Below the pieces are notes generated by a model. The model was not told the DNA's origin. It searched no databases and saw only the letters and a list, made by a program, of their open reading frames with translations. A stretch of 64,000 nt of DNA, from positions 3,493,083 through 3,557,082 of the forward strand of contig OZ244563.1 of assembly GCA_965217715.1 (NCBI GenBank), written 5' to 3'. A program made the translations under genes and the position numbers. The stretch is from Candidatus Poribacteria bacterium. Its GTDB lineage: Bacteria; Poribacteria; WGA-4E; WGA-3G. Below, in pieces: positions 1 through 64,000 of the stretch (the stretch's first letter is position 1; every line of letters begins with the position of its first letter).

Positions 1-7
1 GATGTTA

Positions 8-1519
8 TTATGCCCCTGAAGTTCGCGGCATCCACAGAGATTCCTTCCCCATTTCCGCAAACAAGAACTTCATAACTAATTCCGCCTTCAATTCAGCATG
101 CTCAGGTGAATTCCAAAGGTTGTTGATTTCCCCCGGATCCGCGTGCATGTCAAACAGTTCTCCATACTCACGATTATAATAGACGGTTAGTTTGTATCGG
201 TCATTTACGTAGGTTTTTACGTGTACAGTTGTCGGTTCATGATGATTCTCAACGATAATATGATCACGCGCTTGAACTTCCTGTCCATACCAGACTGGCG
301 TTTGATCAACACCTGTCATCGGATGTGGTATGTCAATCCCCGCTGCACTAAGGAACGAAGGCGCTAAATCAACTAAGGTCTGCAACGCATCAGATTGTTT
401 CCCCGCAGGCACAACACCCGGATACCGCGCGATAAACGGCACTTTTATAACGTCTTCGTAGTGGAACGCACCTTTGGCAATGAGACCGTGCTGCCCGTAA
501 AAATGCCCGTGATCTGATGTGAAGACAACCAACGTATTGTCAGCGAGTCCAAGTTCATCAAGTTTCGCCAAGATATTGCCAATATATTTGTCCATCAGAC
601 TCACCATGCCGTAATACACAGCAATATCTTTAGCGAGTTCATCCCGATCCCTTAAATGCGACCTAAATCCGTGGACACCCTTACCGCTTTCGCGCCATTC
701 AGAGAAATCTGGTTTTTGTTGCTGTGTCATTTGAAAATGCGGAGGGTTGTTGTCATGTTCTCCCTCTGTTACAGAAGGCACCGTCAAAGCTTCAGGGTCA
801 TACATCGTATCCCAAGGTTCTGGCACGAGATATTTCGGGTGTGGATCGAAGAAACTTGCCCACAGAAAAAAGTTTTCACCTTTCTGCTGATATGCCTCCA
901 TCAGCGCGTTCGTGCGTTCAGCGATCCAGGTATCGTAATGATACTCCTCAGGAATCGGCCACTTTCGGTATTGTCCGCGAGCGTTACCTGTCGGTGGAGC
1001 GAAGTAGTCACGCCAATTTGTAAAACCTTTTTCCTCCATCCAGATAGCATAATGTTGACCGACGTGCGCTTCATCGGCGTGGTTGCGTGCCAGTTCAACA
1101 TGCTCGAATCCGTAAAATGGTTCATTGAAGTTCCGCCAGAAATCTAAGTCTTGCAGAATAGGATAGGATTCCAGTGATGGAAATTCGTCTGTTCCATGTA
1201 GGGGTTGGAAGTGTGCTTTTCCGACAAGGGACGTGCGATAACCCGCGTCTGTGAAATCTTCACCAACGGTCCGTTCATCTTCAGAAAGTTTTGTGCCGAG
1301 AGACCACGCCCCGTGTTGACTCGGATATTTGCCTGTTATGATGGAAGCGCGTGTCGGCGTGCAGGTCGGGTTAGGGCAGTAGGCTCTATGGAAGAGTGTG
1401 CCATCTTGTGCTAAAGCATCTAAATGAGGTGTCTGAATTTCCGGGTTAAGGCAACCCAAAGTGTTCCAATGTTGTTGGTCGCTGGTGATAAGCAAAATAT
1501 TCGGTCTGGTTTTATCCAT
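8..1519 (-). CDS. Sulfatase (formylglycine-dependent arylsulfatase family)
   Basis: 503-aa ORF. N-terminal LLITSDQQHW and the CTPTR (C-x-P-x-R) formylglycine signature. The conserved GKAHF and SDHG blocks of the alkaline phosphatase/sulfatase superfamily are present. Confidence 0.9.
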   Translation of the reverse strand: MDKTRPNILLITSDQQHWNTLGCLNPEIQTPHLDALAQDGTLFHRAYCPNPTCTPTRASIITGKYPSQHGAWSLGTKLSEDERTVGEDFTDAGYRTSLVGKAHFQPLHGTDEFPSLESYPILQDLDFWRNFNEPFYGFEHVELARNHADEAHVGQHYAIWMEEKGFTNWRDYFAPPTGNARGQYRKWPIPEEYHYDTWIAERTNALMEAYQQKGENFFLWASFFDPHPKYLVPEPWDTMYDPEALTVPSVTEGEHDNNPPHFQMTQQQKPDFSEWRESGKGVHGFRSHLRDRDELAKDIAVYYGMVSLMDKYIGNILAKLDELGLADNTLVVFTSDHGHFYGQHGLIAKGAFHYEDVIKVPFIARYPGVVPAGKQSDALQTLVDLAPSFLSAAGIDIPHPMTGVDQTPVWYGQEVQARDHIIVENHHEPTTVHVKTYVNDRYKLTVYYNREYGELFDMHADPGEINNLWNSPEHAELKAELVMKFLFAEMGKESLWMPRTSGA

Positions 1520-1587
1520 ATATCTCCTTTATGTCTTTCACAAATCAGATAACAGGCTTCACTTTATAGGTCAACTTTATCTCCTAA

Positions 1588-2940
1588 TCATACATTTTTC
1601 CCTAAACAGCACTGCTTATACTTCCGTCCACTACCGCACGGACAAGGCGAGTTACGTCCAATCTTCTGTGACGACGTAGAAGTTGTCTGAACCTTCATAT
1701 TATCACTCTTGCCTTTTGCTTGCCGACTTTCCCGCATCATCGGTATAATACTATTCGCGGGTTTTCCTGCTTGGAGAGCCGAAGCCATCAGTTTCATAGG
1801 CTCGTCAATGTGATTGAAAAAATGCTTATAGCCAGCACAGAGGTAGTTCAAGCCGTCTTCTCCATCGGGCGTTTTGATAATACGGTTTTTTGGGCAGCCA
1901 CCATTACAAACGAACTTCACCTCACAATTACGGCAGTACTCCGGTAATGTATCCCGTTTATCCGTACCGAATTTACGTTGAAAAGGTGAATCAACCATGT
2001 CCGCTATTGGAGTTTCTTCTATGTTACCAATGTGGTAATCAGGTGTGACGTAATGATCACAGGAATAGAGATCGCCATTATGTTCAATTGCCATCGCATC
2101 GCCACAGGTCTCATTGAAAATACAGAGGCTTGGGTTATACCCCATCCATGCTTCTAACGCGACATCAAAAATCTGGACAAAGATTTTGCCGATGTCATTA
2201 ACAACCCATTCATCAAAAATGGTGGAAAGAAATTTACCGTACTGCTTTGCCGTGACGGAGCGCGGGGACACATTCTTCCCATCGAAATGTTCAACCGCCG
2301 GAATAAACTGCATGAACTCCGCCCCAAGTCCTTTGAAATAGTTGTAGACCTCTTTCGGATATTCGGCATTATGGCTATTCACAACACAAAGTATATTATA
2401 GTCAACGTTATGCTTCTGTAATATCCGTAACCCTCGAATTACCTGTTCTGATGACGGACGACCGCGTTTATCATAACGATATTTATCGTGAATATCAGGT
2501 GGCCCGTCAATACTTACTCCTATTAGAAACTTATTCTGCTTGAAAAATTGACCCCACTCATCATCCAGTAGCGTAGCATTAGTTTGAAACGTATTTTGTA
2601 TCGTCATGCCAGTGCGTCTATATTTTTGTTGATATCGGATCGCTTGGCGGAAAAAATCCACACCCATTAACGTCGGTTCGCCGCCTTGCCACGCGAACGT
2701 GACTTCGTTAACCTGCTGTGCCTCTATATATTGCTTGACATACTTCTCCAAAGTTTCATCGCCCATCCGGAAAGAGCGAGTTTCGGGGTAGAGTTCCTCT
2801 TTTTCCAGATAAAAGCAGTATTCGCAATCTAAATTGCAAATTGGTCCTATTGGCTTTGTCATCACATGAAAAGCGCGTGGTGCATTAGGTTGAACCATTC
2901 GATTTACCTCTCTGCTTAAACTTTGCGTTAAGTGTAGCAT
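1588..2940 (-). CDS. Anaerobic sulfatase-maturating enzyme (radical SAM/SPASM) with a C-terminal SEC-C-like CPCGSGxKYKxCC tail
   Basis: 450 aa with a CNLDCEYCF radical SAM cluster motif and Cys-rich SPASM region (CRNCEVKFVCNGGCPKNR). It sits immediately next to the sulfatase on the same strand. The last 25 aa carry an SEC-C metal-binding motif. Confidence 0.85.
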   Translation of the reverse strand: MLHLTQSLSREVNRMVQPNAPRAFHVMTKPIGPICNLDCEYCFYLEKEELYPETRSFRMGDETLEKYVKQYIEAQQVNEVTFAWQGGEPTLMGVDFFRQAIRYQQKYRRTGMTIQNTFQTNATLLDDEWGQFFKQNKFLIGVSIDGPPDIHDKYRYDKRGRPSSEQVIRGLRILQKHNVDYNILCVVNSHNAEYPKEVYNYFKGLGAEFMQFIPAVEHFDGKNVSPRSVTAKQYGKFLSTIFDEWVVNDIGKIFVQIFDVALEAWMGYNPSLCIFNETCGDAMAIEHNGDLYSCDHYVTPDYHIGNIEETPIADMVDSPFQRKFGTDKRDTLPEYCRNCEVKFVCNGGCPKNRIIKTPDGEDGLNYLCAGYKHFFNHIDEPMKLMASALQAGKPANSIIPMMRESRQAKGKSDNMKVQTTSTSSQKIGRNSPCPCGSGRKYKQCCLGKNV

Positions 2941-3207
2941 ATTCCACCTGAATCCTCAAGAAAAAAGTGTCTTCACATTCCATCCTGTAGGCATAATCAT
3001 CAACAAAAAACGAAGATTCCTATTAAATAATAAAAACTTCTTGTCAAGAAATATGTAGTATGATAAATTGTTTTCAATATAAGGAAATATCATGGAACTC
3101 ACTTTGATAGTCTTGTTTTTATTAAAGGTTCCTATTATTCCGACATTCGCAATCCTTACCCATGAACCACCACAGTAAGGTTCTGGATAGTAAGTGATAT
3201 ATAAAAT

Positions 3208-3993
3208 ATGGGAGTTTATCAAATGAAGTTGTTAAGCATAAGTATAGTGTTGCTCTTATGTCTCTGTGCCACTTCATGGGCACTTGAGCAGAACGACGAA
3301 GCGATCGTTGGTGTATGGCTGTTTGAAGGCAATGCTGACGATTCGTCAGGAAACAAAAATGATGGAAAGGTTAACGGAAATTTCAAATTTGAAGATGGTA
3401 AGTTCGGTCAAGCTGTCGTCGCTGCTGGTGGCGGTAGTATTGATGTCCAAGAATCAGATAGCTTAAAGAGCGTCGGAGATCAATTGACTGTCGCTGCATG
3501 GTTCCGAGTAGATGCCGATTCGGACACTGGTGTCAGGAAAAATGGCGCATATCTGTTAGAAGACCAATCTGGCGGTGAACCCATCCCTGACGGTTTCTCT
3601 TTCAGAATCTGGACAGACCAGGGTATTACACCCGGGTTCTACGGTAAAACTGAGTTAGAGCAGAAGAAATGGCATCACGTTGCCGGAACTTATGATGGTA
3701 AAAATGTTGAGATGTATGTTGACGGTGAACCAGAAAGTGCCAAAGGAGCGCTTAATGCTGGCAAGGCTGATTGGAAACCAGAATGGGGTGGAAAAGTACA
3801 ACCAGGCCAGACATTACAACTCAAATTCGGACCTGAGTCATATACCGGTGCTATTGATGAGATCGTCATTCTCAGTCGTGCGCTTGAGGCTGATGAAATT
3901 AAGCAGTTACTGAATGGTTGGGGAGATGCTTTTGATGTTGGACCTGAAGGAAAATTAGCAACAACATGGGCACGGGTAAAAGCCGCCCGGTAA
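3208..3993 (+). CDS. Secreted LamG/concanavalin-like domain protein, paralog A, with conserved C-terminal KLATTWARVKAAR tail
   Basis: Signal peptide (MKLLSISIVLLLCLCATSWA). LamG-type blocks KWHHVAGTYDG and EMYVDGE. About 75 percent identical to the next ORF. Confidence 0.6.
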   Translation: MGVYQMKLLSISIVLLLCLCATSWALEQNDEAIVGVWLFEGNADDSSGNKNDGKVNGNFKFEDGKFGQAVVAAGGGSIDVQESDSLKSVGDQLTVAAWFRVDADSDTGVRKNGAYLLEDQSGGEPIPDGFSFRIWTDQGITPGFYGKTELEQKKWHHVAGTYDGKNVEMYVDGEPESAKGALNAGKADWKPEWGGKVQPGQTLQLKFGPESYTGAIDEIVILSRALEADEIKQLLNGWGDAFDVGPEGKLATTWARVKAAR

Positions 3994-4098
3994 TCTTATC
4001 GGCTGTACAAGGTTAATCATTCTATTTTCTTTACATGGGACAATTATATCTTGTTCCGGAAAGTTAATACAATTCGTTATAATTGACAATTCATATAA

Positions 4099-4887
4099 AT
4101 GGAGGAATTTAAATTGAAGTTATTGAGTGTAAGTATCAGTTTGGTACTATGTATTTGTGCTGTTTCATGGGCATTAGATCAGGATGATCCAGCAATTGTT
4201 GGTGTATGGCTGTTTGATGGTAATGCTGACGATTCGTCAGGGAACAGCAATAATGGAGAAATTAAAGGCGATTTCTCATTTGAAGCTGGCAAATTTGGTA
4301 ATGCTGTTGTTGCCAGTGGAGGCGGTAGCATTGACGTGCCTAATTCGGATAGCATCCTAAGTGTCAAAACAGGGTTGACTGTTGCGGCATGGTTTCGAGT
4401 AGATACTGACTCGGACACTGGTGTTAGAAAAAATGGCGCATATCTGTTAGAAGACCAATCTGCTGGTGAACCTATTCCTAACGGTTTCTCCTTCAGAGTT
4501 TGGACGAGCAATGGTATTTCACCAGGCTTTTATGGCAAAACAGAATTGCAGCAGAAAAAGTGGCATCATGTTGCGGGAACTTATGATGGCGAAACTATTG
4601 AGATGTATGTTGATGGTGAACCAGAAAGTGCCAAAGGTGCGCTGAGAGACAACAAAGCTGACTGGGATCCAAAGTGGAGTGGTGATGTTGCCGCTGGTCA
4701 GACGTTACAACTCAAATTCGGTTCTGAGACATATCACGGTGCCATTGATGAGATCGTTATTGCCAGTCGCGCTCTTGAGGCTGATGAGATTAAGCAGCTG
4801 ATGGCGGGCTGGGATCAAGCTTTCACTCCTGTTGAACCCCAAGGTAAATTGGCTACAACGTGGTCAAGATTGAAGGCTTCCCGATAA
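4099..4887 (+). CDS. Secreted LamG/concanavalin-like domain protein, paralog B, C-terminal KLATTWSRLKASR tail
   Basis: Tandem paralog of 3208..3993 with the same domain blocks and signal peptide. Confidence 0.6.
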   Translation: MEEFKLKLLSVSISLVLCICAVSWALDQDDPAIVGVWLFDGNADDSSGNSNNGEIKGDFSFEAGKFGNAVVASGGGSIDVPNSDSILSVKTGLTVAAWFRVDTDSDTGVRKNGAYLLEDQSAGEPIPNGFSFRVWTSNGISPGFYGKTELQQKKWHHVAGTYDGETIEMYVDGEPESAKGALRDNKADWDPKWSGDVAAGQTLQLKFGSETYHGAIDEIVIASRALEADEIKQLMAGWDQAFTPVEPQGKLATTWSRLKASR

Positions 4888-4980
4888 TTTGATCAATATA
4901 TATTGGGACACCTTGGTGTGTCCCCAAACCAATTATGGTGAATTATTGAAATAATTATACACCTCACTTGTGAATCAACG

Positions 4981-5045
4981 CCAAATGCGCCAAATCAACG
5001 GTATGAATGCCATTTAGGCATTCCCCGTATGGCATTTGGCGGGAG
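4981..5045. repeat. Repeat family AATGCGCCAAATCAACGGTATGAATGCCATTTAGGCATTCCCCGTATGGCATTTGGCGGGAG (representative copy)
   Basis: Also at 19301..19370, 23505..23550, 24740..24815 and 33880..33990. Contains the nested palindromes AATGCCATTTAGGCATT and GCCAAATGC/GCATTTGGC. Confidence 0.75.
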
Positions 5046-5183
5046 CGATCTCCGAATCGCGACCAAAACCATTCGTAGTCGGGAATCGGAGTTCCCTCCT
5101 ACAGATGAATAATGTCTAATTAATTCTAAAATCTACCATAAACACCTTCTTTCGTTGTAAGATTGACCTCCCGCACTTGATTT

Positions 5184-6716
5184 TCAATTAAACCTATTTT
5201 CAACCTCACCAAACGACAGAATTTTCTTTATCTTCCCCGGTTGTGCCCAGTTACACTTTCCTGCCCCATTAAGTTGTCGCAACAATATCGGAATTTCTGG
5301 ATTTTCAAGTGAGGTTTTAATCCTTTGTGCTTCGTCTTTAGACCAGCACGGGATAAACGCATGCATCGCCTGATTGCCTTGCCACATCTGCCCATCTACA
5401 CTACTTAATATAATCGGGTTAAATTGATTCTTCCCATACGCCTGCCATATCACCTTGAAAGGTGCAAATGAATAGGGACCAACGCCAAGCATCGCCCACC
5501 AATTTCCCTTATTCATAGACGCACGCAGCATCGTGCCTTTCCTTGCTTGTAGTTGGTCTTGGTAGCGCTGAAGATAGTCCTGCAATATGTCATATTTTCC
5601 GATTTGATCCCATGTAAGCGGTTTTCCCGTTTCCCGATGATACGGCAGCAGAATCCATTTGTGAGGTGATAATACATTTTGCCGCCATATCTCCTTGCTT
5701 GCGAGGGGATATAGAAATTCTTCGGGGAGATGTGAAGGTTTGTGGTCAAAGATAAAAACACTATTCGCACCACATGTATTCACACCTTGCCGCGGCTTTT
5801 GTTCAGGTCCTAATCTGATCTCAAGTGTTTCACCCGCCTTGAGTTCATCAAGGTTTTGCACTACCCGCCATGGGTCAGTAGGATTTTTGAGCGGTAAAGC
5901 CTTATGTTCAATCCAATTTCCATCCACCTCTTTGAAATATGTGACTGGAAATTCCTGTTGTGTATCACTTTGAAACCTTGCACAACAGTATGCAGTGTTA
6001 ACCCCATCAAACACTTTAGTAGATGTAAATTCATAAACAACATCTATGGCAAAATTCCGATAGGTATCAAAGAAACTTTGCGAGCATTTAGCACTATAAT
6101 TTCTAAATCCGCTATGTGCGCCATCGCCAAAGAAGAGAGATGTCGGGAGATAGAAATAACCTGAACCGTTCTTTTTGAGTAGTTTTCCGAGAGCAATCTT
6201 CAGCACCAACGCCGCTATATCAACGCGAGAAGACCCCAAAAGTGTCCGTTGCGTATCCGCAACAAGTCCTTCTTGAATAAAATAGGGTTTTAGAAGTGTT
6301 TTGTAAGTCGTAGGTAAGTCTCCGAAGTTTGCCCACGGCGGATTCCCAATGAGAATGTCATATTGTTGTGTATGCGCCTCCGTGATAACATCTTGACAGA
6401 AGATTTGAGAGGAAGGAAAATCAACGCCAAATTCTCGTTGAACATTTTCTCTGAACTGCTCAAGGAACGAAGGGACTATCTCAATGAGCGTTAGACGTGA
6501 CATACGTTCCGCGCTAATTGGAATTCCTCTGTTCCGTGCGATATGGAGCATCGCTAAGACGAATACACCTTGTCCTGCTGTAGGGTCACAAATATGAGCA
6601 CCGTCAAGCCACGCATCAAAGATATCCCACTTATTGATGAGCCATTCTGCCCATTTGAGTGGTGTAAAAACTTTTCCGATATTAGCGTCTATTAAATGAG
6701 AAATGTTTGTATCCAT
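5184..6716 (-). CDS. N6-adenine DNA methyltransferase, gamma class (M.TaqI-like)
   Basis: GKVFTP at the N-terminus, motif I DPTAGQGVF, motif IV IGNPPW, then GSGYFYLPTSLF. The order and spacing match M.TaqI-type gamma methyltransferases. A long C-terminal target-recognition region follows. Confidence 0.8.
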   Translation of the reverse strand: MDTNISHLIDANIGKVFTPLKWAEWLINKWDIFDAWLDGAHICDPTAGQGVFVLAMLHIARNRGIPISAERMSRLTLIEIVPSFLEQFRENVQREFGVDFPSSQIFCQDVITEAHTQQYDILIGNPPWANFGDLPTTYKTLLKPYFIQEGLVADTQRTLLGSSRVDIAALVLKIALGKLLKKNGSGYFYLPTSLFFGDGAHSGFRNYSAKCSQSFFDTYRNFAIDVVYEFTSTKVFDGVNTAYCCARFQSDTQQEFPVTYFKEVDGNWIEHKALPLKNPTDPWRVVQNLDELKAGETLEIRLGPEQKPRQGVNTCGANSVFIFDHKPSHLPEEFLYPLASKEIWRQNVLSPHKWILLPYHRETGKPLTWDQIGKYDILQDYLQRYQDQLQARKGTMLRASMNKGNWWAMLGVGPYSFAPFKVIWQAYGKNQFNPIILSSVDGQMWQGNQAMHAFIPCWSKDEAQRIKTSLENPEIPILLRQLNGAGKCNWAQPGKIKKILSFGEVENRFN

Positions 6717-7356
6717 TGTTTCTAAATGCCTCTAAATCTGCAATACGTCTTAACGCGTCACTGCTAACTCGTCTATAATGTTGGATAGCGAGATCTATGA
6801 ACATATCATAAAAATCAGTAATATCCCGATTCCAATCAATTTCCTCCCAAACTTGGTTAACTGTGTAATTAAGCCGTATCTGTCCAGTACCAAGATTTTC
6901 AATTCTGTATGCATCCTGAGGGAATAAAATAAAAGGTGCTACACGGATATATACAAAATCGCGTTTTTCACTCTGGGGAGATAATTTGTTGTGTCCAAAT
7001 TCTGCGATAAGGAACATCCCATTATCATTTGCCAGAAATTTCAACAAATTACCAACAGCACAAATCCCACCATCAGAGTACCGAGTTGAATCTAGGTCCT
7101 TAGTTTTAACATCAACTCCAATGATTCTATTTTCAAACTGTAAAGCAAAATCAAAGATGGTACGTCTTCCTGGTCGTACTAACGCAGGATATCCAAGATC
7201 TGAACACATCTGGTCCCAATTATCAGCTATCTTTTTTTCAATCATTGCTCCAAAAGCTCGGGAATCTTCGCGTGCTGCTAACCCCGATGTTAGTTCTTCA
7301 GAAAAAATCTCAGATAGTTTATCTTCTATTTGACTGGATATTTCCTTTAGATCCAT
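6682..7356 (-). CDS. Putative Type II restriction endonuclease (PD-DxK-like)
   Basis: 224-aa ORF overlapping the methyltransferase start by 35 nt on the same strand. It contains IFDFAL ... IIGVDVKTK, consistent with a D...DxK nuclease core. No other recognisable domain. Confidence 0.45.
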   Translation of the reverse strand: MDLKEISSQIEDKLSEIFSEELTSGLAAREDSRAFGAMIEKKIADNWDQMCSDLGYPALVRPGRRTIFDFALQFENRIIGVDVKTKDLDSTRYSDGGICAVGNLLKFLANDNGMFLIAEFGHNKLSPQSEKRDFVYIRVAPFILFPQDAYRIENLGTGQIRLNYTVNQVWEEIDWNRDITDFYDMFIDLAIQHYRRVSSDALRRIADLEAFRNNGYKHFSFNRR

Positions 7357-7626
7357 AAAATTCCTCCTCTTCCATTCATTATAGTCAATTTATTAGTATG
7401 ATATTACAATTATGCCAACAACCGAGATCGTTGGGACAGTCGCAATAACCCTTGTTACAATGTTAGTATGTATTTTATCACTTATGAATATATTAATCAA
7501 CTTGTTAAATTTCTTTTGGCTTGACCTTTTCAGAGCAAATATGGTACCATTTGATAACCACCTGTCCTAACAATGTTTTCCGCACACTGTAACGGCACTT
7601 ATGGATAGTGAAAGGCAGATTATGCA

Positions 7627-8475
7627 ATGGCAGCAATAAAAACAGACCTTTATCTTGGAGATTGTTTAGAGGTTCTGTCCAATTTTGACACCGATTCGTT
7701 TGACCTGATTGTGACTTCTCCGCCATACGCAGATCGCCGATCCAAAACGTATGGCGGAATCAATCCCAATGAATATGTAAATTGGTTTATGCCTCGCGCT
7801 GAACAATTTTTACGAGTCCTCAAGCCATCTGGCACATTCATCCTGAACATTAAAGAAAAAGCCGTTAACGGAGAACGGCACACTTATGTTATTGAGTTGA
7901 TACTTGAAATGAAAAAACAGGGATGGTTGTGGACAGAGGAGTTTATCTGGCACAAGAAAAACAGTTATCCGGGCAAATGGCCGAACCGATTCAGAGATGC
8001 TTGGGAAAGATGTCTACAGTTTAACAAAAGCAAGAAATTCAATATGTATCAAGAGGCTGTTATGGTGCCGATGGGAGATTGGGCGAAGAAGAGGTTGAAA
8101 AATCTCAGCGAAACAGATCAGAGTCGGGATACGTCAAAAGTGGGTAGTGGGTTTGGTAAAAATGTGTCAAATTGGTTAGACCGCAAAATGGCGTATCCGA
8201 CAAATGTTTTGCACTTAGCAACGGAAACGGGAAACCGAAAACATAGTGCCGTTTTCCCTAAGACTTTGCCTGAGTGGTTTATCAAGTTGTTTACGCAAGA
8301 AAATGATTGGGTGCTTGACCCGTTTGCAGGTTCAGCGACGACTTGTCAGATTGCTCAAAAGTTATCTCGAAATTCTGTGGGTATTGAAATTTTTCCCGAA
8401 TACTACCATGTTGCAAAGGAAAATATCAAACCAACACCATTTAAGATTGAGCACGAGATGAGGGCAACTATTTGA
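7627..8475 (+). CDS. DNA methyltransferase, beta class (N4-cytosine or N6-adenine; PF01555-like)
   Basis: DLIVTSPPYADRR (SPPY motif IV) near the N-terminus and VLDPFAGSATT (motif I) near the C-terminus. That circularly permuted order is typical of beta-class N4C/N6A methyltransferases. Divergent from the methyltransferase/nuclease pair. Confidence 0.8.
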   Translation: MAAIKTDLYLGDCLEVLSNFDTDSFDLIVTSPPYADRRSKTYGGINPNEYVNWFMPRAEQFLRVLKPSGTFILNIKEKAVNGERHTYVIELILEMKKQGWLWTEEFIWHKKNSYPGKWPNRFRDAWERCLQFNKSKKFNMYQEAVMVPMGDWAKKRLKNLSETDQSRDTSKVGSGFGKNVSNWLDRKMAYPTNVLHLATETGNRKHSAVFPKTLPEWFIKLFTQENDWVLDPFAGSATTCQIAQKLSRNSVGIEIFPEYYHVAKENIKPTPFKIEHEMRATI

Positions 8476-8780
8476 ATTATGCCTACAACATTTTGCAATG
8501 CTGAAGGCAACATGCTTTGGGAAGAAATCGTTAAATTTAATTCTGCAGAGACCCGTCTTGAAGCCAATCCCAAGTCCGTTTGATACTGAATTTTTAATCA
8601 TTTCCCACAACGAACTCCTATCTCCTAATCTCAAATAAACCAATCCACTTTCCCACCGAAAAACACCCTCTCAATTCAAACTGAATCCTCTGTATTAGCC
8701 ACAATTTTTCTGGACAAGCAGCGAATCCCATGCTATGCTAAACACCATATATCACATAGCTATTATACAGAGGAGAAGTT

Positions 8781-10337
8781 ATGGCAAACGAAGATTTTAC
8801 CTCTAAAGTACCGCACTATACCTTCGCGGAAACGTTGGAAGAACAGGAAGAACAGTTAAAAACCAATCCGTTAATGCAACGGTTGAACGCTTATCGTAAA
8901 ACTTACAAAGACGACCCGCACCGTCCGATCTACCATTACATCAATCCAGAAGCAATGCTCAATGACCCGAATGGACTCTGTTTCTGGCAGGGACGGTGGC
9001 ATCTTTTCTATCAGGCATATCCACCAGAAGATACACGTCAGCACTGGGGACACGCCGTTAGTGATGACCTCATCCATTGGCGTGATCTACCCTACGCAAT
9101 ATATCCGAACCCGGAACGCTGCTGTTTCTCCGGTTCAACTTTCGTGGAAGAAGACCGCGTGATAGCGATGTATCACGGCACAGTTGTCGGCAACATGGTG
9201 GCGGTATCAAGCGACCCGCTCCTTCTGAATTGGGAGAAGGTCTCCGGCAAGGCAGTCATCCCATCAAGACATGCAGACGGCACAACACCTATCTACCGTG
9301 TTTTTGATCCGTGCATCTGGGAAAAAGACGACATGTATTACTCGCTATCGGGCGGAACGTTACCGCATGGCCCTGGTGGTAAACCTGTTCGCGCCAATTT
9401 CTTACTCCGCTCGGCAGACTTAGCGAACTGGGTCTATTTGCACCCCTTCGTTGAAGATGATCAATACACGTTGGTCGGCGATGATGGCGCATGTCCCTAT
9501 TTCTGGCCCATAGGTGACCGACACATCCTCCTATTTTTCAGTCACATGAGTGGTGGACAGTATCTGCTCGGTGATTACGACAAAGCACGTGATAAGTTTG
9601 TCGTGACAGCAGGGGCAAAAAACAATTTTGGCGTAGCATCTCCCGCTGGTGTTCATGCGCCGTCTGCGGTTCCTGATGGTGAGGGTGGTGTCATCGTAAT
9701 CTACAACATGAATCCAGCAAAACCTACCAAGGGTTGGAACCAGATTATGACGTTACCGCGCCGTCTAACGCTTCTCTCTAAAGATGAAATCGGTGTTGAA
9801 CCTGCAGGTGATATTGAATCATTGCGGTCCGACCATCAGCATGTCAATGCGACAACACTCCCCGCAAACGAGGAAGTTGTGTTAGAGAACATTAAGGGCA
9901 ATGCGATGGAACTTGAACTCGAAATTGACACCAAAGGCTCCCCGATGGTTGAGTTGAACGTGCTTCGTTCGCCGCAGAAAGAGGAATTCACCCGAATCGC
10001 TTTCTTCAGAGAACGCGGTATGCGTAATCACAATTCGGACAGAAATGTACGTGAAAGCCTGCTAACGATAGATTCATCGTATTCGTCAATTGCGCCAGAT
10101 GTGCGTTCACGAGCACCCGAAACTGGTGGGTTGTCAATTTTGGGGGACGAAACGCTCAAACTACGCGTATTTGTTGACAAGAGTGTCGTAGAAGTGTTCG
10201 CCAATGGACGGCAATGTGTTGCTATGCGCGTCTATCCCGACAGGGAAGATAGTGTTGGTGTGTCTTTGCGTTCTCAAGGGCAAGACAGTGAACTCAAATC
10301 ACTGGATGCTTGGCAGATGAAGAATATCTATGCTTAA
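8781..10337 (+). CDS. Glycoside hydrolase family 32-like (beta-fructofuranosidase/levanase fold)
   Basis: YHYINPEAMLNDPNGLCFWQGRWHLFYQ (NDPNG nucleophile block), WGHAVSDDLIHW and FSGS blocks. The RDP-like (VFDP) and EC-like (ACPY) blocks look non-canonical. Confidence 0.7.
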   Translation: MANEDFTSKVPHYTFAETLEEQEEQLKTNPLMQRLNAYRKTYKDDPHRPIYHYINPEAMLNDPNGLCFWQGRWHLFYQAYPPEDTRQHWGHAVSDDLIHWRDLPYAIYPNPERCCFSGSTFVEEDRVIAMYHGTVVGNMVAVSSDPLLLNWEKVSGKAVIPSRHADGTTPIYRVFDPCIWEKDDMYYSLSGGTLPHGPGGKPVRANFLLRSADLANWVYLHPFVEDDQYTLVGDDGACPYFWPIGDRHILLFFSHMSGGQYLLGDYDKARDKFVVTAGAKNNFGVASPAGVHAPSAVPDGEGGVIVIYNMNPAKPTKGWNQIMTLPRRLTLLSKDEIGVEPAGDIESLRSDHQHVNATTLPANEEVVLENIKGNAMELELEIDTKGSPMVELNVLRSPQKEEFTRIAFFRERGMRNHNSDRNVRESLLTIDSSYSSIAPDVRSRAPETGGLSILGDETLKLRVFVDKSVVEVFANGRQCVAMRVYPDREDSVGVSLRSQGQDSELKSLDAWQMKNIYA

Positions 10338-10637
10338 AAAGTTACGGTTCTTCGTATCCTACGTGCTATAAACATCTCGCCTTTACAAGAAGGAAGACTA
10401 TAGGATTCGAAGAACCGTGATCTGAACAAACCGTGGGGAATGTTGATATGGCAGAAAAGGGGATAAATAACAGGAAAAATCCTATTTTGCAGTCGGTGGT
10501 GCAGCAAAGATCGTCTCAATGGACGTGTGGCAAATGCGCTCTATTTGGGAAGAATTGAAATATCGGGAAGGGGAGTAGGAAGATAAATAAGATCAACAAT
10601 TTCATGATAATTTTAAAACATAAAGGAGTAAGAAGCC

Positions 10638-11789
10638 ATGAAACGTCTCACACTAACATCGCTGGGACAAATCCGTGAAGCCGATATTGTCTTTGGAGAT
10701 CTGACAGTGTTTGTCGGTGAACAAGCGAGTGGAAAGAGCATTCTACTCCAACTTGTAAAGTTAATTTCAGACGCAGGCGATACTACGCAAACTCTCAAAA
10801 AACACGGTTTTGATTGGCAGAAAAAAGTTGAGAATTTTTTATCTCTTTATTTTGGTGAAGGGATGGGGACGATTTGGAACAAGGATGAGACGAAAGTCAC
10901 CGTTGATAAGGTAGATTTTACGCCTCGAAAAGCGTTATTAAAGAGAAAGAAAGATGAGAGTCTTTTTCTGATACCGGCACACCGTGTTGTAACATTAAAA
11001 GATGGATGGCCACGTGCTTTTACCGACTATGGCACGAGCGATCCGTACGTCGTTAAGGAGTTCAGCGAACAATTGCGCCTATTGATGGAAGCGGGTTTTG
11101 GTTCAGGTGAAAGCCCTATATTTCCTCATGCAGGTCGTATGAATAAAACAATACGAGATGCAATCGGGAAAAGTATCTTTGGGGAGGCTGAGTTGAGATT
11201 GGATAGATCCGGGCTGCGTAAACGGATTGTATTAGATGTTGCGGGTGCTCAACTACCATTTATGGTGTGGTCTACAGGTCAGAGAGAATTCGCTCCTCTT
11301 TTACTGGGACTGTACAGGTTAATGCCTTCAGGAAGAGCGCAAAAGAAAAATAACATCAACTGGGTTGTTATTGAAGAACCGGAAATGGGGTTGCATCCCA
11401 AAGCGATCTCAGCACTTCTCCTCATATTTTTAGAGTTATTAAGACGAGGTTACAAAGTCATTGTTTCGACCCATTCATCGCAAATTTTAGAACTTATCTG
11501 GGCTATTCAACTCATTGCTAAATCAAAAAATGCACCAGCAAGGTTAAGACAGTTGCTGGATTTGAAACCGAATAGCTTTTCCTATGACCTTACAGAGACA
11601 GTCATGCACAAAAAAACGTTCAAAACCTATTATTTCTCTCGTGAAGACAGTGTTGTAAATGTCAAAAATATCTCAACATTAGATGCGGAGGACATGGATG
11701 TTGAAGTATCGGATTGGGGAGGGTTAACAGCATTCAGTACTAAAGTTTCTGAAGTCGTCTCTGAAGCTATGTGGAGGACAGACGTGTGA
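10638..11789 (+). CDS. AAA_21/AAA_15-type ABC ATPase (OLD/Septu/PARIS-like defense ATPase family)
   Basis: Walker A GEQASGKS. Mid-protein VIEEPEMGLHP (ABC signature/D-loop analog typical of AAA_21). H-loop VSTHSSQIL. Confidence 0.75.
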   Translation: MKRLTLTSLGQIREADIVFGDLTVFVGEQASGKSILLQLVKLISDAGDTTQTLKKHGFDWQKKVENFLSLYFGEGMGTIWNKDETKVTVDKVDFTPRKALLKRKKDESLFLIPAHRVVTLKDGWPRAFTDYGTSDPYVVKEFSEQLRLLMEAGFGSGESPIFPHAGRMNKTIRDAIGKSIFGEAELRLDRSGLRKRIVLDVAGAQLPFMVWSTGQREFAPLLLGLYRLMPSGRAQKKNNINWVVIEEPEMGLHPKAISALLLIFLELLRRGYKVIVSTHSSQILELIWAIQLIAKSKNAPARLRQLLDLKPNSFSYDLTETVMHKKTFKTYYFSREDSVVNVKNISTLDAEDMDVEVSDWGGLTAFSTKVSEVVSEAMWRTDV

Positions 11790-12238
11790 ATATTTTCAAA
11801 AAAGCAGTTCGGAGTGTACCTGAAATACACGATTGTTTCAAAGACGGGTTACAGGCATTAGGGTCAAATAGTAGCAAGATAAAAGGATATGCGAAAGGTG
11901 ACCTTGTAGGAAGTGTTAACATAGACACTTGTCTCAAAAACCGTTATCCGAACGCATCCCGTTGGGATTATGTATTTGGTTGTAATGACAGGATTTACTA
12001 TGTTGAAGTTCATCAAGGGAAAACAAGTGAAGTAACAAAAATTGTTGAGAAATTAAATTGGTTAAAACAATGGCATAAGACTGCAGCAACGAGTCTTGAA
12101 AATTTGAAGGATCGGAGCATCTATCACTGGGTCTCTACGAAAGGAACTGCATCAATTGCCAAAGGAAGCAGACATCGCAGAAGATTAGATCAAAATGGCA
12201 TCCGTGGACCGAGTGCCGTATTGCGTATTGAACGCTGA
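11771..12238 (+). CDS. Small hypothetical protein (155 aa) overlapping the ATPase gene; candidate effector/partner
   Basis: Its start overlaps the ATPase stop by about 19 nt, which suggests translational coupling. No recognisable domain. RWDYVFGCNDRIYYVEVHQGK has a weak D...E.K flavour. Confidence 0.45.
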   Translation: MEDRRVNIFKKAVRSVPEIHDCFKDGLQALGSNSSKIKGYAKGDLVGSVNIDTCLKNRYPNASRWDYVFGCNDRIYYVEVHQGKTSEVTKIVEKLNWLKQWHKTAATSLENLKDRSIYHWVSTKGTASIAKGSRHRRRLDQNGIRGPSAVLRIER

Positions 12239-12302
12239 TTCTATCTCGTAATTATGTTGTTTCTTGACTCAGACGGTTACTTGAAACTATGGAAAAATAC
12301 AA

Positions 12303-12935
12303 ATGAGCAAATCCATTGAAAAGGTCACTGCATTTATTACACAAAAACGAAATGAGGTGAACGCGCTACTTGTATTTAAACATCCCACTGCTGGCATCCA
12401 AATTCCTGCAGGCACAGTTGAAGAGGGTGAAGATATTGAAACAGCGGTAAAGAGAGAAGTCTATGAAGAAACAGGACTACAGCATGTAAAAATTGAGAAA
12501 TATCTCGGTTGTATTGAAAATGAATTAGACGAACAAGAACGGATAATAACAGAAACAACCAACGTTTATATTAAACCCGATTTAAACGCAATTCCTTACA
12601 GAGACAAGCTAACCAGAGGACTTACTGTAGAACATCATTCTACTGGCAAAGACTTCACGCACATTTCATATTTTGAATATGATAAATTTCCCAATCCTTC
12701 TTATGTCGCCTATAATATTACGGGATGGGTGCCGAATACAAACTTGAGTAAACAAAAAACAAGACATTTCTTCCTATTGAGCACAACTGAAGAAACAGAG
12801 GATATGTGGGAATTGAAAAGCGATAGAGGTCATATTTTTCAACCTTTTTGGACACCGCTTTCACCGAAGCCCGAAATTGTGTTCCCGCAAAATAGGTGGA
12901 TGGACTTTGTCTACGAGAAAATACTTGCCGAATAA
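12303..12935 (+). CDS. NUDIX hydrolase
   Basis: NUDIX box GTVEEGEDIETAVKREVYEETGL (G-x5-E-x7-REVxEETG). Confidence 0.7.
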   Translation: MSKSIEKVTAFITQKRNEVNALLVFKHPTAGIQIPAGTVEEGEDIETAVKREVYEETGLQHVKIEKYLGCIENELDEQERIITETTNVYIKPDLNAIPYRDKLTRGLTVEHHSTGKDFTHISYFEYDKFPNPSYVAYNITGWVPNTNLSKQKTRHFFLLSTTEETEDMWELKSDRGHIFQPFWTPLSPKPEIVFPQNRWMDFVYEKILAE

Positions 12936-13596
12936 CTGTAGTAACAACATCTCAGGAAAATAAGCAACAATAATCAATTTCAAAGATGAACACTGCCGCT
13001 GCATCGTCCAGCACAGTTTCATTGAGTTGGCGGAAGCGGAGTTAATCAAGCGACGAGACGAACCGATTCTCTGGTGCTAACGTTGTGGACAGCAATCGCT
13101 CTACGCTTCCCTCGATGATGATTATCACGGCCGGTGAGACAGAGATATCTCGGCTTGCACCCATCACCGAGGATTTGCGTGCCGCCCATGCCGCGTCGCT
13201 CGGATTCGGAGAAGGTGGGATATCCCAACAGAAACCAAAAACATTACCTTAAAGCGTGTACTGGGTGAAAAGAAACCGAAACATTGAATCTGTAAGCCCT
13301 CAATATACTTACTATTACAACGCAAGTTACCACTTGAGTATCCATGAATGTTCGATTAGCAGATACCTCTCAGCAAGCATCGCTCTCAGAAAGCTGTCAT
13401 GCTGAAAGCATAAAATATCCAGCCACCACTGAATTCGTCCAGATTTTTTGTTTAGAAAATTGAAACTGTGATAGAATGACAAACAATGGTAGGAGCGATT
13501 CAGTGGTATGTCCACACATTACATGTTTAACTCGTATATGTCGTCACGAATTCACAATTCACAACCTTCTTACACAATGAAAGGAGATCATGACAG

Positions 13597-14361
13597 ATGA
13601 AGATCGTAATAGCGAATTTAATTCTTGGGTGTGCCAGTTTAATTGTCCTTATCTTGATATTCGTTGGCATCAGCAATGCCGAACTTGATCTGAAAACCGT
13701 TGTCGGAATGTGGCACTTTGATGATGACAAGGGGAATACAGCGAAGGATTCCTCTGAAAATGGCAATGACGGAAAACTTGTGAACAGTCCAAAATGGACA
13801 AAAAACGGTAAGTTCGGATCTGCACTGGAATTTGATGGAAATGAAAGTAAAGGCCAGGTGGCTGTTGGGGATTTGGGTTTATCTGGAACGATCACATTAA
13901 TTTTGTGGGCAAATCCAAACGATGCGGTTAATGATGATCGGCTAATATCGAATACCAGTGGACCGACAAATCCAGCCTTCGCAACCCGGTTCCAAAATGG
14001 CGCGGTTGAAATCTGGGGTACCGCCTGGAAACCCGTCATCCCAAAATTTGATAATAATAAATGGGGGTATTATGCCTTCGTATTTGATGGTGCTGGAAAT
14101 GTGACAGGCTATTACAATGGTAAAAAAGAGGACACGGTTTCCGATCCCTATGTTTTTACGGAGATCGGTATTGGCGCGAATTTTTTAGATCAATGGGGAC
14201 AATATTTTTCAGGTCTCTTTGATGAGGTCGCGTTTTTCAATGTTGCTTTGACTGAGGCTGACATTAAAGCTCTCATGACAAAGGGGCTCAAATCCGCGTT
14301 GTCGGTTTACCCCGCAAGCAAATTAACTACAACATGGGGAAATATAAAAGCCAACCTATAG
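13597..14361 (+). CDS. Secreted LamG-like domain protein, paralog C, C-terminal KLTTTWGNIKANL tail
   Basis: N-terminal hydrophobic signal/anchor. LamG-like blocks (GKFGSALEFDG ... YYAFVFDG ... YYNGK). Shares the C-terminal KLxTTWxxIKA tail with 3208..3993 and 4099..4887. Confidence 0.55.
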   Translation: MKIVIANLILGCASLIVLILIFVGISNAELDLKTVVGMWHFDDDKGNTAKDSSENGNDGKLVNSPKWTKNGKFGSALEFDGNESKGQVAVGDLGLSGTITLILWANPNDAVNDDRLISNTSGPTNPAFATRFQNGAVEIWGTAWKPVIPKFDNNKWGYYAFVFDGAGNVTGYYNGKKEDTVSDPYVFTEIGIGANFLDQWGQYFSGLFDEVAFFNVALTEADIKALMTKGLKSALSVYPASKLTTTWGNIKANL

Positions 14362-14570
14362 GGATCAAGTTAAGTACAAAGCAGGTCCTCATCAGCATTT
14401 TCAATAAGGAATTGAATGGCATCGCTTCATCAGGTTATGATGCCATGCTGCTTTTGGCAAACTCGATTGAACAGGCCCATTCAACGGATCTTGTTGCGGT
14501 TCGCGATGCGTTGGCCGCAACAAAATACTTTCCGGGCTCAACCTATATTTCTCATTACGATGAGAGATAG
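14334..14570 (+). pseudogene. Remnant: C-terminal ~55 aa of a branched-chain amino acid ABC transporter substrate-binding protein
   Basis: The translation ...YDAMLLLANSIEQAHSTDLVAVRDALAATKYFPGSTYISHYDE resembles the C-terminus of Leu/Ile/Val-binding proteins. There is no N-terminal body, and it overlaps the LamG paralog stop. Confidence 0.35.
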
Positions 14571-14729
14571 CATCCCGTCAAAAATCTGGCAATCCTGACG
14601 GTTGGCGATGGTAAATTCCAAACCTATAAAATCGTTGAGTCGTAATTCTCTGGTAGAGCTGTGCAAAGGAAGGGTTTAACGCCTAAAGCCTTCACAGTTT
14701 CCTGACACACTTTCTTGGAGGGATAAAAG

Positions 14730-15833
14730 ATGTCAACTTATCGTGCAGGCGTAATCGGTTTAGGACGGATGGGAAGCACTTTTGATGACGAAATTACACA
14801 GGGAGGTTCACTTTTCCTGCCTTACTGCCACGCGCCAAGTTATGACGCATCACCGAAAACAGAATTGGTCGCAGGTGCAGATCTACATGCTGAACAAGCC
14901 TCAATTTTTGGTGAACGTTGGGGACTCGGTTCAGAACATATCTATAGCGATTACCGTGAAATGTTAGAGAAGGAAAACCTTGATATTGTCAGCATTTGCA
15001 CGACAGCACGGGTACGGGAGGCTATCGTGCAAGATGTGGCGCGTGCTGGTGTCAAGGGTATCTGGGCAGAAAAACCGATTTCGCTGAGTCTTGCTGAAGC
15101 GGATGCGATGGTGGATGTCTGTCAAGAAAACGGTGTCGTAATGGCAATAAATTGTGCAAGACGTTGGAATCCTTTCTTTAGCGAGGCAAGGAAACTGATT
15201 GACGAAGGTGAAATCGGTGATGTGCTGCAGGTTACTGTTTATGCGCAATGTGGTCTCTCACATAACGGCAGTCATGCCATTGATATTCTACGCTATATGG
15301 CAGGTGGAAATGTGGAATGGGTTTTCGGTGAGATGCAGTCTGATGAAGCTGCAGCAGGTGAAAACGACCTGATGGGAAACGGCTATCTTGTTTTTGATAA
15401 CGGTGTCCGAGCATATCTCCGAAGCATGTCGTGTGGTGCTGCACCGTGGGAGGTGGATGTCATCGGCACAAGTGGACGCATCCGCTCAATCAACAATGCC
15501 GAAACTTTTGAGTTAATCCGTATGGTTCCCGGTGGTAGGCGCGGACGTGGTGTGCCTGCGACATGTCCGTTCCCTTGGCCCGTGCGGATGCAAGGGATGG
15601 GGTTAACCATTGTTGACGACATTATCAATGCTATTGAAAATGGAGGTTCACCCAAATGTTCAGGTGAAGATGGACGTGCTGCACTTGAGGTCGCTATTGC
15701 ACTCCGAGAATCGCATCGGCGTGGTGGTGTAAAGGTGGAGTTGCCGATTGAAGACCGAGACCTTCGTATTCTTTCGTCTGAGATTCGGGGTGACGATACG
15801 CCTGCGCGGGTTAGACGATCACAAGGGCGTTGA
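14730..15833 (+). CDS. Gfo/Idh/MocA family NAD(P)-dependent oxidoreductase
   Basis: N-terminal Rossmann segment YRAGVIGLGRMGS. The EKP motif (WAEKP). Length and layout are typical of the family. Confidence 0.8.
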   Translation: MSTYRAGVIGLGRMGSTFDDEITQGGSLFLPYCHAPSYDASPKTELVAGADLHAEQASIFGERWGLGSEHIYSDYREMLEKENLDIVSICTTARVREAIVQDVARAGVKGIWAEKPISLSLAEADAMVDVCQENGVVMAINCARRWNPFFSEARKLIDEGEIGDVLQVTVYAQCGLSHNGSHAIDILRYMAGGNVEWVFGEMQSDEAAAGENDLMGNGYLVFDNGVRAYLRSMSCGAAPWEVDVIGTSGRIRSINNAETFELIRMVPGGRRGRGVPATCPFPWPVRMQGMGLTIVDDIINAIENGGSPKCSGEDGRAALEVAIALRESHRRGGVKVELPIEDRDLRILSSEIRGDDTPARVRRSQGR

Positions 15834-15853
15834 TATAAGGAACAATCAAATAC

Positions 15854-16792
15854 ATGCCACAAAAAACCGCATTCGTCTATCACCCAGACTATCTTAAGCA
15901 CGACACAGGTCCCGAACACCCAGAACGCCCTGACCGACTCAGAGCCAGCCTCGCAGCACTCCAACAAAGCGATGTTTGGGAGCAGCTGCACCACATTGAC
16001 CCCACACCAGCGACCGTTGAACAGATCGCTTATGCACATAAACCCGGTTATAGCGAACATATCCGTCAATACTGTGAAGCAGAAATCCCACTCACCTACG
16101 ACACACCTGTCGGACATGAATCATACCATATTGCCCTACTTTCAACGGGTGGGGTGTTATGTGCAGCAGAGGCGGTAGCGACAAAGAAAGTGAAAAACGC
16201 TTTTGCGATGGTGCGTCCACCAGGACACCACGCGACACCGGGGCAGAGCATGGGGTTCTGCCTGTTCAACAACATAGCCGTTACAGCACGTTATCTCCAA
16301 CGGGAACATAGCGTGGGGAAGGTTGCAATCGTGGATTGGGATGTGCATCACGGTAACGGCACGCAAGACATTTTCTACAAAGACGAATCGGTTTTCTTCT
16401 TTTCTATTCATCAGTCTCCGCTCTACCCCGGTACAGGTTCAAAATATGAACAGGGTAGCGGGAATGCAAAAGGGACTACACTAAACGTGCCGATGCCGCC
16501 CGGAAGTGGCGATAGCGAATACATTGCTGTCTTTGAGGATATTCTCACCTCTGCATTACAAGATTTTTCGCCTGAGTTTATCCTGATATCCGCTGGATTT
16601 GATGCACACTATCTTGATCCACTTGCCCACATTGACATAACTGCAGAGGGATTTGCGAAGTTAACCGATTTGGTACTGGGTATAGCAGAGGACATTGCAT
16701 CGGGCAATGTCGTTTCGGCATTGGAGGGCGGGTATAGTTTGGAAGGCATCTCCGAATCTGTTGTGGCGCATGTGGAACGTTTGAGCAGCTAA
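15854..16792 (+). CDS. Histone deacetylase-family protein (acetoin utilization AcuC / acetylpolyamine amidohydrolase-like)
   Basis: IVDWDVHHGNGTQDIF and SIHQSPLYPGTG, followed by the SAGFDAH block. This is the arginase/deacetylase-fold Zn hydrolase signature. Confidence 0.8.
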   Translation: MPQKTAFVYHPDYLKHDTGPEHPERPDRLRASLAALQQSDVWEQLHHIDPTPATVEQIAYAHKPGYSEHIRQYCEAEIPLTYDTPVGHESYHIALLSTGGVLCAAEAVATKKVKNAFAMVRPPGHHATPGQSMGFCLFNNIAVTARYLQREHSVGKVAIVDWDVHHGNGTQDIFYKDESVFFFSIHQSPLYPGTGSKYEQGSGNAKGTTLNVPMPPGSGDSEYIAVFEDILTSALQDFSPEFILISAGFDAHYLDPLAHIDITAEGFAKLTDLVLGIAEDIASGNVVSALEGGYSLEGISESVVAHVERLSS

Positions 16793-16858
16793 ATGAATAG
16801 TAGGTTTTACGATTATTTATGGTAGATTTTAGAATTAATTAGACATTATTCACATGTA

Positions 16859-16925
16859 GGAGGGAACTCCGATTCCCGACTATCAATGGCTTTGGTCGCG
16901 ATTCGGAGATCGCTCCTACATGTGA
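16859..16925. repeat. ~65-nt repeat family GGGAACTCCGATTCCCGACTATCAA ... GTCGCGATTCGGAGATCGCTCCTACA (representative copy)
   Basis: Copies or partial copies at 5041..5103 (reverse), 19361..19427, 23881..23911, 26255..26315, 32431..32450, 33976..34048 and 35800..35852. Confidence 0.75.
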
Positions 16926-16968
16926 GGCGTATAATTATTTCAATAATTCACCATAAATACTGTGAACA

Positions 16969-16994
16969 GGCGAGGTTAGGAAACCTCGCCTACC
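16969..16994. repeat. REP-like hairpin module GGTAGG-stem-GGTT-AGGA/TCCT-AACC-stem-CCTACC (representative copy)
   Basis: More than 20 copies, for example 16969, 18268, 19199, 21989, 23281, 23328, 26769, 35300, 35381, 35430, 35515, 35560, 35687, 38248, 38375, 53760, 56138, 56182, 58095. The outer stem differs between copies with compensatory changes (cgagg/cctcg, gtgcg/cgcac, gatgc/gcatc, gttcg/cgaac). Confidence 0.85.
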
Positions 16995-17000
16995 GATTAA

Positions 17001-17040
17001 TTTAAGAGGCGCAATGAATTGCGCGACTACAAACACCACA
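17001..17040. repeat. Repeat family AAGAGGCGCAATGAATTGCGCGACTACAAACA (GCGCAAT-GA-ATTGCGC hairpin)
   Basis: Copies at 17001..17040, 19090..19130, 33805..33836, 56038..56072 and a partial copy at 26976..26992. Confidence 0.75.
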
Positions 17041-17087
17041 AATCCTAAGAAAATGTTCACTTAATTTTATAATCATAGTATCGCGAA

Positions 17088-18218
17088 CTATTCAACATCT
17101 TTTGCACAACGGAATCCGAGCGCACCAATCCCCGCATAAGCAGGACTATCTCCATAACGATTTGCAGCGCGTAACCATTCAGGATTACCGTTCCATCCAC
17201 TACCACGCAGGACACGATCAGTTACAACGTTCTCAAAATCGTTTACAATTTCTTCAATGTTTTCAGCACCAGCGACAGGATTTTGTTTTGGAGAATTTGC
17301 ATAGAAGTCACTCTGGTATGCGTCAAGACACCACTCCCACACATTCCCCGCCATATCATATACGCCGTAATCATTTGGTAGGTATTTACCAACAGGTGTC
17401 GTATGTCCGATATTCTTACCGTAGTTGGCTCTTGTCCCGTTAATCGTATTACCCCACGGATATTTTTTGCCTTTTAGTCCACCGCGTGCTGCCTTCTCCC
17501 ATTCTGCCTCTGTTGACAGACGTTTATCTACCCATTGTGCGTAAGCCATTGCGGCATACCAACTGACGTAACGTACAGGATGCTCACCTTCCTCGTCAGG
17601 ATAATTATTACCATTCCAATCGTGCAGATAATTACCATTTTGGAATCTTTCCTCAATGCGGTTTTTCTGCCACTCAGGGTTTGCGAGAATAAAGTCCTTA
17701 AATTGTGCATTGGTAATTTCGTTTTCATCAATATAAAAAGCATCAATATAAACGGTATGCTCGGGTTGTTCATCAGCATCACCATCTTCGCTTCCCATCT
17801 GAAATTCACCTTCCGGAATTAGCACCATCCCCTCAGGAGCAATAAGTTCCGGTTCAGAAACTTGCTCAGGTTCAACATCAAGCGGTTCGGAAGTACCTAC
17901 TGTGTATGTTAAATCTCGGGTTCCACCCTCCCATGTGAGTGTCAAGGTAAATTGTCCTTGTGGGAATGGACCCGCGATTGTGACCGTTGTGCCAAATATT
18001 GTGGCGGCACCCACATTCACCGCTACACTGCCAGGGTCTTTGTCAAAAGTAACGGTAATAGTGCTATTTGCCTTTATCATGCTACCGGGCGTTGGGTTTG
18101 CACGCAGCAACCGGACGGTTTCAACGTCATCATCTTCTGCCCGTTCTCCACAACCAGCGATGTAAACAACGGACATTCCTATTATTACCAACGCGAAAAT
18201 TTTTAACAAGGTTTTCAT
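17088..18218 (-). CDS. Lipoprotein with C-terminal formylglycine-generating enzyme (FGE/SUMF1) domain
   Basis: Lipoprotein signal (..VVYIAGC). FGE-sulfatase domain blocks: YPWGN, GNVWEWCLDAY, RVLRGSGWNGNPEWLRAANRYGD. Confidence 0.8.
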   Translation of the reverse strand: MKTLLKIFALVIIGMSVVYIAGCGERAEDDDVETVRLLRANPTPGSMIKANSTITVTFDKDPGSVAVNVGAATIFGTTVTIAGPFPQGQFTLTLTWEGGTRDLTYTVGTSEPLDVEPEQVSEPELIAPEGMVLIPEGEFQMGSEDGDADEQPEHTVYIDAFYIDENEITNAQFKDFILANPEWQKNRIEERFQNGNYLHDWNGNNYPDEEGEHPVRYVSWYAAMAYAQWVDKRLSTEAEWEKAARGGLKGKKYPWGNTINGTRANYGKNIGHTTPVGKYLPNDYGVYDMAGNVWEWCLDAYQSDFYANSPKQNPVAGAENIEEIVNDFENVVTDRVLRGSGWNGNPEWLRAANRYGDSPAYAGIGALGFRCAKDVE

Positions 18219-18349
18219 AGTTTCTCCTATTATGGTAGATTTTAGAATTACTTGGACATTTGCACCGGCGAGGTTAGGAAACCTCGCCTACCTGGGATGA
18301 AAGTGTCTATTTATTTTTATGATTCACCACAGATATTTTCAAAACAAAT

Positions 18350-19063
18350 TTATGCCTTCTTACCGACATGAATCGCAACAATACCCAAAGTTTTTCGAAA
18401 ATATTGGACATCTGTCAATCCGCACTGCTCCATAACTGCTTTCAACGCATCGCAATCAGGGAACTGCATAACAGAGCGAGGAAGATAGCCGTACGCATCA
18501 TCCTTGCTACGCGAGATACAATTGCCGATGAAAGGTAAAATCTTCGTGAAATAAAAATAATAGAGGCTACGAAACATCGGATTGACGGGTTGTGTAAACT
18601 CTAAGATTGCTATTCTACCGCCGGGCACAGCGATCCGTGTCATCTCTCGGATGCCCAATTCAAGATCGGAAACGTTTCGGATACCAAACCCTACAGAAAC
18701 AATGTCAAAAGTATTGTCCGAAAACGGGAGGGTAAGCGTGTCCGCTTCAATCGGGACAAAGGCGTGCGTCCTTCCCTGTCGTTCCACTTTTTGCTTGCCG
18801 ACAACTAACATCTCAAAGCAGAAATCAGAACCGATGACTGAGCCACTTGTGCCAATTTTGTCAGCATACGCAAGCGCAAGTTCACCTGTACCTGTGCAAA
18901 CATCAAGCACCTTGCTTGTTGGAGTTACACTGCTCGCTTTGACTGTTTCCCTTCGCCATACCCGATCAAATCGGAGGCTCAACAGCGAGTTGAGAAAATC
19001 ATAGTGGCGTGCGATAGTTGAAAATAGATTTTTTATACGGTGTGCTTGCATAGTAGTTTTCAA
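18350..19063 (-). CDS. ubiE: Demethylmenaquinone/ubiquinone C-methyltransferase
   Basis: SAM motif VLDVCTGTGELA. UbiE-like FDIVSVGFGIRNV and IAILEF blocks. About 237 aa. Confidence 0.8.
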   Translation of the reverse strand: MKTTMQAHRIKNLFSTIARHYDFLNSLLSLRFDRVWRRETVKASSVTPTSKVLDVCTGTGELALAYADKIGTSGSVIGSDFCFEMLVVGKQKVERQGRTHAFVPIEADTLTLPFSDNTFDIVSVGFGIRNVSDLELGIREMTRIAVPGGRIAILEFTQPVNPMFRSLYYFYFTKILPFIGNCISRSKDDAYGYLPRSVMQFPDCDALKAVMEQCGLTDVQYFRKTLGIVAIHVGKKA

Positions 19064-19508
19064 CCGAGTCTACTAACCGCAAATCTGAAGGTAAATGTAA
19101 GAGGCGCAATGAATTGCGCGACTACAAACAGATAATTTGAAAATGAGAAGTTATTTTCAGAAATGATATAAGTTTTAAAATTATCCATACACTATGCTCG
19201 GCGAGGTTAGGAAACCTCGCCTACCGGGTAGCGGTTGCAATTCACTGATATGTCTATTTATGGTAGAGATTAGAATTAACGCTACATTCCTGAACTGTGA
19301 ATCAACGCCAAATGCACATAAGGCATTCGGCCAAATCAACGCAGCATGCGCTTTTGGCATGCTGCGGGAGGGAACTCCGATTCCCGACTATTCATAAGTG
19401 CCATCGCGATTCGGAGATCGCTCCTACAGAGGAAATGTAGCATTATTTCTAAAATCCACTATATTTTTCTAATTCACTATAACCCTGACGATCAGGACGT
19501 TCCTAGCA

Positions 19509-21944
19509 TTACATTCTTAACTCCGCCCCAAGTTCCTGATTCAGTCGTTTGACAACCTTATCGTGGAGATCATTAACAGCTTTATCTGTCAAGGTTTCGG
19601 TTGCAGAGTGATACGTGATTGCGTAGGCAAGACTCTTTTTACCTTCTGGCACCTGATCCCCGATGTATACGTCAAAAAGCCTCACCGATTTAACTAACTC
19701 ACCTCCGGTGGAATAGATAATGTTAATCGGCACATCCGATTGCATATCTTGATCTACGACAATCGCGAGGTCGCGCAGGACACTGGGATAAATAGGAATC
19801 GGTTCAAAAAGTTTGGAAAAATCGGCTGCGTCGGCTAATGCTTCAAGATCAAGTTCAAAGAGATATGCCTCATAAGGCAACTCATAACTCTCCAGCACTT
19901 TCGGGTGTGTCTCTCCGAGGATACCGATGCGTTTTCCTTCCAACAATACCTCCGCATTGCGCCCCGGGTGGAAGGTCGGGTCTTCCGTTTTCTTAAATGT
20001 GTAATCAATGATACCGGAGACTTCAAGCATTCCCTCAACAATACCCTTAATGTCAAAGAAATCTGGATGCCGATAAGGATTGTTGTAAACACCGCCACCA
20101 ATTTCCCCTGCCAGAATACCTGCTACGCGTGCCGGTTCTTCATCTTTCATGAACACTGTTGAAATCTCAAAAAGTGCAATATTATCTATCTGATGATTGT
20201 GGTTGTGTTGGGCATTATCAAGCAGACTCGGCAACAACGTTGTGCGAAGTACTGACATCTCTGGACTCAACGGGTTTTTCAGTTGTAGTGTTTGGCGAAG
20301 TGGATTATCTGCTGCTAACCGTATCCTGTTAAAGCAGTTTGGGTGGCTGAAACTGTAGTTTACTGCTTCCATCATGCCAGAGCCAAGGAGATAATGCTTT
20401 ATACGCCTTCGGACTTCTGTTGAGATGTTTGGCACGGGGATAGGAATGTCACCCTTTGGTAGTGTTGTTGGGATGTTATCATAACCGTGGACACGTGCAA
20501 TCTCTTCAATCAAATCAATTTCACGTGTAATATCTGATCGGAACGATGGGACGGTGACCTGATAGACATCTTTCCCTGATTGTGATGCTTCTATGCCAAA
20601 TCCCAATCTACTTAAAATCTGCTCTATCTCTGATGCTGCAAGCGCGGTTCCTAATATAAAATTGACGCGTTCGGAACGAAGTTGAATCTGCAGTGGATCA
20701 CGTTGTCCTGGATAGACATCAATAATGCCTTCACAGATAATGCCGCCTGCTAACTCCACAATCATTTGTGCTGCACGGTCAAGCGCGGGGATAACAGCCT
20801 CTGGATCCGCGCCACGTTCAAATCTATATGATGCCTCAGTGTGTATTCCCAATGCTTTTGCAGTTGCGCGGACGCTTGACGGTTGGAAATTGGCGCTTTC
20901 CAATAGCACATCACATGTTGTTTCAGTGATTTCAGAGTCATAACCACCCATAATTCCCGCAAGTGCCACAGATTTTTCTGCATCGGCGATAACTAACATG
21001 TCTGGGGTGAGTTTGCGCTCATCTTCATCAAGCGTTGTAATCTGTTCTCCTTCTGCTGCACGGCGTACGATAATACGATTTTCAGCAAGTTTGTGATAAT
21101 CAAAGGCGTGCAGCGGTTGTCCATATTCCATTAAGACAAAGTTAGTAACATCTACGATATTATTTATCACACCGACCCCGATAGATTCAAGCCGTTGTTT
21201 TAACCATGCGGGAGATTCCCCGATTTTAACGCCGCGGATTACACGCGCTGCATAACGGGGACAGAGATCGGGGGCATCAATTGTTACGGATGTAAGTTCG
21301 CGTATGTCCGTTCCCTCTTCTTGTAGATCTACTTGAGGCAATTTCAAGTCGTTCCCTGTTTCAGCTCGTATCTCGCGGGCAACGCCTATCATACTGAGAC
21401 AGTCCGGACGGTTCGGTGTTATCTCCAACTCAAATACCACATCGTCTAACCCTAACGCTTCGGTGAGCGGTACGCCAAGGGTTAGGTATGAGGATAATTC
21501 CATTAGTCCTGCAGCTTCATCAGAAATGTCCAACTCTTTCTCTGAACAGAGCATACCGTGCGATTCTTCACCACGTAGTTTGGCACGTTTGATTGTAATG
21601 CCGGTTGATAATTCTGTACCGATTGTTGCGACAGGTGCGAACATACCTTCATAAACATTTGGTGCACCGCAAACAATCTGAAGTACGTCCGTCTCACCTA
21701 TATCTACCTGACAAAGTACAAGTTTATCGGCGTTCGGATGTGGTTTGATGGAAGTAACTTTGCCGACAACTATGCCTTCTAACGCGGCTCCAAGCTGCTT
21801 GACAGATTCAACTTCAATGCCTAACATCGTTAACCTTTCCGCAAGTTCGTCTGGAGAAAAATCAAAATCGATGTAGGTCTTTAGCCAATTTAGGGTTGCG
21901 TTCATAGATAAGTCCTTCAGAAATGGGTTCACACATACATTCAA
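19509..21944 (-). CDS. pheT: Phenylalanine--tRNA ligase beta subunit
   Basis: 811 aa. N-terminal tRNA-binding domain (KVTSIKPHPNADKLVLCQVDIGE), B3/4, B5 and FDX-ACB domains. Directly downstream of pheS. Confidence 0.95.
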   Translation of the reverse strand: MNVCVNPFLKDLSMNATLNWLKTYIDFDFSPDELAERLTMLGIEVESVKQLGAALEGIVVGKVTSIKPHPNADKLVLCQVDIGETDVLQIVCGAPNVYEGMFAPVATIGTELSTGITIKRAKLRGEESHGMLCSEKELDISDEAAGLMELSSYLTLGVPLTEALGLDDVVFELEITPNRPDCLSMIGVAREIRAETGNDLKLPQVDLQEEGTDIRELTSVTIDAPDLCPRYAARVIRGVKIGESPAWLKQRLESIGVGVINNIVDVTNFVLMEYGQPLHAFDYHKLAENRIIVRRAAEGEQITTLDEDERKLTPDMLVIADAEKSVALAGIMGGYDSEITETTCDVLLESANFQPSSVRATAKALGIHTEASYRFERGADPEAVIPALDRAAQMIVELAGGIICEGIIDVYPGQRDPLQIQLRSERVNFILGTALAASEIEQILSRLGFGIEASQSGKDVYQVTVPSFRSDITREIDLIEEIARVHGYDNIPTTLPKGDIPIPVPNISTEVRRRIKHYLLGSGMMEAVNYSFSHPNCFNRIRLAADNPLRQTLQLKNPLSPEMSVLRTTLLPSLLDNAQHNHNHQIDNIALFEISTVFMKDEEPARVAGILAGEIGGGVYNNPYRHPDFFDIKGIVEGMLEVSGIIDYTFKKTEDPTFHPGRNAEVLLEGKRIGILGETHPKVLESYELPYEAYLFELDLEALADAADFSKLFEPIPIYPSVLRDLAIVVDQDMQSDVPINIIYSTGGELVKSVRLFDVYIGDQVPEGKKSLAYAITYHSATETLTDKAVNDLHDKVVKRLNQELGAELRM

Positions 21945-22098
21945 TCCAATCTATAGTAGATTTTAAGATTGCTTGGATACTTTGCGCTGGCGAGGTTAGG
22001 AAACCTCGCCTACCGTGGTACAAAAGTGTCTATTTAATTTTATAATTCACCATAAATTGTTGGGTTTCGCTTGCAGCTCTACCCAACCTACAGCACTA

Positions 22099-23118
22099 TT
22101 AAAACTGCTGCAAGAAGCGGAGATCGTTTTCATAGAAGGTGCGGATATCTGGAATGCGGAACTGTAGATTTGCAATTCGCTCCACACCCATGCCGAAGGC
22201 AAAACCGGTAACTTCCTCTGGGTCATAGTTGACTGCGCGGAACACCTCTGGGTCAACTGCTCCTGCGCCCAAGATTTCAATCCACCCTGTGTGTCCACAA
22301 CTGCGACATCCCTCACCACGGCACACCGTGCATGATATATCCGCCTCTGCACTCGGTTCGGTAAAAGGGAAAAAATGTGGACGAAAACGCATCTGAGTTT
22401 GGTCGCCGAACATCTGCCGTGCGAAAGATACCAAAACGCCCTTCAATTCGCTGAAAGTTACATGCCTATCTACAAGCAAGCCTTCAACCTGATGAAACAT
22501 TGGGGTGTGTGAGACATCGTAATCCACGCGATATGCCTTACCGGGCACAATAATGCGTACTGGTGGTTTCTGGTTCTCCATCACGCGAATTTGCACAGGG
22601 GATGTATGGGTGCGTAACAGGTGTCCATCCGTTAAGTAGAATGTGTCATGTAAATCGCGGGCGGGATGGTCGGGAGGTGTATTAAGAGCGTCAAAATTGT
22701 AATGTTCTGTTTCAACTTCTGGTCCAGTAACTACCTGAAAACCCATTTGTGTAAAGATCGCTTCAATCCGTTCCAATGTCTGCATCACCGGATGCGCTTT
22801 TCCATAAGCGGGTTTTCGTCCGGGAAGCGTAATGTCAATAGATTCTGCCTCAAGTTGCTGTTCTTGTTGTTGACTATCCAGCGAATCCTTTGATGCTTCA
22901 AATGCTTCGGTTAGTGTGGTACGTACCTCATTGGCGAGTTTTCCAATTATCGGACGCTCCTCATTAGAAAGTTTTCCCATGCCTTTCATGACATCTGTCA
23001 ACTTTCCTTTGCGTCCAAAATACGCTATTCTGAGCGATTCAAGCGCGTCCGAAGATTTTACCGCTTTCAAAGCCTCAAGTGCTTCTGCTTGAATCGCTTC
23101 TAATTCTGTTTTCATCAA
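22099..23118 (-). CDS. pheS: Phenylalanine--tRNA ligase alpha subunit
   Basis: Class II aaRS motifs FRPHFFPFTEPSAEADI and GWIEILGAGAV. 339 aa. Confidence 0.95.
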   Translation of the reverse strand: MMKTELEAIQAEALEALKAVKSSDALESLRIAYFGRKGKLTDVMKGMGKLSNEERPIIGKLANEVRTTLTEAFEASKDSLDSQQQEQQLEAESIDITLPGRKPAYGKAHPVMQTLERIEAIFTQMGFQVVTGPEVETEHYNFDALNTPPDHPARDLHDTFYLTDGHLLRTHTSPVQIRVMENQKPPVRIIVPGKAYRVDYDVSHTPMFHQVEGLLVDRHVTFSELKGVLVSFARQMFGDQTQMRFRPHFFPFTEPSAEADISCTVCRGEGCRSCGHTGWIEILGAGAVDPEVFRAVNYDPEEVTGFAFGMGVERIANLQFRIPDIRTFYENDLRFLQQF

Positions 23119-23245
23119 TACCTCTACTTTTCTATTTGTTATAGGAACAAAACTTTGTACAATTTAGTGTTCTTATATGGTATTGGTTTATAGAAACCTT
23201 TTGACATTAACATTAGATTTTCATACACTTGTCACCCCGCTGGGG

Positions 23246-23384
23246 TTTATAGTGAAATCTAAAAATATGTTCACACTCCCTGGTAGATGCGGTTTCCTAA
23301 CCGCATCTATGGAGTGAATAAACACGGTTCGGTTAGGAAACCGAACCTACCGTAGTGTAAAAATAATTATGGGTTTTACTATAA
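23246..23384. repeat. Composite ~140-nt intergenic repeat (A/T-rich arms flanking two GGTTAGGAAACC-type hairpins); copies also at 35338..35447, 35512..35613 and 56097..56235
   Basis: Near-identical strings TTATAGTGAAATCTAAAAATATGTTCACACTCCCTGGTAGATGCGGTTTCCTAACCGCATCTATGGACTGAATAAACACGGTTCGGTTAGGAAACCGAACCTACCGTAGTGTAAAAATAATTATGGGTTTTACTATAA at all four sites. Confidence 0.85.
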
Positions 23385-23933
23385 ATTGGAGAATGGCACA
23401 TTTCTATAAACATTCCGCCCCGCTGGGGCTATACACACTCACAACATACAGATTCATTCGTTAAATTGGCACCTACTGGGACGTGTTAAATGATGCGGTG
23501 AATCAACGTCAAATGCGCTTTTTGGCATTTGGCGGGAAACCGCTATAGGCGTTAATTTAGTTCGAAATCGGGGTTGAAAACCCCTCCTACATTGCTTGAA
23601 AATATTTGTCAACAAAAACACCCATCACTTCGCTCCATAAAGGTTAATTCTTTATGGGGACGAAAGCGACAGGCATCTACTTCCGCGGTACCACCCCGCT
23701 TGACAGATTGTGAAATCTGCCCGCTTCATTTTTTTTTGCTGGCTCCAGGATGAAATTCAGCAGTTGCTCTCAAAACCACGCTTCCAACCGATGGCGCGGT
23801 CTCTCTGATTGAGAGGTCTCAACTTCCTACTGTGTCCCTTCATTGCCTTCTCATAGTGTATTGTTTATCAAATTTTGTGGTTTGGGGTCGCGATTCGGAG
23901 ATCGCTCCTACAAACACCTTCAATCGGTTTAAC

Positions 23934-24281
23934 TTACCCTTTTGCAAGGGCTGCAAGTTGTCCAAAACCTGCTGCATCATGTACAGCAATATCCGCAAGG
24001 ACTTTCCTGTCCAACTCAACACCGGCTGTTTTAAGTCCGTGAATGAATTTGCTGTATGTAAGTCCGTGCAGTCTTGCGGCGGCATTAATACGTATAATCC
24101 AAAGCCGTCTAAAATCGCGTTTTCGTGTACGCCTATGCGCGTAAGCGTGGTTCCACCCTTTTTCTACCGCCTCCATAGCGGTACGTCTCAGGTTGTTGCG
24201 TCCACCACGATACCCTTTAGAATGCTTCAGTATACGTTTTCGGCTCTTTCGACGGATATTCCCTGTTTTTACTCGTGCCAT
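23934..24281 (-). CDS. rplT: 50S ribosomal protein L20
   Basis: [27 protein letters not shown] ... an unmistakable L20 sequence. Confidence 0.95.
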
Positions 24282-24290
24282 TCTGAACTC

Positions 24291-24482
24291 CTAATAAATT
24301 AGACGTTTCAAACGTTTTACGTTACTTGGATCTACCAGCGTGCTTTGTCTTAAGCGACGTTTCCGTTTCGCTGATTTTGAGATAAAAAGGTGTCCCGCAT
24401 ACGCTCGCTTGCGGCGGATCTTACCTTTTGCAGTAAATTTAAAACGTTTTGCAGCGCCTTTATGTGTTTTAATTTTCGGCAT
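24291..24482 (-). CDS. rpmI: 50S ribosomal protein L35
   Basis: MPKIKTHKGAAKRFKFTAKGKIRRKRAYAGH ... The ORF-track entry 24291..24584 includes a spurious 34-codon N-terminal extension. The true start is the internal MPKIKTH. Confidence 0.9.
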   Translation of the reverse strand: MPKIKTHKGAAKRFKFTAKGKIRRKRAYAGHLFISKSAKRKRRLRQSTLVDPSNVKRLKRLIY

Positions 24483-24845
24483 TACAATATCCTTCTGTTG
24501 ATGGCTTATCCAAACTAACTTTTTCAGAGGTATTCTGTTAAGTAAGGGTAGGCATAGAAACACAAAAACCAATAAGATAATCACGGTTTTCTTGTAAACG
24601 ATACCTTCCTATCAAAAAGTCGTCAAATCGTAAAAGAACACGATTTTCCTCCATACACTTGCAACAAAATCTTTATGGTAAATTTTAGCATTACTTGGAC
24701 ACACTGCACCAGCGAGGTTAGGAAACCTCCAAATCAAGAAATCAACGCTACAAATGCCATTTAGGCATTTGGCGGGTATGAATGCCATTTAGGCATTCCC
24801 CGCCTACCAAGGGAGGCAAGTGTCTATTTTCTATAATCATCATAG

Positions 24846-25391
24846 TTACGAAGATTTCGGCATCAAGAGCATAGACATGGTGCGTGTTTCCATCTTAGGT
24901 GGTTGTTCAACCTCTGCAATTTCAGCAACATCCTTTTCCAGTCGGGTGAGCATGTTTTTGCCTAACTCCGTATGCAGCATCTCCCTACCTCGGAAACGTA
25001 CTGTTGCTCTCACCTTCCACCCATTTTTCAAGAAGTCTTCAACGTGACGTTTCTTGAATTGATAGTCGTGCTCAGCAGTATCTGGACGAAATTGAATCTC
25101 TTTCAGAACGATCTTTGTTTGCTTCTTTCGAGCCTCTCGCTCTCGCTTGTTCTTTTCGTACTGATACTTTCCGTAATCCATTATCTTACAAACGGGAGGG
25201 TCGGCATTCGGAGAAACCTCAACTAAGTCCAATCCGACTTCTTCAGCACGTTCCATCGCTTCCCGTGGAGTCATCACACCGAGCTGCTTGTTTTCATGAT
25301 CGATGACTAAAATCTCTTTGGCTCGAATCTGATAATTCGAACGACTTTTTCTTTCCCGTGGTTTCTGTGTGCGTCTACCTCTATAGTGTAT
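24846..25391 (-). CDS. infC: Translation initiation factor IF-3 with a non-AUG (AUA) start
   Basis: The listed ORF (24846..25277) has a GTG start and lacks the IF-3 N-domain. Upstream, the same frame stays open to an in-frame TGA at 25395..25397 and encodes ...RKSRSNYQIRAKEILVIDHENKQLGVMTPREA, which aligns with IF-3 N-termini. An ATA codon sits at 25389..25391, 8 nt downstream of a GGAGG Shine-Dalgarno (25400..25404, minus strand). IF-3 genes classically use AUU/AUA starts for autoregulation. Confidence 0.8.
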   Translation of the reverse strand: MHYRGRRTQKPRERKSRSNYQIRAKEILVIDHENKQLGVMTPREAMERAEEVGLDLVEVSPNADPPVCKIMDYGKYQYEKNKREREARKKQTKIVLKEIQFRPDTAEHDYQFKKRHVEDFLKNGWKVRATVRFRGREMLHTELGKNMLTRLEKDVAEIAEVEQPPKMETRTMSMLLMPKSS

Positions 25392-25638
25392 TTTTCACAC
25401 CTCCAAGTTGTGGCTGGTAATCAATTAGCGACTGTGCAGGCTACAAATAAGTAGAGTGTTGTAATCAAAATCAACAACCCTTTCCCACACACGGCTAAAA
25501 TTCACCTGACATTATGTGTACTTGTAGAACAATAAACCGATCCTTACAAAATGCGGACACTTCCTAAAACAGTGTCGGAAATGTTTCGTTCAAATATTAA
25601 TTTATGGTATTATATCACAATTTTAACATAAATGCAAA

Positions 25639-26127
25639 CTAAAAGTAGCCAATTGTCCATAAAGTCCGTAAAATGATAATCCCACCTGCTAAACCGCCAA
25701 ATATAATAATGAGGCTGAGGTTGATTATTAACGCGTGCCGAAAGATTCGTTCAGTTAATTCCGGTTGTTCCTTTACCCATGCCCGTGCTAAGTTGAAGGT
25801 TAGGACAACGCTAATCAGGCTCAGGATAGCCGCGCCTAAAAATGCCACGAGAATACCTCGAAAATCTACCATCTCCATTGTGTCTGGGATTGAACCGTAT
25901 TGTGAATAACGTTGGATGACAACGATTAAGATGCCCAACAAAATGACAATAAATCCGATGAATGCGATTAGGGCTTTTTTAAAGGTTATCGTGAACGACT
26001 TAACCCATTGATACGTGCGCCTGATGCAAACGATTAGGGCTTTTTTAAAGGTTATCGTGAACGACTTAACCCATTGATACGTGCGCCTGATGCAAACGAT
26101 TAGGGCTTTTTTAAAGGCATTTCCCAT
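25639..26127 (-). CDS. Small polytopic membrane protein containing a 66-bp (22-aa) tandem duplication
   Basis: 162-aa ORF with three predicted TM helices. Its N-terminus repeats FKKALIVCIRRTYQWVKSFTIT twice and starts a third copy. The DNA repeat covers about 25970..26110. Confidence 0.4.
   Translation of the reverse strand: MGNAFKKALIVCIRRTYQWVKSFTITFKKALIVCIRRTYQWVKSFTITFKKALIAFIGFIVILLGILIVVIQRYSQYGSIPDTMEMVDFRGILVAFLGAAILSLISVVLTFNLARAWVKEQPELTERIFRHALIINLSLIIIFGGLAGGIIILRTLWTIGYF
25970..26110. repeat. 66-bp direct tandem repeat (2.3 copies) inside the coding sequence
   Basis: GATTAGGGCTTTTTTAAAGGTTATCGTGAACGACTTAACCCATTGATACGTGCGCCTGATGCAAAC occurs twice in a row, followed by a 21-nt partial third copy. 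Confidence 0.85.
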
Positions 26128-26732
26128 CTTTGCTAAACTCTTTCGGGTTATAGACTATATGGTAATTTTAACATATTTGCGGTGTGATGGCAAGATTAGT
26201 TGTTCTTACCGCAGAGGCGTTCAATTTTCGGTTTTTTATTCGTTTGAGTCGTAAAGTCATGATTCGGAGATTGCTTCTATAGATGCGGGTCGCGATTCGG
26301 AGACCATTCCTACTTAAAAAGTTACCATTTGGCAACTTTTTTCATACCGTGGTAACTTTTTGAAATTCGCTATAAACTCAGTGTATGTATGGGTTTATAG
26401 GCATTTTATTAAAATTTTGTTTTTTCATCTTCATTGAGGAATACGTGTTTCCTTTTGCTGGAGATATTTTATTTTGATAAGTTTTGCGTTGTCGTCTTTG
26501 CATTAGAGAGTTACTTTAGATTTTCGGTGTGTTTGGGGATCGGTTTTCTCTTTTCATACTGATATTATACCAAGTTCTGTGTAGTGATCAGAGGTTTTTG
26601 TGGTGTTAGGAACAATAGATATCCAATATATTTCCAATAAGTTTGCAGGAAAAGCTGGGGTTGATACGTTTTTTGCCCTCCTTCGGGTCCACTTGAGACA
26701 TTGAGTGTAAAGATGATGTTCATATAACTATT

Positions 26733-26858
26733 ATAACGTGAGTTTGATAAATCAGATTTTTGGACTCGGTGCGGTTAGGAAACCGCACCTACCGGGCTTA
26801 TGAGAATAAGATTTTATGCAAAATGAAGTTCATATATCTATTATCAAACTCACGTTAT
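26733..26858. repeat. MITE-like element (~126 bp) with AACGTGAGTTTGATAA terminal inverted repeats and an internal hairpin module; further copies at 38211..38335, 38338..38465 (variant), 30622..30768 (variant interior) and a half-copy at 35448..35511
   Basis: Terminal inverted repeat ATAACGTGAGTTTGATAA ... TTATCAAACTCACGTTAT. Interior carries GGTGCGGTTAGGAAACCGCACCTACC. Copies are nearly identical in sequence. Confidence 0.8.
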
Positions 26859-27041
26859 TATATGAAAAGTGTTGCAACACATATAAAGTTGTTTGTCAAG
26901 TATTTTCAAATTATAGTGAAATCCATAATTATTTTTACGTTTTGTTCTTATGTGGATTTCAAACACACTATAAATGTCCGAGGCGCAATGAATTTAAAGA
27001 AGAATGTAAAGGTATTTTTAGATTTTACTATAAAGTAAATC

Positions 27042-30000
27042 TTGCGCTTAAGATGTCAATGCATATATAATAAAAATATGAATTTTCAAAGACACTGCAA
27101 CCGTTATCTAAAGAAAATACGTCAAACACAATCCGACTCGAATGCAACCCCCGAACTTTCTTTGCACCACCATCTCCAAGCATTCTTGGAAGATGTTACC
27201 ACAGACGCAGAATGTTTTAATAGACCCAACATAACATTTACGCACGAACCGAGAAATATTGACCAGATCGGACGACCTGATTTCATTGCAAAAGATGGAT
27301 TTCTACCACTTGGTTATATTGAGGCGGAAGCGGACGGCACAGACCTAAACAACCTAACAGGGCATGCCGCAGAACAGAATGAACGTTTTAGGGAAAACCT
27401 TGATAACTTTATCCTCACCAATTTCATTGGTTTTGAGTTGTGGCGGGATGGGCAACTACGTGCTTATGCAAATATTGAGAATGAAACTGATAATTTTAAA
27501 ACGTTATTGGAGCAGTTTCTGGACGCTGGGCATGTCCAAATCGCCTCTGCAGAGGCACTTGCAAAATACCTCGCCAGACGGACGCGTGAACTACAAACGC
27601 AGATTGCAACAACGCTCACCGATGAGGACAGTGAAACTTACAGCATGTTCAACGCGTTCAAGGAAACGTTGCTCGTCACACTCACCCGTGACGATTTCGC
27701 GGATATGTATGCGCAAACTCTTACCTACGGATTGTTCGCCGCACGCTGCACATTGCCGAATGCAACAAATTTTTCACGGCACACCGCAGTCGGTGCACTG
27801 CCAAGATCAAACCCATTCCTCATAGAACTCTTTTATCACGTCGCTTCTCCGAGACTTGAGACGAATGTTACCTATATTCTGGATGACATTGCAACGCTGC
27901 TCCAAAACGTCTCAACTGAAATGCTCCGCACAGCTTTCTCTGCAAATAACCATCTTGAAGACCCAGTTATCCATTTCTACGAGACATTTCTAAAAGAATA
28001 TAATCCAGAACTTCGCTTTGATCGTGGGGTATTTTATACACCGCCGCAGGTTATCTCCTACATCGTCAAATCTGTGGATAGTCTGCTGAAAACAGAACTC
28101 AACAGATCCGATGGACTTGCAGATGATGATACGCTTATTCTCGATCCTGCCACAGGTACGGGCGGATTTCTGCTAACAGTGCTTGACCATATCCGAGAAT
28201 ATGTTACGACCAATTACGGTACAGGGGATTGGAATCAGTATATCAACGCAAATTTGGTCCGACGGCTTTATGGATTTGAACTACTTGTTGCACCTTATAC
28301 GATTGCGCATCTGAAGTTAAGTCTGTTTTTGCAAGCGCAAGGGTGGCGCACTAATGAACGTCTCGGCATCTATCTGACCAATGCTTTGGAACAACCGGAT
28401 GAGATGCAGGCACCTTTGCCTTTTGCTGCGTTTATCTCTGACGAAGCGAACGCGGCACTCGCTGTGAAAAGGGACGAACCTATCCTTGCTATTCTCGGCA
28501 ATCCTCCGTATCCAGAAAATTCTGCTAACCCAAGCCGAGTCAATAGAAAATTAACTTTTATTGGTGAACTCATTGAAGATTACAAACAGGTAGATGGAGA
28601 ACCGATCAATGATAGGAACTTAAAAATGCTTCAGGCAGATTATGTAAAATTCACTCGATGGGCACAGTGGCGAATTGATAGAAACGGTGAAGGCGTTATC
28701 GGTTATATTGTCAATAATAGTTTCCTTGATGGTCCCGCTTTTCGTGGGATGCGGCAGAGTCTAATGACGAGTTTCAACGCTATCTACATACTCAATTTAC
28801 ACGGTAGCATCAGAAGACAGGAAGCAGTACCGAATGGACAGAAAGATGAAAATATCTTTGATATTTCACAAGGAGTCTCTATTCTGTTATGTGTCAAAGA
28901 ACGTGGCAATCCTTCACCGGCAAAGGTTTATCACGCGGATATGTGGGGATCTCGAGAAGAAAAATACAGAACACTTTCGGAAACCGATGTTCAGTCCACA
29001 GAGTGGTGTAAGTTACAACCGAAATCACCACTTTACCTTTTTGTGCAACAAGCTACAGACTATAGTTCAGAGTACGAAGCAGGTATCAGAATTAACGATA
29101 TTTTTCATATAGGTTCGGTTGGAATGGCTACGGGTCGGGATAGATTGACGATTCACCAGACTGCTGAAGATGTCCATAAAACGGTAACCGATTTTGCTTC
29201 ACTTTCTGCAGATGAAGCACGGGAACGGTATGATTTGGGAAGGGATACTCACCATTGGCAGATTCCTCGTGCTCAGACAGATCTTCGCAATAACTCAGAT
29301 GCCGAACAACACATAACAAAAATTCGCTACCGCCCCTTTGACATGCGTTGGACCTATTATACAGGGCAAACAGGTTTCCACTCACGTCCAAACTACAATA
29401 TCATACGACATTTACACGGCGTTGAAAATCTTGCTTTCTGTGTCTGTCGCATTGTTACAAGCTCTGTTTGGAAGCATGTTTTGATAACTGACAATATAAC
29501 TGAAAAGAGTTATATCTCAAATAGAGGAAGTGAAGCCACTCACTTATTCCCGCTCTACCTGTATCCAGATTCAGAGGCATTATTAGGTTCAACAGAACGT
29601 GAACTCAATTTCAAACCTGAATTTCTCACCGCACTCTCGGAGGCGTTGGGATTACCGCAGGCTGCACCGTTTGGACTCCCCGAAGACGTTACACCAGAGG
29701 AAATTCTCGCTTATATTTACGCTGTGCTTTATAGTCCTACCTATCGCGAACGTTATTATGAGTTTCTAAAATACGATTTTCCGCGTATCCCTTTACCACA
29801 GGATATTGACTCCTTTTTTGCACTTGCAGAGTCAGGGCAAGAATTAATTGATCTGCATCTCTTCAAGGATAGGAACATACCGCATCGCCATCGGTTTGAG
29901 GGTGAAGGTGATGGCGTTGTCTCAGGGGTTCGTTATGAAGGTGGTAATGTTTGGATAAATGGGACGCAGCATTTTACGGATGTGCCTGCAGATGTGTGGG

Positions 30001-30158
30001 AATATGAGATCGGGGCGTATCAGGTGTGTTTGAAGTGGTTGAAGGATCGGCGGGGAGAAACGTTGAGTCATGCGGAGGTGCGTCAGTATTGTTCTATTTT
30101 GGTTGCTGTTGCGGAGACGCTGCGGGTGATGGGGGAGATTGATGATGTGCTGTGGTAG
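27042..30158 (+). CDS. Type IIG/IIL restriction-modification enzyme (MmeI-like): N-terminal PD-ExE nuclease-like domain, N6-adenine methyltransferase, C-terminal target-recognition domain
   Basis: 1038 aa. N-terminal RPDFIAKDGFLPLGYIEAEAD aligns to the MmeI D...E.K nuclease core, with E in place of K. Motif I LDPATGTGGFLL. Motif IV ILGNPPYPEN. NNSFLDGPAFRGMRQ block. Long C-terminal region. The true start may be the internal MNFQ at about 27078. Confidence 0.7.
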   Translation: MRLRCQCIYNKNMNFQRHCNRYLKKIRQTQSDSNATPELSLHHHLQAFLEDVTTDAECFNRPNITFTHEPRNIDQIGRPDFIAKDGFLPLGYIEAEADGTDLNNLTGHAAEQNERFRENLDNFILTNFIGFELWRDGQLRAYANIENETDNFKTLLEQFLDAGHVQIASAEALAKYLARRTRELQTQIATTLTDEDSETYSMFNAFKETLLVTLTRDDFADMYAQTLTYGLFAARCTLPNATNFSRHTAVGALPRSNPFLIELFYHVASPRLETNVTYILDDIATLLQNVSTEMLRTAFSANNHLEDPVIHFYETFLKEYNPELRFDRGVFYTPPQVISYIVKSVDSLLKTELNRSDGLADDDTLILDPATGTGGFLLTVLDHIREYVTTNYGTGDWNQYINANLVRRLYGFELLVAPYTIAHLKLSLFLQAQGWRTNERLGIYLTNALEQPDEMQAPLPFAAFISDEANAALAVKRDEPILAILGNPPYPENSANPSRVNRKLTFIGELIEDYKQVDGEPINDRNLKMLQADYVKFTRWAQWRIDRNGEGVIGYIVNNSFLDGPAFRGMRQSLMTSFNAIYILNLHGSIRRQEAVPNGQKDENIFDISQGVSILLCVKERGNPSPAKVYHADMWGSREEKYRTLSETDVQSTEWCKLQPKSPLYLFVQQATDYSSEYEAGIRINDIFHIGSVGMATGRDRLTIHQTAEDVHKTVTDFASLSADEARERYDLGRDTHHWQIPRAQTDLRNNSDAEQHITKIRYRPFDMRWTYYTGQTGFHSRPNYNIIRHLHGVENLAFCVCRIVTSSVWKHVLITDNITEKSYISNRGSEATHLFPLYLYPDSEALLGSTERELNFKPEFLTALSEALGLPQAAPFGLPEDVTPEEILAYIYAVLYSPTYRERYYEFLKYDFPRIPLPQDIDSFFALAESGQELIDLHLFKDRNIPHRHRFEGEGDGVVSGVRYEGGNVWINGTQHFTDVPADVWEYEIGAYQVCLKWLKDRRGETLSHAEVRQYCSILVAVAETLRVMGEIDDVLW

Positions 30159-30160
30159 GT

Positions 30161-30337
30161 TGTCTGAACCAGGATTTGCAGGATTATAGGATTTTCAGGA
30201 TTATAGAAACCTACTGAGAAAATAAAGTCTGTTTGATGGATTACCGATTTGACGATGTTCTCTCACACAAGATAGTATCAACTAAAATACATACTAATCT
30301 TGGTAATCCTATAATCCTGCAAATCCTGGTTCAGACA
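30161..30337. repeat. Long inverted-repeat element: TGTCTGAACCAGGATTTGCAGGATTATAGGA ... TCCTATAATCCTGCAAATCCTGGTTCAGACA (31-bp perfect arms, ~110-bp spacer); related copies at 45247..45430 and 55905..55950
   Basis: The arms are perfect reverse complements. The shared core GTCTGAACCAGGAT recurs at three loci, each directly after a gene end. Confidence 0.75.
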
Positions 30338-30530
30338 AATAAGAATGCCGCAGCAGCATGAGTTGCGATGCTTGCAACGTCTCTAAAGCATACATCTGCC
30401 CTTTGAGGTCGCTAAATTCAACTTCAAATACTTCCGGTTCATATTCTTCAACAATAGTGCCGACCTGTCCACGGTATAATTTAAGTGCGGGCATATCCTC
30501 TATGAGTGCAACTGTATCAAATAGTTTCAT
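30309..30530 (-). CDS. DUF4926-like small protein
   Basis: MKLFDTVALIEDMPALKLYRGQVGTIVEEYEPEVFEVEFSD resembles the DUF4926 family of about 70 aa. Confidence 0.4.
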   Translation of the reverse strand: MKLFDTVALIEDMPALKLYRGQVGTIVEEYEPEVFEVEFSDLKGQMYALETLQASQLMLLRHSYLSEPGFAGL

Positions 30531-30747
30531 TTCAGAATAACTACCATAAAAACAAAACAATTCACCTTAATGACAAATTTAGGACTCAACATAAACAATT
30601 TCATGAGGTTGAATAACTTGTAGTAACGTGAGTTTGATAAATCCCGTAGGTTGGGTTGAACCGCAGGTGAAACCCAACATTTAGAGTCTATAAAAGCGTT
30701 TCAAGTTGGGTTTCGTTCCTCAACCCAACCTACATCTACATTTGGAT

Positions 30748-31047
30748 TTAATTATCAAACTCACGTTGTAGTACCTCGCGTAACTGCGGTATCAGGGGAA
30801 GCAGGGCATCTAATCTGTTCCTATAAGCAACAAGCACAACAACTGCAATATCAAAATGGATAAGGTTCTGTTGATATTCAATGTTTCTGTCAGCAGTAAG
30901 CCAGACGTCAAATTCTTTCTCTGCTATGTGGAGCAAGTCCCCATTTTCTATACCGGACCAGCCTTTTTCTTGAACCGTAAAAACAGTATGCCCGCGCAAC
31001 TCTTGTTTGAGTTTTTTAGGTAAGCATTCATCAATCAGAATATGCAT
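30748..31047 (-). CDS. DUF5615 (PIN-like/Mut7-C-like) putative toxin
   Basis: 99 aa, MHILIDECLPKKL ... Overlaps the upstream DUF433 gene by 17 nt. Its last codons lie within a MITE terminal inverted repeat. Confidence 0.55.
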   Translation of the reverse strand: MHILIDECLPKKLKQELRGHTVFTVQEKGWSGIENGDLLHIAEKEFDVWLTADRNIEYQQNLIHFDIAVVVLVAYRNRLDALLPLIPQLREVLQREFDN

Positions 31048-31282
31048 GGGCTTGTGTAAGTAGTATTTCCTTCGCTAATTCCAACGTTTGAACAGCTTGC
31101 GTGCGGCTGACAGAAGGAAAATCATCCAAAAATTCGTCTAAATTATCACCTGCTTCCAAATAGTCAATGAGATTTTTGATGGGAACGCGCGTATTTTTGA
31201 AAACAGGCGTGCCACTCATAATCCGCGGATTGCAGGTAATGATGTCTTTAAATGTCTGCGTTGTTTGTTTGTCAAATTTCAT
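31031..31282 (-). CDS. DUF433 putative antitoxin
   Basis: 83 aa. ...CNPRIMSGTPVFKNTRVPIKNLIDYLEAGDNLDEFLDDFPSVSRTQAVQ matches the DUF433 pattern (GKPVIxGTRIPV ... DYP.L). Confidence 0.6.
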   Translation of the reverse strand: MKFDKQTTQTFKDIITCNPRIMSGTPVFKNTRVPIKNLIDYLEAGDNLDEFLDDFPSVSRTQAVQTLELAKEILLTQAHAYSD

Positions 31283-31315
31283 GCGTGCGTTTCTCCTCCC
31301 TTGTAATATTCAAAA

Positions 31316-31642
31316 CTAAGTGGTGGCTCGCCTTTTCTTTTTCTCCCATTCTCGCGCATCTTCTCGCGTCGTCCGTTTCCCAACTTGATGAATCTGGACA
31401 TCTTTACCGTAGTCCCGTTGGAGTTCCTTCTCACGTCGATCTAAGTTATTCGTAATTCCACTGCGGATAATTTTGTCCCCTTGTTTTAGATGGTATTTAT
31501 AGGTATCACGCTTAGGTTCTATAGGAACACCTCTCGCCTTAAGAACCTCTTCGACTGCTCGTTCTATTTTTGATCTTGGGATTTTTCCTCGCTTAGGGGG
31601 ATATTTAACAATTCTCTGTCTGGGCATTCTAATCACCTCCAT
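31316..31642 (-). CDS. Small basic protein with a GIY-YIG-like nuclease motif
   Basis: YKYHLKQGDKIIRSGITNNLDRREKELQRDYG fits Y.Y ... G..I..G.T.NL..R...E (GIY-YIG). Basic N- and C-termini. Confidence 0.4.
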   Translation of the reverse strand: MEVIRMPRQRIVKYPPKRGKIPRSKIERAVEEVLKARGVPIEPKRDTYKYHLKQGDKIIRSGITNNLDRREKELQRDYGKDVQIHQVGKRTTREDAREWEKKKRRATT

Positions 31643-31650
31643 AGAACAGG

Positions 31651-32283
31651 TTATAGTTCGCTATTTGATTGACGATTCAGCCACTTTGCTACAACAAAAA
31701 TATAATCATTGAAGTATTCCAGGTCTTCAACCTCTAAACGAAGTTCCTGAGCGACTTCAGGCAAATCGTTCAAAAAACTTTGGTAACGTCTCCAAATAAT
31801 TCCACCGCCTGGAATTGCCTCGCGTTCCGATTCGGTGCCAAGCCAATTCCGAACAACCCTTACGACTTCTTCAGGATTATTGTTATGCACAAAAATATCT
31901 TGACCTGAAATATCTGAAATAAACTTTTGATACCGATACGGTTCTGTGTCCATCACAAGACACTTTTTTCTTTCTTGTTCTTCTATACCGAATCTCTTTG
32001 CCCCAAGAAAAATGCCCAACTCTAAGGGCATATTAAACCGAGGTAGTTGTGAAATCTCATCTAATTCCGTTCTGGATATATCATGAATCCCATAACGGCA
32101 GCCTTCAATAATGCTATAGATTTTATCAATCCGAACTTGGCTTGCGTCACCTTCTTCAAGCGCACAACGGGCGATAAAACCGCAATCATGCACGGCAAAT
32201 ATCATTGCATCAAACAAAGGTTTGTAATCTGAGTCAAATGGACAATTGATAAAAACATTGTCATTATAATGGGGTGACTTCAT
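31651..32283 (-). CDS. Hypothetical protein, possible TIR-like/SLOG-like fold
   Basis: N-terminal VFINCPFDSDYKPLFDAMIFAVHDCGF resembles the beta-A/alpha-A start of TIR-like domains. 8-nt gap to the GIY-YIG-like gene, so they are probably co-transcribed. Confidence 0.3.
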   Translation of the reverse strand: MKSPHYNDNVFINCPFDSDYKPLFDAMIFAVHDCGFIARCALEEGDASQVRIDKIYSIIEGCRYGIHDISRTELDEISQLPRFNMPLELGIFLGAKRFGIEEQERKKCLVMDTEPYRYQKFISDISGQDIFVHNNNPEEVVRVVRNWLGTESEREAIPGGGIIWRRYQSFLNDLPEVAQELRLEVEDLEYFNDYIFVVAKWLNRQSNSEL

Positions 32284-32460
32284 GAATTCCTAATCGGTTT
32301 CACCTACGTGGAAACTTTTCAAAAGCACTCTTAGCCTGCTTTTTTAAGTATACCATAAAATTTGATGAATCGTCAATCTCTTGGGAAACCTAAAAACGTA
32401 GGAGTGCCTACTACTTTAAAATTGTGATAGGGAGATCACTCCTATAAGAAGGGGCAGCAA

Positions 32461-33744
32461 TCAAGTGTAAAGCCCTTGCAGCACCTCAAAATAGTTAGGG
32501 AACGTCTTACTCACACATTCAGGGTCATTAATCCGAATGCCAGGTACTTTTAAGCCGATAAGAGAAAACGCCATCGCCACGCGATGGTCACTATAGGTAT
32601 CAATTGCTGCAGGGGTGATGGGAGAAGGGGAGATTTCAAGTCCGTCTTGATGTTCAATCACAGGCACACCTAATTTTCGCAGTTCCGCCACCATTGCGTG
32701 AATTCTGTCGGTTTCTTGCCAGCGCGTATGCTCAATGTTTCGGATAGCGACTTTGCTATCGGCAAATGGGGCAATCGCTGCAAGCGTCAACGCAGTATCC
32801 GAAATAGTCTTCATATCTACATCAATACCCTTCAACTGACGCGGTCCTCTCACAGTAATACCCGTATCGGAAATAGAAACATGACACCCCATCTGCTCCA
32901 AAACACGCACAAATTGGACATCGCCTTGTGCTGAACTTGTGGATAGATGCTTAACAGTGACGCATCCACCCGTGAGTGCAGCGGCAGCGAAAAAGTAGGA
33001 CGCACTGGAGGCATCTGGTTCAATGTGGTAAGAACGCGGTTGATACTGCTGTCCACCTGCAATGTGGAAATGTTGATAATCTTTGTGGATAACCTGTGCA
33101 TCAAATGCTTCCATCACTGCCAACGTTATGTCAATATAAGACGTGTTGAGATTGCCAACAACCTCAATCTCTATCCCTTTTTTGGCACACGGCGCGGTGA
33201 GCATCAACGATGTTAGAAACTGACTGCTTTTGCTCGTATCCAGTCTGGTTTTTCCACCTTCAAGTCCGTCTGCTTGAACGATAACAGGGAGATGTCCATT
33301 GTCAAATTGTGAGTGTGCATCAACGCCAAGCTGCATTAGGGCATCAAGTAAATCTGACATAGGGCGACTTCGCCGCATCGGTTCATCGCCATCAATGACA
33401 AATCTACCGTGTCCGAGAGAAACATAACCGATAAGTGAACGTGTTGTTGTGCCTGAGTTGCCTACATAGAGGTCTGCACCTTGAGCGGGGATATTTCCGC
33501 CATTTCCAGCGACATGAAAGGTGGCTTGTTCTCTGTTTTCCTCAATATGGATACCGAGTTTTCGGAGAGCGTTGCACATATAGTGCGTATCATCACTGAA
33601 AAGCGCACCTGTCAACGTTGAGTCTCCGTGTGCAAGTGAAGCAACTAATAGCGCACGGTTGGTAAAACTTTTAGAGCCGGGTACCTCTATCGTAGCGTTA
33701 GGTGGGTTATGAAGTGGTTGTATTTCAATCATTTTAGAGTGCAT
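32461..33744 (-). CDS. aroA: 3-phosphoshikimate 1-carboxyvinyltransferase (EPSP synthase)
   Basis: 427 aa. VPGSKSFTNRALL, LYVGNSGTTTRSL and RPMSDLLDALMQLG blocks. Confidence 0.85.
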   Translation of the reverse strand: MHSKMIEIQPLHNPPNATIEVPGSKSFTNRALLVASLAHGDSTLTGALFSDDTHYMCNALRKLGIHIEENREQATFHVAGNGGNIPAQGADLYVGNSGTTTRSLIGYVSLGHGRFVIDGDEPMRRSRPMSDLLDALMQLGVDAHSQFDNGHLPVIVQADGLEGGKTRLDTSKSSQFLTSLMLTAPCAKKGIEIEVVGNLNTSYIDITLAVMEAFDAQVIHKDYQHFHIAGGQQYQPRSYHIEPDASSASYFFAAAALTGGCVTVKHLSTSSAQGDVQFVRVLEQMGCHVSISDTGITVRGPRQLKGIDVDMKTISDTALTLAAIAPFADSKVAIRNIEHTRWQETDRIHAMVAELRKLGVPVIEHQDGLEISPSPITPAAIDTYSDHRVAMAFSLIGLKVPGIRINDPECVSKTFPNYFEVLQGLYT

Positions 33745-34152
33745 CTCATAAATCGGAATTCGTTAGTTCACTACGCTAATTCAAGCCATAAAATACTAAT
33801 GTAAGAGGCGCAATAAATTGCGCGACTACCAACGCGTTCCTGCTTATGGTAAAGATTACAATTAACACTACATTCCTGAACTGTGAATCAACGTCAAATG
33901 CACATAAGGCATTTGTCCAAATCAACGCTGAATGCGCCAAATCAACGGTATGAATGCCTTATGGCATTCCCCGTATGGCATTCAGCGGGAGGGAACTCCG
34001 ATTCCCGACTATCAATGTGTTTCGTCGCGATTCGGAGATCGCTCCTACAGAGGAAATGTAGAATTATTTCTATACTCCACTATAAGTAAACATCTCTTTA
34101 AAAAAAGATCGGGTTTAGAAACCCTCCCACGATTTATGAGATAGATTGTAGT

Positions 34153-35052
34153 TTAGCGCGAGAGACCTAATTCGGTGAGTAATTCTTTAAGTTCAGCTTT
34201 CTCTGTATCATTGAGAGGCAGCAATGGACTTGTTGTGTGTGCCTTACAAACGCCCAAAATCTCTAAACACGCCTTCATACCGCTTACACCTTGTCCGTAG
34301 GTATAGAGTTTGCTGAGCTTGATCATCCATTTCTGGAGTCGGTCAACCTCGTCAATGTCGCGTGCTTTTGCGGCGTTATAGAGTGCGACAGATTCTCTCG
34401 GTGCGACGTTTGCGATAGAAATGACCCCGCCATCAGCACCGAATAGCAACGCTGCCCCTATAATAAAATGCGAACCGATGAAGATGGAGAAATCGTCACG
34501 TTCACCAAGCAGTGCCAAGAGATGGAGGCTATTTATCCAGTCACCGGAGCTATCCTTAATGCCAACGATATTATCACAATCATCTGCCAGTTGCGCGACA
34601 ATATGCGGTTTGATAGCGGTTTTCGCTGTAGACGGAATATTGTAGATTAGCACGGGTAATTCAGTGCTTGCAGCGATTTCCTGATAGAATTGGATTATGT
34701 CTGCGTCATCGGTGGAGGGATAATAGTAACCGGGAGTCGCAGCGACAGCATCAACCTGAAACTGTTGTGCAGTCTCAATGTTTTGTATGACGCGCTGGGT
34801 GCTTGTATCCATCACACAACAGATAATCGGGACGCGTCCTGCAATAGTTTTGGTGGCGATGTCCAACGCACGTTCACGCTCCGCATTTGTTAACGTTGTA
34901 AACTCACCAGAAGAACCCAGCAGATAAATGCCGTGAACGCCATTGTCAATCAGTCTGTTAAGCTGTCTAACAAACCCAAGTTCATCAACGCGTTCTTTTT
35001 CATCAAGTGGTGTAACCGTTGGTGAAAAAATACCTTCATATTGGATGTTCAT
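34153..35052 (-). CDS. DapA-family (dihydrodipicolinate synthase/N-acetylneuraminate lyase family) class I aldolase
   Basis: GVHGIYLLGSSGEFTTLTNAERE ... VPIICCV ... TIM-barrel Schiff-base lyase family. The likely start is MNIQYEG, since the ORF-track start at 35103 adds 17 aa. Confidence 0.75.
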   Translation of the reverse strand: MNIQYEGIFSPTVTPLDEKERVDELGFVRQLNRLIDNGVHGIYLLGSSGEFTTLTNAERERALDIATKTIAGRVPIICCVMDTSTQRVIQNIETAQQFQVDAVAATPGYYYPSTDDADIIQFYQEIAASTELPVLIYNIPSTAKTAIKPHIVAQLADDCDNIVGIKDSSGDWINSLHLLALLGERDDFSIFIGSHFIIGAALLFGADGGVISIANVAPRESVALYNAAKARDIDEVDRLQKWMIKLSKLYTYGQGVSGMKACLEILGVCKAHTTSPLLPLNDTEKAELKELLTELGLSR

Positions 35053-35901
35053 TGTTGCCTCTCTCATGTTTCGCTGAATTGTAGCATAATTGCAGTTTAG
35101 CAAAGCCCAATTTAAATGTCAATACCTTCTAAAAATGGGGCAGAACCATTCAATTGTTGAGTTTACCCAATTAATGGTGATGGGTAAACGGGTGCGTCAA
35201 CATTCCGCCTCTACGAGGCTCAAGAACTTAGGATAACGCTTTTTCTATAAACATTCCGCCTCTACGAGGCTATATACAAATCCTTAAATTCACGCTTAGG
35301 GTGCGGTTAGAAAACGCACCTCGGACATTGTTGGAGGGTTTTATAGTGAAATCTAAAAATATGTTCACACTCCCTGGTAGATGCGGTTTCCTAACCGCAT
35401 CTATGGACTGAATAAACACGGTTCGGTTAGGAAACCGAACCTACCGTAACGTGAGTTTGATAATAGATATATGAACTTCATTTTGCATAAAATCTTATTC
35501 TCATAAGCCCGGTAGGTGCGGTTTCCTAACCGCATCTATGGACTGAATAAACACGGTTCGGTTAGGAAACCGAACCTACCGTAGTGTAAAAATAATTATG
35601 GATTTTACTATAAACGCCGATACATTGATATATAATCGGGGTTGAAAACCCCTCTCACAAGATAATCAGACACTAAATTGACGCTTAGGATGCGGTTGGG
35701 AAACCGCACCTACCAAAGTGTAAAAGTAATTACAGATTCTACTATAATGGTGATGTATTATCCAATTAACTTGACAGTCTTGTTTTGTGGGAGAAAACTC
35801 TGATTCCCGACTATCAAAGCGTTTCGTCGCGATTCGGAGATTGCTCCTACCAGTGATTTCACCACAAAAACTTACACGCCCACCTGAATTAATTCATTGC
35901 C

Positions 35902-37824
35902 TTGATTTCAGCGGTATGGTATGATAGAAACATGCATCAAAACGAACCAAGCGCTATTCAGGACGTTGAGAAACCTTCAACACTCCGTTTTTTTGTTGGT
36001 ACTCTCCTCTTCGGTTCTATCCTCATCATTCTAACCTGTTACTGGATTATCTCCGCAGAAAACCGTGTGGTATGGGAACTCACAGATTTTTCAATCTTTC
36101 CCACTGTGCTTTTCACGTTCTTTCTGCTTGCAGCCCTTTCACCTTTCTTAAGAAGATTATTCAAACATGCTGCGCCAACCTCACGTGAACTGGCGTCGAC
36201 ATATATTATGGTTTCGGTAGCGACAGCACTTGCAGGGCACGACATCGTCCGTCAATTAGTGCCGATGATAGCAAACGCAGGGTGGTTTGCAACACCAGAA
36301 AATGAATGGGCAGACATCTTCTTTCGCTTTTTACCAACGTGGTTGACGATTACCGATCGTAAAATTCTGCGAGGCTATTTTGAAGGAGATGATACCTTTT
36401 GGCAACCCCGCTACATGGAAGCGTGGATGTGGCCAATTATTGCGTGGAGCGTTTTGGTGATTGTACTGATGTTTATGATGTTATGCATCAATATCATCAT
36501 CCGAAAACAGTGGATTGACCATGAAAAGTTGAGTTATCCGCTGACAACGCTTCCAGTTGAACTGCTCGGCAATACGTCGAACCTTTTCCGCAATAAACTA
36601 ATTTGGCTCGGTTTCGGAATTGCGTTTGGTCTTGAGATTTTGGCAGGATTGAATTACCTTTTTCCTGTGATTCCCTCGCTATCAATTAAGTATAGACTCT
36701 TCTTTCCAGATCGTCCTTGGAATGCAATGGGGCGTTTGCCAGTCTATGTTTATCCATTTGCAATCGGGTTAGGTTACCTAATGCCGTTGGATTTAGCACT
36801 ATCTTTCTGGAGTTTTTATTTGTTCTGGGGATTGCAGCGCGTCTTTTTTACTGCGATAGGATGGACAACGGCAATCGGTTTTCAAACAGAACAACGGGCA
36901 GGTGCGTGGATTGGGATAGGATTACTTGCACTGGTAACAAGTCGAAGAGAAATTTTAAAGGTGTTAGGAGGGGTATTCTCTTTTAGATCGAAAGATCGTT
37001 TATATCAACTTGCTGTATTTGGTCTGATATTTGGATTAGGAATTGTATTGATATTTTGGTATTTCGCCGGACTATCGCCTTGGGTTGCGCTCGGATATTT
37101 CGGCATCTATTTGGTGTTGTGCATCGGGATGACCCGCATGCGTGCAGAACTGGGTCCCCCGACACACGAGTTGCATGGAGTTCATCCGGACCGAATTATG
37201 CTATTATTTTTAGGCAGTCGTCCATTAGGCGCGCAAAATTTGACAAACACAACCTTATTATCTTGGCTTGCTTACGGGTATCGGTGTCATCCGATGCCAC
37301 ATCAATTGGAGGCGTTTAAAATCGGCAGACACTTCCGTCTCCGTGAGAATCGGTTGGTTATTGCCTTGATAGTAGCATCAATCGTAGGTGCAATCATTTC
37401 CATTGTTGGGCATGTGGCACTCTATTACGAATTTCGGTTTGCACGCTGGGGAGTCGGTGAGTTTAACCGCCTGCAAAACTGGATTACCGCGCCGCGCGCG
37501 CCGAACCTCCCTGCTATTCAACACATGGGGTTTGGCTTCCTTTTAACCGGTATTTTGACGATTCTCAAACGGCAGTTTTTGTGGTGGCCGTTTTATCCAG
37601 TCGGATATGCCGTAGGAAACGGTTGGGCAATCGGATGGATGTGGTTTTCAATTTTTTTAGGATGGCTCTTTAAAAGACTACTTTTTACAGGGGGCGGTGT
37701 GCGTGCTTACCGCAGAGCGTTACCGTTATTCTTAGGACTTATCTTTGGTCAGTTCCTTGCAGGAAGCCTGTGGAGTTTGTTAGGCGTGCTGTTTAACAAG
37801 AACATGTACACCCTGTTTCCATGA
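35902..37824 (+). CDS. Large polytopic membrane protein of unknown function (paralog 1)
   Basis: 640 aa with at least 12 predicted TM segments. Conserved blocks RKQWIDHEKLSYPLTTLPVEL ... shared with 53937..55904. Confidence 0.55.
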   Translation: MISAVWYDRNMHQNEPSAIQDVEKPSTLRFFVGTLLFGSILIILTCYWIISAENRVVWELTDFSIFPTVLFTFFLLAALSPFLRRLFKHAAPTSRELASTYIMVSVATALAGHDIVRQLVPMIANAGWFATPENEWADIFFRFLPTWLTITDRKILRGYFEGDDTFWQPRYMEAWMWPIIAWSVLVIVLMFMMLCINIIIRKQWIDHEKLSYPLTTLPVELLGNTSNLFRNKLIWLGFGIAFGLEILAGLNYLFPVIPSLSIKYRLFFPDRPWNAMGRLPVYVYPFAIGLGYLMPLDLALSFWSFYLFWGLQRVFFTAIGWTTAIGFQTEQRAGAWIGIGLLALVTSRREILKVLGGVFSFRSKDRLYQLAVFGLIFGLGIVLIFWYFAGLSPWVALGYFGIYLVLCIGMTRMRAELGPPTHELHGVHPDRIMLLFLGSRPLGAQNLTNTTLLSWLAYGYRCHPMPHQLEAFKIGRHFRLRENRLVIALIVASIVGAIISIVGHVALYYEFRFARWGVGEFNRLQNWITAPRAPNLPAIQHMGFGFLLTGILTILKRQFLWWPFYPVGYAVGNGWAIGWMWFSIFLGWLFKRLLFTGGGVRAYRRALPLFLGLIFGQFLAGSLWSLLGVLFNKNMYTLFP

Positions 37825-37828
37825 GAGC

Positions 37829-38173
37829 TTAAAAATCTTCCAACGCCTCTGCTTCAGACGCGTATACACCGATGCTTTGTGTCAATCCGATGGTATTAAA
37901 AATAGTCCTCACCTGCATTGCGGGATGTGCAATGCGCAATGTTTGTCCTTTATCCCGTGTCTTCCAAAGCAACTTGATAATTGTGCCAAATCCGCTACTT
38001 GTAATGAAGCTTTGGCGATCAAAGTTGAGCAAAAGTTTTGTTGCCTCCTGCACGCCATTGTCAGCATACGCATCATTAATAGCCTCTTCAGATTCGTTTG
38101 TTAAATAACCGGTAATGTCAAATATTGCAATGTCGCCTTCGTGTCGGATAGAGACCTGTGGTTGTGCCCTCAC
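37829..38173 (-). CDS. STAS-domain anti-sigma factor antagonist (SpoIIAA-like)
   Basis: 114 aa. ...LNFDRQSFITSSGFGTIIKL ... is the STAS signature. Confidence 0.7.
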   Translation of the reverse strand: MRAQPQVSIRHEGDIAIFDITGYLTNESEEAINDAYADNGVQEATKLLLNFDRQSFITSSGFGTIIKLLWKTRDKGQTLRIAHPAMQVRTIFNTIGLTQSIGVYASEAEALEDF

Positions 38174-38474
38174 ATTTTCCTCCTAAGGATTAAAATCCTA
38201 AATACGTAAAATAACGTGAGTTTGATAAATCAGATTTTTGGACTCGGTGCGGTTAGGAAACCGCACCTACCGGGCTTATGAGAATAAGATTTTATGCAAA
38301 ATGAAGTTCATATATCTATTATCAAACTCACGTTAAAATAACGTGAGCTAGACATAAGTAATTTTGGAAATCGGTGCGGTTAGGAAACCGCACCTACCAC
38401 GGTTATATGTGTGAAATACTAAACATTAAGAGCTTCATAACTCTTAGACCGAGCTCACGTTAAAAATAGAATCA

Positions 38475-39419
38475 TCAATCTTCAGTGAAAGTGCGTTGGA
38501 GCGGCGTATGTTCTGGTTGCTCACGCACTATAGTTCCGTTGTCAAGATGGAGCCAAGTCTCAAATTGACGTTCACCTTCCCGTAATTGAATCACTCTTGC
38601 CCCGCGCGGAAACCCTTCTTTTCCATAAGAGTTATAACCTGTTGTTCTCCCGTAGCAGAGACGGATTCCGTGCAAATTTCCCCAAAAATCGTTAATATGT
38701 TCATGTCCAACAAATGTTCCCATTACATCTCCTGCTTCGTGTAGTGCAGCAAAAAAGCCTGTATTGATTCGAGGCGCGCAAACATCCTCATATTTTGCAC
38801 CGTAGCAGGTGTGAAAATCCCATACTTCATCGTATTCAGGAATTGGGATGTGGAAAAAGGCGAGCGCAGGAACCGGGTGTCCTGCCGAGGCAGTGTGTCT
38901 CGCGGATTCATTGAGAAACCATTCTATTTGACCGCGCCTGATCCAATCGTAACCACCGATATCTGTAGGGGCATAACTCCCTGAATCCACAAAATAGAGT
39001 AGTGCAGCTGGATTTGTTTTATCTGAACTTTGTACTGTTAAAACATAATTTCCGACCCCTGGAACTTCTTCCTGTCCTGGCTCCGCAAGCGACAAGTCAC
39101 TTTCCTGCATGACTTCCATCAATTCGTGGCGATTTGCTGTGCCTTCGTCATCATGATTGCCAAAAACAGCTGCCCAAGGGAAACCGCACCGTTCTAAAAT
39201 CTCTACGATTTGTCGCATGGATTCGGCGGCATTATCACATCCGCCACCAGACAAAATATCTCCAGTTAACACGATTAAATCCGGTGATTCTGCTCGTGCG
39301 ACATTTTCCATCAATACAGCAGATTTCTGGTCGGTAGGATCACCATTTTGCCAATGGATATCAGTGTACTGGACAATTTTAAAACAACCATTTTCTCTAA
39401 ACTTTAACTCGTTTTTCAT
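38475..39419 (-). CDS. Calcineurin-like metallophosphoesterase
   Basis: DLIVLTGDI, AVFGNHDDE and GHEHINDF motifs. Confidence 0.8.
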   Translation of the reverse strand: MKNELKFRENGCFKIVQYTDIHWQNGDPTDQKSAVLMENVARAESPDLIVLTGDILSGGGCDNAAESMRQIVEILERCGFPWAAVFGNHDDEGTANRHELMEVMQESDLSLAEPGQEEVPGVGNYVLTVQSSDKTNPAALLYFVDSGSYAPTDIGGYDWIRRGQIEWFLNESARHTASAGHPVPALAFFHIPIPEYDEVWDFHTCYGAKYEDVCAPRINTGFFAALHEAGDVMGTFVGHEHINDFWGNLHGIRLCYGRTTGYNSYGKEGFPRGARVIQLREGERQFETWLHLDNGTIVREQPEHTPLQRTFTED

Positions 39420-40248
39420 CCTTTATAATTCCTCCCGTGTAACTATAAACATAATTTCGAAAAATTGCAAGCAAATTTCTTGCATGTTCTCCTAAAAAAT
39501 TTTAAGTCTTAACCTCAAATTTGTGATTCGAAATATGTTGTTACAATTGGTAATCTTTCAATAGACATATTACACTTGAAAAAGACAGGACAAACGTTTC
39601 ATAATTTTCCTTTGGTTAAGCAACTCAGGGAATCAATTATCCACTTTCTGTAGAAGTATTTGTAAGTAGACGTTTAATTCTGATGCTATTATACCTCAAT
39701 TTCCTTAAATACGACTCCTGCAATCAATTCGCTTTTTTTGAAAATACCGATCATACCTCACTTAAAAAATAGAATGTTATATTTTTGCAAATAACGGTAA
39801 CAGATACAAAAAAGAGACGTTAAAATCTTCACATCAAACACAAGTCCTTGATTTTCTTTTTTAGTTTGCATGTGATGAAATTGAAATGCCTACCCACATT
39901 TAGAGTAGCCTGAGATTGTGTGTATTCAGCAAAAATGCATGTTTATGAAGTATAAAACAGACATTTTTTGCATGATCGGTGTATCTGATTGGCTAAGATT
40001 ACTAACAGTAAGGGTTCCTCATATTGGCACGCAAATTGCCGCGACTTGTGTAGGTTGATATCTTCAACATTATTTGTTTTAGACGTATCTGTTGGTTCGC
40101 TCTTGAGGAAAATTGACTTTAATGGTGTTGGCATCCGCATAAGCCAACAATGAAAAAAATAAGGCGCAGGCTGTTACCTGTGCATCCCTCAGAGAAAACC
40201 ACTGCGATTTCAAAGGGGCAGGCACTACAAGAGGTCAGGTGACAAATT

Positions 40249-40602
40249 ATGCAAAAAGCACTACTTATAATCTGTGTCTATTTCATTGTGTTTGTGTTTC
40301 TGGGGGTCTTATGGTATTATCCAGTGATGCCGTTTCTCTTTTATAACACACTTGCAGATTCTGAAATGAAGCAACGGATGGAAGATGATTTGATTGAATT
40401 CTATGAAATTGTTAACGAAATCCATCAACTTGCCCGCGAAGGGGTATCGCTCACTGGACGAGAAAAGATTGTTTTCGTTCTCACGCCTCTGGGTGAGTAC
40501 GGATTTATAATATGGCCCATAGTTGGTATTCTATGGGGTTTGTGGCGTGGGATGTTTCATCTGTTCAGATTACGAAAATTAGATCCTGTCTCTTCCACTT
40601 AA
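40249..40602 (+). CDS. Small membrane protein, hypothetical
   Basis: 117 aa with two hydrophobic helices. No similarity recognised. Confidence 0.3.
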   Translation: MQKALLIICVYFIVFVFLGVLWYYPVMPFLFYNTLADSEMKQRMEDDLIEFYEIVNEIHQLAREGVSLTGREKIVFVLTPLGEYGFIIWPIVGILWGLWRGMFHLFRLRKLDPVSST

Positions 40603-40788
40603 TAATTCAATCGCTTTCAAAATAAAACAGGCGTTATCCTTAGGACACGCTTGTTTTATTTTGAAAGTTCAAGGTTTCCTTGCCTTCCCTAATATGCAGT
40701 GGTATAATTTAAGGCACATATCCAGTAAGTAAATACTACGATTTTACATTCTATTCAAAGCGATCCGTTCAATACAAATTACTGCACA

Positions 40789-41586
40789 ATGAATACTTTT
40801 GATACTTACACAAGGATTCTCTCAAATGAAAAAGTAGCGGAAGATCATTACCTATTGCGTTGTGAGTGTTCCGAGATTGCTCAGTATGCAGAGCCAGGAC
40901 AATTTATTCATGTCCTGATTTCACACGCTGCAGGACTTTTACTTCGTCGTCCGTTTACAATCTATACGATTGATGGACATGAAATTACAATGCTCTATCA
41001 GATCATCGGTGAGGGGACACAACGACTATCAGAAATGCCACAAGAAACACCTTTACATGTATTGGGACCGCTTGGAAATACGTTTGATATTGAGAACGCC
41101 TCCGAACCGGCAATTTTAGTTGGCGGAGGGGCAGGCATAGCATCTTTGATGCTACTTGCGGTCGCGTTGCGCGCGCGTGATATACAGACAATCGGATTGG
41201 TAGGCGCACAACATCAGGAACGACTGTTGAGCGTTGATGATTTGGAAGCAATAGGTGTTACGGTGCATATCACTACTGATGACGGAAGTGTGGGACATCA
41301 CGGGTTTGTCACCGATATGCTAACAGATATGCTCAGTAAACATGACTTACACCGTCCCACTATTTACGCTTGTGGGCCACATGCCATGCTTGCCGCAGTC
41401 GCTAAAATTACAACAGAATTTGAAATCCCGACACAAGTTGCCATGGAAAATCGAATGGGATGTGCAATGGGGGTATGTCTGGGTTGTGTTTGTCCTGTCC
41501 GTATTGATACAAATCGGATTGAATATCAACGCGTTTGCACTGAAGGTCCCGTCTTTAATGCGACAGATATTGCATGGGAAATTTAG
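40789..41586 (+). CDS. PyrK-like FAD/NAD-binding oxidoreductase with C-terminal 2Fe-2S Cys cluster
   Basis: RRPFTIY (FAD-binding RxxS/T-like), LVGGGAGIASL (NAD-binding), and C-terminal CAMGVCLGCVC. 24 nt upstream of bioB. Confidence 0.6.
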   Translation: MNTFDTYTRILSNEKVAEDHYLLRCECSEIAQYAEPGQFIHVLISHAAGLLLRRPFTIYTIDGHEITMLYQIIGEGTQRLSEMPQETPLHVLGPLGNTFDIENASEPAILVGGGAGIASLMLLAVALRARDIQTIGLVGAQHQERLLSVDDLEAIGVTVHITTDDGSVGHHGFVTDMLTDMLSKHDLHRPTIYACGPHAMLAAVAKITTEFEIPTQVAMENRMGCAMGVCLGCVCPVRIDTNRIEYQRVCTEGPVFNATDIAWEI

Positions 41587-41610
41587 TAAACGAAGTAAGA
41601 ACAGATAGAT

Positions 41611-42708
41611 ATGAAACCAACATTTTATAGCGAATTGACATCAACAAGTCTACAAGGGAAATTGCTTTCGGATACGTCTTGCGAAGAGATATTATCCGCC
41701 TCGGAAGTAGAATTACTTCCGTTGTTGGATGCTGCGTATCAGGTTCGCAAAACATATTTTCAAAATACGGTTCAACTGCATATCCTCAATAACGCGCAGA
41801 ACGGTAATTGTCCAGAGGATTGCCACTACTGCGTCCAAGCCAAAACTGCAACGACAGACATTGACACCTATTCTTTAAAACCGGAAACTGAGATTCTTGC
41901 TGAGGCAGAACACGCATATCAGTCTGGTGCGTATCGCTACTGCATCGTGATGAGTGGACGCGGACCAAGTCCTAAACGGGTCGCACAACTCGCTCAGTTG
42001 ATTCAAGAAATGAAAACACGATACCCTATTGAAGTGTGTCTATCTGTCGGATTGATTGACAAACCCGCTGCCCGTACATTAAAAGAAGCAGGATTGGACA
42101 GATTGAACCACAATCTCAACACTTCAGAATCACACTATCCGCAAATATGTAGCACACATACTTATCAGGATAGAATAGATACACTACGTGCTGCACAGTC
42201 TGTTGGACTTGCTTGCTGTTCAGGTGTGATTGTTGGGATGGGTGAAGAAAACGAGGACTTAATCAGGGTGGCAAAGGAATTGCGTAGGTTAGAAGTAGCC
42301 TCAATTCCTGTTAACTTTTTCCTGCCGATTAGTGGCACACAGTTATCGGAATCGTTTACGGAAACCTTAAAGCCCATGCCTACCCCTTTAACGCCTGACT
42401 ACTGTTTACGTGTGTTATGTCTATATCGATTCCTAAATCCGAGTGCAGAAGTCCGGGTAGCTGCAGGCAGGGAACATCACCTACGAGGTATGGAGGTAAT
42501 GGCACTTTACCCTGCGAATTCAATGTTTCTGGAAGGTTATCTTAATGCTACAGGAACAGCAGCATTACGCACACTGCAGATGATAGAGGATGCGGGGTTT
42601 ATCGTTGAGACAAATGGAGAAATCTCAGAACAACTACAGGTTGAACAGGGAACGGTGCTACTCAAAGAATTGGAAGTGCTTCGCCCACGGATGGAATCTA
42701 ATAGTTAG
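41611..42708 (+). CDS. bioB: Biotin synthase-like radical SAM enzyme
   Basis: NGNCPEDCHYCVQ (CxxxCxxC with the BioB-type ED.Y context). The auxiliary cluster Cys in CCSGVIVGMGE is present. 365 aa with a C-terminal extension. Confidence 0.7.
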   Translation: MKPTFYSELTSTSLQGKLLSDTSCEEILSASEVELLPLLDAAYQVRKTYFQNTVQLHILNNAQNGNCPEDCHYCVQAKTATTDIDTYSLKPETEILAEAEHAYQSGAYRYCIVMSGRGPSPKRVAQLAQLIQEMKTRYPIEVCLSVGLIDKPAARTLKEAGLDRLNHNLNTSESHYPQICSTHTYQDRIDTLRAAQSVGLACCSGVIVGMGEENEDLIRVAKELRRLEVASIPVNFFLPISGTQLSESFTETLKPMPTPLTPDYCLRVLCLYRFLNPSAEVRVAAGREHHLRGMEVMALYPANSMFLEGYLNATGTAALRTLQMIEDAGFIVETNGEISEQLQVEQGTVLLKELEVLRPRMESNS

Positions 42709-42717
42709 AAGAGAAAT

Positions 42718-42936
42718 TTATGGACTCACCGTTTCAATCTTGCAAGGGATCTTACTAAGAATCAGTTTCTCCATTTCAACTTTGTTGCTGGCATTATCAA
42801 TGTCAATACCAACAAGCCAACCGTCAGCATCATAATCAAGAAGTACACCTTCCGAAATTTCGTAGCTCTCTACGCTGGGTTGCTCGGATAAATTAATATA
42901 TAGCGAGTCGGTTTCCGGGTAATAGTTGAGTTTCAT
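42718..42936 (-). CDS. DUF2283-family small protein
   Basis: MKLNYYPETDSLYINLSE ... DYDADGWLVGIDI matches the DUF2283 pattern. Confidence 0.45.
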   Translation of the reverse strand: MKLNYYPETDSLYINLSEQPSVESYEISEGVLLDYDADGWLVGIDIDNASNKVEMEKLILSKIPCKIETVSP

Positions 42937-42954
42937 AGATTAAATCCTTAATCA

Positions 42955-44244
42955 TCACCCAATTTGCTGCAAACCGCCCATATACGGCTGCAACACAGCA
43001 GGCACACGCACCGTCCCATCCGGATTCTGATACGTCTCAAGAAGTGCTATGACGACACGCGGCAGAGCAGTCCCAGACGCATTGAGCGTATGGATAAACT
43101 CCGGTTTGGCACCGGGTTCTGGACGGTATCGGATGTTCGCACGGCGTGCTTGGAACGCCTCAAAGTTGCTACAGGAAGAAACCTCTAAAAACTTTTCCCC
43201 TGCTGGTGCCCAAACCTCAATATCGTAGCATTTCGCGGCGGCAAAGGAGAGTTCTACCGTGCAATGCTGAACAACGCGATACGGCAGACCGAGTGCCTGT
43301 AAAACGCTCTCGGCATTTGTCAAAAGCGATTCATGTTCTGTATAAGAAGTTTCTGGTGTGGTGAATTTCACCATCTCTACTTTGTCAAATTGATGGATGC
43401 GTTGTAAACCACGTGTGTCCTTGCCATACGCACCTGCCTCACGCCGGAAACATGGCGTGTAGGCGGTATAATAGATAGGCAACTCCTCGGCAGACAATAT
43501 TTCACCTGCGAAAAGATTCGTTACAGGCACTTCAGCAGTCGGAATCAGGAATAGATCGCTATCCGGATTCTCTTCGTCTCTATCGCAACGATACATGTCC
43601 GCCTCTAATTTAGGGATTTGTCCCGTTCCCGTCATTGTTGGACGGTTCGCAAGGAACGGTGGAGAAATCTCGGTGTAACCGTGTTGGATCGTATGCAAGT
43701 CAAGCATAAACTGGATTAAAGCACGTTCCAGTCGTGCTCCCAAACCTTTGAAAACGACAAAGTTACTGCCTGCAACCTTCGCACCGCGTTGAAAGTCAAC
43801 AATATCTAACGCTTCCGCGATCTCCCAATGCGGTTTGAGTTCAAAGTCAAAACTCGGTATTTCACCCCATGTTTTGATTTCAATGTTATCCGCTTCACCC
43901 GTGCCAAAAGGCGTACTTGCTTCTGGCATATTCGGCATAGTCAAACAGATGGCATCAATCTCGGACTTAAGATCGTTTGCCTCCGCGTTACGCTCCTTGA
44001 TTTCTTGGGAGAGTTTCCGCATCTCCGCGATAGTTTCTGTTGCGTCCTGCTTTTCCTTTTTCAATTGGGCAATTTGTTGTGAAGCCTGATTTTGATGTGC
44101 CTGGAGAGTTTGTGTGTGCGTCAAGTTCTCACGCCAACGCGTATCCAATTCAATCAGTTTGTCTAAATCTGCTTCAGTTTGGCGATCTGCTAACATTTGA
44201 CGAACGGCTTCGGTATTTTCTCGGATAAATTTGAGGTCAAGCAC
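42955..44244 (-). CDS. serS: Serine--tRNA ligase
   Basis: 429 aa. MLDLKFIRENTEAVRQ N-terminal coiled coil and a class II catalytic core. Confidence 0.95.
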   Translation of the reverse strand: MLDLKFIRENTEAVRQMLADRQTEADLDKLIELDTRWRENLTHTQTLQAHQNQASQQIAQLKKEKQDATETIAEMRKLSQEIKERNAEANDLKSEIDAICLTMPNMPEASTPFGTGEADNIEIKTWGEIPSFDFELKPHWEIAEALDIVDFQRGAKVAGSNFVVFKGLGARLERALIQFMLDLHTIQHGYTEISPPFLANRPTMTGTGQIPKLEADMYRCDRDEENPDSDLFLIPTAEVPVTNLFAGEILSAEELPIYYTAYTPCFRREAGAYGKDTRGLQRIHQFDKVEMVKFTTPETSYTEHESLLTNAESVLQALGLPYRVVQHCTVELSFAAAKCYDIEVWAPAGEKFLEVSSCSNFEAFQARRANIRYRPEPGAKPEFIHTLNASGTALPRVVIALLETYQNPDGTVRVPAVLQPYMGGLQQIG

Positions 44245-44365
44245 GGCGATTATGCTCCTCTGTTATAAAGGTAGTTTATAAACATACAATCAGTAGCGTG
44301 TTCTGTAACGAAAAAACCACAGCGTTGTAAAACACAACCTGTGGCTAATTCTTCATAAATATAAA

Positions 44366-44440
44366 CGGGCCCGACGGGATTTGAACCCGCGACCTCCTGC
44401 GTGACAGGCAGGCGCGCTAAGCCAACTGCGCCACGAGCCC
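44366..44440 (-). tRNA. tRNA-Asp (GTC)
   Basis: Minus-strand sequence GGGCTCGTGGCGCAGTTGGCTAGCGCGCCTGCCTGTCACGCAGGAGGTCGCGGGTTCAAATCCCGTCGGGCCCG. Anticodon loop CTGTCAC. Cloverleaf arms are identifiable. CCA is not encoded. Confidence 0.85.
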
Positions 44441-44459
44441 ATAAGATGCCTCTAACAAA

Positions 44460-44533
44460 TAGGCGGGACAGGACTTGAACCTGTGACCTACAGCTTGTAA
44501 GGCTGTCGCTCTAGCCACCTGAGCTACCCGCCC
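44460..44533 (-). tRNA. tRNA-Val (TAC)
   Basis: Minus-strand sequence GGGCGGGTAGCTCAGGTGGCTAGAGCGACAGCCTTACAAGCTGTAGGTCACAGGTTCAAGTCCTGTCCCGCCTA. Anticodon loop CTTACAA. Confidence 0.85.
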
Positions 44534-44689
44534 AAAATGAGATTGTGACATTATCTCATCTCAAGGACGGTATTAAGTATAACACGTGGGCTGCTGTTTG
44601 TCAAGAAAATCTCATTTTTTTTGAAAACTATTCTTTAATCAGGAAAATCAGGAATTGTCTGATTTATGCTGCTTCTAATGTCGTAATTT

Positions 44690-45112
44690 TCACCACTGTT
44701 CTTCAATCCATTCGTTGTCATGATCCGGATTATAAGTTAATCCTTTTCTGATATCAAGACAAAGGTCAAGCATTTCTAAAACTATGTGCCCCACAAGGAC
44801 AGGTGCATTATCGGGTAAGTCGGTTATTTCTAACGTTCCTGTTCGTTTTAGGACAGTAAACCTCACCTCTGAATAGATAGTCCGATCTACAATACCGTTT
44901 GCTGTTATTGCTCTCGTTGTTCCGACAGGTGTCAAACCGAGTTGTTCAATAAGCGATTTAGGTAACGACAATCGAGTCGCCCCGGTATCAACAAGCGCAT
45001 TTTCAACGGTGGCGCGCCGAACCTCTTCCAGTTTTATAACGCCTGCCTCTGCCAAAAATTGATCTTTTCGATTCACAAGTTCAATTTTTGTTGTATGTCT
45101 CATTTTCAACAC
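44690..45112 (-). CDS. Retropepsin-like (clan AA) aspartic protease
   Basis: ALVDTGATRLSLP is the D-T/S-G-A catalytic motif. About 140 aa, typical of bacterial single-domain retropepsins. Confidence 0.6.
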   Translation of the reverse strand: MLKMRHTTKIELVNRKDQFLAEAGVIKLEEVRRATVENALVDTGATRLSLPKSLIEQLGLTPVGTTRAITANGIVDRTIYSEVRFTVLKRTGTLEITDLPDNAPVLVGHIVLEMLDLCLDIRKGLTYNPDHDNEWIEEQW

Positions 45113-45441
45113 CTCATTGGGCTACCAAAAACAGTTGGCTTATGTCTATATTATGTTTTCTCCAAAAATTTTGCATATAGCATACTTTAGAATCTGTTTA
45201 TAAGCATATCACAAAAATAATAGGATGTCAAGTTTCTGAATTGCCGATTGTCTGAACCAGGATTCTCAAGATTATAGGATTTCCAGGATTGTTGACGGTA
45301 TAAATGTTCTTGAAGCAGACAACAACCTATCTCATAATCACTTTGAGATGCTGTGGAGAATAAGCGGTTATCGTTGAAGACACTCTAATCCTGAAAATCT
45401 GTAAATCTTGTAAATCCCGGTTCAGATAGCAGCAGAAAACC

Positions 45442-46023
45442 TTACTTCCTTATCAACATCTTCCGCGTAGCAGAAAAATCCCCTGCTTTTAGCGTATAGA
45501 AATACACACCACTTGCAACAGATTCACCGAGTGCGTTTTTCCCATCCCAATGTGCCGCACGACTCTTGCCTTGATAGATACCGACAGACTTATGTCCCAA
45601 TGCTAAGGTGTGTACCACTGTGCCATCTACCGCATAGATAGTCACTGTCACATCTGCAGACTCTGCTAACTGATACGGTATCCACGTCTCAGGATTGAAT
45701 GGATTTGGATAATTCGGTAATAGGGATGTCTTTTTCGGTGTTAAGGCTGCCAAGAGTTGTTCTAAGAAAAGAATCCCGCGTTGTGAGGTTGGATCTGTGA
45801 GACTTAGCTGCTGTGCTTGTGTAAGCCACTGTTGCACTTCCGATGTGGTAAGCAGGGCAGATGCCTGGGAATACACGGAAGGAGCAGATGCTGTATTACC
45901 GAATGCGCCAGCGACTAACACGAGATCTACAATATCTATAACACCATCGTTATTGACATCTCCAGGGGTGCTCTCTACTTGCTGTTGCTTGTCTACCTGT
46001 TTTCCCAAAACTTGCGGCGACAA
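45442..46023 (-). CDS. Dockerin repeat 2 plus T9SS-type C-terminal sorting domain (C-terminal part of the same frameshifted gene)
   Basis: DVNNDGVIDIVDLVLVAGAFG (second dockerin repeat). C-terminal NPFNPETWIPYQL ... GVYFYTLKAGDFSATRKMLIRK matches the Por/T9SS C-terminal domain (TIGR04183-like). It is in a different frame from the upstream part. Removing one A from the A4 run (T-run on plus strand, 46000..46003) fuses the two parts. Confidence 0.6.
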   Translation of the reverse strand: MSPQVLGKQVDKQQQVESTPGDVNNDGVIDIVDLVLVAGAFGNTASAPSVYSQASALLTTSEVQQWLTQAQQLSLTDPTSQRGILFLEQLLAALTPKKTSLLPNYPNPFNPETWIPYQLAESADVTVTIYAVDGTVVHTLALGHKSVGIYQGKSRAAHWDGKNALGESVASGVYFYTLKAGDFSATRKMLIRK

Positions 46024-47668
46024 GTCTCAAATCTAAAATGTCCACAACGCCATCAAGGTTGACATCCTCACGTAGCCGTGGCACACCAACAATAACGTTG
46101 ATATTTTTAAAAAAGAAGGGGAGGCGTTCACCTTCACTATCAACGATAACTGCTTCAGGCAAGGTTAGGGTTGATTCTTTAATAGCAATAAATTCAAACG
46201 TCAAGGTTGCGAGGGTACCATCACCGCTGCTGCTGTCAGCGAGAGAAGTTGCACCGAGTATCACTTCATTCCCTTCAATGACTGGGTCCACAAAAAACGA
46301 GTCATCTGGTAAGTAGTCGCCGTTGTAACTGTTCACATAGCGGAGTGCTGTCGAATCAAAAATTACCTTGGCTTGAAACCCAGTGACGTTTCCACCTTTA
46401 GTAATGTCAATGTTAAGTGTTAACTGGTCTCCGATAGCTGGAGCATCTACTGGTAAAACAGTAATACCTACGCGGGTATCAATAACCTTCCATAAGCGGA
46501 CGGTGTTATCATCACCCCCACTTGCAAGTGTTTGTCCATCCGGACTGAAGACTACGCTATTGATGCCTTCTGTATGTCCTACAAGAGTTGAATTTAGCGT
46601 TCCTGTTCCCACATCCCATAAGCGAACGGTGTTATCATAATCCGTACTTGCGAGTGTCTGCCCATCTGGACTGAAAACCCCCAAACCTGTTGTGATAGAA
46701 AACTTGGGTATGCCTGTTTCCACATCCCACAAGCGGATGGTGTTGTTAGATACCATATTCAACAGCATTTGTCCATCCGGACTGAACTCAATGGTCCAAA
46801 CACTATACGTTGGGAGTGTGTGCTTGAGCGTGCCTGTTTCTACGTCCCACAGTCGGATGGTTTTGTCACTACTTGCACTTGCGAGCGTCTTTCCATCCGG
46901 ACTGAACTCAACATTCGCGACATGCCCTGTATGTTCAGCGAGTGTATGCTTGAGTGTGCCTGTTTCAACATCCCACAAGTGGATTGTGTTTTCATCACTA
47001 TCTGTACTTACGAGTGTCTGTCCATCCGGACTGAACTCAACACTCAAGCTCCAGACATTATTCGTTGGGAGTGTATGCTTGAGTGTGCCTGTTTCCATAT
47101 CCCACAGGTGAATAGTGTTACTATCACGACTCCAACTTGCAAGCGTTTGCCCATCAGGACTGAAGAATGCTGAACTAACATTCTCCGCAGTGAGTGTGTG
47201 CTTGAGTGTGCCTGTTTCAACATCCCATAGATGGATGGTGTTATCATTATCTATATTCGCAATCATCTGCATATCCGTGCTAAATGCCGCTCTGCTGTAT
47301 GTGAATGGAAGCTTCTTCTCTCCTGTGGCAACATCCCACAGATAGTAAGTAGAGGGATTCCCACTCCTACTTAACAGGGTCTGTCCATTCGGACTGAACG
47401 CTACGCTATAGACATTACCTGAATGCCCTTCAAGAGTATGCAGGAGGATTCCTGTCTCAACATTCCACAAGCGGACGACATCGTCTTTTTTCTCCCAAAA
47501 ATTACCACTTTCACTTACAGCTGCAAGTATGCTACCATCCGGACTGAACGCTACACTATAGACATTACTACCACTATACCTTTCAAGGACGGTGTGTGCA
47601 ATATCTTGTGCGAAGGTGTTTAGGGAAAACAAGGTTAAAAGAATAAGTATCGTTAAGTTTGTTTTCAT
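45950..47668 (-). CDS. Secreted WD40 beta-propeller / cohesin-like / dockerin repeat-1 protein (N-terminal part of a frameshifted gene)
   Basis: Signal peptide. At least 10 WD40 repeats, many nearly identical (TIHLWDVETGTLKHTL). Cohesin-like block (GDQLTLNIDITKGG ... GDGTLATLTFEF). First dockerin repeat DVNLDGVVDILDL. The frame ends 9 codons after FGKTG. Confidence 0.7.
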   Translation of the reverse strand: MKTNLTILILLTLFSLNTFAQDIAHTVLERYSGSNVYSVAFSPDGSILAAVSESGNFWEKKDDVVRLWNVETGILLHTLEGHSGNVYSVAFSPNGQTLLSRSGNPSTYYLWDVATGEKKLPFTYSRAAFSTDMQMIANIDNDNTIHLWDVETGTLKHTLTAENVSSAFFSPDGQTLASWSRDSNTIHLWDMETGTLKHTLPTNNVWSLSVEFSPDGQTLVSTDSDENTIHLWDVETGTLKHTLAEHTGHVANVEFSPDGKTLASASSDKTIRLWDVETGTLKHTLPTYSVWTIEFSPDGQMLLNMVSNNTIRLWDVETGIPKFSITTGLGVFSPDGQTLASTDYDNTVRLWDVGTGTLNSTLVGHTEGINSVVFSPDGQTLASGGDDNTVRLWKVIDTRVGITVLPVDAPAIGDQLTLNIDITKGGNVTGFQAKVIFDSTALRYVNSYNGDYLPDDSFFVDPVIEGNEVILGATSLADSSSGDGTLATLTFEFIAIKESTLTLPEAVIVDSEGERLPFFFKNINVIVGVPRLREDVNLDGVVDILDLRLVAASFGKTGRQATASREHPWRCQ

Positions 47669-48005
47669 AGGTGAGTTGTCCTTTAGGATTTACATTTCAG
47701 ATTTAATGTGTTCAAATCTCCTTTACCTAAAGCTTGAACAGTTTTTGGAATGTCTAAGTTGCTACGATAATAACGGATTCTGACGAATAAGTCAAGTGAA
47801 ATCCGTCTCACCGTATAAAATCGGGGTTGAAAACCCCTCCAACAATAAGAAATATCCTTAATCCGTCCGTAGTCTTTTTTAGTAACGAAAACTACAAAAT
47901 TTCCGTTTTATATCATGCTTTAAATCCTAAAGAAAAATCAAATTTCCGCATATTATAGGGGAGTTTGCGGACTACATCATTGTAAGTAGGAAGAGGAGTA
48001 AATTC

Positions 48006-49448
48006 ATGAAACCGTGTTTTGTCTGGATGACAATTCTATTGTTAGCAGTCCTATCCTCAGGCTGCACTACCATACCAAGTTATAATGAATTAGCGGATCG
48101 ACATTACGACTATACAAGCGGAGAAAAAAACGTAACTCTTGATGAATGGCGGACACTAATATCTGAGTTTGAGAACGTCATTCGCATGGATTCGGAAAGT
48201 GCATCGGCAAATGACGCACAATATGCTATCGCTTCCTGCTGGGTTTGGCGCATTAAAGCAGGGGATTCAGAAGCACCGCAACGAGCCGTTGCATCATTTC
48301 GAAGATTGATTTACACCTATCCCGATTCGGAGCATTTGCCCCAGGCTCACTTTTGGATTGCTCGCTGCTACACGCTGATAGGCGATTCTGCCCGTGCAGC
48401 ACATCACTACCAAATTGTCACAAACCGATATGCCGATACAGATATAGCAGCAGAGGCGCAGTTGGAGTTGGGACGCACTTATGCAGAACATGGCTACAAA
48501 ACACGTGCCGAAACGCTTTACGTTGATATTGTTGAGTCTGCAACGCAAAAAGAAATAGTGTCCACCGCATCTGAAGAACTTAAGAAACTGAAAACACCAC
48601 AGAATCCCGTAACAATACCTGATAAAACCCCTTCTCAACCGAAAACTGAACTCCAACCAAAAGTAAAGCCTGAACCCCCTACCGCTGAACCAGAGGCGTT
48701 AACGCCAGGATCCCTTACACGTGAATTCGGATTAACTGCTAAGACGATTGTGATAGACCCTGGGCATGGCGGAAAAGATCCAGGAGGAGGCAGCGATGGA
48801 GATATAATAGAAAAACCTATTGTACTTAGCATTTCAAAGAAAATTGGGGCGATTTTAACCGCAAAAGGTTACACGGTTCTGCTAACACGAGATACTGATC
48901 GCTTTATTCCGTTAAAGGAGCGAACAGCGTTTGCAACCAGACACAAGGCAGACCTATTTTTGAGTGTCCATGCAAATGCAAGTGGAAACCCGAAAGCCAA
49001 CGGTATTGAAACCTACTATTTGGATGTAAAGAACACAGATAAAAACTCGGAAATCATCGCAGCGCGAGAAAATGCAAACTCAGGCTATAGCATACAGGAA
49101 TTGGAATCGCTTCTAAAAGGGTTGATAGTAGAGAGTAAAAGTAAGGATAGCCGTCGATTGGCAAAATATGTGCAGCAGGAATTGGTTGCAGCAACAGGGG
49201 CAGCAGACCGTGGTGTAAAACATGCACGTTTCGTGGTGCTTATCGGAACGAGTGTTCCCGCTATCCTGATTGAGGCTGGATTTGTAACAAATCCAACGGA
49301 AGGAAATAAACTTACATCGGACGCTTATCAACAAAAAGTAGCCGCTGCTGTCGTCCGAGGCGTTGAAAAGTTTTTAGGGAATACTGGACAAATCAGCCAA
49401 GATAATTCTGGTCAACCCAATAAGTATTTTGCAACGACAGAACGTTAG
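48006..49448 (+). CDS. N-acetylmuramoyl-L-alanine amidase (AmiC-like) with N-terminal TPR (YbgF/BamD-like) domain; lipoprotein
   Basis: Lipobox LSSGC. TPR-like N-domain. Amidase_3 blocks VIDPGHGGKDPGG, LSVHANAS and ETYYL. A P/T/E-rich linker joins the two domains. Confidence 0.8.
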   Translation: MKPCFVWMTILLLAVLSSGCTTIPSYNELADRHYDYTSGEKNVTLDEWRTLISEFENVIRMDSESASANDAQYAIASCWVWRIKAGDSEAPQRAVASFRRLIYTYPDSEHLPQAHFWIARCYTLIGDSARAAHHYQIVTNRYADTDIAAEAQLELGRTYAEHGYKTRAETLYVDIVESATQKEIVSTASEELKKLKTPQNPVTIPDKTPSQPKTELQPKVKPEPPTAEPEALTPGSLTREFGLTAKTIVIDPGHGGKDPGGGSDGDIIEKPIVLSISKKIGAILTAKGYTVLLTRDTDRFIPLKERTAFATRHKADLFLSVHANASGNPKANGIETYYLDVKNTDKNSEIIAARENANSGYSIQELESLLKGLIVESKSKDSRRLAKYVQQELVAATGAADRGVKHARFVVLIGTSVPAILIEAGFVTNPTEGNKLTSDAYQQKVAAAVVRGVEKFLGNTGQISQDNSGQPNKYFATTER

Positions 49449-49484
49449 GTAAACGGATAAAGATGTGAAAACCGACAAACCATT

Positions 49485-51530
49485 TTGCTGGGGAAACCGG
49501 TTATGTTATCTGAAATAATGCATCGGAAAAAGTTATGGTTCAAAACCTTTTCCACGCATATTATATTTATTCTCGTTTGCTGGAGTGGGGTGATAGCCGA
49601 CATTGCTGCACAACAGGCAGATATTGCCATCCTATTACCATCAACAGCGTCTGGTGTCCCAGAAAGTGATGTGAACTATGCACGTTCTGTCAGCAGGCGT
49701 TTTGTCCGCATGTTAAAAAGCATCGGTTTTTCGGCAGATCAATTGGAAGAGTCATCTGCTGCGGATGTGCCTCGCTTGCAGAACACATCTTCTAATCCGT
49801 ATCGGTTGATAATCCTTCCACTTAATCCAAAAATCACCCCAAAAACAGCCACTCTTCTGCAGCGTTATGTGGCTCATGGCGGAAAACTTTTTGTAACCTA
49901 TAACCTTGCGGATGAGGTCGCATCGCTTCTGAATTTACACAGTATAAAATGGATGCGCCAAGAAGCCTCTGGTCAGTTCGCTTCCATTCAATTTGATGCA
50001 CCTGAAATTTTAGGTATCCCGAAATTTGTCCGGCAAGCATCGTGGAATATCACGGTGGTAGAATCTACCGATCCACAAACAAAAATTATCGGACAGTGGC
50101 ACAATGCAGAGGGTAAATCGACCGGATATCCTGCCTTTTTCTTAAGTGAAGCAGGTGTATTTTTTAGCCATGTTTTCCTTCCTGACGATATCCGAACCAA
50201 AACGCAGCTCCTCGCGGCACTTCTCGGACATCTTGTTCCTGAATTTCAGCATGCAATCGCAAAACGTGAATTGGAAGCGATGACGACCTTCGGACACATC
50301 AATAGCCTTGACACCTTAACGAAATTTGTAGGGTATGGCGGGATTTCTGAAGCAAAACAAGCGTTACAAACGGGAAAGACCTTGACGACGCAAGCACGAA
50401 CTGAATACGCACGCGAGGATTATTACGAAGCGATGACCGCAGCACGTGAGAGTCGAGATGCACTTTCAAAAGCATATTTTCTATCTCACTTGAGCGATGA
50501 AACGGAAGGACGCGCTTTATGGAATCATTCAGGACTTGGGGCATACCCTGGCGACTGGGAACGTTCTACTAAGGAATTGGCTGCTGCGGGTATTAACATG
50601 ATTTTTCCGAATATGGCATGGGGAGGTTTAGCCCATTACGATAGCAGCATCTTGCCTCAGAGTGCAAAGTTTACAAAATATGGAGACCAAATTGCGCAAT
50701 GCGTTAAGGCAGCGCATAAGCACAAGTTGGAAGTCCATGTATGGAAGATCACTTGGAATTTGGAAGGTGCACCGAAAGAATTTGTGGAAGAACTGCGAAA
50801 TGCCGGACGCACGCAAGTTTCGGCAACGGGCGACCCGATCAATTGGCTTTGCCCTTCTAATCCAGAAAACGTGCTGTTGGAATTGAATGCTATCACGGAA
50901 ATCGTGCAGAACTACGATGTTGACGGTATCCACCTCGATTATATACGTTATCCGGGGAGCCGAGCTTGCTATTGTGATGAATGCCATAAAAGATTCATGC
51001 TTGCGACACGACAACATATTCAGGAATGGCCCACGTCTGTGTTACCAAGAACGGGACAACACGGGAAAGCGTATATTGAATGGCGCGCGCAACAGATAAC
51101 CCGCTTAGTACGCTTGATCCACAAACGCACACGTGAGATAAAACCGAACATAAAGATTTCAACTGCAGTTTTTGGTGCCTATCCTGACTGTGTAACATCT
51201 ATTGGGCAGGATTGGATTGCGTGGGCAAAAGCAGGCTATGTCGATTTTGTTTGCCCTATGAACTATACTGAAGACACCAAATATTTCACCGACCTGTTAG
51301 AGAAGCAGCTTGCACTTATGCCGAAAGATGTGGCAATTTATCCGGGTATCGGTGCAACTGCATCTAATTCTCTCCTTACACCCGATGCCGTAATTGGACA
51401 GATTCATCTGGCACGCTTTTTAGGTGCGTCCGGTTGGACAATTTTCGATTATACTGTCAATATATCAGATACCATCCTACCTGCTATTCAAATGGGTGTC
51501 GGTAAACGAAAAGCTGAACCTGTACATTGA
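49485..51530 (+). CDS. Glycoside hydrolase-like family 10 (GHL10/PF02638, YngK-like) protein
   Basis: DGIHLDYIRYP is the signature of PF02638. Secreted N-terminus. A CYCDECHKRF Cys pair. Confidence 0.6.
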   Translation: MLGKPVMLSEIMHRKKLWFKTFSTHIIFILVCWSGVIADIAAQQADIAILLPSTASGVPESDVNYARSVSRRFVRMLKSIGFSADQLEESSAADVPRLQNTSSNPYRLIILPLNPKITPKTATLLQRYVAHGGKLFVTYNLADEVASLLNLHSIKWMRQEASGQFASIQFDAPEILGIPKFVRQASWNITVVESTDPQTKIIGQWHNAEGKSTGYPAFFLSEAGVFFSHVFLPDDIRTKTQLLAALLGHLVPEFQHAIAKRELEAMTTFGHINSLDTLTKFVGYGGISEAKQALQTGKTLTTQARTEYAREDYYEAMTAARESRDALSKAYFLSHLSDETEGRALWNHSGLGAYPGDWERSTKELAAAGINMIFPNMAWGGLAHYDSSILPQSAKFTKYGDQIAQCVKAAHKHKLEVHVWKITWNLEGAPKEFVEELRNAGRTQVSATGDPINWLCPSNPENVLLELNAITEIVQNYDVDGIHLDYIRYPGSRACYCDECHKRFMLATRQHIQEWPTSVLPRTGQHGKAYIEWRAQQITRLVRLIHKRTREIKPNIKISTAVFGAYPDCVTSIGQDWIAWAKAGYVDFVCPMNYTEDTKYFTDLLEKQLALMPKDVAIYPGIGATASNSLLTPDAVIGQIHLARFLGASGWTIFDYTVNISDTILPAIQMGVGKRKAEPVH

Positions 51531-51660
51531 TATTATTCTTGCTTGTTCTCCTAAAATCATTTGGCAATGTGGTTAGGTTTAGCTGCCTCAAACTCAGATT
51601 ACCAAATCTACTTGACCGTTACTGAAAAATAATGTAAACTAAAGTGAGTCGAGGTATCGT

Positions 51661-51957
51661 ATGTGGCATGTTACCGACAAATGGGGTAACCACATTGAGT
51701 TGACAGATGAAAGATGGCAACACATCCTTGAAAATCATTGGGAATTGAGACACTATCTCAATGAGGTGCTTTTAACCGTCCGAACTGGTAGAAGAAAACA
51801 GGCACCGATGGATCCTTATAAATACACATATTATAAGGATTTTGACAACCTTCCTCACAATTATACTCGCATTGTTGTTATTGTAAAATTAATTCGGAAC
51901 AACTTCATTATCACCGCATATCCTATAAGAAAAAGGAATTCAGATGAATCACAATAA
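51661..51957 (+). CDS. DUF4258-family protein (putative toxin of a DUF4258/DUF2283 pair)
   Basis: MWHVTDKWGNHIELTDERWQHILENH ... pattern. Overlaps the next gene by 14 nt. Confidence 0.45.
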   Translation: MWHVTDKWGNHIELTDERWQHILENHWELRHYLNEVLLTVRTGRRKQAPMDPYKYTYYKDFDNLPHNYTRIVVIVKLIRNNFIITAYPIRKRNSDESQ

Positions 51958-52198
51958 AGAGGGGCTTAAAATTGTCTATGATCAGGAAGCTGATGTGCTT
52001 TATGTAACGCGAGGTCAACCCGAATATACAGACTACGTTGAATACGCTGATGATTTGATTCTGCGGTTTCACCCTGAGACTAAACAACTTGTGGGATTCA
52101 CACTTGTTGATTTTTCGCAAAACTTCGCTAAAAAAGACTCGGACATCACGCTGCCCTTCGGCGTTGATTTTCAAATGCATGGCGAGTTACCCACTTGA
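51944..52198 (+). CDS. DUF2283-family protein (putative antitoxin partner)
   Basis: LKIVYDQEADVLYVTRGQ is the DUF2283 YD.EAD.LYI signature. Confidence 0.5.
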   Translation: MNHNKEGLKIVYDQEADVLYVTRGQPEYTDYVEYADDLILRFHPETKQLVGFTLVDFSQNFAKKDSDITLPFGVDFQMHGELPT

Positions 52199-52231
52199 AC
52201 ACAGATTGACAGTAAAAGGAGATTTTTCAGC

Positions 52232-53692
52232 ATGGCTCAAAAACCGAATATCTTATTTCTTCAGAGTGATGAACACAGTCCACACGCTATCGGATGTGAA
52301 GGCAACGAAATTGTGCAGACCCCACATTTTGATCGGCTTGCGGGATCCGGCACATACTTCGATGGAGCATATTGCCAATTTCCGCTTTGTACTCCCTCAC
52401 GGATGTGTATGCTAACAGGGAAATATGCGCATCGTTGCTCCGCTTGGAATAACGGTTCAATCCTGTACCCTGAACATCTCACGATGCCAGCACATTTTTC
52501 AGAACACGGGTATGCCACCGCGCTTGTTGGAAAGATGCACTTTGGTGGGAAAGAACAGCACAACGGATTCCAATCGCGTCCGTACGGTGATCTACGTGGA
52601 CGTGCCGGACATCAACGTGATCCACTACGGGGCAACAAGAATCGTACGAAGGATGCGGGGGTGACAGAAATTCCATCGAGCCTTCTGCAAGAACGGGTGG
52701 TCAACGAAGAAACGATAGAATACTTAAGGTCTCAACCTGCTGACCAACCGTGGTTTTTGCTTGCAAGTTATAGTCGTCCTCACTTTCCGCTTACCGCGCC
52801 AAAACGGCTTCTTGACAAATACTATCCCGATAATGTGGACATGCCCAATATCCCGCCGGGACACTTGGAACAGACACATCGCTATGCAAAAGGTCTACGA
52901 AAGAATTTCAACACAGCAGCCATTACAGAGGAAGAGACGCGGAAAGCCCGCGCGGCTTACTATGCCTGCTGCGAATTTCTGGATGAATGTGTCGGCGATT
53001 TACTGACGATCTTAGAACGCGATGGTCTGTTAGAGAACACAATTATCGTTTATACTACCGACCACGGTGAAATGGCTGGCGAGCATGGACAATGGTGGAA
53101 ATCCAGTTATTATGAAGCAGCAGCACGGGTTCCTCTCATTATATACGATTCACGATCAGAAGACACACACGGCACGCGTGTCAATGCTCCCGTTGAATTG
53201 AACGACCTTTTCCCAACTTTATGTGCAAGGGCAGGTATACCGATACCTGATGACCTGGACGGTTTGGACTTATCAAATCTGATGGCTGGAAATTCGGATG
53301 GTTGGCGAAACACCGCAATCAGCGAATACTGGGCAAATCAAACAACTGGACCGATGCGTATGTTGAGAACACCTCGTTATAAATACGTCGCTTTTCCCGA
53401 AGATGAATCCATCTTGTTTGATTTAGAAAATGACCCTGACGAATTTGAGAATCTTGCTGGAAAACCTGAACATCGTGAAGTGGAAGCATCCCTACATGAA
53501 CAACTCATGGAAGGATTCTCTTGGGAAGCTGTCCAGCAAAAGAAAGATGATGACAAAGAACGCAGTAAAGATTGGACAGCACCGTGGGGCGGTGGCACCC
53601 CAAATCAGTATACGTTGCCTGATGGCAGAATTGTAGATGCAGAACTCTGTCTCTATAATCCCGTTCTCCGTGATGAGACTGATGAAAATTAA
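52232..53692 (+). CDS. Sulfatase (formylglycine-dependent)
   Basis: ILFLQSDEHS ... CTPSR ... GKMHFGG ... TTDHGE blocks. Confidence 0.9.
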   Translation: MAQKPNILFLQSDEHSPHAIGCEGNEIVQTPHFDRLAGSGTYFDGAYCQFPLCTPSRMCMLTGKYAHRCSAWNNGSILYPEHLTMPAHFSEHGYATALVGKMHFGGKEQHNGFQSRPYGDLRGRAGHQRDPLRGNKNRTKDAGVTEIPSSLLQERVVNEETIEYLRSQPADQPWFLLASYSRPHFPLTAPKRLLDKYYPDNVDMPNIPPGHLEQTHRYAKGLRKNFNTAAITEEETRKARAAYYACCEFLDECVGDLLTILERDGLLENTIIVYTTDHGEMAGEHGQWWKSSYYEAAARVPLIIYDSRSEDTHGTRVNAPVELNDLFPTLCARAGIPIPDDLDGLDLSNLMAGNSDGWRNTAISEYWANQTTGPMRMLRTPRYKYVAFPEDESILFDLENDPDEFENLAGKPEHREVEASLHEQLMEGFSWEAVQQKKDDDKERSKDWTAPWGGGTPNQYTLPDGRIVDAELCLYNPVLRDETDEN

Positions 53693-53936
53693 GAAAGATA
53701 TAGTGAATTATGAAAATGAATGTACATGTTGTAACCCGCATGCACAGGAATTCCCCCTCGGTAGGCGAGGTTTCCTAACCTCACCTATTCTAAAGTGTCT
53801 CGTTAATTTTAAAATCTATCATAGTTAGGTGCTGGTGTGTAAGCGCGGTGAGAAAGAAGCTGCTTTGCACCGCGCCATACGGTTCAATCCATATCATAAT
53901 GTTTTGAACCGATATACATCGTATGGAACTTGATAT

Positions 53937-55904
53937 ATGCCTCGCCGCCCAAAAATCCGATTCTCTGCTATCCTTGTAGGACTGTTTTTAGTAGGGGGAA
54001 TGTGTGCAATCACCCCCTACAACAACTATTTTTTAGAGAATTCAAGGATTGCGGGTAATCACCTCCCTGTTGGCTCAATCTTTGGGCTGCTCCTGCTTGT
54101 GTTCGTTGTCAATCTACCCTTACGCCTGTTGACACGAAGCAGCCGCTTTTCATTTTCCGCCCTTGAATTAACAGTCATTTGGATGATGCTGATTGTCGCA
54201 GTCGGCATTCCTTCAATGGGATTGATGCAGTTCCTGCTACCTTGTCTCGTCGCGCTGCGTTATTTTACTACTCCCGAAAACGATTGGGCGGAGACACTCC
54301 AACCACACATCCCAGAATGGTTAATCGTCACGGATACACAAGCCGTAACAGATTTTTATGAAGGACTTTCACCGGGTGGTAGCGTTCCGTGGTCACCTTG
54401 GATCAAACCGCTCCTTATCTGGGGGCTTTTTGTTTTCGTTTTCTATTTCACAACGATCTGCCTTTCCACAATCCTCCGAAAGCAGTGGATTGAACGCGAA
54501 CGGTTCTCATTTCCCTTGGTCCAGATTCCAGTGCAACTCGCAGCGCAGCCCGAACAGGGAACACTCCTAAACGCTTTTTTCAAAAACAAATTATTATGGG
54601 TAGGCATGACGTTACCGATGTTAATACATTTTCTCAACGGACTGCATGCCCATTTTCCAACAGTGCCAGAAATCCCATTGATCTATAATATCCACCGCGC
54701 CTTTACCGAGAAACCGTGGCACACGCTCAGTTGGTGGCCAGCCATGAACATCGCCATCTATTTTTCAGTTATCGGTGTGGCTGCGTTACTTACGCTTGAA
54801 GTGTCCTTTAGTCTATGGTTTTTCTTTCTCTTTTTCAAACTCCAGTACATTATTATGAATGCAACAGGTGTCGGAATCGGTCCGTGGGTGAGTTGTAGCC
54901 GTCAAGTGATGGGAGGTTATCTTATCTTTGTCCCTGCAGTTTTTTGGGGTGGACGAGAACATATCGCATCAATTTTCAGGAAAACATTCGGGTTGCATAG
55001 TAAACAAACAAATATCGCGGGAGATAGACGTTTGATAGACGATTCTGATGAACCGCTGTCGTATCGCTTGGCACTGCTCGGATTTCTACTCGGATTTGTC
55101 ACCCTTGTTGCGTTTTTTGTGATTGCTGGCATAACAACTTGGGTGGCGGTGGTCACGCTGCTCTCAATCTTCGTAACCTCTGTTGTGTTATCATGGATGG
55201 TAGTAAACGGTGGACTACTGTTGGTGCAAGCCCCTTTCTTTCCAGCAGATTACATTAATTTCACACTCGGATCGGGGGTAATGGGACAAAAAAGCTTGGC
55301 TGTACTCAGTTTTCAGCGTACTTTTCTACGGGATTGGGGAGAATTCATGATGCCGAACTTCTTGCACAGTTTTAAAGCAGCCGATGAAGTTCAATTGGTC
55401 CGCCGCCGAATCGTTCCAATACTCGCCATCTCAATCGTTGTTGCTATCCTCGTTTCCGTTTACGCTTGGTTAACGCTTGTCTATGACAAAGGCGCGCTGT
55501 TTTTACAAGGCTGGTCTTTTGTCGGTGCCCCGCGTGGCTATTTCAACAAGATGAACAAACTGATTCAATTTCCTGTTGAAACAAATTGGCTTGAAGTCTA
55601 CAGTATGATTGCGGGGGCAGGTTTTACTGGTTTCATGCTCTGGATGCGTCAAAGTTTTGTGTGGTGGTCATTGCATCCCATCGGATACCTTTTAGGTGCT
55701 ACATATCCTGCGTTTCACTTATGGTCTTCTATTTTCGTAGGATGGATGATAAAATACGTTACGCTTAAGTTTGGTGGTCCAATGACTTATCGGCGGATCC
55801 GTCCTATCGCATTTGGCTTAATTTTTGGTGAGTATGTAATGGTAGGTATCTGGATGGTCGTTGGATTTTTCAGTGGAATAGGCTATCATGCCCTACCACG
55901 TTAG
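53937..55904 (+). CDS. Large polytopic membrane protein of unknown function (paralog 2)
   Basis: 655 aa. RKQWIERERFSFPLVQIPVQL and overall collinearity with 35902..37824. Confidence 0.55.
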   Translation: MPRRPKIRFSAILVGLFLVGGMCAITPYNNYFLENSRIAGNHLPVGSIFGLLLLVFVVNLPLRLLTRSSRFSFSALELTVIWMMLIVAVGIPSMGLMQFLLPCLVALRYFTTPENDWAETLQPHIPEWLIVTDTQAVTDFYEGLSPGGSVPWSPWIKPLLIWGLFVFVFYFTTICLSTILRKQWIERERFSFPLVQIPVQLAAQPEQGTLLNAFFKNKLLWVGMTLPMLIHFLNGLHAHFPTVPEIPLIYNIHRAFTEKPWHTLSWWPAMNIAIYFSVIGVAALLTLEVSFSLWFFFLFFKLQYIIMNATGVGIGPWVSCSRQVMGGYLIFVPAVFWGGREHIASIFRKTFGLHSKQTNIAGDRRLIDDSDEPLSYRLALLGFLLGFVTLVAFFVIAGITTWVAVVTLLSIFVTSVVLSWMVVNGGLLLVQAPFFPADYINFTLGSGVMGQKSLAVLSFQRTFLRDWGEFMMPNFLHSFKAADEVQLVRRRIVPILAISIVVAILVSVYAWLTLVYDKGALFLQGWSFVGAPRGYFNKMNKLIQFPVETNWLEVYSMIAGAGFTGFMLWMRQSFVWWSLHPIGYLLGATYPAFHLWSSIFVGWMIKYVTLKFGGPMTYRRIRPIAFGLIFGEYVMVGIWMVVGFFSGIGYHALPR

Positions 55905-56271
55905 TCTAATTGTCTGAACCAGGATTTACAAGATTTTCAGGATTGAAGATGTTCACATGTAGTGTTCGGAGCGTTTACAAAGCCTCCTAAAGTTTTAACA
56001 GTAAAGTCGCGACCAGGAGGTCGCTCCTACAGGAAAAAAAGAGGCGCAATGAATTGCGCTACTACAAACACTGCAAATCTTAAGGAAATATAAGAATTTT
56101 ATAGTGAAATCTAAAAATATGTTCACACTCCCTGGTAGATGCGGTTTCCTAACCGCATTTATGGACTGAATAAACACGGTTCGGTTAGGAAACCGAACCT
56201 ACCGTAGTGTAAAAATAATTATGGGTTTTACTATAACTGTAATATAAGTTCCATTACATAGGAATCGTATC

Positions 56272-57477
56272 ATGCAAACCAGTGAAAATACGCTCTCAAC
56301 ACAATGGAAAACACGCGCCAAAACACGTCATACCGTAGCAGGTATCCGCACATGGCATGTCAACCTGAACCCACGTGCAATGCCAACGCTCGGTTTTGCA
56401 AAGGGTGATATACCGGGACAGACTACACCCAAAAATGTTCATGTCGATTGGCGAGGCCCCTTCGCAGCACAAGCGGGCGCGTTAATCGTAGAAATTACGA
56501 CCGATAAAGGCTTAAAAGGATACGGACTCGGCGGCGGTGGACTTGCGGGGGCGATGATTATTGAGAAACACCTACAACACTTTGTCCTTGGACGAGACCC
56601 ACTTGATGTTGAACAGATTTGGGAACATCTTTATCACGTCACCTCAATTTACGGACGACGCGGACTTGTTATCTATGCGTTAAGTGGTATAGAACTTGCC
56701 CTCGTTGACCTGTGTGGTAAGATATTGGATGCACCTGTCTATAGCCTATTCGCGGATACACCGCGCCTTGAGATACCCGCCTATGCTACTGGTGCAGATG
56801 TCGGTTATTATGCAGAAAACGGATTCACTGCATGCAAGATTCCTCTTAAAAACGGACTCGCTGAGGGCGAAGATGGCTTCGCGCAAAACCTTGAGATGAT
56901 ACACACTGCACGTGATACTATCGGTCCAGAGGTGGAACTGATGACAGACATCTATCTCCGTTGGGATGTGGACTATACCCTCCGTTTTGCTGACGCAACA
57001 AGTGATGTTAACCTCAAATGGATTGAGGAACCGGTCCCACTTGACAACTACGCTGGCATGGCACAGTTAGTCCAAGAGATAGATCCGACATGGATTGTTT
57101 CTGGTGAACACGAATTCACCCGATACGGATTCCGCGAACTGTTAAGATGGAAGGCAGCAGATATGATTCAGCCAGATGTGAGTTGGGCGGGCGGTTTCAC
57201 GGAATGCCTCCGTATTGCACGCGAAGCTGCTGAACTTGGCATTCCGACATGGCTTCATCAAGCAGGAATACCGTGGGGATTGCATCTCACTGCATGTTTA
57301 CCGATGCCGTGTATGGCAGAGACGTTCGGTCCTTCGCGAAATGGTGTTGAAAATGAACTTTACCGCCGCTTGCGTCCTATCCCTCGCGACGGTTTTTTCA
57401 CGCTGAACGATGCACCAGGTTTTGGCGTTGATGTAGACGAAAAATTGTTGGATGCATATACAGTTGATCGGCTGTAA
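56272..57477 (+). CDS. Enolase-superfamily enzyme (mandelate racemase/muconate lactonizing enzyme family)
   Basis: KIPLKNG ... MTDIYLRWDVDYTL ... WIEEPV ... blocks of the MR/MLE capping and barrel domains. Confidence 0.75.
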   Translation: MQTSENTLSTQWKTRAKTRHTVAGIRTWHVNLNPRAMPTLGFAKGDIPGQTTPKNVHVDWRGPFAAQAGALIVEITTDKGLKGYGLGGGGLAGAMIIEKHLQHFVLGRDPLDVEQIWEHLYHVTSIYGRRGLVIYALSGIELALVDLCGKILDAPVYSLFADTPRLEIPAYATGADVGYYAENGFTACKIPLKNGLAEGEDGFAQNLEMIHTARDTIGPEVELMTDIYLRWDVDYTLRFADATSDVNLKWIEEPVPLDNYAGMAQLVQEIDPTWIVSGEHEFTRYGFRELLRWKAADMIQPDVSWAGGFTECLRIAREAAELGIPTWLHQAGIPWGLHLTACLPMPCMAETFGPSRNGVENELYRRLRPIPRDGFFTLNDAPGFGVDVDEKLLDAYTVDRL

Positions 57478-57580
57478 CGGGACGTACAAACATGTAAATT
57501 CTCGGTGTGCGGTGGTTCCTATATCTTGGCGGGGATATTGAGAAAACCCATTAACATTCCATATCCCATTGCGTTTGTTG

Positions 57581-57928
57581 TTAGTCGGGAAACCATATCC
57601 AGCAGACCCATGCACTAATATGTAGAATTAGGAGTGTAACAATGAGAAAGACACTAAGTCTGTGTCGCATCTTCGCGGAATTCCACTCGGGCTGTACTTT
57701 CTCCCTATATGTTACCGCTAATGAACACATTCCCCATGTGGCGAAGGGAATAAGGAAAAAGTTCTGTATTTCGACAGCGATGTTAAACATAAATATTATT
57801 CCACATAACACAGCAGAAACAGCCATGGCAATATACATATTATGACCTAAAAAATCTAATCTCTGCATAAGAACCTCCTGTTTGGATAGCCTGATATAAA
57901 AAATAGAAGTGTCAAAATGCAAACACAA
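57581..57928 (-). CDS. Small membrane protein, hypothetical
   Basis: 115 aa with two or three TM helices. No similarity recognised. Confidence 0.3.
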   Translation of the reverse strand: MCLHFDTSIFYIRLSKQEVLMQRLDFLGHNMYIAMAVSAVLCGIIFMFNIAVEIQNFFLIPFATWGMCSLAVTYREKVQPEWNSAKMRHRLSVFLIVTLLILHISAWVCWIWFPD

Positions 57929-58245
57929 TCCTATATCAGTAGGAATTATAACACTTTTGTTCTAATTCGACAACTTTATTGGTTTGAGTGTCAATATCTT
58001 ATACCAAATTGACTGGGTTCATCCTATTTTCTCGGTAGGTGAGCTTTATAAACGCACCATAGGCATCAATTTAGCGGTCCACCACTCTGGTAGGCGCGTT
58101 TCCAAAACGCGCCTACCTTTGGGTAATAAATCGGGCTTACAAGAAACAATCCAGCAATTTTTTCTTAAATTGACGCTTATGGTGAGCTTTATAAACGCAC
58201 CTACCGAGTGGAATCACGTTAATTTGGTATTAAACCGAGTTCCCG

Positions 58246-58563
58246 TTAATGATCATCAGTGTCGTAATGATCATTGATATTCGGACAAGAACCCCTGCAT
58301 AGTCGGTAGCCCACACTGCAGGCTGTCAGATTGGTTTTGCCATTCGGGCCGGGAATTTCAATATTAATAGGACAAGTATACCATATATGTCTCATATCCG
58401 CTGGATCATTTCCATCTAAAGCAGCTTGTGTTGTTGATCTTAGGCACGTAGGACATATAATATCCTCATTATAATATTTCCATGAAGACCAAGCGGTTTT
58501 GAAACGTTCTAGTGGATAGTCCATCCTAAAAGTTTGTTTTAGTTTTTGTAGATTTCTCGGCAT
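58246..58563 (-). CDS. Cys-rich small hypothetical protein
   Basis: Probable start at MPRNLQKL. The longer ORF-track extension overlaps the IS. Several CxxC-like pairs. Weak call. Confidence 0.25.
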   Translation of the reverse strand: MPRNLQKLKQTFRMDYPLERFKTAWSSWKYYNEDIICPTCLRSTTQAALDGNDPADMRHIWYTCPINIEIPGPNGKTNLTACSVGYRLCRGSCPNINDHYDTDDH

Positions 58564-58620
58564 CTTGACAAACAAAAGTGTTCTCTTATAGTATAGCAAT
58601 ACATAAGGAGGAACACACCC

Positions 58621-59064
58621 TTGAATAAGAAATATGTTGTCCAACTGACCGATGCGGAACGACAGGAGTTATCAGATATTATTAACACAGGTAAAAAAGA
58701 GGCATATATGATAAGGCATGCTCATATTTTGCTGAAATCAGATATAAATGGTCCCTGCTGGACTGACGCGAGAATAGCTGAGGCGTATGAGTGCACTGAT
58801 AGGACAGTTGCGAAAGTGCGTCAGCGTTTTGTGGAAGGTGGCTTTTCTCGTGCCTTATATCGTGCGAAGCGGAAGCATCCACCGACACCTCGTAAACTTG
58901 ATGGTGACGGAGAAGCAAGGTTGATAGCACTGAGTTGTGGAACCCCTCCCGAAGGTGCTGCCAAATGGACGTTACGTCTGCTTGCGTCAGAGTTGGTAAG
59001 ACTTGAAGTTGTGGAAAACATTTCTCCAGAAACGGTGCGGCAGACACTAAAAAAAACGCGTTGA
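58621..59064 (+). CDS. IS630-family transposase OrfA (HTH/winged-helix N-terminal part)
   Basis: MNKKYVVQLTDAERQELSDII ... WTLRLLASEL ... is typical IS630 OrfA. Confidence 0.8.
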   Translation: MNKKYVVQLTDAERQELSDIINTGKKEAYMIRHAHILLKSDINGPCWTDARIAEAYECTDRTVAKVRQRFVEGGFSRALYRAKRKHPPTPRKLDGDGEARLIALSCGTPPEGAAKWTLRLLASELVRLEVVENISPETVRQTLKKTR

Positions 59065-59747
59065 AACCACACCTTCAGCAACAGTGGGTGATACCCCCTG
59101 AAAAAGACGCTGAGTTTGTAAAGTCAATGGAAGAAGTGCTTGATCTTTACCAGAAACCTTTGGCTGCGGATACTCCTGTTGTGAACATGGACGAACAATC
59201 TGTCACACTTAGGGATGATGTTCGTGAACCGTATCCTGCGAAACCGGGACAAGTCAAGCGCGTAGATAACGAGTATAAACGCAAAGGCACAGCAAATATC
59301 TTCCTATTTACAGAGGCACTCTCGGGATGGCGGCGTGTGTCTGTTCGGACGCACCGAAAGACAGTGGATTGGGCAGAAGAAGTCAAAATACTATTGGATG
59401 AGGTCTACCCATCCGCAAAACAGGTCATTTTAGTTTGTGATAACCTGAATACACATAAACTCGCGTCACTCAATAAAGTGTTTGGAGATGAAGAAGCAGA
59501 TAGGTTCCGGAAGCGTTTAGAAATCGTGCATACCCCCATTCATGGAAGTTGGTTGAATATAGCGGAAATAGAACTTAGCGTCCTTACACGCCAATGTTTG
59601 TGTCGTCGAATCCCAGATATAGAGACACTCCGTAGAGAGACACAAGCGTGGCAAAAACGTAGAAATGCAGAGCAAAAGCAGGTAGACTGGCAATTTACAA
59701 CGGACGATGCGCGTGTCAGATTAAAACATCTATACCCGAAAAGTTAG
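59061..59747 (+). CDS. IS630-family transposase OrfB (DDE_3 catalytic domain)
   Basis: DDE_3 blocks. The frame is -1 relative to OrfA. The two are probably fused by programmed frameshifting on the A8 run. Confidence 0.8.
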   Translation: MKPHLQQQWVIPPEKDAEFVKSMEEVLDLYQKPLAADTPVVNMDEQSVTLRDDVREPYPAKPGQVKRVDNEYKRKGTANIFLFTEALSGWRRVSVRTHRKTVDWAEEVKILLDEVYPSAKQVILVCDNLNTHKLASLNKVFGDEEADRFRKRLEIVHTPIHGSWLNIAEIELSVLTRQCLCRRIPDIETLRRETQAWQKRRNAEQKQVDWQFTTDDARVRLKHLYPKS

Positions 59748-60084
59748 ACTGGACTAACCACTAGGAACCAATTAGTCTCTCATATTCATCGTGTTTACCA
59801 ATCCAAACCCAAGTGAAATCATTGCCATCTTTAGTGGCAAGAGCTCTATAATCTTACCCTACGCGGGCAGACCAATATTTGCCAACTTTCTTGAAATGTA
59901 GAGATCGGTGTCGTGGGTTAATTTTGAGGAGCTCGAAATTCTGTCTTGCAGTTTTTTTGTACAGGTTCAGGGAGTTGCTGAAAAAATCTCCAGAAACGCG
60001 TGGTTGTTCTGTGCGCCTAATGAACTTTGACAATCAAACGGGGTAATGTTATGATGGTATAATCCGAAATATAAGGAGTGTATC

Positions 60085-60375
60085 ATGGCAAAACGCAGAG
60101 AACTCTTTCTTACAGAAGAAGAAAGACAGAAACTGATTAAATATAGAGATCATCACCCTCGTCCTGATGTCAGAGAAAAAGCTGCAGCGTTGTTGAAAGT
60201 AAACGATGGTATTCCAGCACACCGGGTTTCGACCAGTGGGTTACTCAAACGCCGCAAGCCTGATACCGTCTACAGATGGTTGAATATTTATGAAGACGAA
60301 GGTTTTGATGGGTTAATACAGCGACAGCATGGAGGGGCAAGACAGCGATTTTCAAAAAAAAAGAAGAACTCTTAG
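60085..60375 (+). CDS. IS630-family transposase OrfA
   Basis: 96 aa with a basic HTH region. Ends in KKKKNS, encoded by the A9 slippery run. Confidence 0.75.
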   Translation: MAKRRELFLTEEERQKLIKYRDHHPRPDVREKAAALLKVNDGIPAHRVSTSGLLKRRKPDTVYRWLNIYEDEGFDGLIQRQHGGARQRFSKKKKNS

Positions 60376-60380
60376 AACGT

Positions 60381-61208
60381 GTGCGCCAAGCCCCAGATGA
60401 AGTTGTGGATAAAGCGAAAGGCGTTTCTACTGATGTGCCTCTCCCAAGTCGTTGGACGCTTCGGACACTACGTAGGAGCCTTGATTGGTTAGAAGGATAC
60501 AGCCTGAGTGGTGTTCATAGAGTGCTGTCTCGTTGCGGTTTGCGTCTTCGTTCAGGTCGCGTGCAGCAGTATAGTCCGGATCCTGAGTATAAGGAGAAAG
60601 TGTCGCATCTATGTTCCTGCTTACAGCAGACCGTTCACAATCATGGTAAACAAGAGTTAGTATTTCTTGATGAGATGGGATATACTCGCTGGCCTGAAGC
60701 TGGGCGTGTTTGGACACAAGCACCGCCGGAAAGTATTCCGGTAGCAGGTTGTGATGGAAATAATCAGCAATGGCGGATTATTGGTGCGCTGAATGGGTTG
60801 ACGGGACAGGTATGTTATCTTGATAACTATATTGTAGGACGTGCGAAAGTGGTTGAAATGTATCAGAAGTTGACACAAGTCTATCCACAAGCAGAAACAC
60901 TTTACGTTGTTCAAGACAACGGGTCTATTCACAAACATCCGGATGTGCTTGATGCGTTATCAGAGTTGCCACAGATCAAGCCTGTTTGGCTACCGACTTA
61001 TGCGCCGTGGTTGAACCCGATTGAGAAGTTGTGGAGATGGCTGCGGGTTGATGTGTTTAAGATGCATCGCTTTGCGGGCCAGTGGGAGGCGTTCAGAGCC
61101 CGGGTGAACGGATTTCTTGATCAATTTGCCGCTGGTTCGGACGACTTACTCCGTTATGTAGGACTGAAAGGCGGTGGTCTAATGGCTAACGCTTGTAGAC
61201 CTGTTTAA
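60381..61208 (+). CDS. IS630-family transposase OrfB (DDE_3)
   Basis: VFLDEMGYTR ... YVVQDNGSIHKH ... WLPTYAPWLNPIEKLW are canonical IS630 DDE_3 blocks. Confidence 0.8.
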   Translation: MRQAPDEVVDKAKGVSTDVPLPSRWTLRTLRRSLDWLEGYSLSGVHRVLSRCGLRLRSGRVQQYSPDPEYKEKVSHLCSCLQQTVHNHGKQELVFLDEMGYTRWPEAGRVWTQAPPESIPVAGCDGNNQQWRIIGALNGLTGQVCYLDNYIVGRAKVVEMYQKLTQVYPQAETLYVVQDNGSIHKHPDVLDALSELPQIKPVWLPTYAPWLNPIEKLWRWLRVDVFKMHRFAGQWEAFRARVNGFLDQFAAGSDDLLRYVGLKGGGLMANACRPV

Positions 61209-61290
61209 AAATTACCCAACTTGAACGTCAAAGTTCATTAGGGGCATTTACCAACAGGAAGTTTGAAAGCTTGCAAACCCTACGAAAAAT

Positions 61291-62691
61291 ATGACCGACA
61301 AACCGAATATCGTTTATCTTCTCGCAGATCAGATTCGCGCGTGCTCGTTGCCGGTATATGGTGATACGCAGATTGAAACACCACACATTGACCGACTCGC
61401 ACAAGAAGGCACCGTTTTCTCAAATGCAATTGCCACCGCACCTGTCTGCACACCTTACCGCTCCATGCTACTCACCGGACGACACCCACAGACAACCGGC
61501 CATCTCATCAATTTTGTCAATACCAGACACGATGAAATCGGACTCGGTGATGTTTTCAACCGAAACGGCTATCGGACAGCATGGGTCGGTAAATGGCATC
61601 TCCACACAGGTTCATTCCCAGAAATCGGTGGACGCGATTACGTCCCCGAAGGACGCGATAGACTCGGATTCCAACACTGGCGCGGTTATAACTTTCATAC
61701 CGACTATTTCAACGGCACTGTAAACCTTGACGGTTGGCGAAACGAAAGATGGAAAGGATATGAAACCGATGCCCTAAACCGATACGCCTTTCAGTTTATG
61801 GATGACGTGGACAACGATACGCCATTTTGTCTGTTTATCTCCCCGCATCAAGCGCACTCCACACCTTACGACTTTGCACCGCAGGAATACTATGACCGAC
61901 TGCCCGCCGAACTCCATCTACCAGAAAACGTTCCCGATTCGGTTAAAGAACAATCGTTAAAAATTTACCGACACTACCTCGCCATGACTTTAGCAGTAGA
62001 TGATATGCTCGGTGAACTGATGGCATACTTGGAAAAAACGGGACGTGTGGAAAATACCCTGCTTGTTTTCGGATCGGATCATGGAACACAAGGCGGCGCA
62101 CAAGGTATCAATTTCTGGGCAAAGAAGAAACCTTACGAGGAATCCATCAAAGTGCCACTCATCATGCGGCTACCCGGTGTTTTTGATAGCAATCGCACCT
62201 GTGACACTCTCACATCCCCCGTAGACTTGTTTCCATCGCTCTGCGGTTTATGTGGGATTCAACCTCCCCGAACAGTGGAAGGCTACGACCTTTCTGCATC
62301 TTGGCGTGGCGAAACAGATACCTTTGAACAGGACGCTGTGTTAACGATGAACTTCGGTGCAACCTACGATTATCTCGTTGATGGCGACGAGTGGCGCGGT
62401 GTTCGCACAAAAACGCATAGCTACGCACGTTGGCTTGATGGCAAACGGATGCTATACGACATTGAAGCAGACTCGCTGCAGATGAACAACCTGATTGACG
62501 TTCCCGAAGCAAAGTCGTTGGCAGATGAAATGGAGAACATCCTCCAAAATCTAATGGATGCCCGAAACGACAAACTCCAACCTGCCACAAGCTACACGGA
62601 TTGGTATGATGCCCAACGCCGTATTGTCCGAAACGCCCACGGTCCCCTCGGCGATCCAGAAGATGAACCTGACTGGTCACTTTTGAAATGA
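61291..62691 (+). CDS. Sulfatase (formylglycine-dependent)
   Basis: IVYLLADQIRA ... CTPYRSMLLTGRH ... GKWHL ... SDHG blocks. Confidence 0.9.
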   Translation: MTDKPNIVYLLADQIRACSLPVYGDTQIETPHIDRLAQEGTVFSNAIATAPVCTPYRSMLLTGRHPQTTGHLINFVNTRHDEIGLGDVFNRNGYRTAWVGKWHLHTGSFPEIGGRDYVPEGRDRLGFQHWRGYNFHTDYFNGTVNLDGWRNERWKGYETDALNRYAFQFMDDVDNDTPFCLFISPHQAHSTPYDFAPQEYYDRLPAELHLPENVPDSVKEQSLKIYRHYLAMTLAVDDMLGELMAYLEKTGRVENTLLVFGSDHGTQGGAQGINFWAKKKPYEESIKVPLIMRLPGVFDSNRTCDTLTSPVDLFPSLCGLCGIQPPRTVEGYDLSASWRGETDTFEQDAVLTMNFGATYDYLVDGDEWRGVRTKTHSYARWLDGKRMLYDIEADSLQMNNLIDVPEAKSLADEMENILQNLMDARNDKLQPATSYTDWYDAQRRIVRNAHGPLGDPEDEPDWSLLK

Positions 62692-63123
62692 GGTGGTAAT
62701 GTCCTCTAAAATGAGGTATAATGTTATTGGCTTTGAAGTTCCTGTGATACAGGTTTCCCTTTTCAATGGAGAGAGTAAAATGTCTAACGAACGCCTTACG
62801 CTTGAAGAAATGGAACAGAAATATCCTGACGAATGGTTGTTCATCATTGACTGTGAAATCAGCGAAAGCACCGAACTGTTGTCAGGGGTTGTTGCCGCTC
62901 ATAGTGAATCCAGAGACGATATTTATGAAGTCTCTGGGCACTATAAAGGCGGCGCAGCGATACATTTTACAGGTAAACCAACTGATCAGCACTGCCTATT
63001 ATCTCCTTGGATTGTACAGGTTGATTAGTCGAATCTGTCTTAATTTTCCCACACCAGATTAATGTAATGGTAGTACGTAGGTTGGGTAGAGCGAGCGAAA
63101 CCCAACATTTTGTATACCGCTTG

Positions 63124-63558
63124 CTATTCAGATGGTGGTTGTTGAATCACAGGTGTCTGAGTTCCGTCAAAAAACTGTTGGAGAATATCTATTACTGCCT
63201 TAAACTTCTCAAAGTCAGCAGGGTTTCTCCGCTCTTCACAAATCCATTGACAAAATTCTTTCTTCTTGAATTTAGTCTCAACCTCTTTCCTACCATGAAC
63301 ACCTTTTTTGGCTTCCTCTTCATAGAAACGTTCCTCAAAAAGGTGGTGAGAAAAAAGGTTTTCGATTCCTGCCTTATTATCGGTGTCATCAGGATTTGGA
63401 GGAATAGATCTTACCCAAATCTTCTCATCTGTTTCCTCTGTCTTTCCTGCATCCCAATCATAAAGGAGCAAAAACGGTTGATTTTGCAACGACGGATGTT
63501 TTTTAAAAAAGTCTCTTACTTTTTTTAATCCACTTTTTCCACCATTTTCATCACCCAA
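63124..63558 (-). CDS. Small protein downstream of the AAA_21 ATPase; possible split TOPRIM-like (DxD) partner
   Basis: 144 aa. FLLLYDWDAGK contains a DxD motif. Follows the ATPase stop by 38 nt on the same strand. Confidence 0.4.
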   Translation of the reverse strand: MGDENGGKSGLKKVRDFFKKHPSLQNQPFLLLYDWDAGKTEETDEKIWVRSIPPNPDDTDNKAGIENLFSHHLFEERFYEEEAKKGVHGRKEVETKFKKKEFCQWICEERRNPADFEKFKAVIDILQQFFDGTQTPVIQQPPSE

Positions 63559-63596
63559 TTTACCTTTTTCACCAACAGGTTTGATTTCTACGGAAT

Positions 63597-64000
63597 TCAG
63601 GAGTTCAATTTATTGAGAAGTATTAGGGCAGTTTTAATGTACTGCACATCTAACTTTCCTTCAGTCAAAATGGTAGGTTTTAGAGCATCATCGATAAGTT
63701 GTTCTATCTCCTTTTCAAAGCGTTCTGTAGATTGGAAGAATTCAAAGGCCTTCTCGAATTCAGAGAATCGCTCGCAACTAATCGGGTTTCCTTCAGGTAA
63801 CTTAATGATAGCGAACCTATCCGGTTCAAATGTTTTTTTCATCCCAAGCAGAAATAACGGAGAATGAGACGAAACGATAAACTGAACCTTTGGGAACAAT
63901 TTGATAAGTTCTGGAAGGACATCGTGTTGAAGAGTCGAGTGTAAATTAGTATCAATTTCATCTATGACTACAAGTCCTGTGATATCGCGGAGACGAATAC
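63597..64000 (-). CDS. AAA_21-type ABC ATPase, C-terminal part (gene continues beyond the window end)
   Basis: ...GLVVIDEIDTNLHSTLQHDVLPELIKLFPKVQFIVSSHSPLFLL is the Walker B/D-loop and H-loop region of AAA_21 ATPases. The ORF stays open to position 64000. Confidence 0.65.
   Translation of the reverse strand, partial: IRLRDITGLVVIDEIDTNLHSTLQHDVLPELIKLFPKVQFIVSSHSPLFLLGMKKTFEPDRFAIIKLPEGNPISCERFSEFEKAFEFFQSTERFEKEIEQLIDDALKPTILTEGKLDVQYIKTALILLNKLNS

Follow-up and report, generated by a model that had tools for sequence, protein, structure and literature searches.

The window, a 64-kb stretch of DNA, contains at positions 45442–47668 of its minus strand a disrupted gene; all features described below lie on this strand. 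According to the ORF listing, the gene is divided between ORF A (45950–47668), which encodes 572 aa, and ORF B (45442–46023), which encodes 193 aa and overlaps ORF A in another frame. Removal of one base joins the two into a continuous ORF of 741 aa, and from the cohesin onward the lengths of the orthologs agree with this frame, which supports the proposal in the earlier note that the two ORFs are one gene with a 1-nt frameshift inside the dockerin. The repaired protein contains, from N-terminus to C-terminus, a signal peptide, nine WD40 blades, a cohesin, a two-repeat dockerin, a helical linker, and a T9SS-type/FlgD-Ig-like C-terminal domain (CTD). Domain searches on the repaired protein bear out the order WD40–cohesin–dockerin–CTD that had been read from the letters. 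In the gene as written, the shift produces an out-of-frame end of ORF A (GRQATASREHPWRCQ followed by a stop; 45950–45997, from the ORF translation), and the resulting 572-aa protein (P0002) is on record from one contig only. A tblastn search revealed no paralogs of the gene within the 64-kb window.

The first 20 residues form a putative Sec-type signal peptide, MKTNLTILILLTLFSLNTFA followed by QD (47609–47668; read from the sequence). Specifically, it has K2, a hydrophobic core, and a TFA-QD end, and in the AF2 model it is a low-confidence helix at the N-terminus. How the domains are placed relative to one another is likewise modelled with low confidence (pTM of 0.43–0.62).

The signal peptide is followed by a WD40 β-propeller (residues ~25–394; 46487–47596), assigned by Pfam, AF2, and Foldseek. 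Pfam WD40 (PF00400) matches at E 1.3e-61 with 8 matched stretches, and nine blade motifs of the FSPDG type can be counted in the sequence of ORF A. The propeller region is all-β with high pLDDT in the AF2 model, and its best Foldseek matches are WD40 propellers (e.g. 5mzh, E 6e-28). The region thus combines the repeated units of WD40 proteins with a predicted propeller fold.

Blades 3–6 (46814–47239), located by motif search and DNA comparison, share the core TI[HR]LWD[VM]ETGTLKHTL, which occurs at 47192–47239, 47069–47116, 46940–46987, and 46814–46861. The earlier note had counted TIHLWDVETGTLKHTL five times in blades said to be nearly identical at the DNA level. In the gene, this motif is present in exact form twice and in the degenerate form given above four times. 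The 48-nt cores of blades 3–6 share 81–90% DNA identity, entire blades share 69–76%, and the longest exact run common to blades is 29 nt. Similarly, TRF reports a 129-bp period at 46786–47247 with 3.6 copies and only 73% matches. Every blade of the window gene has 74–95% DNA identity to its ortholog counterpart, compared with 56–76% to blades within its own gene. The blades are therefore older than the species split, which is at odds with the suggested recent intragenic expansion or concerted evolution. Repeat collapse, which had been thought likely, is not expected either, as the blades are diverged enough for assembly.

The cohesin module (residues ~399–527; 46088–46474) was identified by Pfam, AF2, and Foldseek. 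It passes the Pfam Cohesin (PF00963) cut-off of 24.1 bits with 28.4–29.8 bits and is a predicted β-sandwich with pLDDT of 87–94 in the AF2 models. Foldseek returned 84 PDB matches for the predicted module at E ≤ 1e-3, of which the best 50 are all cohesins. The top structural match is 2xdh (E 3.5e-10, TMt 0.78, rmsd 2.6 Å). Judged from the model, the module is predicted to adopt the nine-stranded β-sandwich (jelly-roll) fold of cohesins.

The dockerin is the module in which the frame breaks. Repeat 1 (DVNLDGVVDILDLRLVAASFG, residues 535–555; 46004–46066) lies in the frame of ORF A and repeat 2 (DVNNDGVIDIVDLVLVAGAFG; 45898–45960) lies in the frame of ORF B, both defined by Pfam and PDB alignment. 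As written, the halves score 18.4 and 19.2 bits against Pfam Dockerin_1 (PF00404), under the cut-off of 22.9 bits. The repaired dockerin scores 29.1 bits over positions 2–53 of 57, in agreement with the idea that the join restores a complete two-repeat dockerin. Over its full length it also aligns with 2y3n_B, a cellulosomal dockerin of solved structure (E 4.9e-9). A dockerin consists of two segments, each with a calcium loop (D1, N3, D5, D/N9, D12) followed by a helix. Among 47 family members, the calcium-loop residues D535, N537, D539, and D546 of repeat 1 are invariant; in repeat 2, D570, D574, and D581 are invariant and N572 is nearly so. The repeats DVNLDGVVDILD and DVNNDGVIDIVD carry predicted helices at 544–552 and 579–590. 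The repaired protein thus has the two calcium-loop segments of a dockerin.

Between the dockerin and the C-terminal domain there is a conserved helical linker (TASAPS...EVQQWLTQAQQLSLTDPTSQRGILFLEQLLAALTPKKT; 45727–45894), recognized by phmmer and AF2. In a phmmer search with this segment, 117 of the 120 best protein matches proved to contain it. It is predicted by AF2 to form three helices, and residues W614, L615, G631, and L635–L639 are invariant in 47 family members. No Pfam family matches the linker.

The protein ends with a predicted β-sandwich of T9SS type A/FlgD-Ig-like character (SLLPNYPNPFNPETWIPYQL...GVYFYTLKAGDFSATRKMLIRK; 45445–45726), assigned by HMMs and AF2 and followed by the stop codon at 45442–45444. 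Its β strands are predicted with pLDDT of 85–94. The earlier note had called it a Por-secretion C-terminal domain, and this assignment holds for one model and not for another: the tail passes NCBIfam TIGR04183 (37.6 bits, cut-off 23) and falls narrowly under the cut-off of Pfam Por_Secre_tail (PF18962; 24.4–26.3 bits, cut-off 27). It also passes Pfam FlgD_ig (PF13860) with 33–36 bits (cut-off 27). The tail was compared with solved structures by PDB sequence profile, the fold matches of the C-terminal model being dominated by the cohesin, and in this search FlgD (3osv) was matched at E 8e-5, and PorU and a Por CTD only at E 0.4–0.5. By sequence, the tail therefore appears closer to the Ig-like domains of FlgD than to the CTDs solved from Bacteroidota. 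Consistent with the placement of T9SS domains, it stands at the extreme C-terminus of a protein with a putative Sec signal peptide, and it ends at the last residue both here and in the best 150 of 6,220 cluster representatives.

Intact orthologs of the gene are found in synteny, with lengths of 702 aa (L001), 648 aa (L002), and 821 aa (L003). Among orthologs, the WD40 blades number 7, 8, 9, or 10. The neighbourhood shared by the window and the orthologs comprises GHL10, Amidase_3, the gene itself, tRNA-Val, tRNA-Asp, and SerRS. Among the species-representative genomes scanned, the nearest match is 71% identical.

The C-terminal cassette, which comprises the cohesin, two-repeat dockerin, helical linker, and CTD, is far more widespread than this locus. 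It is present in 113 of the 120 best protein matches; a scan of species-representative genomes gave over 580 stretches that contain it, and of the 79 loci listed nearly all are from Poribacteria. Cluster representatives with a match at E ≤ 1e-30 number 6,220, and the best 150 of these all match to the final positions of the cassette, most of them across the entire cassette. Besides WD40, the cassette is joined to LRR, LDL-receptor-B, and other repeat passengers. Relatives from Candidatus Poribacteria bear the NCBI names 'T9SS type A sorting domain-containing', 'dockerin type I domain-containing', and 'cohesin domain-containing protein'. The gene is thus a member of a very large poribacterial family with a variable N-terminal passenger and a fixed C-terminal cassette. 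Many poribacterial eukaryote-like repeat proteins, above all WD40 proteins, were already reported to carry a TIGR04183 tail (Kamke et al. 2014, PMC3909097). With this report and the counts given above, the description of the protein as an unusual secreted scaffold does not stand; the architecture is ordinary within Poribacteria, and the break alone is out of the ordinary.

DNA alignment with two intact syntenic orthologs defines the frameshift site. From the cohesin onward, the window gene has 1027 nt, compared with 1026 nt in both orthologs. The stretch agttttgggaaaaca, which contains the T4, G3, and A4 runs, is unchanged across the window and the two orthologs, and is followed by GGTA in the window and by ACA/ATA in the orthologs. 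The extra base is therefore placed at 45994–45997, in the linker between both dockerin repeats, and not in the A4/T4 run at 46000–46003 that the earlier note had made responsible. Compared with the orthologs, A has become GG, or else one base was substituted and one duplicated. The join first proposed, ...GKTG-KQVDK..., mixes two frames, and the ortholog-guided repair reads ...ASFGKT-V-DKQQQVE... Repair by deleting an A from the A4 run was dropped, since that run is unchanged in the ortholog alignment. A DNA pattern spanning the frameshift site had no matches in the metagenome collection. Similarly, a metagenome protein scan found relatives of at most 72% identity and no close ortholog covering the site.

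The placement of the extra base bears directly on the suggestion of slipped-strand regulation, in which slippage in the A4/T4 run would toggle surface display in a phase-variable manner. Phase variation typically targets surface proteins, and short T4, G3, and A4 runs adjoin the site. However, neither ortholog differs from the window in these runs, the extra base is located outside them, and no tract of variable length is found at the indel. The tracts of contingency loci are also usually far longer than 3–4 bases. Furthermore, the cassette is in one frame in 50 of 51 copies at other poribacterial loci, and the one exceptional copy looks like two adjacent genes. With the indel outside any homopolymer and the homopolymers constant among orthologs, the slipped-strand idea falls, and we consider such a switch very improbable.

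A programmed ribosomal frameshift, by which the gene as written would still give a full-length protein, is equally hard to sustain. A +1 shift would be needed, and in the frame of ORF A the site is followed by AGA (ACA GGT AGA); in other systems, +1 shifts can be stimulated by rare Arg codons. However, the orthologs are in a single frame here, so the shift is not conserved. In addition, ACA-GGU-AGA offers no re-pairing of tRNA in the +1 frame, a slippery motif is absent, and no Shine-Dalgarno-like stimulator is seen upstream. Recoding at this site is thus highly unlikely.

The two ORFs could also be expressed separately, as a WD40-cohesin protein and a dockerin-CTD protein. In marine metagenomes there are relatives that have the dockerin, linker, and CTD and lack the cohesin, which speaks for such a division. 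ORF B itself, however, begins in the middle of the dockerin, and the half dockerin is under the Pfam threshold. It has no ATG and no signal peptide, none of its TTG or GTG codons is preceded by a Shine-Dalgarno-like motif, and the promoter scan found no promoter-like site directly upstream of it; in the promoter and terminator scan, the counts of sites were not above those of shuffled controls. The split point also lies in a continuous frame in all orthologs. Lacking a usable start and a signal peptide, ORF B is not a gene of its own, and the independent expression that had been raised for it has hardly any likelihood. It is close to certain that the locus is one frameshifted gene of the poribacterial cassette family.

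The strength of selection on either side of the break limits its age. With the frame repaired, the codons after the break give a dN/dS of 0.11 against each of the two orthologs. Upstream of the break it is 0.11–0.16, and it is 0.08–0.17 for the intact ortholog pair. The 184 codons downstream of the break contain no further stops or indels in the repaired frame. Selection is thus not relaxed after the break. Given equally low dN/dS on both sides, the break is either very recent or an assembly error.

The break may be an artefact or a real change. In one reading, it is an error of sequencing or consensus, and the organism has an intact gene from which the full 741-aa protein is made. The low downstream dN/dS and the absence of secondary lesions are what this reading expects, the other copies examined are all intact, and the sequence is recorded from a single assembly. 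However, the same dN/dS is expected from a recent true mutation. The extra base is outside any homopolymer of at least 3 bases, the usual site of long-read indel errors, and the nature of the change, GG in place of A or one base substituted and one duplicated, also speaks against such an error. The rest of the window has no clear mark of an indel-prone assembly. Specifically, its long ORFs, up to 1040 aa, are all intact, and Pfam searches on five overlapping same-strand ORF pairs revealed two IS630-like transposases as the only clearly split genes, a check that says little about the indel error rate. As no homopolymer is present at the site and the window is without clear signs of indel-prone assembly, we infer that the break is probably real, namely that the gene was inactivated by a mutation very recently or that the consensus contains a strain variant. 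A consensus error is a serious alternative, to which we give clearly less than an even chance.

The domain composition suggests how the intact protein would function, and from it we infer the export route, the surface display, and the cohesin–dockerin partners. The Sec signal peptide would carry the intact protein to the periplasm, and the C-terminal domain would guide it across or onto the outer membrane. The WD40 propeller would then be exposed as a binding platform, and the cohesin and dockerin may let family members bind one another or bind dockerin-only partners. The product as written, with 572 aa, would comprise the signal peptide, the WD40 propeller, the cohesin, and half a dockerin. 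As the second dockerin repeat, the helical linker, and the export tail are missing from it, this product would be neither displayable nor able to dock. The export step of the tail is uncertain, because Kamke et al. 2014 (PMC3909097) detected none of the structural genes of Por/T9SS in single-cell genomes of Poribacteria and because the tail is nearer to FlgD Ig-like domains. Taken as a whole, namely a family gene, the mechanism outlined here, and a real change at the break, this explanation is in our judgement reasonably probable.

The closest counterparts are the poribacterial WD40 proteins of Kamke et al. 2014 (PMC3909097), with which the window protein shares the phylum, the WD40 passenger, and the TIGR04183-type tail. 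The cohesin, dockerin, and helical linker are unmentioned there, and the window copy, in contrast, is frameshifted. In the literature searched, a link between Poribacteria and dockerins is absent save for one passing co-occurrence, and there is no statement that cohesin and dockerin occur in one shared cassette of poribacterial repeat proteins.

With the Bacteroidota type A cargo of T9SS, the protein has in common an N-terminal signal peptide, a C-terminal β-sandwich of ~90 aa that passes TIGR04183, and an end of the type G-x-Y...K-x-x-x-x-K (GVYFYTL...RKMLIRK in the window). Unlike that cargo, its tail is under the Por_Secre_tail cut-off and is matched by Por CTDs at E ~0.4–0.5, as against E 8e-5 for FlgD, and T9SS is not demonstrated in Poribacteria (PMC3909097). 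Outside Bacteroidota, a precedent for cohesins joined to a conserved surface-attachment C-terminal domain is the scaffoldin-like protein of the Cloacimonadota 'Ca. Stygibacter', which has tandem cohesins and a T9SS-type CTD (Williams et al. 2021, PMC8542988). The Cloacimonadota protein combines numerous cohesins with CBMs and has dockerin-bearing hydrolases as partners, whereas the poribacterial chain has one cohesin (in some members two), one dockerin, and a repeat-protein passenger.

The clostridial cellulosome shares the modules and not the design. The window dockerin aligns with the Cel48 dockerin 2y3n_B and has canonical D-x-N-x-D-G...D calcium loops, and the predicted fold of the window cohesin matches both type I and type II cohesins. 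However, the window protein has one cohesin instead of an array and lacks catalytic and carbohydrate-binding modules; Pfam searches of the gene gave no significant catalytic or CBM family, with CBM_X2 at E 0.19. In addition, its host is diderm, and it has an outer-membrane-type tail instead of an SLH or sortase anchor. The poribacterial protein is thus not a cellulosome. Another parallel may be offered by Archaeoglobus fulgidus, whose proteins also combine a cohesin and a dockerin in one polypeptide. Its non-cellulosomal cohesin 2xdh (Peer et al. 2009, FEMS Microbiol Lett) is the best fold match of the window cohesin, and a glycoside hydrolase or CBM is attached in neither. A. fulgidus belongs to another domain of life, however, and the poribacterial modules stand between a WD40 propeller and a secretion-type tail, in a family of thousands of members.

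The locus itself is of little weight, being a single broken copy of a gene of which hundreds of relatives are intact. Among the symbionts of sponges, Poribacteria are dominant, and a part in host interaction is ascribed to their eukaryote-like repeat proteins. It is conceivable, if rather doubtful, that the cassette is a Poribacteria-wide module for display and self-assembly that exports WD40, LRR, YWTD, and other eukaryote-like repeats by a route other than the canonical Bacteroidota T9SS, that its cohesin and dockerin join these proteins to one another and to dockerin-only partners in a surface lattice facing the sponge host, and that the locus in the window is a recently lost node. The interest at the level of the family is twofold: one C-terminal cassette with both a cohesin and a dockerin is common to these proteins, and a Por-type tail occurs in a phylum without reported Por machinery. 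Both points could make a long-standing annotation puzzle experimentally testable, namely through the export of the tail and the pairing of cohesin with dockerin.

The minus-strand WD40-cohesin-dockerin-tail gene at 45442–47668 is read as two ORFs in different frames, with an overlap of 74 nt. ORF A (45950–47668, −) encodes 572 aa, and ORF B (45442–46023, −) encodes 193 aa from a TTG start that is purely mechanical. Deletion of one base yields a single 741-aa reading frame, confirming that the two ORFs are one gene with a 1-nt shift. The repaired protein contains a signal peptide (MKTNLTILILLTLFSLNTFA/QD, identified by sequence inspection), WD40 repeats (PF00400, E 1.3e-61, 8 matched stretches), a cohesin (28.4 bits; Pfam cut-off 24.1), a type I dockerin (29.1 bits; cut-off 22.9; Pfam profile positions 2–53 of 57), and a C-terminal beta-sandwich domain. 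Scored separately with the Pfam profile, the dockerin halves reach 18.4 and 19.2 bits, both below threshold, indicating that the frameshift splits a dockerin in two, as the earlier note had proposed. Along the two repeats, the repaired dockerin aligns with 2y3n_B, a cellulosomal dockerin of solved structure (E 4.9e-9). The C-terminal domain exceeds the cut-offs of NCBIfam TIGR04183 (37.6 bits versus 23) and Pfam FlgD_ig and falls narrowly below that of Pfam Por_Secre_tail (24.4–26.3 bits versus 27).

AlphaFold2 models built with family alignments have a mean pLDDT of 83.9 for the full-length protein and 80.8 for the C-terminal part; the arrangement of the domains relative to one another is unreliable (pTM 0.43–0.62). 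The full-length model resembles WD40 propellers in its N-terminal region. All 50 best structure matches of the C-terminal model are cohesins, and the nearest fold to the predicted cohesin is 2xdh, a non-cellulosomal cohesin of Archaeoglobus fulgidus (E 3.5e-10, TMt 0.78, rmsd 2.6 Å). The tail is a predicted beta-sandwich, and its sequence profile is nearest to FlgD Ig-like domains (3osv, E 8e-5), with weak similarity to solved Por C-terminal domains (E 0.4–0.5).

A protein search found intact close relatives with 80% (P0004), 74% (P0003), 71% (P0001), and 68% (P0005) identity, the last named ‘T9SS type A sorting domain-containing protein [Candidatus Poribacteria bacterium]’ at NCBI. The loci of P0003 (L001) and P0004 (L002) have the same neighbours as the window, namely GHL10, Amidase_3, the subject gene, tRNA-Val, tRNA-Asp, and SerRS, while the locus of P0001 (L003) shares the tRNA pair; these genes are thus orthologous to that of the window. 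In a DNA alignment of the window, L001, and L002, the agttttgggaaaaca stretch (T4, G3, A4) is unchanged in all three sequences and is followed by GGTA in the window versus ACA in L001 and ATA in L002. Counted from the cohesin start to the stop codon, the gene is 1027 nt long in the window and 1026 nt long in both L001 and L002. The extra base therefore lies at 45994–45997 and not in the A4/T4 run at 46000–46010; the earlier note had placed it at 46000–46003. Repair guided by the orthologs gives ...ASFGKT-V-DKQQQVESTPGDVNNDG..., and the frameshift site corresponds to the variable linker separating the two dockerin repeats. At the same linker, P0001 (L003 6001–8463), P0011, and P0037 carry an insertion of ~45–60 residues with a third calcium-loop-like repeat (GDINKDGIVDSADL...).

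ALTERNATIVES set aside were slipped-strand switching, programmed +1 frameshifting, and separate expression of the tail. The slipped-strand regulation raised earlier finds no support, because the short runs are invariant among the orthologs and the indel lies outside them. Programmed +1 frameshifting disagrees with the single frame of the orthologs, and ACA-GGU-AGA is not slippery. ORF B begins in the middle of a domain and has no signal peptide; it contains no ATG, no Shine-Dalgarno-like motif was found ahead of any of its TTG or GTG codons, and no promoter-like site was found immediately upstream, evidence against the promoter and start of its own that had been considered for it.

The WD40 array proved more diverged than its first description as near-identical blades. 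The exact motif TIHLWDVETGTLKHTL, reported as five copies, occurs twice, and a looser form, TI[HR]LWD[VM]ETGTLKHTL, occurs four times. The four 48-nt blade cores are 81–90% identical at the DNA level and whole blades 69–76%, with a longest shared exact run of 29 nt; the period given by TRF is 129 bp, at 73% matches. All 8 complete repeat units of the window have their nearest counterpart in an ortholog (74–95% DNA identity) rather than in their own gene (56–76%), indicating that the blades are older than the split of these species. We thus see no sign of recent repeat expansion or concerted evolution, nor, given the divergence among blades, of a risk of repeat collapse. Blade counts differ among the orthologs (L002, 7; L001, 8; window, 9; L003, 10), whole blades having been gained or lost in mid-array (L001 4044–6152, L002 6001–7947, L003 6001–8463).

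Shortly past the stop codon of the gene is a short tandem repeat, CTGTAAAT x3.1 (45391–45416); a minus-strand scan for terminator-like hairpins gave none there. Between the WD40 gene and tRNA-Val sits an ORF for a retropepsin-like aspartyl protease of 140 aa (44690–45112, −; Asp_protease_2 and gag-asp_proteas, with a DTGA motif). In L001–L003 no more than ~100 nt separate the WD40 gene from the tRNA pair, which makes this ORF an insertion particular to the window genome.

Nei-Gojobori dN/dS in the repaired frame is 0.16 upstream and 0.11 downstream of the site for the window versus L001, 0.11 and 0.11 for the window versus L002, and 0.17 and 0.08 for the two intact genes, L001 versus L002. No additional stop or indel was found in the 184 codons downstream. 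There has thus been no measurable period of relaxed selection, and the break, if real, is very recent. The intact frame is the family norm: all four C-terminal modules are present in 113 of the 120 best protein matches, with the window's own ORF A product (P0002) lacking both linker and tail, and 50 of 51 cassette copies (cohesin, two-repeat dockerin, helical linker, and tail) in other poribacterial loci are in one frame, the exception resembling two adjacent genes. That the extra base is an error and the gene is intact in the organism is accordingly a reading of some weight, though one we do not favour. The frameshift site is not a homopolymer, and the long ORFs of the 64-kb window are intact, with only two IS630-like transposases clearly split. 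The 572-aa product is on record from one contig only (5,507,996 bp), and protein look-ups and scans of species representatives and metagenomes did not turn up another assembly from this lineage. On balance, we lean towards a real change over a consensus error. As written, the product would comprise signal peptide, WD40 repeats, cohesin, half a dockerin, and a 15-residue nonsense tail; lacking the export domain, it would probably remain in the periplasm.

The two IS630-like transposase genes (HTH_32 and DDE_3) are adjacent, at 58597–59747 (+) and 60055–61208 (+), and each is broken into a pair of ORFs that overlap in different frames. The HTH_32 match of the second copy reaches profile position 31 of 73 where the ORF ends, placing the shift inside the domain; programmed frameshifting or decay could account for both. 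The ORF pair 5184–6731 and 6682–7389 (−), with a weak Eco57I-type methylase match in its downstream member that does not quite reach the Pfam cut-off, may also be a split gene. This pair and the region 10632–12238 (+), in which an AAA_21/AAA_15 ATPase (10632–11789) is followed by a small overlapping ORF, may be defence-related. The GHL10 glycosidase-like neighbour, one ~680-aa ORF in the window (49485–51530) and in L001, is annotated in L002 (TARA contig, 1871–3888, −) as separate genes for 531 and 140 aa, possibly another frameshift in that assembly.

The intact protein would first be exported by Sec and then be transferred to the cell surface in a tail-dependent step. The displayed WD40 propeller would serve as a binding platform, and cohesin-dockerin pairing may join family members to one another or attach them to dockerin-only partners. 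The weak link is the export step: many poribacterial eukaryote-like repeat proteins, WD40 proteins especially, carry a TIGR04183-type domain, yet the same study did not find Por structural genes in the genomes of Poribacteria (Kamke et al. 2014, PMC3909097). The combination of WD40 and Por-type tail in Poribacteria is already published, and WD40 abundance was noted again (PMC8163846). Cohesin modules with a conserved C-terminal domain for surface attachment are described in Cloacimonadota (PMC8542988, which cites Peer et al. 2009). Cohesins and dockerins outside cellulosomes, such as the best fold match 2xdh, form a recognised class. Unlike a cellulosome, which was set aside as a model, the subject protein lacks catalytic and carbohydrate-binding modules and has just one cohesin. 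Our literature search found no paper tying Poribacteria to dockerins or cohesins in substance; NCBI product names of individual poribacterial proteins already state dockerin or cohesin.

The architecture, first taken as unusual, is common. A scan of one genome per species gave more than 580 confirmed relatives; among the 79 loci listed, titles are nearly all Candidatus Poribacteria, with many closed chromosomes and often several copies per genome. Against 1.84 billion cluster representatives, the cassette profile matches 6,220 proteins at E<=1e-30. The best 150 of these (306 to 2,408 aa) all match to the last cassette positions at the extreme C-terminus, most along the whole cassette. Besides WD40, passengers include LRR arrays, LDL-receptor class B (YWTD) repeats, BT_3987-like repeats, and unassigned domains; cassettes with other passengers (poribacterial loci L054, L058, L063, L065, L067, L071, L080, and L081) are 50–59% identical over query residues ~369–741, mostly from ~397. 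Some members have two cohesins. Many metagenomic relatives (L085–L160, e.g. Ga0310342, Ga0310345, Ga0066832, MKWU01) have dockerin, linker, and tail without cohesin (query residues ~130–341), which makes them possible dockerin-only partners for the proteins that carry a cohesin. Across 47 members, neither the calcium-loop residues of the dockerin nor the tail motif Y-PNPFNPETW-x-P-Y varies. The subject gene thus belongs, in frameshifted form, to a very large protein family already known from Poribacteria; the observation is real but ordinary, and the specialist interest lies in the family-wide cassette and its export route rather than in the window locus.
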